Below, piece after piece: positions 1 to 20,000 of a stretch of DNA of 20,000 nt. The DNA is from an uncultured virus (IMG/VR IMGVR_UViG_3300042564_004671). Its lineage: Duplodnaviria; Heunggongvirae; Uroviricota; Caudoviricetes. Positions within the stretch are counted from its first letter, which is position 1. Every line of letters begins with the position of its first letter. The translations under genes were made by a program, and so were the position numbers. The notes under the pieces were generated by a model. That model saw nothing but the letters and a program-made list of their open reading frames with translations. It was not told the origin of the DNA and did no database searches. The stretch lies in the IMG/VR virus record IMGVR_UViG_3300042564_004671. The stretch is one strand, 5' to 3'.

Positions 1-2
1 TA

Positions 3-575
3 TTTCCAAGAGAAATAAGTAAGGGTGGTATGGGTCTAGTTTATTCAGCTTCAGTTTTAGGTTTTCTATCTAAATCAAAATTGAAAACAGGAGATGAGGA
101 TGATATGGACTTAGGCCAATCAGGTATCTCGGTTCTTTTCAAAACTCAAAAGAACCGTTTAGCCAAACCTAAGAAAATTAGATTTGATATCTCTTTTCTA
201 AATGGTTTAAATCCTTACACTGGATTAGATGCTTTCTGTCGTCCAGAATATTTTGAACAAATTGGTATCGCTAAAGGTAAAATGGATGTTGATAAGAAAA
301 CAGGCGAAATGACTTTCATCCCAGGTGGTATCAGATGGTATGTTAATCACTTAAATAAATCAGTTACAACAAAACAATTATTTTCATCTGAGATATTTAC
401 TCAAGAAGTTCTTGAAAAAATGGCACCAATTGTAAATGATTATTTCAGATTTAGATCATTGGATGAAATTGAAGATGTTGAAAAACAATTTAATAGTGTA
501 ATCGGAGAAGATGAAGACGAAGATGAATCAAATGGATTCACAGATGCCGCTGACGCAGATGATATCTTTGGATAA
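3..575 (+). CDS. uvsX: UvsX/RecA-family recombinase, C-terminal part (5' end outside window)
   Basis: Frame is open from position 3 (FPREISKGGMGLVYSASVLGFLSK). It matches the RecA/UvsX GG-x-x-L-x-Y-x-A-S motif, followed by KTQKNRLAKP and ISFLNGLNPYTGL (cf. T4 UvsX KSRF...GGIDPYSGL) and an acidic tail. The ATG at 30 is internal. Confidence 0.85.
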   Translation, partial: FPREISKGGMGLVYSASVLGFLSKSKLKTGDEDDMDLGQSGISVLFKTQKNRLAKPKKIRFDISFLNGLNPYTGLDAFCRPEYFEQIGIAKGKMDVDKKTGEMTFIPGGIRWYVNHLNKSVTTKQLFSSEIFTQEVLEKMAPIVNDYFRFRSLDEIEDVEKQFNSVIGEDEDEDESNGFTDAADADDIFG

Positions 576-628
576 TATTAAAAATAAAGTCGAAGAGTAC
601 TTAACTCTAAAAAATAAAATAAATTAAA

Positions 629-805
629 ATGACAAAACAAGAAATCTACGAACAGTTAAAACAACTTTGGGAGCAATTCGAAGCTGGACACAATGGTACA
701 ACTAAAGTATCTGATTCAAGAGCTCGTAAAGCTTTAGGTGAAGTTAAGAAATTAATTACTCCTTACAGAGCAGCTTCTACTGAAGAAGGTAAAGCAAAAA
801 AATAA
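629..805 (+). CDS. Hc1 / histone H1-like small DNA-binding protein, Bacteroidota type (58 aa, not in ORF track)
   Basis: Hand translation: MTKQEIYEQLKQLWEQFEAGHNGTTKVSDSRARKALGEVKKLITPYRAASTEEGKAKK. The K-x-x-x-x-RARKA-x-x-E-x-x-K-L...R pattern is typical of Hc1-like proteins. A-rich leader before the ATG. Confidence 0.75.
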   Translation: MTKQEIYEQLKQLWEQFEAGHNGTTKVSDSRARKALGEVKKLITPYRAASTEEGKAKK

Positions 806-821
806 AACAAAATCAATTCCA

Positions 822-1040
822 ATGAAAAATATGATAAAATCGCTATTAGTGGAAAGAAATGTGGAAAGTAAAAACTTTTCAGATGAAATATTATATAAAG
901 TTGGAATGGACAATGTTAGAGATAACATTGAATTCTATCACGACAAAACATTCACTTGTGAGTCAGTGATAAAAGAATTGTTTATTAGAGGTATAATTAA
1001 TTATATCGAGAAAAATAGGTTTCCTTATTTAGAAAAATAA
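822..1040 (+). CDS. hypothetical protein (72 aa)
   Basis: ORF co-oriented with upstream genes and followed by a terminator; no recognised motif. Confidence 0.6.
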   Translation: MKNMIKSLLVERNVESKNFSDEILYKVGMDNVRDNIEFYHDKTFTCESVIKELFIRGIINYIEKNRFPYLEK

Positions 1041-1076
1041 GGTGGTGGATGTTCGGAAGTGATTCGGGCCCAAAAG

Positions 1077-1111
1077 AAAACCCTCTGAATTAATTTTCAG
1101 AGGGTTTTTTT
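1077..1111. terminator. bidirectional intrinsic terminator
   Basis: AAAA-CCCTCTGAA-ttaatt-TTCAGAGGG-TTTTTTT between convergent ORFs 822..1040 and 1090..1566. Confidence 0.85.
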
Positions 1112-1566
1112 GTTGACGTATAAATAGTTCTGTATATAGAAATACACCAATAAATAATATTTAAACCACCATAGACTAAATATAAACTTAAATTCATTCC
1201 AAAAAGCTTAAATACTATATCTAAAATGATAAAAAAACAAACAGATATTAAAAAATACCTATTTAGTTTATCAAATTTTTGAGTGACTACAAATTTTTGA
1301 AATTTATACTTTATAATTAAGTAAGGATGTTGTAATAAAGATATTTTTCTATCTCTACTACAAGGTATGCAGATTTTTGAATAATCCTCTGATTTCATCA
1401 ATCTTTCGAAAGTTTCTTTTTCAGATAAGTTCAAATCATCTTTGCAATTATAGCATATTTTACCTTTTTTTATCTCCCAACTTAATGAGTTTCTTTTTTT
1501 CAAAATTAAAATTTGAAAAAAAACAAAAAATATGGGTAAAAAACAATATATGATTGAAAACATCAT
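1090..1566 (-). CDS. membrane protein with CxxC..CxxC zinc ribbon
   Basis: N-terminal hydrophobic segment, CYNC...CIPC, then two C-terminal hydrophobic segments. ATGA overlap with the upstream gene's stop. Confidence 0.7.
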   Translation of the reverse strand: MMFSIIYCFLPIFFVFFQILILKKRNSLSWEIKKGKICYNCKDDLNLSEKETFERLMKSEDYSKICIPCSRDRKISLLQHPYLIIKYKFQKFVVTQKFDKLNRYFLISVCFFIILDIVFKLFGMNLSLYLVYGGLNIIYWCISIYRTIYTSTKKPSEN

Positions 1567-2015
1567 CCTAAAATTAATTTTAAAAAATTATCTCTCTTAT
1601 CCATCTTAGATAAAGACTTAACACACTCTGGCCCTAAACCATTTAAGATACTAGAAGGTACAGTAAGTGTTCTACCACATTTACCACATTTACCCTCGTG
1701 CCAAGCTTCAATGAAGTCAGGTAGAGTATTTGTTTTTAGTTTATTAAGAACATACTCAAATACTTTAACGGATTGAGCATCTTTAGAAATTGCTGATTTT
1801 TTACCATGTCTATAGATACCTTCAATACAAGTACCAATATAGGAATATGTTTCAGGACCCGTCAAAACACTAATAAAAAACATATTAGAGTCTTTGGCTT
1901 GTTTTACTTTGAATGTAAAACGATTTCCTGTTTTTGAGTTAAGTAATGTAACAAGTGATTTACCTGCAAAGATAAATTTAAGTGCTTCTGAGTTATTTAA
2001 TTTATGTCCTTCCAT
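1563..2015 (-). CDS. DUF6011-like zinc-finger protein
   Basis: C-terminal CGKCGRTLTVPSSILNGLGPEC matches the C-x-x-CGR-x-L...S...G-x-GP-x-C signature. Confidence 0.75.
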   Translation of the reverse strand: MEGHKLNNSEALKFIFAGKSLVTLLNSKTGNRFTFKVKQAKDSNMFFISVLTGPETYSYIGTCIEGIYRHGKKSAISKDAQSVKVFEYVLNKLKTNTLPDFIEAWHEGKCGKCGRTLTVPSSILNGLGPECVKSLSKMDKRDNFLKLILG

Positions 2016-2034
2016 TTTGTAGTGATTTATAATA

Positions 2035-2065
2035 CAAATATAAGGAAAATATCTTAATAGTCAAA
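2035..2065 (-). promoter_or_regulatory. Bacteroidota-type sigmaA promoter (-33 TTTG / -7 TAnnTTTG)
   Basis: Minus strand: TTTG (2065-2062), 19 nt, TATATTTG (2042-2035), ending about 20 nt upstream of the ATG at 2015. Spacing fits the Bacteroides/Flavobacterium consensus. Confidence 0.65.
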
Positions 2066-2067
2066 TA

Positions 2068-2076
2068 TAATATATA
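2068..2076 (+). promoter_or_regulatory. TAATATATA putative phage late promoter
   Basis: Exact motif 4 nt before ATG 2081; recurs before many genes. Confidence 0.65.
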
Positions 2077-2080
2077 AATT

Positions 2081-2482
2081 ATGATTAAAAGATTTCAACA
2101 ATTTATAACTGAAAGATTCTCACTTCAAAATGATTTTGGAGTGACATATAGTGAATTGGATGAGATAATGTATTATATTACTGATGAATTTCAAAATCTA
2201 GGATGGTCAGTTGAAGATTCATCACAATCATCTTTAATAGAACAAGATGATAATTGTTTTATAATTGAATTATATGATAAAACGATTGATTTCCCATCTG
2301 ATATGCCAGTTCTTCATTATATTGAACCAAAAGTTTTCGAGTTAATATCAGATGTTAATAGTCAATTAAAACAATATGAACTGGAAGTTTACACATCAGA
2401 CTTTGGATCAACTGATGCTTATTATGAGTTAGTAATATCTAAAATAGACCACACACCTAAAGATAGACAAAGAGGTTGGTAG
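2081..2482 (+). CDS. hypothetical acidic protein with capsid-targeting-like leader
   Basis: 133-aa ORF starting MIKRFQQFITE. Confidence 0.7.
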   Translation: MIKRFQQFITERFSLQNDFGVTYSELDEIMYYITDEFQNLGWSVEDSSQSSLIEQDDNCFIIELYDKTIDFPSDMPVLHYIEPKVFELISDVNSQLKQYELEVYTSDFGSTDAYYELVISKIDHTPKDRQRGW

Positions 2483-2487
2483 ATTCT

Positions 2488-2496
2488 TACTATATA
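2488..2496 (+). promoter_or_regulatory. late promoter variant TACTATATA
   Basis: One mismatch to TAATATATA, 5 nt before ATG 2502. Confidence 0.45.
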
Positions 2497-2501
2497 GAAT
2501 T

Positions 2502-3224
2502 ATGAATATAGTAGCAGTCGATCCATCACTTATTTCAACAGCTCTTGTAGTTACATCAGGAGATACATTTAAGATTTATAATTATTGTAGAGAGTCATCT
2601 GCTTTTGGTAAAACAGGTATCAAAAAATGGTTCAAATTAGCTGAAGAGTTTGTAACTTATAAGTTTATTGAATATAGAGAATTTGAAGATTACTCAGAAG
2701 GAGAACTAACAAAGTTAAAAGATTATGATAAAATAACAGATGATATCATAAAAGATATTTTAGATAATATAGATTCAACTAAACCAACTAAGATAGGAAT
2801 CGAAGGTTATTCATTCTCATCAACTGCTGGTGATATTATTGACTTAGTTACATTCTCAACTCTTTTAAGAAAGAAACTATTTGATGAAATATCAGAAGAT
2901 ATTACGGTTCTTTCTCCATCAACACTTAAATTAGAGTCTTGTAAATTGACTTATCCACCTATTATTAAAGAAATTGGAGGAAAGAAACCAAGACAAGAAT
3001 TTATTTGGAGGAATTCAATTGGTGTTTCTGGTGGAAACTTTAAAAAACCAGAGATGTTCAAGTCTATTATTGATAATAATGATTTAAATGATTTTTGGGC
3101 AAAACATTGTAAGTTATCAAAATCAGATGTTTTATCTATTTCGGTTATACCAAAACCATATGAAGATGTTAATGACGCTTACTTAATCTATAAAGTATTA
3201 GAAAAACAAAACCCACTTAATTAG
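2502..3224 (+). CDS. RuvC-like (RNase H fold) nuclease / Holliday junction resolvase
   Basis: Catalytic pattern IVAVDPSL (D), IGIEGY (E), SPSTLK, DVNDAYLI (DxxD). Confidence 0.8.
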   Translation: MNIVAVDPSLISTALVVTSGDTFKIYNYCRESSAFGKTGIKKWFKLAEEFVTYKFIEYREFEDYSEGELTKLKDYDKITDDIIKDILDNIDSTKPTKIGIEGYSFSSTAGDIIDLVTFSTLLRKKLFDEISEDITVLSPSTLKLESCKLTYPPIIKEIGGKKPRQEFIWRNSIGVSGGNFKKPEMFKSIIDNNDLNDFWAKHCKLSKSDVLSISVIPKPYEDVNDAYLIYKVLEKQNPLN

Positions 3225-3235
3225 GTGGGTTTTTT
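3208..3235. terminator. bidirectional intrinsic terminator
   Basis: AAAACCCACTTAATTAGGTGGGTTTTTT between convergent genes. Confidence 0.85.
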
Positions 3236-3238
3236 AAT

Positions 3239-5230
3239 TTAACTTTCATATTGTTTAATCTTATCTTCAAGATATTCAATTGTTTTCTTTTTAATTTCAG
3301 GTGATGTTTTTCTACTATGACTTAACCAAGTTAAAGCTGCTTTGAATCCACCTTTAACACCTTTTTCTATCATTATATCAATGAAATCTAATCTACCATA
3401 CTCTGCTGCCCATTTAACTGGCATGTTTCTACCAGAATCATCTGCTAATTTAGCACCATACTTAACAAGTAATTGGAATACATCTAAGTATCCTTCTCCA
3501 ATATCATCAATATTTTTCCAACCACCTCTACAACATCTTCTTATTGGAAGTGAGTTGTCAAAGTTAGGATTTAATCCTTGTTTCAAACAATATTCAACAG
3601 CATTAACATCATTACAAATATTATTAAATACTTCTCCTGTTAATTCAGAACCATTAGATACCAATAATTTAATCATATCTAAGTCTTGAGCTTTATTAAC
3701 AATAGCGTCTGCTTTACTTCTTAAGTTTGGAGAACCACCTAATTCTAAAATAACTTTAGCTTTCTCGTGATTGTTTTCTTCAACAGCATGTAAGAGAGCT
3801 ACACAATTATCTTTATTGATATTAGCGCCATCTTCTTTAACATATTGTTTAATCTTTTCAATTGAAAGTCCTTTCTTAACTATTTCTCTTTCAGCAAGTT
3901 TTGCTCTTTCTCTTCTAGTGATTTCTTCTTGAGTCATTGGTTTAAGCTGAGCAAAAAGATCTTCCTTAATATCATATTCACCTTCCCATTTTTTAAGAAG
4001 ATTTTTAATTGAACTAAGAATATTAGCGTCGTCTTTAGCATGAGCCGCTCTTACTGATTGACCTGGTTGAATAGTAATACCAATAGTAGATAAGTTATCA
4101 TATTGAGGAATATTAAAGTTATAAATATAATATTGTTTGTTATTATGGTTACCAACATAGTTTTCCCACTGAGAAGAATAATCTTTAATACAATGTCGTG
4201 TATGACCATTTAACATCTGATTAGCTTGAAAAGACTTAACTTCAATAATTAAGATACCATTATCTTCAAATACGGTATCAGAACCTAAGTAACCATACTT
4301 CTCATTACAAGCATTAATCTTATCATAAAAAGCAATAATTGAATCATTTTCTGATGATTTCAAGTAGTTCTGAGCCGCTTTGATAAACTCTCTAATATTT
4401 TTATATCTGAAAAGAGGTCCGAAATATCTTTTATCACCTTTCTTATAAGCTTTACCATGAATAACTTGGTCAGCATCAATTATTCTAACCTCACCAAAGA
4501 ATGATTTCCATAGTCTTTCTTTTTTAACTTCATCTTTACCACCTAATTGATCAAATCCTCTACAAACTTCAGCAAATTGGTCTTTAATAACTTCTGGTGA
4601 ATCCATATAATCTTTTTTCAACACCGGAGTTAATTTATCAATTACTTTTTTAATTTTTTTATAATCCTCTAAACTATCTAATCCATCAATAAGTGCCTCT
4701 GCATTATTTGGAATATTTGGATCGATAAAATTAGCATCAAACTTTTTAGGAAGTCTATCAAGTAATCCAGAATATTCAACAAGTTTAGATAGAATGTTAT
4801 TAGGTGCTTCAATTTCTTTACCATCAACTTCAATTTTCTCTACTCTTGTAAATAACTCTTCCATTGAAACCATCTCAACAAAAAAGAAATAAGTAAATGG
4901 ATAAGTCCACCCTATGTGTTTTTGACCTAAATACTCTCTAATCTTTAAGAAGTCTGGATTTCTCTCAATATTTCTTACTTCTTCATCTTTTAGTCTAAGT
5001 TCTCTTAACTTTAATTTGATCTCACTTTGTTGTTCTGGAGTAAAGTCACCTAAAGTCAAACATCTTTTTTCTTTATGATCCAACTGAGCTTTTAACTCAC
5101 CTTCAACAAATCCAAGGTTAGTAGCAGCAGTAGTTAACAAATAAGTATCTTTCAAGAATTTTTTAGCCTTATCAAGATTTTCGTTTAATGGTTTCTCACC
5201 TAAAAATTGATTATATTTAAATAGTTTCAT
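3239..5230 (-). CDS. ankyrin-repeat protein (663 aa) with capsid-targeting-like leader
   Basis: C-terminal ankyrin-like units (GANINKDNCVALLHAVEENN, DMIKLLVSNG, QLLVKYGA, PVKWAAEYGRLDFIDIMIEKG). Central HCIK..SQWENY..QYYIYNF domain. Starts MKLFKYNQFLGE. Confidence 0.8.
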   Translation of the reverse strand: MKLFKYNQFLGEKPLNENLDKAKKFLKDTYLLTTAATNLGFVEGELKAQLDHKEKRCLTLGDFTPEQQSEIKLKLRELRLKDEEVRNIERNPDFLKIREYLGQKHIGWTYPFTYFFFVEMVSMEELFTRVEKIEVDGKEIEAPNNILSKLVEYSGLLDRLPKKFDANFIDPNIPNNAEALIDGLDSLEDYKKIKKVIDKLTPVLKKDYMDSPEVIKDQFAEVCRGFDQLGGKDEVKKERLWKSFFGEVRIIDADQVIHGKAYKKGDKRYFGPLFRYKNIREFIKAAQNYLKSSENDSIIAFYDKINACNEKYGYLGSDTVFEDNGILIIEVKSFQANQMLNGHTRHCIKDYSSQWENYVGNHNNKQYYIYNFNIPQYDNLSTIGITIQPGQSVRAAHAKDDANILSSIKNLLKKWEGEYDIKEDLFAQLKPMTQEEITRRERAKLAEREIVKKGLSIEKIKQYVKEDGANINKDNCVALLHAVEENNHEKAKVILELGGSPNLRSKADAIVNKAQDLDMIKLLVSNGSELTGEVFNNICNDVNAVEYCLKQGLNPNFDNSLPIRRCCRGGWKNIDDIGEGYLDVFQLLVKYGAKLADDSGRNMPVKWAAEYGRLDFIDIMIEKGVKGGFKAALTWLSHSRKTSPEIKKKTIEYLEDKIKQYES

Positions 5231-5238
5231 TTTAGTTA

Positions 5239-6996
5239 TTATTTTATTCTTGTATGAAAGCTATGGCCCTCATTAATTCTTTCTAATTCTTTTAGATAAA
5301 TTTCTTTACCTTCTTTCATATATTGAGCTAACATTTGAACTTTTTTATAGTCACCCTCATCTAAAGCAGCATCAATTAACTCTTGTAATTCTCTTGGAGT
5401 TAAATCAGCATAATCTACTTCACCTTCAGTTTCTTCAGATCCACCATATAAACTTTGTTTAACTAATTTATCAATGTCAGATTCTTCTTCTTCTTTACCT
5501 GGCTCCATAGTACCATCTTCTTCCTCTTCTTGACGATATTTTTCTTCTTCCTGACGATATTTTTCTTCTTCTTGTCTTTCCTTTTCTTCTTGTTCCCATT
5601 CAGCAATTTCTCTATTATAGTCTTCGATATCTTCAACGATATAGTCAACTATCTTTTTGATTTCTGTTTTAGCTAAAGATGAATTGAATTTTTGTTCATT
5701 AATAACAAATTCAATTTTACCACCTCTTTCAACACTATCAAATACAGAGAACATACTTTTCATAATATCTAAGAATTGTTTATCAGTTCTAGCAATATCT
5801 GCTTTCTTTTTCAAAAATTGTTTATGTTCTTCAGGAGCATTTTTAACTTCTTCTTGAGCTCTTTCTTTATCAACAGCTAACATTGTAAATACTCTTGTTT
5901 CTAATCTTTTATAATCATTAGATTCAGAAAATTTATTAACAAAAGTTAATAACATTTGTAAAGCTGGTGGTCCATATCTAAAGTCTTGAGCTTCATCCAT
6001 AAAAGATGAAGTAGCTTTTTTAACTATTTCTGCAGTTTTCTTATCTTTCTTGATAGCACCAGATTGTAAGAAAAGGAATATACCTTTAATTGTCTCGTGA
6101 ATCAACATTGGAAAATCAACACCAGCAGATTTAATAACTATTTTAGTAGCTTCTTTTTCTAAAAGAAGATTCATATTATAAAAGTTACCTGACAAACTTT
6201 CCCATTTAACTTGAACAGCTCCAGCCATACCACCTGGTTGATTTCTCATCATACTAGCTTTTCTATCAATTGGAATAACCCAGTCCATTTTATCAGCGAT
6301 ATCTGACATTTGAACCCATAAGTTTAATATTGTTCTATAACCATCACCGAAAATTTGTTGTAAACCTTCATCAACAATATCAGAAGCTCTAATAATATCT
6401 TTTGTAGATTTACCAGCGGCTTGAGTAATCATATTAAGAATCTTTTTCTTTTCAACCGCATCAACTAAATCAGTTCCAGGAACTTCTTCTTGTTCTTCAT
6501 CTGATCCAGACTCTTGATTTTCATCTTGGTCCTCATCTTGGTCCTCTTGGTCTCTCTCATCTTGCTCTTCTTGGTCTTGTTCAGTAGGCTGTTTAGCTTG
6601 TTGAGGAACTTCATTAATATCTCCAATTTCTCTATTAACAGAACCCATCGGTACTAATTTAATATCTAATTCAATTGGCTTAATAGATGAATCTAAAATT
6701 TCACCGAATTGATCTCTTACTACTTTCTCAGCTAACTTTTCTAATTTAGCAATTCTTTCTTGTACTTCTTGTTGTGATAATCTTTGTCCATTAGGACCTG
6801 TTGATAAAATTTGTTGAGATTGTCTCATAGCACCTTCAAAAGATGGCCAAAGATTTCTCATTTGAGACTCATCATCAGGTCTGATACCTAAATTTCTTGC
6901 AGCTTCTTCATCAGATTTACGCATGAAATCAGTAGGGACTCCCTTATTTCCTCTCAAATCAACTTCTTCTTTTATAAATTTTTCAAAATTTTTCAT
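5239..6996 (-). CDS. acidic 585-aa protein with C-terminal IDEAL/UVR-like motif
   Basis: Starts MKNFEKFIKEE; Q/D/E-rich linkers; FPMLIHETIKG motif; C-terminal LQELIDAALDEGDYKKVQML resembles the IDEAL (IDxALD) domain. Confidence 0.7.
   Translation of the reverse strand: MKNFEKFIKEEVDLRGNKGVPTDFMRKSDEEAARNLGIRPDDESQMRNLWPSFEGAMRQSQQILSTGPNGQRLSQQEVQERIAKLEKLAEKVVRDQFGEILDSSIKPIELDIKLVPMGSVNREIGDINEVPQQAKQPTEQDQEEQDERDQEDQDEDQDENQESGSDEEQEEVPGTDLVDAVEKKKILNMITQAAGKSTKDIIRASDIVDEGLQQIFGDGYRTILNLWVQMSDIADKMDWVIPIDRKASMMRNQPGGMAGAVQVKWESLSGNFYNMNLLLEKEATKIVIKSAGVDFPMLIHETIKGIFLFLQSGAIKKDKKTAEIVKKATSSFMDEAQDFRYGPPALQMLLTFVNKFSESNDYKRLETRVFTMLAVDKERAQEEVKNAPEEHKQFLKKKADIARTDKQFLDIMKSMFSVFDSVERGGKIEFVINEQKFNSSLAKTEIKKIVDYIVEDIEDYNREIAEWEQEEKERQEEEKYRQEEEKYRQEEEEDGTMEPGKEEEESDIDKLVKQSLYGGSEETEGEVDYADLTPRELQELIDAALDEGDYKKVQMLAQYMKEGKEIYLKELERINEGHSFHTRIK
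5531..5572. repeat. 21-bp tandem duplication within CDS (encodes EEEKYRQ x2)
   Basis: TGACGATATTTTTCTTCTTC(C/T) repeated twice. Confidence 0.9.
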
Positions 6997-7004
6997 AGTT
7001 AAAA

Positions 7005-7277
7005 TTATTTTTGTTCGAAATAGGAGTCTATTTCTTTTTTATCTTCTTTTGAAGCATCTGAATAAACAGAACTAAGTCTATCAATTACTTTTTCAGCTGA
7101 CGCTAAAGGAGCATCTTGTTCAGATGGAACTTCAGTTGGTGTTATACCTGGTCTACTTGGTCTCGGTCTCGTTGGAGTAGGAGTTGTAGTCGGTGCTGGA
7201 GTTGTAGTCGGTGCTGGATTTGCACCCATTACCAATTCCTCACTAACAAAACTCTCAAACTTTTTGATAATTCTCAT
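7005..7277 (-). CDS. small Pro/Thr-rich protein with capsid-targeting-like leader
   Basis: MRIIKKFESFVSEE followed by PAPTTTPAPTTTPTPTRPRPSRPG. Confidence 0.75.
   Translation of the reverse strand: MRIIKKFESFVSEELVMGANPAPTTTPAPTTTPTPTRPRPSRPGITPTEVPSEQDAPLASAEKVIDRLSSVYSDASKEDKKEIDSYFEQK
7180..7218. repeat. 18-bp tandem repeat (encodes PAPTTT x2)
   Basis: GGAGTTGTAGTCGGTGCT x2 plus partial GGA. Confidence 0.9.
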
Positions 7278-7303
7278 ATATAAGTTTATAATTTTTACAT
7301 TAT

Positions 7304-7312
7304 TATATATTA
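7304..7312 (-). promoter_or_regulatory. TAATATATA putative late promoter
   Basis: Exact motif on minus strand 26 nt upstream of ATG 7277; heads the 7277-3239 operon. Confidence 0.65.
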
Positions 7313-7329
7313 ATTTCTAATCTTCAAAA

Positions 7330-7815
7330 ATGACATTAAAACCAATAAAAAGTTATTATGATTACAAACAAGCTAAAAAATACCTAGAGTCTGTATCTTA
7401 TAATGAATTAACGAAAGAAGAATCTAATGATATTGAAATTCTATCTATTCTAATAGAGGACTTTGAAAGAAGAGGTAAACCAAACTTAGAAGATGTAGTT
7501 ATTGAGCCAATAATTGATTATGTTTACGATTTAGTTGAAAACGCATCTAAATATGAGAAAAACGGATTAATAGAAAAGGGTCTAAAACTAGGAGAAGAAT
7601 ATGGTGAGTTATCAGCCGAGATTTTAAAATTAAAAGGATATAAAAAAACAACCGAAGATGAAGGTAGAATAAACTATAATATTCTATTGGAATCAACCGA
7701 TTGTTTAATAATGGTATTTGATATTATGTCATCTATGGGATTCACTAAAAAACAAATATGTGATATGTCAGAAAAACAAGTTAATAAGTGGTTAAAAAAT
7801 ATAGAAATTAAGTAG
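7330..7815 (+). CDS. MazG-like NTP pyrophosphohydrolase fused to a HigA-antitoxin-like N-terminal helical domain
   Basis: C-half KLGEEYGELSAEI...ESTD fits the MazG EExxE...ExxD motif. N-terminal LKPIKSYYDYKQA...EESNDIEILSILIEDFE resembles HigA N-termini (KPIK-x-x-x-DY..A..E..D..EIL..LI..YE). Confidence 0.7.
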   Translation: MTLKPIKSYYDYKQAKKYLESVSYNELTKEESNDIEILSILIEDFERRGKPNLEDVVIEPIIDYVYDLVENASKYEKNGLIEKGLKLGEEYGELSAEILKLKGYKKTTEDEGRINYNILLESTDCLIMVFDIMSSMGFTKKQICDMSEKQVNKWLKNIEIK

Positions 7816-7816
7816 T

Positions 7817-8248
7817 ATGAAAAAAGCGTATGTTATTTTAAAAAAAGGATTTGAGTATGATGATAACATCTACAATGAATCAGATGGTGGTACACCAAAT
7901 CTAATTGTATTTTCTAAAGAAGATGCTCAATTAAAAGTAAATGAATTAAATATTCAAGAATTAAAAAATTGTTCAATATCAGAATACTCATATGATATGG
8001 AAGATATTCTTAATGTAGAAATTGATGAATATGATAAATTCAACGAATCTCTAAATACCAAGTATGGTAAACCAGAATCTAAAAATAGATGGGATTCATT
8101 TGAGAATAAACTACATCCAATGGCTAATGAAGAAGAAGCTAATCAATATGTTAAAATGGTTTCTATTAGTTTTTACGAGGCTGTTGAAACGGATATTGAT
8201 GTTCAATCTCTTAGAGAAAAACAAGTTTCTAGTATTTTAGACAAGTAA
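7817..8248 (+). CDS. hypothetical protein (143 aa)
   Basis: ORF starts 1 nt after the upstream stop; ends LREKQVSSILDK. Confidence 0.7.
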   Translation: MKKAYVILKKGFEYDDNIYNESDGGTPNLIVFSKEDAQLKVNELNIQELKNCSISEYSYDMEDILNVEIDEYDKFNESLNTKYGKPESKNRWDSFENKLHPMANEEEANQYVKMVSISFYEAVETDIDVQSLREKQVSSILDK

Positions 8249-8260
8249 ATCAAAATAATT

Positions 8261-8308
8261 ATAAATTATCCTCATAGTTTTAATATATAGACTATGAGGA
8301 TTATTTAT
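8261..8308. promoter_or_regulatory. 18-bp inverted repeat with TAATATATA late-promoter motif (8281-8289) in the loop
   Basis: ATAAATTATCCTCATAGT (8261-8278) / ACTATGAGGATTATTTAT (8291-8308), one mismatch; loop TTTAATATATAG. Confidence 0.75.
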
Positions 8309-8340
8309 TTTAAATAGTTTATAAAAATACCTAATGGAAA

Positions 8341-8727
8341 ATGAAAAAATTTACTAAAATATTAGAAGAGGTAGAAAGTGAAAGATTCTACAAAGTAACA
8401 GCACAAGTTGAATTAATTATACCTGCTGAGAATGAAGGAGAAGCTGGATATATGTCAGACTCTATATTAGCATCTATTGAATACGGTTCTAACTATACAA
8501 TTGATTTAATCGATGAGACAGATGAAAGAGTAGTAACAGAATCAAAGTCGGAGATAAAATCAGAAGTAAAAGGTAATGATTATCAAATGGTTTCTGGTAT
8601 TATAGATATCCTCAATAAAGTAAAAGATAAAGAAAATAGAATGGAAATAGCAAAAGATATGATTTCTCAATTTAAAAGAGAAGATATAAAATTTGATTAT
8701 GATAAGTTTTTAGATTCAATAAAATAA
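8341..8727 (+). CDS. hypothetical protein with capsid-targeting-like leader
   Basis: 128-aa ORF starting MKKFTKILEE. Confidence 0.7.
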   Translation: MKKFTKILEEVESERFYKVTAQVELIIPAENEGEAGYMSDSILASIEYGSNYTIDLIDETDERVVTESKSEIKSEVKGNDYQMVSGIIDILNKVKDKENRMEIAKDMISQFKREDIKFDYDKFLDSIK

Positions 8728-8733
8728 TATATA
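8725..8733 (+). promoter_or_regulatory. TAATATATA putative late promoter
   Basis: Exact motif overlapping the upstream TAA stop, 23 nt before ATG 8757. Confidence 0.6.
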
Positions 8734-8756
8734 CTACATAAAAATAAAATATTAAA

Positions 8757-9323
8757 ATGAAAAGATTTTCAGATATTAAAAAAGTAAAAGTTAAAAAAAT
8801 CAACGAAGCCGAAGGTGAATCAAATTTACCTTCAAACTACGAAGATATGTCAAAAGAAGAACTTTTAGCTCTTATGTCAGGTAAAAAAGAACAACCTGAA
8901 CCAGAAAAGAAAGAAGAAGAAAAGAAAGAAGTATCTAACGAAGGTGGTGATGTTTCTAAATTCATCTCTAAATTGTTAGAAAGTAGAGAGATGGCTCAAG
9001 TTTATCACTGGACGGTTAAAGGTGATATGGGTTCACACGCAGCTCACTTAGCATTAGAAGCTTACTACAGTGGTGTTATTGAATTTATTGATGATATCGT
9101 TGAGGTTTATCAAGGTCAATATGGTTTAATTGAAGGATATGATCAAATTGCTACAGATGAAACAAGATCTAAAGATAAATTGGATTACTTCAAAGAAGTT
9201 GTTGAATTTGTTAAATCAGAAAGAAGTTGCATTAAAGTAGAAGATACACACTTACATACTATAATAGATGAGGTTGTAGTTCTTATTTACAAAACAATCT
9301 ACAAATTAACTTACAATAAATAA
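8757..9323 (+). CDS. ferritin/Dps-like four-helix protein (DUF5856-like) with N-terminal extension
   Basis: AQVYHWTVKG...SHAAHLALEAYY...FIDDIVEVYQGQYG...IIDEV is a Dps-like H-W...H...D-x-x-x-E pattern. About 65-aa charged N-terminal extension. Confidence 0.75.
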   Translation: MKRFSDIKKVKVKKINEAEGESNLPSNYEDMSKEELLALMSGKKEQPEPEKKEEEKKEVSNEGGDVSKFISKLLESREMAQVYHWTVKGDMGSHAAHLALEAYYSGVIEFIDDIVEVYQGQYGLIEGYDQIATDETRSKDKLDYFKEVVEFVKSERSCIKVEDTHLHTIIDEVVVLIYKTIYKLTYNK

Positions 9324-9324
9324 A

Positions 9325-9873
9325 ATGAAACACATTAAAAAACATCCTATTAATGATAAAGCTCAGAAGCTTTCAAAGGATATAAAAAAACAAGATCATA
9401 GTAAACCAGCATCAAAAAAGAAATTAGACGCTGATAAATCTTTAAGTGATCCTGAGGTTTCAATGAAGGTAACTAAACCATCAAATAAAAAATTAAATGG
9501 TGAAAAGTTTTTATCTAACCCTACAATCAATACTAAAAAGCCTAATAAACCTTCTAATAAAAATTTAGATGGTGAGAAGTTCTTAGCAGAAGGACTTAAT
9601 CATTTAAAAAGATTCAATGAAGAATTCGATTCAAGTGGATATCAATCACACTGGACTAAATTTGCTCAATGGTTATGGGAAAAAGACTTTGAATTATATG
9701 GTGGTGGAGAAGACCTTCACAATAAATTTATGGAAGTATCTAATGATGATAACTTATCATCAGAAGATAAAGCTAGTCAAATTACAAATTATTTAGATGA
9801 AAAATGGGGAGTCTATGATGGATATATGTCAGTATATAATTATTTAGAATCTTTATTCATGGATGAAATTTAA
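9325..9873 (+). CDS. hypothetical protein with basic repeat N-half and acidic C-half
   Basis: 182-aa ORF; three 24-aa-period repeats, then internal HLKRFNEE. Confidence 0.7.
   Translation: MKHIKKHPINDKAQKLSKDIKKQDHSKPASKKKLDADKSLSDPEVSMKVTKPSNKKLNGEKFLSNPTINTKKPNKPSNKNLDGEKFLAEGLNHLKRFNEEFDSSGYQSHWTKFAQWLWEKDFELYGGGEDLHNKFMEVSNDDNLSSEDKASQITNYLDEKWGVYDGYMSVYNYLESLFMDEI
9403..9585 (+). repeat. three degenerate 72-nt (24-aa) repeats
   Basis: KPASKKKLDADKSLSDP / KPSNKKLNGEKFLSNP / KPSNKNLDGEKFLA starting at 9403, 9475 and 9547. Confidence 0.8.
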
Positions 9874-9875
9874 CT

Positions 9876-9904
9876 AAAATCCCACTTAATAAGTGGGATT
9901 TTTT
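9876..9904. terminator. bidirectional intrinsic terminator
   Basis: AAAATCCCACTT-aat-AAGTGGGATTTTTT between convergent genes. Confidence 0.85.
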
Positions 9905-10143
9905 ATTTCTATAGTTCCGTAAAAGTTATTATTTATAATCTTTTTAGAGTATCTACTCATAATTGATTTACTTGGTGAGAATTCATCTTTAACATCTAAA
10001 CCTAAACCAAATATCTTATTAATCTTTCTTTTTCTACTTACATTCTTAGAAGTATATCCAGATATAACAGAAGTGGTTGTCAATGGAATATAAGGAGCAA
10101 AAACATAACCTTGTTCTAAATTACTTTTCTTTCCTATTATCAT
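9886..10143 (-). CDS. 85-aa protein resembling the C-terminal segment of a gp23-like major capsid protein
   Basis: GYVFAPYIPL and FSPSKSIMSRYSKKIINNNFYGTI match the gp23-family G-x-x-Y-A-P-Y-x-P-L ... F-x-P-x-x-G-x-x-T-R-Y pattern. Confidence 0.65.
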   Translation of the reverse strand: MIIGKKSNLEQGYVFAPYIPLTTTSVISGYTSKNVSRKRKINKIFGLGLDVKDEFSPSKSIMSRYSKKIINNNFYGTIEIKNPTY

Positions 10144-10279
10144 TGAATATTTTTTTAATTTTTTCTTTTCTTTTATCTTTTCTAAGAAAAGAACTTAAAA
10201 AGTTCATAGAAGAATAGTCATGTAATCTACTTCCAGGTCCACCTAGTACAACATTCCACTCATCTCTCGCTTTTATCAT
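10121..10279 (-). CDS. microprotein, 52 aa (not in ORF track)
   Basis: MIKARDEWNVVLGGPGSRLHDYSSMNFLSSFLRKDKRKEKIKKIFNDNRKEK; overlaps both neighbours and fills an apparent gap. Confidence 0.6.
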   Translation of the reverse strand: MIKARDEWNVVLGGPGSRLHDYSSMNFLSSFLRKDKRKEKIKKIFNDNRKEK

Positions 10280-10394
10280 ATAATCTTTTGATTTTATTTT
10301 TTCTCTTTTCAGATCTTTCTTTTTTAGACCATCTGAAAATTGAATCTGTTATAGACTCTTGAAACTCTTTTGATTGATTTTCCCAAATTGACAT
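10260..10394 (-). CDS. microprotein, 44 aa (not in ORF track)
   Basis: MSIWENQSKEFQESITDSIFRWSKKERSEKRKNKIKRLYDKSER; starts 22 nt after the stop of 10417..10734. Confidence 0.6.
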   Translation of the reverse strand: MSIWENQSKEFQESITDSIFRWSKKERSEKRKNKIKRLYDKSER

Positions 10395-10416
10395 AAATAT
10401 TATACAATAAAATTAA

Positions 10417-10734
10417 CTACTTGTTTTCTGTGTACATATACTTTCTACCAGTATCATTATAATCCATTAGATTATTAACAACGGTATCAATCTTATCTTT
10501 AGAATCATCAACATCTTTTTTGATAACTTGAAGCGCAGCAATTGAATCATCTATCTGATCATTTCCTTTTTTAGAATCACTTTTGAAATTATTTAATTCA
10601 TTTAGTAATGATTCTACTGATTTTGATTTATCATCCATGATAGAAGCAAAGTCTTTTAACTCCTCAATAATTTCTGCTACTCTTTCTGATGAAATATCTA
10701 CTTGTTCATCTTCATTGAATCTTCTAATTTTCAT
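10417..10734 (-). CDS. coiled-coil protein with capsid-targeting-like leader
   Basis: MKIRRFNE followed by heptad-like amphipathic helices. Confidence 0.7.
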   Translation of the reverse strand: MKIRRFNEDEQVDISSERVAEIIEELKDFASIMDDKSKSVESLLNELNNFKSDSKKGNDQIDDSIAALQVIKKDVDDSKDKIDTVVNNLMDYNDTGRKYMYTENK

Positions 10735-10751
10735 ATTAATAGTTTAATATT

Positions 10752-10767
10752 TTAATATATATATTAA
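10752..10767. promoter_or_regulatory. palindromic bidirectional late promoter
   Basis: TTAATATATATATTAA contains TAATATATA on + (10753-10761) and on - (10758-10766) between divergent genes. Confidence 0.7.
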
Positions 10768-10769
10768 TT

Positions 10770-11453
10770 ATGAAACGTAAGAATAAGCTTATATTAGAAT
10801 TCACAGAATTTAACATGCAAAGAATGAACCCTGATTCAGCGGCTCAAACAGTTGGAGGTGTAGATGATCCGTCATTATCAACAAATGCCTTTGATAAACA
10901 CTCAGACGCTATTAGACAAGCGATGGGTAGAATTAATGACATCCTTTATAATCTTAGTGGTACAAGTGCTTATAAAAATCTTAGAAGTAGATTAGCATTA
11001 GAACATCAAGATATTCAAAGTATTAAAATTCTAAGAATTGTTAAGAATGAAATTTACTATGATGCTTATATCACGTTCAAAATTGATGATTATGAATACT
11101 GGGGAGTTATTGAAAATGTAATGAACGCAAATCCAGAATTAACATCAGAAGTATTCAAAGATTATGACCTTTATCAAAGTAAAGAATGGGTTATTAAAAT
11201 AAAAGGATTAGTAGTTAAGACTATTAAAACTTGGTTAAAACCAGAGCCAGGAATATACAGATTATTAAATGATGAAATCATTTGTTACTCTACTGAAACC
11301 GGCAAACAACTTAAAATGGATAAAGGAATCGAAATCGAGTTAATAAGATCACATAGTGATAAAATTATCATTAAACACGAATCAGATTATTACAACTTAG
11401 TTGGTGATAATTATGTTTACTTTAACTGGTGGTTTGAGAAAATTGAAGATTAA
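10770..11453 (+). CDS. hypothetical protein (227 aa)
   Basis: Long ORF behind a late motif; N-terminus MKRKNKLILEFTEFN. Confidence 0.7.
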   Translation: MKRKNKLILEFTEFNMQRMNPDSAAQTVGGVDDPSLSTNAFDKHSDAIRQAMGRINDILYNLSGTSAYKNLRSRLALEHQDIQSIKILRIVKNEIYYDAYITFKIDDYEYWGVIENVMNANPELTSEVFKDYDLYQSKEWVIKIKGLVVKTIKTWLKPEPGIYRLLNDEIICYSTETGKQLKMDKGIEIELIRSHSDKIIIKHESDYYNLVGDNYVYFNWWFEKIED

Positions 11454-13552
11454 ATATCTTTTGGTTTCTTCAATGGTTCAACAATAACTCTACCATTATC
11501 ATCAGTCCATTCCGTATCATACATATGTTTATCATGTCTTTCTCCGATTACCATCCAACTAATCTCATCAGAAGAAGTATTTGACTCGGATATTATCTCA
11601 AGTATATTTCCAGTAACTTTTCCTTTAACAGGTGTCCATCCTGTTTCATTTGTTGTAAAACATTGAACATCTCTATTTAATAAAACAAAAGTGCCTTCAG
11701 TCATATTTGAAGATTCATCTAAATTAATTTCAGATTTACCATTAACTAAGGATACTTTTCCTCTATAGATCAAATCAGCTTTAGGACCTTCAATGAAGGA
11801 GTGTACTAATTCATATTTATCTTTCATAGATTCAATTGGATGATCAATTCTAAAAGATCCACTACCCTTACTTAAACTACCAGTAACAGATGCATTTGAA
11901 CTAATGAAGAAATTTTGTTGACCTGTCCAATCTATTGAACATAACGCATTTGAAGAAATAACCGTATAACCATTACCAAGAGATAAGTCATATTTGTTTA
12001 TAGTCAATGTGGCGTTATTTAATGGTGAGTGTATGATAATATCAGTAGCACCTCCTTGTTTTATCTCCAATTTTTTAGTACCACTTGTGCTAAAAGCAAT
12101 AACATTAGCACTTGGCATATACATACCACTTTGAGTATATCCATACCATGTGTAATCAGGAGCCGCTGCCGTTGAAAAAGAAGTACTGACAGCACCTACC
12201 TGTATATAAGGAGATTTAGTTGTAGTACCTGTACCTAAACTAGTAGCTGTTGTAAATACAACACCACCATTTCCAGCATTTGTTCCTTTAATATGCATTC
12301 TAGGTGTTCCATTTGTAGTAAATGCTATTTGATTAGTAGTAGGTCTATAAATACCAGTATCAATATCACCAGTAAATGTAATAGATGGAGCTGTTGGAGT
12401 ACCATTACTATACCTTATTGGTGAAGTACTAAGAGAATATGTAGCATACAATCTAAATGGAACAGATCCACTTACTGAAAATCCAATAAATGGAGCTGTG
12501 TAAACTATTGGAGAAGTACCCGGAATTGCTGTATCAACACCAGCTCCAAATATACCAGAATCATTACCAAAAGCAATAGGTGGATTATCAGGTCCATTAA
12601 GTTCAGCACTACCAAACATAAGACCTGTAAGGTAATAGGTAGGTAATAACATTTGAGCAGTAACTGAATTAAATGCGAACCCAGTCCCTCTAGAATTATT
12701 GTAATAAGTACTAACACTAGCACCATTCACATTAGAAGCCGTAGATGAAAACATCATATATTTTAATCCACTCGAAGAAGGTGAGACTTGTGAATTATAA
12801 ACAGTAACGGTGGAAGCTGTTTTAGATCTATCAGAAATTATATTAGTAATCTGACTACCATCTCCTTTAAAGAAACCACTTGTTTTTATATTTCCAGTAA
12901 CATCTAAAATCTCTGCAGGTAAAACAGTAGAGCTCCAATTTGAACCAATACCAACTTTATTATTATTTGAAAGATAAATGGTTTGAACAGGAGCTCCTGA
13001 ACCACCTGGTCTATTTGATATAGATAAATCTCCTTGGTCATTACCAAAGCTAATCAATGAAGAACCCTTAGATGAGTTAAAATAACCATTACCACCGACA
13101 AAACCAGTATAATACCAATTAGAACCAATAATGGTTGTTCCACCTTTATGTATAACCAATGGAGGTGCTTGACCCGCAACATAATTAGGATCTTCAGCAA
13201 GACTCATTCCACCAAACTGCATATAGGTATTATTACCAGTTGGATTATTAGTACCAACACCAATTCTTTTTTCAGTACCTGTGCTAACCTGGAAAACTCC
13301 ACTATTTCCTATATAATTTTGAGATGTAAATAAAGGAACATATCCAGCTACCCCATTAACTTGGTCAGTTATTTCGGCACTGAAGGTAGTGCCATTATAA
13401 TAGTATGATCTATTATCAGATGTATCAAAAACTCTTAGACCAGTATATTTATATGGTATTGAATTTCTAGCAGCAGCACCAGATGCGACTATTCTATTAT
13501 CCAATGGAGTTGAATTATTTACGGTGAATCCTGTTATTATTTGTATTGACAT
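11450..13552 (-). CDS. tail fibre / receptor-binding-like virion protein (700 aa)
   Basis: G/S/T/N-rich; IGVGTNNP and VGIG..LDVTGNIK shaft motifs; GTPTAPSITFTGDIDTGIYRP-type repeats; C-terminal SFRIDHP...HSFIEGP...YRG...WMVIGER domain typical of fibre ends. Confidence 0.8.
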   Translation of the reverse strand: MSIQIITGFTVNNSTPLDNRIVASGAAARNSIPYKYTGLRVFDTSDNRSYYYNGTTFSAEITDQVNGVAGYVPLFTSQNYIGNSGVFQVSTGTEKRIGVGTNNPTGNNTYMQFGGMSLAEDPNYVAGQAPPLVIHKGGTTIIGSNWYYTGFVGGNGYFNSSKGSSLISFGNDQGDLSISNRPGGSGAPVQTIYLSNNNKVGIGSNWSSTVLPAEILDVTGNIKTSGFFKGDGSQITNIISDRSKTASTVTVYNSQVSPSSSGLKYMMFSSTASNVNGASVSTYYNNSRGTGFAFNSVTAQMLLPTYYLTGLMFGSAELNGPDNPPIAFGNDSGIFGAGVDTAIPGTSPIVYTAPFIGFSVSGSVPFRLYATYSLSTSPIRYSNGTPTAPSITFTGDIDTGIYRPTTNQIAFTTNGTPRMHIKGTNAGNGGVVFTTATSLGTGTTTKSPYIQVGAVSTSFSTAAAPDYTWYGYTQSGMYMPSANVIAFSTSGTKKLEIKQGGATDIIIHSPLNNATLTINKYDLSLGNGYTVISSNALCSIDWTGQQNFFISSNASVTGSLSKGSGSFRIDHPIESMKDKYELVHSFIEGPKADLIYRGKVSLVNGKSEINLDESSNMTEGTFVLLNRDVQCFTTNETGWTPVKGKVTGNILEIISESNTSSDEISWMVIGERHDKHMYDTEWTDDNGRVIVEPLKKPKDI

Positions 13553-13556
13553 ATCA

Positions 13557-13565
13557 TATATATAA
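13557..13565 (-). promoter_or_regulatory. late promoter variant TTATATATA
   Basis: One mismatch to consensus, 4 nt before ATG 13552. Confidence 0.45.
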
Positions 13566-13570
13566 ATTTT

Positions 13571-15091
13571 TTAATACTTGAATTGATAATTTACAGAAGG
13601 TGGACCAACTTGTGGTATACCCGTCCATTTGTAAACTTTGAATTGTTTTGAAGCCCAAAGACCACTTGGTGATGATAGTATTGTTAAAGTCGGTATTGAA
13701 AAAGAGTTTCCAATAATTACTGAAATATTATCAATAACCTCATCTAAATCTGGATAAGTACTATCATAAATAAAATATAAATTACCACTACCAGTTATAT
13801 CAATTGTCTTATCTCCTAAAGGTTCAACTAATTTAGTAAGACCAGAAAGACCAGCTGTATTCATAGCAGAAAGGGCACTAAATCCATAAAAATATGGATA
13901 TATTCCACTAATACTAGCAGTTGATGTATTTGATTGAGTTCCATCTCCAACGGTAGCAGCAAAGTAAGTAGTTGTATTAGAAACTGGTGATATAACTATA
14001 CCAGATGCTGTTCCAGATACGACAGTTGTTCCAGCAGTTGATATAGGAGGATATGAACTTGGAACCATATTTGACAAAGATGTTATGTTTGTTGGATAAG
14101 TTCTTTTTGTTATTGTATAATTTAATTTAATCAATGGTGAAGTACCAACTTCAACATATCCTGAAGAATATGGAGGTAAAACAGATACCGAACATGTTGG
14201 AGGTAAGTAGGAATAAACTATTCTTCTTAACATCTCAGACATCTCAACTAAACTAAAAGTCTCTCCCATCTGTATATCACCAATAGAAACTAAACAAGGT
14301 CTACTATCTGTAAATTCAATTGGATATCCATTAACATTAATAGGACCACCATTTATATTTATAGGTGAACCAGTTACACCAATACTACTCATACTAGGTA
14401 ATGTTATGTTATCCCAAACATAGTTACCATTATTCCAAACCAATATTCTCCCATCAGAGGCTCCTGTCAAACCAGGAGTTAGATTAGCCGAGTCCGATAT
14501 AGTTGGAAAAACTATATTATTAACAGAAACTGAACCATAATCACTAGTCAAATTTATATTACCACCCGTATTACTTGGATTAACTATATCAAATGATAAT
14601 GAACTTGTAGATGCTATAGTCTGTACTTGTAAATAAGGAGCGACACTATATAAAGAAGATTTTGTTCCTGATAAAATAGAAACTCTTGTCCTTCCGTTGG
14701 AAATAGTATCTCTTTTAGTATTGAATAAAAATATATCAACATCGCTATTCAACAAAGATGTTGACATTATATCTTGATAAGGTGAATATGATGAATATGT
14801 TCCTGAAAAAGATCTTTTACCAAAGTAAATTTTATTTTTCAAATCACCATCTAATGGATCAGATGTATCAATTCCTATGTAAGAATCATTTGAAACTTTT
14901 GTTTGAGTAAATATAGAATTAGCAGCAGTTGTTAAAAAAACATCTCTTAAATCCTTAGGATTAATTTGTTTACTAGTATTATCCTCTAAAACCGTTAAAA
15001 CCTGACTTAAATCAACGCCAGTGGCTCCAATTAAATCATAAGTGGTTGCTTCTGTTGATAGTCCTATATTTACACTAAATGTTGCTGCCAT
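13571..15091 (-). CDS. putative virion structural protein, paralogue A
   Basis: S/T/G-rich beta-type composition; DNTSKQINPKDLRDVF motif; paralogous to 15094..16752. Confidence 0.7.
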   Translation of the reverse strand: MAATFSVNIGLSTEATTYDLIGATGVDLSQVLTVLEDNTSKQINPKDLRDVFLTTAANSIFTQTKVSNDSYIGIDTSDPLDGDLKNKIYFGKRSFSGTYSSYSPYQDIMSTSLLNSDVDIFLFNTKRDTISNGRTRVSILSGTKSSLYSVAPYLQVQTIASTSSLSFDIVNPSNTGGNINLTSDYGSVSVNNIVFPTISDSANLTPGLTGASDGRILVWNNGNYVWDNITLPSMSSIGVTGSPININGGPINVNGYPIEFTDSRPCLVSIGDIQMGETFSLVEMSEMLRRIVYSYLPPTCSVSVLPPYSSGYVEVGTSPLIKLNYTITKRTYPTNITSLSNMVPSSYPPISTAGTTVVSGTASGIVISPVSNTTTYFAATVGDGTQSNTSTASISGIYPYFYGFSALSAMNTAGLSGLTKLVEPLGDKTIDITGSGNLYFIYDSTYPDLDEVIDNISVIIGNSFSIPTLTILSSPSGLWASKQFKVYKWTGIPQVGPPSVNYQFKY

Positions 15092-15093
15092 AA

Positions 15094-16752
15094 TTAAAAA
15101 ATAAATTCAAATTCACCACTACCACTATAACTACAAGTTCCTATTGTTCTATAAACTCTGTAATTACCATAATTGATTTCAGTTCCTGAAAGTGCCGGTG
15201 TTACTGAACCAGAATAAGTAAATGAACTAGTCAATGGATAAGCTGCATCATATACAATATAACCGTTAGGATCTTTTATCATTGATAACTCACCATAATT
15301 ATAATCTATTGAGTAAGGAACTAAAAAGTACAAATACCCTGATCCACTACAATTAAATGATACTGATTGAGAGTTTCCAGGATATGGTGTAATATGTTTA
15401 TTAGATATATTCATAATAAGTCTAGTTCTACTACCATTTATAAAGAATGTCGAAGATCCGGTATTGATAGTACTATTGAATATTGTAAAAAATGGACTTA
15501 AAAATGTCAAAGAAGCCGTAGCAAAATGATTGATTAATGTATAACCCAGTGAGTCTAATGAATCAGATGCTTGTATTGCATAATCATTTGTTACAGGTGT
15601 AGAAACATAATCTCTTTTAACACTGTAAGTAAAAGTAACAATAGTTTGATCACCTGGTAGGGCACTTGAGAAAGACAAACCAGAGTATGTACCAACAGCA
15701 CCAACGGTATAAGGTGATGTATTAGATGGACCATATATCTGATAAGTATCAATATTTTCGGAATACTTTGTTACTGAGTATGTAAAACTAATAGATGATG
15801 TAACTCCTATCTCAGCATAATTATCACCAGTAGCTAAATTAGACAATTGTATTGTAAGACCTGGAGGAGAATATGGATATAAAAGTTTTCTTATAACCTC
15901 AACCATTGGCCAGTTTTGATAGTTACCAGTTACCAATGTAGCATCATATCCAAAAGAAGGAAATGAACTTCCAGCTTGAATACCACCAATGGTTTGAGTA
16001 GTCAATGTAGGATCGACAAATTCTAATGAATAACCATTAACATTACTTGGACTACCATAAATATTAGTAGGAGTCCCAGGAACTCCAATACTTGAAATCG
16101 ATATTGTTGGATCATCCCATCTTAAAGAACCATTCGGCCAAGTTCCTGAATACTTTAATATTCTACCATTTGAAGCAGACGCTGATGTTTCAGCAGCTGT
16201 TGGAAAAACTATACCATTTATAGCAACTCTACCAGTATTACTATAAATATTTATTGGACCACTATAAATAGATGGATTAACGATATCTAAATTTATAGCA
16301 GTTCCTGTTGAATTAGATTCGGCTTGTATATAAGGAGCACTCGTATATAAACTTGAATTAGTTCCAGCTAAAATAGCAATTCTTGTTTGACTTTGAGTTA
16401 CTGTATCTGGTTTTGTGTTAAAGAAATAAATATCAGTAGGGTTTGTATAAGAAAGTAAAGCATTATTCATTATATCAACGCCTGTATAATTTCTTTTACC
16501 AATAAATATCTTTTGTTTTATATCTCTATTTTCTGGATTACCAGAGTCAATACCAATATACTCTAAAGAAGACAAACCTATAGTTTGTTTAAAAGCAGCA
16601 TTTGCCCAAGTTGATAAAAAGGCATCTCTAACATCTTTTGGTGATATTAATTTTTGTGTATTATCAGGTATATCCAATAAGACACTATTAATGTCTTGCT
16701 TTCTAAGGGCTTCAGTTGGCAATCCAACACTTATACTATATGTAGCTGGCAT
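15094..16752 (-). CDS. putative virion structural protein, paralogue B
   Basis: DNTQKLISPKDVRDAF, KIFIGKR, DIYFFNTK, TRIAILAGT and GSGYLYF blocks shared with 13571..15091. Confidence 0.7.
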   Translation of the reverse strand: MPATYSISVGLPTEALRKQDINSVLLDIPDNTQKLISPKDVRDAFLSTWANAAFKQTIGLSSLEYIGIDSGNPENRDIKQKIFIGKRNYTGVDIMNNALLSYTNPTDIYFFNTKPDTVTQSQTRIAILAGTNSSLYTSAPYIQAESNSTGTAINLDIVNPSIYSGPINIYSNTGRVAINGIVFPTAAETSASASNGRILKYSGTWPNGSLRWDDPTISISSIGVPGTPTNIYGSPSNVNGYSLEFVDPTLTTQTIGGIQAGSSFPSFGYDATLVTGNYQNWPMVEVIRKLLYPYSPPGLTIQLSNLATGDNYAEIGVTSSISFTYSVTKYSENIDTYQIYGPSNTSPYTVGAVGTYSGLSFSSALPGDQTIVTFTYSVKRDYVSTPVTNDYAIQASDSLDSLGYTLINHFATASLTFLSPFFTIFNSTINTGSSTFFINGSRTRLIMNISNKHITPYPGNSQSVSFNCSGSGYLYFLVPYSIDYNYGELSMIKDPNGYIVYDAAYPLTSSFTYSGSVTPALSGTEINYGNYRVYRTIGTCSYSGSGEFEFIF

Positions 16753-16771
16753 TAGTCTTAATCTTTTTTTG

Positions 16772-16780
16772 TATATATTA
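16772..16780 (-). promoter_or_regulatory. TAATATATA putative late promoter
   Basis: Exact motif 19 nt upstream of ATG 16752, just downstream of a terminator. Confidence 0.65.
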
Positions 16781-16803
16781 AAAATCGAAGTCCAACTATT
16801 AAC

Positions 16804-16836
16804 AAAAAAGTCTGATAATTACTTATCAGACTTTTT
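16804..16836. terminator. intrinsic terminator (symmetric)
   Basis: AAAAAGTCTGATAA-ttac-TTATCAGACTTTTT; gives a U-tract on the minus strand after the 16819..16920 stop. Confidence 0.85.
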
Positions 16837-16920
16837 AGAGAATATCTTTTCAATTGATTTCTTTCTTCTATTTTTTCTTTGAATAGAATTTGAAATGTAG
16901 GGATAGTGTGGTAACGGCAT
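16819..16920 (-). CDS. microprotein, 33 aa (not in ORF track)
   Basis: MPLPHYPYISNSIQRKNRRKKSIEKIFSKKSDK; ATG 2 nt after the upstream stop, with its own stop at the terminator loop. Confidence 0.55.
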   Translation of the reverse strand: MPLPHYPYISNSIQRKNRRKKSIEKIFSKKSDK

Positions 16921-16922
16921 AA

Positions 16923-17324
16923 TTAATTAAATAAAAATTCTAATTTAATCAAATCCTTAACTTTAGCAGTTTGTAAATTTAAGTCATCAAAGTTTATCTT
17001 ATCATAAGGAACTTCATTTTCAATTTCCATTAAATCTGACATCTCTCTTGAAAAATCATCCATATTTGTTATATTAACAGAACCAGGAATAATATTTCCT
17101 TGTTCATCTTTAGGTTGAACAATTGTTCCATTTTCATCTTTTTCTGAAAACTTTTCTAATATTCTTCTTTCCATTTTAACTTTATCATCAACTATAGAAG
17201 AAACTTCTTTGATAATTCTAGTTAATCTAAAAGCAACTGAAGCATTGATATCTAAATCAATAAGTTTGTTAAGAGCCTCTATGGTTTCACTACTAAGTTG
17301 TGAGTTTTTAATTCTAATTGGCAT
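16923..17324 (-). CDS. DUF1617-like phage protein (possible tail assembly chaperone)
   Basis: ALNKL...VAFRLTRIIKEV...EKFSEKDENG...F..EMSDL pattern; located next to tail genes. Confidence 0.5.
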   Translation of the reverse strand: MPIRIKNSQLSSETIEALNKLIDLDINASVAFRLTRIIKEVSSIVDDKVKMERRILEKFSEKDENGTIVQPKDEQGNIIPGSVNITNMDDFSREMSDLMEIENEVPYDKINFDDLNLQTAKVKDLIKLEFLFN

Positions 17325-17344
17325 AATTATGTTTAATATTTATT

Positions 17345-18076
17345 TTATATATCATCAATATTCAACTTTGTTGATAATTTTTCTATTCTATTTTTGATAA
17401 TATCAATATATTTTTCTTCTCTTTCAATTAAAATATATTTTCTATTAAGTAATATAGAAGCATGTCCTGTTGTTCCTGTTCCAGCAAAAGTATCTAAAAC
17501 AACATCACCTTCATTTGAATGTTTTTTTATTAAATCAGATATTAGTAAAATTGGTTTCTGAGTAGGATGTTCATATCTTTCTTTTCCGTGACAGATAGGG
17601 TATTTATAAATACCATTATCATACTCCGAATTAAATGTTGGACTCTTTACTTTAACAAAAGTAAAAAAGTATTCTACAGCATTTGAAAGATAATTAATCT
17701 TTGAGTTAATAGGAACTGGATTTGTTTTTACCCAACTACAAACTCTTGGTTGTTTGAATTTATATTTATCAGCAATTTGTTTAATTGTATTTGACTTCCA
17801 GATATCATAAAAGAAAATTAAAGTTCCACCATCTTTTAAAACTCGATGATATTCTTTAAATAATAAATCCCAATCTATTTCTTCTTTATCCCAATCACCA
17901 AAGTCAATTGATATACCACCATATTTAGTAATAATATCTTTTGATGCTGATTTAGAATACTTTTTGAAATTTGAACTTTTTGAAATTTGATAAGGTGGGT
18001 CAACAAGTATTAGATCAATTGATTTATTATCAATTTTCTTCATTAGTTCAAAACAATCACCTTCTAAAATCATCAC
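17345..18076 (-). CDS. DNA N6-adenine/N4-cytosine methyltransferase, beta class
   Basis: Motif IV DPPY precedes HPTQKP and motif I VLDTFAGTGTTG; start is GTG 18076 or ATG 18073. Confidence 0.92.
   Translation of the reverse strand: MMILEGDCFELMKKIDNKSIDLILVDPPYQISKSSNFKKYSKSASKDIITKYGGISIDFGDWDKEEIDWDLLFKEYHRVLKDGGTLIFFYDIWKSNTIKQIADKYKFKQPRVCSWVKTNPVPINSKINYLSNAVEYFFTFVKVKSPTFNSEYDNGIYKYPICHGKERYEHPTQKPILLISDLIKKHSNEGDVVLDTFAGTGTTGHASILLNRKYILIEREEKYIDIIKNRIEKLSTKLNIDDI
17346..17354 (-). promoter_or_regulatory. late promoter variant TGATATATA
   Basis: One mismatch, within the end of the MTase gene, 21 nt before ATG 17324. Confidence 0.4.
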
Positions 18077-18078
18077 AA

Positions 18079-18087
18079 TATATATTA
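18079..18087 (-). promoter_or_regulatory. TAATATATA putative late promoter
   Basis: Exact motif 5 nt before ATG 18073. Confidence 0.6.
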
Positions 18088-18109
18088 AGGCGTTACAAGC
18101 CCCATAAAA

Positions 18110-18118
18110 TAATATATA
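18110..18118 (+). promoter_or_regulatory. TAATATATA putative late promoter
   Basis: Exact motif 21 nt before ATG 18140. Confidence 0.65.
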
Positions 18119-18139
18119 GATAAAAGATTATATTTAAAA

Positions 18140-18910
18140 ATGAACTTAATCAATTTATTTAAGAACCTTTTAAGAACTCAAAAGAAATTGGATATTGATA
18201 AACTACCATCACTAGGTCTCTTTTATAAAGATGACTTTAAGATTCATATTAAAAAAGTTGATGTTCAAGATATTATTGAATATGAACATAACTATAATAG
18301 TGATGACTTAGGATCTGTGATTAATAAACTCAAATCTATAGTAGAGAAAAATACTATTTTTTCTAAAGGATATAATTTTAAAGATATTAAAAGTATAGAT
18401 GTTGTTTTTATATTCTTAGAAATCGTAAGATTATCAAAAGGAAAAGCTATAAAACTCAATTATATAGATGATGAATATGGAACTGAAGAAGATGTTGAAT
18501 TTAATTCTATTTACTTTAATTATTTTGAGTTAAGTGAAGATTTGAAAAAACTATATGATAAAGAGAATAGACAATTTATAATAAATGATTACAAGTATAC
18601 CTTACCATCAATTGGTATAGAGAATTGTCTAACCAATTATTTAATATCTAAGTCAGATGATCCAAATGCTGTAAGATTTAATAAGTATAACTACGATTTT
18701 ACTTTCTTTTTAGGTGATAAAAAATCTATAAGTTTTAAAGAAATTGATAACCTAATACAGATTTTTAACTTTGATATGGAAGATAGTGAGATAAAAAAAG
18801 TTAGAAATATTACAAAAATGTTTCAACCTATACAAAGATATTCACTCATAAAAGATAATAAAATAATTGAAATCAATTCAAGAATTGATTTAGAAAAAAT
18901 ATGGAAGTAA
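18140..18910 (+). CDS. T4 gp26-like baseplate hub assembly protein
   Basis: LPSLGLFY..F.I.IK N-terminal motif, D-x-x-F-I-F-L-x-I, and LPSIG; length typical of the family. Confidence 0.55.
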   Translation: MNLINLFKNLLRTQKKLDIDKLPSLGLFYKDDFKIHIKKVDVQDIIEYEHNYNSDDLGSVINKLKSIVEKNTIFSKGYNFKDIKSIDVVFIFLEIVRLSKGKAIKLNYIDDEYGTEEDVEFNSIYFNYFELSEDLKKLYDKENRQFIINDYKYTLPSIGIENCLTNYLISKSDDPNAVRFNKYNYDFTFFLGDKKSISFKEIDNLIQIFNFDMEDSEIKKVRNITKMFQPIQRYSLIKDNKIIEINSRIDLEKIWK

Positions 18911-18912
18911 TT

Positions 18913-18921
18913 TAATATATA
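18913..18921 (+). promoter_or_regulatory. TAATATATA putative late promoter
   Basis: Exact motif 4 nt before ATG 18926. Confidence 0.65.
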
Positions 18922-18925
18922 GTCT

Positions 18926-19762
18926 ATGAAAATACTTAACTGGAAATTATTCTTAGAAGAATTAGTTGGTGAAAAACCAATAGCTGACTTTGATGACTAT
19001 ATCGAAGGAATGAAAATGTCTATGGAGGATAAATTATTTTTTGTAAACAAATTAGACTTTGATGTTATAGTTGATTTTGGATGTGCTAACGGAACGTTTC
19101 TTTCACTTGTTCAAAATATGAAACCTAATGTTAAGCTAATTGGATATGATTTAGACGATACAATGCTTTCAAAAGCAGAATCTATATTAGGAGAAGAATC
19201 ATTACTAACAAGTAGTTGGGAACAAGTGGTTTTAGAATTATCTAAATATGAAAAACCTTTACTTAATTTAAGTTCTGTTATACACGAAGTTTATTCTTAT
19301 TCACATTCAAGTGTTATTAAAAAATTCTGGGAACAACAAGTATTTGGAGGAAAATTCAAATGGATAACTATTAGAGATATGATACCTTCAGTTGAAATAC
19401 ACAAAAGTGAATTAAAATCATTTGAAGAAGATGTTAAAAAAATTAGAGAGTTGGCTGACCCTTACTACTTAAAATCATTTGAAGATAAGTGGAGTCCAAT
19501 CGATAATAATTATAGAACTCTTGTTCATTTCTTATTAAAGTATAGATATACTGACAATTGGGATAGAGAATTAAATGAAAACTACTTACCCGTATCATTA
19601 GAAACTGTTAAAAAGAAAATACCTTCTTCTTATAAAATAGTATTTGAAGAAGACTTTATAGTTCCTTTTATCAAGGATAAAGTTATGGAAGACTTTGGAA
19701 TTACTATTAAACACTCTACTCATACTAAAATGATAATAAAAAATGATAGTTTTAAAAGATGA
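18926..19762 (+). CDS. class I SAM-dependent methyltransferase with capsid-targeting-like leader
   Basis: IVDFGCANG (motif I), LIGYDLD (motif II), LSSVIHEVYSY, ITIRD; starts MKILNWKLFLEE. Confidence 0.8.
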   Translation: MKILNWKLFLEELVGEKPIADFDDYIEGMKMSMEDKLFFVNKLDFDVIVDFGCANGTFLSLVQNMKPNVKLIGYDLDDTMLSKAESILGEESLLTSSWEQVVLELSKYEKPLLNLSSVIHEVYSYSHSSVIKKFWEQQVFGGKFKWITIRDMIPSVEIHKSELKSFEEDVKKIRELADPYYLKSFEDKWSPIDNNYRTLVHFLLKYRYTDNWDRELNENYLPVSLETVKKKIPSSYKIVFEEDFIVPFIKDKVMEDFGITIKHSTHTKMIIKNDSFKR

Positions 19763-20000
19763 AATTAAAAAAGTATAATGACTTTATTAAAGAATCTTTT
19801 GGAACGTCAGCGGAGTATAATAATTTCTTAAAATCAAAATCTATAGACTTAGATTTATTTGATGATAGTTTATTTGATGTTAAACAATTTGCTAAAGTTA
19901 ATACTTATAGATATTTAATTGATTCAAAAGGAAATACTATTAATACGGAAGTTGATGATAACGAAAAGTATAAAATACTTTACACTTGTCAAATTCAATA
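19759..20000 (+). CDS. hypothetical protein, 3' end outside window, with capsid-targeting-like leader
   Basis: ATGA overlap with the upstream stop; MKLKKYNDFIKESFGTSAEY...; open to the window end. Confidence 0.7.
   Translation, partial: MKLKKYNDFIKESFGTSAEYNNFLKSKSIDLDLFDDSLFDVKQFAKVNTYRYLIDSKGNTINTEVDDNEKYKILYTCQIQ

Follow-up and report, generated by a model that had tools for sequence, protein, structure and literature searches.

A stand-alone mini-gene matching the P-domain hairpin of gp23-type capsid proteins, with a clade-wide helix motif at its tip, in a large lake phage

We analysed a 20,000-nucleotide stretch of an uncultured virus genome (the window), which corresponds to G000:C1:52933-72932 of a 175,660-bp virus record, here called G000; coordinates are those of the window unless marked G000. 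The record carries the hallmarks of a T4-type phage, namely a major capsid protein (MCP) of the Gp23 family, portal, prohead protease, TerL, sheath and clamp loader, together with a gp55-like late sigma factor and UvsX-like, Rad50-like and Mre11-like proteins. A preliminary description of the DNA had drawn attention to an open reading frame of 85 codons (ORF1; Table 1), which we find as described, with an ATG start on the minus strand and with the quoted peptides exact. ORF1 is the last of three micro-ORFs, and the overlapping array in which it was said to sit is real, with ORF3 and ORF2 sharing 20 nt and ORF2 and ORF1 sharing 23 nt; ORF2 is variable or missing among relatives. Gene leaders are A-rich with 3-9% G and therefore have no Shine-Dalgarno signal. 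The terminator with which ORF1 was reported to end is a bidirectional hairpin whose stem contains the last codons and the stop codon of the gene. A scan found two sites that resemble terminators, as against 0.2 on average in shuffled sequence, and the pairing of the hairpin is preserved through compensatory changes in 11 relatives. The same description placed ORF1 far from the head genes. Indeed, the genes for MCP, protease and portal are found within G000 116-125 kb, with the full MCP at G000 116028-117779, about 53 kb from ORF1 (G000 62.8-63.1 kb), which is located outside the head-morphogenesis module.

The window is found in lake-water metagenomes, where 18 runs (three of them perhaps the source sample) contain half or more of its sampled words. 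In two metatranscriptome runs, contigs of relatives that are 85-95% alike span ORF1, but such contigs cannot reveal whether, from which strand or between which ends the DNA is transcribed, DNA carry-over is possible, and stretches left uncovered in these runs carry no weight. Short extra contigs with 8-16 differences span positions 9872-10137 in two lake DNA runs. A megablast search of window positions 9000-11500 against phage records gave no match.

Table 1. Features of the ORF1 locus, in window coordinates, and of the MCP-segment mini-genes, in G000 coordinates
Feature	Position	Strand	Description and evidence
ORF1	9886..10143	-	ATG start, 85 aa; P-domain hairpin of a gp23-type MCP by alignment, with a helix inserted at its tip
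Block 1, aa 3-27, IGKKSNLEQGYVFAPYIPLTTTSVI	10063..10137	-	Counterpart of the first P-domain strand; custom MCP HMM 502-528
Predicted helix, aa 33-45	10009..10047	-	AF2, pLDDT 83-94 per block; takes the position of the P loop
Tag RKRKINKIF, aa 37-45	10009-10035	-	Motif census; within helix aa 33-45
Block 2, aa 52-82, KDEFSPSKSIMSRYSKKIINNNFYGTIEIKN	9898..9990	-	Counterpart of the second P-domain strand and next segment; custom MCP HMM 531-561
Bidirectional intrinsic terminator hairpin, 12 bp	9876..9902	.	Common to ORF1 and a convergent 182-aa gene
Island of high nucleotide conservation (tag, block 2 and terminator)	9886..10030	.	Identity profile, codon census, codon-identity test
ORF2, 52 aa	10121..10279	-	Ends in tag KRKEKIKKIF; tail overlaps ORF1 start
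ORF3, 44 aa	10260..10394	-	Ends in tag KRKNKIKRLY; homologues in L100, L101, L115, L116
105-aa gene	10417..10734	-	Heads the same-strand run 105-aa gene, ORF3, ORF2, ORF1; syntenic in relatives
a165	G000 20622-21119		MCP N-terminal region, HMM 18-117; basic tail
ORF1 in G000	G000 62818-63075		P-domain hairpin; internal tag
d258	G000 100199-100975		C-terminal half of MCP; no tag
b71	G000 102988-103203		HMM 309-363; tag tail
c249	G000 110230-110979		C-terminal half of MCP; tag tail

ORF1 had been proposed to derive from the C-terminal segment of a gp23-like MCP with an inserted basic peptide, and the profile and sequence searches bear this origin out. From eight canonical full-length MCPs and that of the phage itself we built a custom MCP HMM of 565 positions, to which ORF1 aligns in two blocks (502-528 and 531-561) with a score of 62 bits. 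In a phmmer search with ORF1, full-length MCPs are matched in their C-terminal part. A tblastn search of 50,697 phage records with ORF1 gave matches in 13, of which 11 fall at the 3' end of a gene annotated as capsid and two in unannotated records; seven of the 13 were matched at E ≤ 4e-3 (best 2e-6), and the top alignment sets 72 query residues against only 50 subject residues. A HMMER comparison with the Gp23 family, which the preliminary description had named as a check, gave a divided outcome: the Pfam profile (PF07068) does match ORF1, aligning aa 4-75 to profile positions 306-354 of 376 with E 6.5e-4, but the score of 19.7 bits falls below the gathering cut-off of 24.4 bits. The best match of ORF1 in PHROGs had an E value of 0.15, and a PDB profile search with a 31-row alignment (A1) returned a single row, a chance match to GntR with E 0.33.

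The counterpart of block 1 in T4 gp23 lies at about residues 438-456, A455 included, and that of block 2 begins at about 465; aligned through the canonical MCP P0096, the blocks fall at about 447-456 and 467-477. From L21 to F55 the two blocks of ORF1 are 33 residues apart, the spacing originally reported, versus 10 residues from L456 to F467 in T4 gp23, and the insert is therefore real and amounts to about 23 additional residues. According to the available part of PMC9546572, A455 is placed within the P-domain sheet of T4 gp23, whereas T457, R460 and G461 lie in the P loop, which makes quasi-threefold contacts where three capsomers meet and in which mutations at these residues change T4 head length. 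Because the blocks map to either side of the T4 P loop, ORF1 corresponds to the P-domain hairpin with its insert exactly at the P loop. As judged from these alignments, ORF1 is a stand-alone capsid-derived protein that comprises both strands of the P-domain β-hairpin of a gp23-type MCP. It is far from a complete HK97-type fold, with HMM positions 502-528 and 531-561 of the 565 as its only coverage.

At E ≤ 1e-3 an exhaustive phmmer search retrieved representatives of 167 clusters, mostly 60-130 aa in length, of which 26 reach ≤ 1e-10 and one ≤ 1e-30. We sorted the best 150 of the 167 with a crude motif script, by which 45 are small proteins (≤ 150 aa) with a long loop, 32 of them with a tag-like motif, and 49 are small proteins with the native short loop, some clearly truncated MCP gene calls and others with unrelated N-termini. 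A further 10 are full-length MCPs (≥ 300 aa) matched at the C-terminus, three are of mid length (151-299 aa), 21 hold block 1 only, and neither block was recognised in 12. The remaining 10 are circular permutants with the order block 2, linker, block 1, tag, in which block 1 is still followed by the tag, now C-terminal, and the old termini are joined; a structurally selected hairpin would tolerate such a rearrangement, as the hairpin itself would survive. The tag-less variants of the family also keep both blocks. The residues conserved in the family (G12, P17, Y18, R64, Y65 and Y75 in alignments of 31 rows, A1, and 117 rows, A6) are those of the MCPs, and ORF1 shares the features that mark this unnamed P-hairpin family, namely a length within 60-130 aa, an I-G-K-K-S start equivalent to the L-x-G-x-K-G of MCPs, and both blocks. 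Of 30 matches in the ESM Atlas, 29 belong to clusters named for the Gp23 domain, and two of these clusters (78 and 82 aa) have 66-72 members each, all viral. Being large and unnamed, the family is currently labelled 'hypothetical' or mis-called as a capsid domain.

Close homologues occur on contigs of 89-476 kb. Six of full length (L097-L101, L103) are 36-87% identical to ORF1, and L115-L121 are 57-91% identical over its C-terminal 50 residues. The locus is syntenic in L098-L101, L103, L115, L116, L119 and L121, the usual order being a tail-fibre-like gene, the 227-aa gene, the 105-aa gene, one or more tagged micro-ORFs, ORF1, the terminator and a convergent DUF5856 gene; L097 and L120 carry ORF1 in other contexts. 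A locus search with A1 returned true MCP genes, because its search pattern derived from block 1, and a scan with P0013 found no relative. Structure prediction with AF2 gave mean pLDDT values of 69.6 with 31 aligned sequences and 79.4 with 117. The models contain a confident helix at aa 33-45 and a four-residue turn, and the remainder is extended, with no strands and no β-hairpin; Foldseek with the better model gave a best E value of 5.4. The predicted helix-only fold of ORF1 by itself fits a fragment that depends on a partner.

The basic peptide within this amphipathic helix had been noted as shared with other small proteins of the window, and this is so (KEKIKKIF in ORF2, KNKIKRLY in ORF3); moreover, it is clade-wide and normally C-terminal. 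In a census of 210 greedy G000 ORFs, a strict motif (R-[KDEQRN]-x-[KRS]-[IL]-x-x-[IVL]-[FLY]) occurs 17 times, 15 of them 1-7 residues before the C-terminus, and ORF1 is the one small G000 protein with the motif internal. A looser pattern is found in 14 of the 210 G000 tails, whereas 2000 shuffles gave 0.29 on average and at most 3. In G007, a 385-kb record that is 95% complete, the motif stands at the end of 24 of 482 ORFs, and 1000 shuffles gave 0.056 on average and at most 2. The sequence of ORF1 conforms to the clade tag motif R-[KDEN]-x-K-I-x-[KQ]-I-[LF], and its placement departs from the usual 1-8 residues before the end, with the tag 40 residues from the C-terminus in ORF1 and 41 in the G007 homologue. 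About 5-7% of the ORFs in this phage clade carry the tag; they include zinc ribbons and a P-loop kinase-like protein, and many others are small proteins unrelated to one another. A helix common to such a share of ORFs implies a hub protein or address system in the infection cycle. The tag copies vary in synonymous, I/L/V and F/L/Y codons, and the motif is therefore under selection as a peptide.

We considered whether the tag is a by-product of the A-rich leader, free of a Shine-Dalgarno signal, of the next gene, and rejected this as the main cause. Leaders are A-rich and many tags abut the next ATG, but the hydrophobic positions vary among ATT, ATC, ATA, CTA and GTA and among TTT, TTC, TTA, CTT and TAT, the tag of the b71 family varies synonymously (CGT/AGA/CGA/AGG) although no other part of these proteins is as well conserved, and the internal tag of ORF1 is not followed by a start. 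The idea of a T4-type clamp-binding tail is unsupported: a gp45 C-terminal domain was sought and none was found, and the C-termini of the polymerase pieces and of the gp55-like protein are without the motif. We take the tag to resemble PIP-box, MinD and ClpX motifs. In other tagged micro-ORFs, a TerL Walker-A, a PolB motif B and an adenylate-kinase P-loop were considered and dropped, with no Pfam or BLAST support; the one weak exception is G000 3501-3683, which is identical to the phage's own UvsX-like protein at 9 of 15 positions (E 0.035).

Its profile matches place ORF1 in a conserved suite of mini-genes for MCP segments, which we located with PF07068 and the custom MCP HMM besides one full MCP (Table 1). 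The b71 protein aligns to the region of T4 gp23 in which, according to PMC9546572, the short acidic helix of the P-domain lies and the spine helix begins; the gene is syntenic in four of five related records, and its 29 clusters have lengths of 44-71 aa and in 26 cases a precomputed match to PF07068. Like pieces are also present in G001, G003, G005, G006, G007 and G008-G011. Extra classes, one from the spine helix and one from the A domain, both with the tag at the end, are found in L144 and L146, and one database protein (P0056) chains A-domain piece, tag, hairpin and tag. A complex prediction for b71 (alignment A3) and ORF1 (A1), run without controls, scored 0.00 and weighs neither for nor against binding. 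In G011 (91% complete) the fragments are present and no full MCP is detected by PF07068 at E ≤ 0.01. A full-text literature search on capsid fragments or small ORFs, capsid decoys and inhibitory fragments, covering sources other than subscription journals, returned no description of such mini-genes.

An alignment to the genome's own MCP, suggested in the preliminary description, shows that the resident capsid protein is not the one that ORF1 resembles. Over aligned profile columns, ORF1 is identical to its own phage's MCP at 13 of 56 positions (23%), as against 27-30 of 58 (47-52%) for the eight canonical MCPs, a figure that is inflated because all eight were picked as matches to ORF1. BLASTP of ORF1 against the own MCP gave 40.6% identity over 32 aa only (E 0.006), and b71 shows the same tendency, with 17-22 of 55 positions identical to canonical MCPs versus 13 of 53 to the own MCP. 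The hairpin of the own MCP has a nearly identical counterpart in G007, and the own MCP therefore represents a stable, different lineage. On this sequence evidence, ORF1 is not copied from the capsid gene of the resident phage, its hairpin being canonical gp23-like and the own MCP divergent. This unlikeness would favour an action on the heads of rivals over a role in self-assembly.

The reading we put first, with somewhat less than even confidence, is that ORF1 is a trans-acting, native-like capsid fragment that would pair with a gp23-type P-domain and show its helix where capsomers join, most plausibly against rival capsids of the canonical type. Because ORF1 alone has no predicted fold beyond the helix, we infer that it would act by strand pairing with the P-domain of a partner. 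This partner would be a gp23-type capsid protein that is still unassembled, bound in the manner of a native-like fragment, and the charged helix would then stand in for the P loop, with the result that the joining of capsomer to capsomer would be blocked or misdirected. Since ORF1 is canonical-like and unlike the protein of its own phage, the likeliest target would be the capsid protein that canonical T4-type phages make when they infect the same cell. The tag may dock ORF1, like other tagged proteins, to a common partner. Against this reading count the models, which show no β-hairpin and have no Foldseek match, the Pfam score below the cut-off, the pairwise omega values and the place of the gene apart from the head module. 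As the tag is also carried by zinc ribbons, a kinase-like protein and unrelated proteins, the function of ORF1 may be driven by the tag and not be related to the capsid.

An extension of this reading to the whole suite appears unlikely to us. It would have the large lake phages carry a dominant-negative arsenal, in which a canonical T4-type MCP is cut into at least five mini-genes, most of them tagged, that would poison the capsid folding or assembly of rival T4-type phages within one cell while the own divergent MCP is spared. The segments would in that case be the N-arm, the E-loop strand with a short helix, the spine helix, a segment of the A domain and the hairpin of the P loop.

The same fragments might instead serve as immune decoys or sponges, tagged MCP segments that bind host sensors of conserved capsid-protein features and blunt or mistime abortive defence. 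Direct sensing of MCPs is described for Avs7, Avs8, Avs10 and Dsr1 in the available part of PMC13581612, and CapRel appears as an MCP-sensing receptor in that of PMC9712102; moreover, the mini-genes hold the most conserved MCP segments and lie amid non-structural genes. We nevertheless consider such a role quite unlikely. The fragments are canonical-like and not own-MCP-like, and decoys of this kind would therefore mimic a protein that this phage does not make, and a free capsid fragment could just as well trigger the sensor.

Selection on ORF1 bears on whether the nucleic acid or the peptide is the main selected object. In Nei-Gojobori comparisons with four syntenic relatives and L097, ORF1 has dN of 0.13-0.16, dS of 0.18-0.36 and omega of 0.45-0.77 (0.24-0.77 over all pairs), versus dS of 0.9-2.1 and omega of 0.07-0.14 for the neighbouring 105-aa and 227-aa genes. 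The omega of ORF1 is high because its dS is low, and its dN is far below the dS of the neighbours. Together with intact homologues that have a conserved start and with the synteny, this agrees with the earlier opinion that ORF1 does not look like debris. At positions with the same amino acid, ORF1 and the four relatives have identical codons in 55 of 65, 60 of 65, 53 of 64 and 53 of 63 cases, as against 43.4, 40.5, 43.6 and 38.9 expected from amino-acid-matched neighbours (P ≤ 0.005 in each of these four comparisons, which are not independent). Rare codons are fixed in 11 relatives, such as AAG at K40 (alignment column 47) in 11 of 11 and TAC at Y75 (column 84) in 10 of 10. Nucleotide identity to the four relatives peaks over the island at 9886-10030, reaching 0.82-1.00 inside 9900-10030 and 0.70 at the terminator edge for L099 and L101, with flanks mostly at 0.55-0.90 (0.55-0.78 in L099). 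As a negative control, the sister gene b71 has no such codon excess (14-27 identical codons of 29-38 versus 17-24 expected, P 0.16-0.91).

Counted against the reading of ORF1 as a capsid-directed fragment, this low synonymous divergence points to an additional or alternative role at the nucleotide level or to gene flow, and gene flow, a 3'-derived small RNA or a DNA site are possible sources. In the strongest form of this view, the 3' half of ORF1 and the terminator would be selected as an sRNA, a DNA site or a gene-flow island, with the peptide secondary, and the short extra contigs over 9872-10137 would accord with it. We regard this as rather improbable. In the island, the alignment of relatives supports no RNA structure besides the terminator, and the best match in Rfam 15 has 24 bits versus a gathering score of 55. 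A search of G000 found no second copy of ORF1 and no long complementarity. An antisense ORF beneath the island was also rejected: the frame is open in eight of 11 relatives (interrupted in L101 and L121, with the reading uncertain in L120), but contains no ATG, GTG or TTG. The wider family keeps the amino-acid pattern at 40-60% identity, where the DNA cannot be conserved, and a function at the protein level is therefore primary across the family.

It may also be asked whether the pieces belong to the phage's own head, with ORF1, b71, a165 and the 249- and 258-aa halves as split or accessory HK97-fold proteins acting as minor capsid, vertex or cement components or helping the P-domain to fold. 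On the Gp23 profile the pieces are tiled at 26-61, 127-185, 174-305 and 303-354, the same suite is present in the relatives G006 and G007 (95-97% complete), and no second full-length Gp23 paralogue of the gp24-like kind was found in G000, G006 or G007. In addition, T4 mutations that bypass gp31 map to the P-domain sheet and the spine helix in the part of PMC9546572 that is available. We find such a role very doubtful: the pieces are spread over more than 90 kb among non-structural genes, their sequences are nearer to canonical MCPs than to the own MCP, and the subsets differ among some relatives. Finally, that the fragments are selfish or near-neutral remnants, recombined in at tag-coding junctions and persisting as micro-ORFs that are translationally coupled and have no function themselves, would suit the overlapping array with its inconstant ORF2, the other contexts of ORF1 in L097 and L120, the homing-endonuclease-like genes of G000 (one of which adjoins a165) and an omega of up to 0.77, but is highly unlikely given 167 intact relatives with conserved start and MCP residues, circular permutants and tag-less variants that retain both blocks, a dN of ORF1 well below the dS of its neighbours, and a b71 that evolves like an ordinary constrained gene.

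If the fragments do act on capsid proteins, as in the reading we prefer, they would constitute a natural case of fragment-based interference between viruses and could provide peptides against those contacts in T4-type heads that are most conserved. A parallel in principle is with engineered dominant-negative fragments, which, in the available parts of PMC9245647 and PMC10769210, inhibit their parent proteins through native-like contacts of the sort proposed for ORF1. Unlike ORF1, the fragments treated there are laboratory constructs of bacterial proteins, with neither a natural phage case nor a shared docking tag among them.

With T4 gp23 itself (PF07068; 5VF3, 6UZC, 7VS5, 8GMO), ORF1 shares the G-Y-x-x-A-P-Y and S/T-R-Y motifs. 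It differs in spanning only 58 of about 565 profile positions, in having no N-arm, E-loop, spine helix, A domain or I domain, and at its tip, where 33 residues that include a basic helix stand instead of the P loop. Small satellite proteins such as P4 Sid, SaPI CpmB and PLE TcaP bind the capsid protein of another element and alter its assembly, and they would be like ORF1 by functional analogy only: ORF1 has no Pfam or PHROG match of that kind, and these proteins are scaffolds, not copies of capsid segments, and come from satellites, not from a large phage. T4 gp24, the vertex protein, is a paralogue made by duplication of the capsid gene and is listed among the PDB relatives of a canonical MCP. 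It offers a likeness of another sort, in that it is a second gene of the MCP lineage inside one phage; however, gp24 is a complete HK97-fold subunit in the shell, whereas ORF1 is a single hairpin and its suite a set of segments.

The mini-protein of the window that carries the P-domain hairpin of a gp23-type major capsid protein (MCP), ORF1, has a sister in b71, a 71-aa gene elsewhere in the same virus record, G000, which is composed of an MCP strand, a short helix and the first part of the spine helix, and which ends in NRKNSINKIF, a form of the basic C-terminal tag. The Pfam Gp23 profile, PF07068, scores b71 at 40 bits, above the cut-off, and its database clusters number 29. Genes of 447 and 413 aa flank b71, and this synteny is kept in four of the five related records. 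Further MCP-derived genes are present in G000 and its relatives, in the form of a basic-tailed N-terminal piece (a165), two C-terminal halves, and tagged pieces of the spine helix and of the A domain (see table). A T5orf172 gene adjoins a165, and the G000 record also holds two homing-endonuclease-like genes and three DNA methyltransferases.

Both the ORF1-type and the A-domain mini-genes (loci L103 and L146) are present in G011, a related record of 344 kb that is 91% complete and in which a full-length MCP was not detectable by PF07068 at E <= 0.01; either the MCP of G011 is more divergent, or it is located in the part that is absent from the record.

Location of features in the window, in G000 and in relatives
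Feature	Sequence	Coordinates	Strand	Remark
b71, 71-aa gene	G000	102988-103203	-	outside window; related loci L108-L111
MCP N-terminal piece, basic tail (a165)	G000	20622-21119		
MCP C-terminal half, ~250 aa	G000	100199-100975		
MCP C-terminal half, ~250 aa	G000	110230-110979		
MCP spine-helix piece	L144	1492-1867		with tag; in relative
MCP A-domain piece	L146	1405-1608		with tag; in relative
143-aa ORF	window	7817-8248	+	ends in LREKQVSSILDK
Tagged micro-ORF, 60 aa	G000	3501-3683	-	
ORF2	window	10121-10279	-	
Extended -10-like hexamer	window	10399-10406	-	TGTATAAT
Family-B DNA polymerase	G000	85315-88422		looks split

The end of the 143-aa ORF is a variant of the tag, and its homologues end in REKKITEILN and RENQINEILN (L100 and L101, respectively). 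In the 60-aa tagged micro-ORF, the stretch IVLDHIGMINQSKSK is identical at 9 of 15 positions to the UvsX-like protein that this phage itself encodes (E 0.035 against a small database), and the micro-ORF may be another gene made of a fragment plus the tag.

The polymerase region of G000 comprises a 509-aa ORF that covers the exonuclease domain and extends into the beginning of the polymerase domain, followed by a 126-aa ORF on the opposite strand and then by a 336-aa ORF, a candidate for the remaining part. The RNA and protein-handling genes of this record form an unusual set, with ribosomal protein S21, Ro60/TROVE with a vWA domain, RNase II, an NFACT-R domain, DnaJ, an Hc1 histone-like protein and Sir2.

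Around ORF1 itself, the -10-like hexamer lies 5 nt upstream of the ATG of the micro-ORF ORF3, within the 22-nt gap that follows the 105-aa gene. ORF2, the neighboring micro-ORF, is missing or replaced in relatives, and its first eight residues, MIKAKDEW, are joined directly onto a protein of the ORF1 type in the database entry P0003; the array of micro-ORFs is thus plastic.
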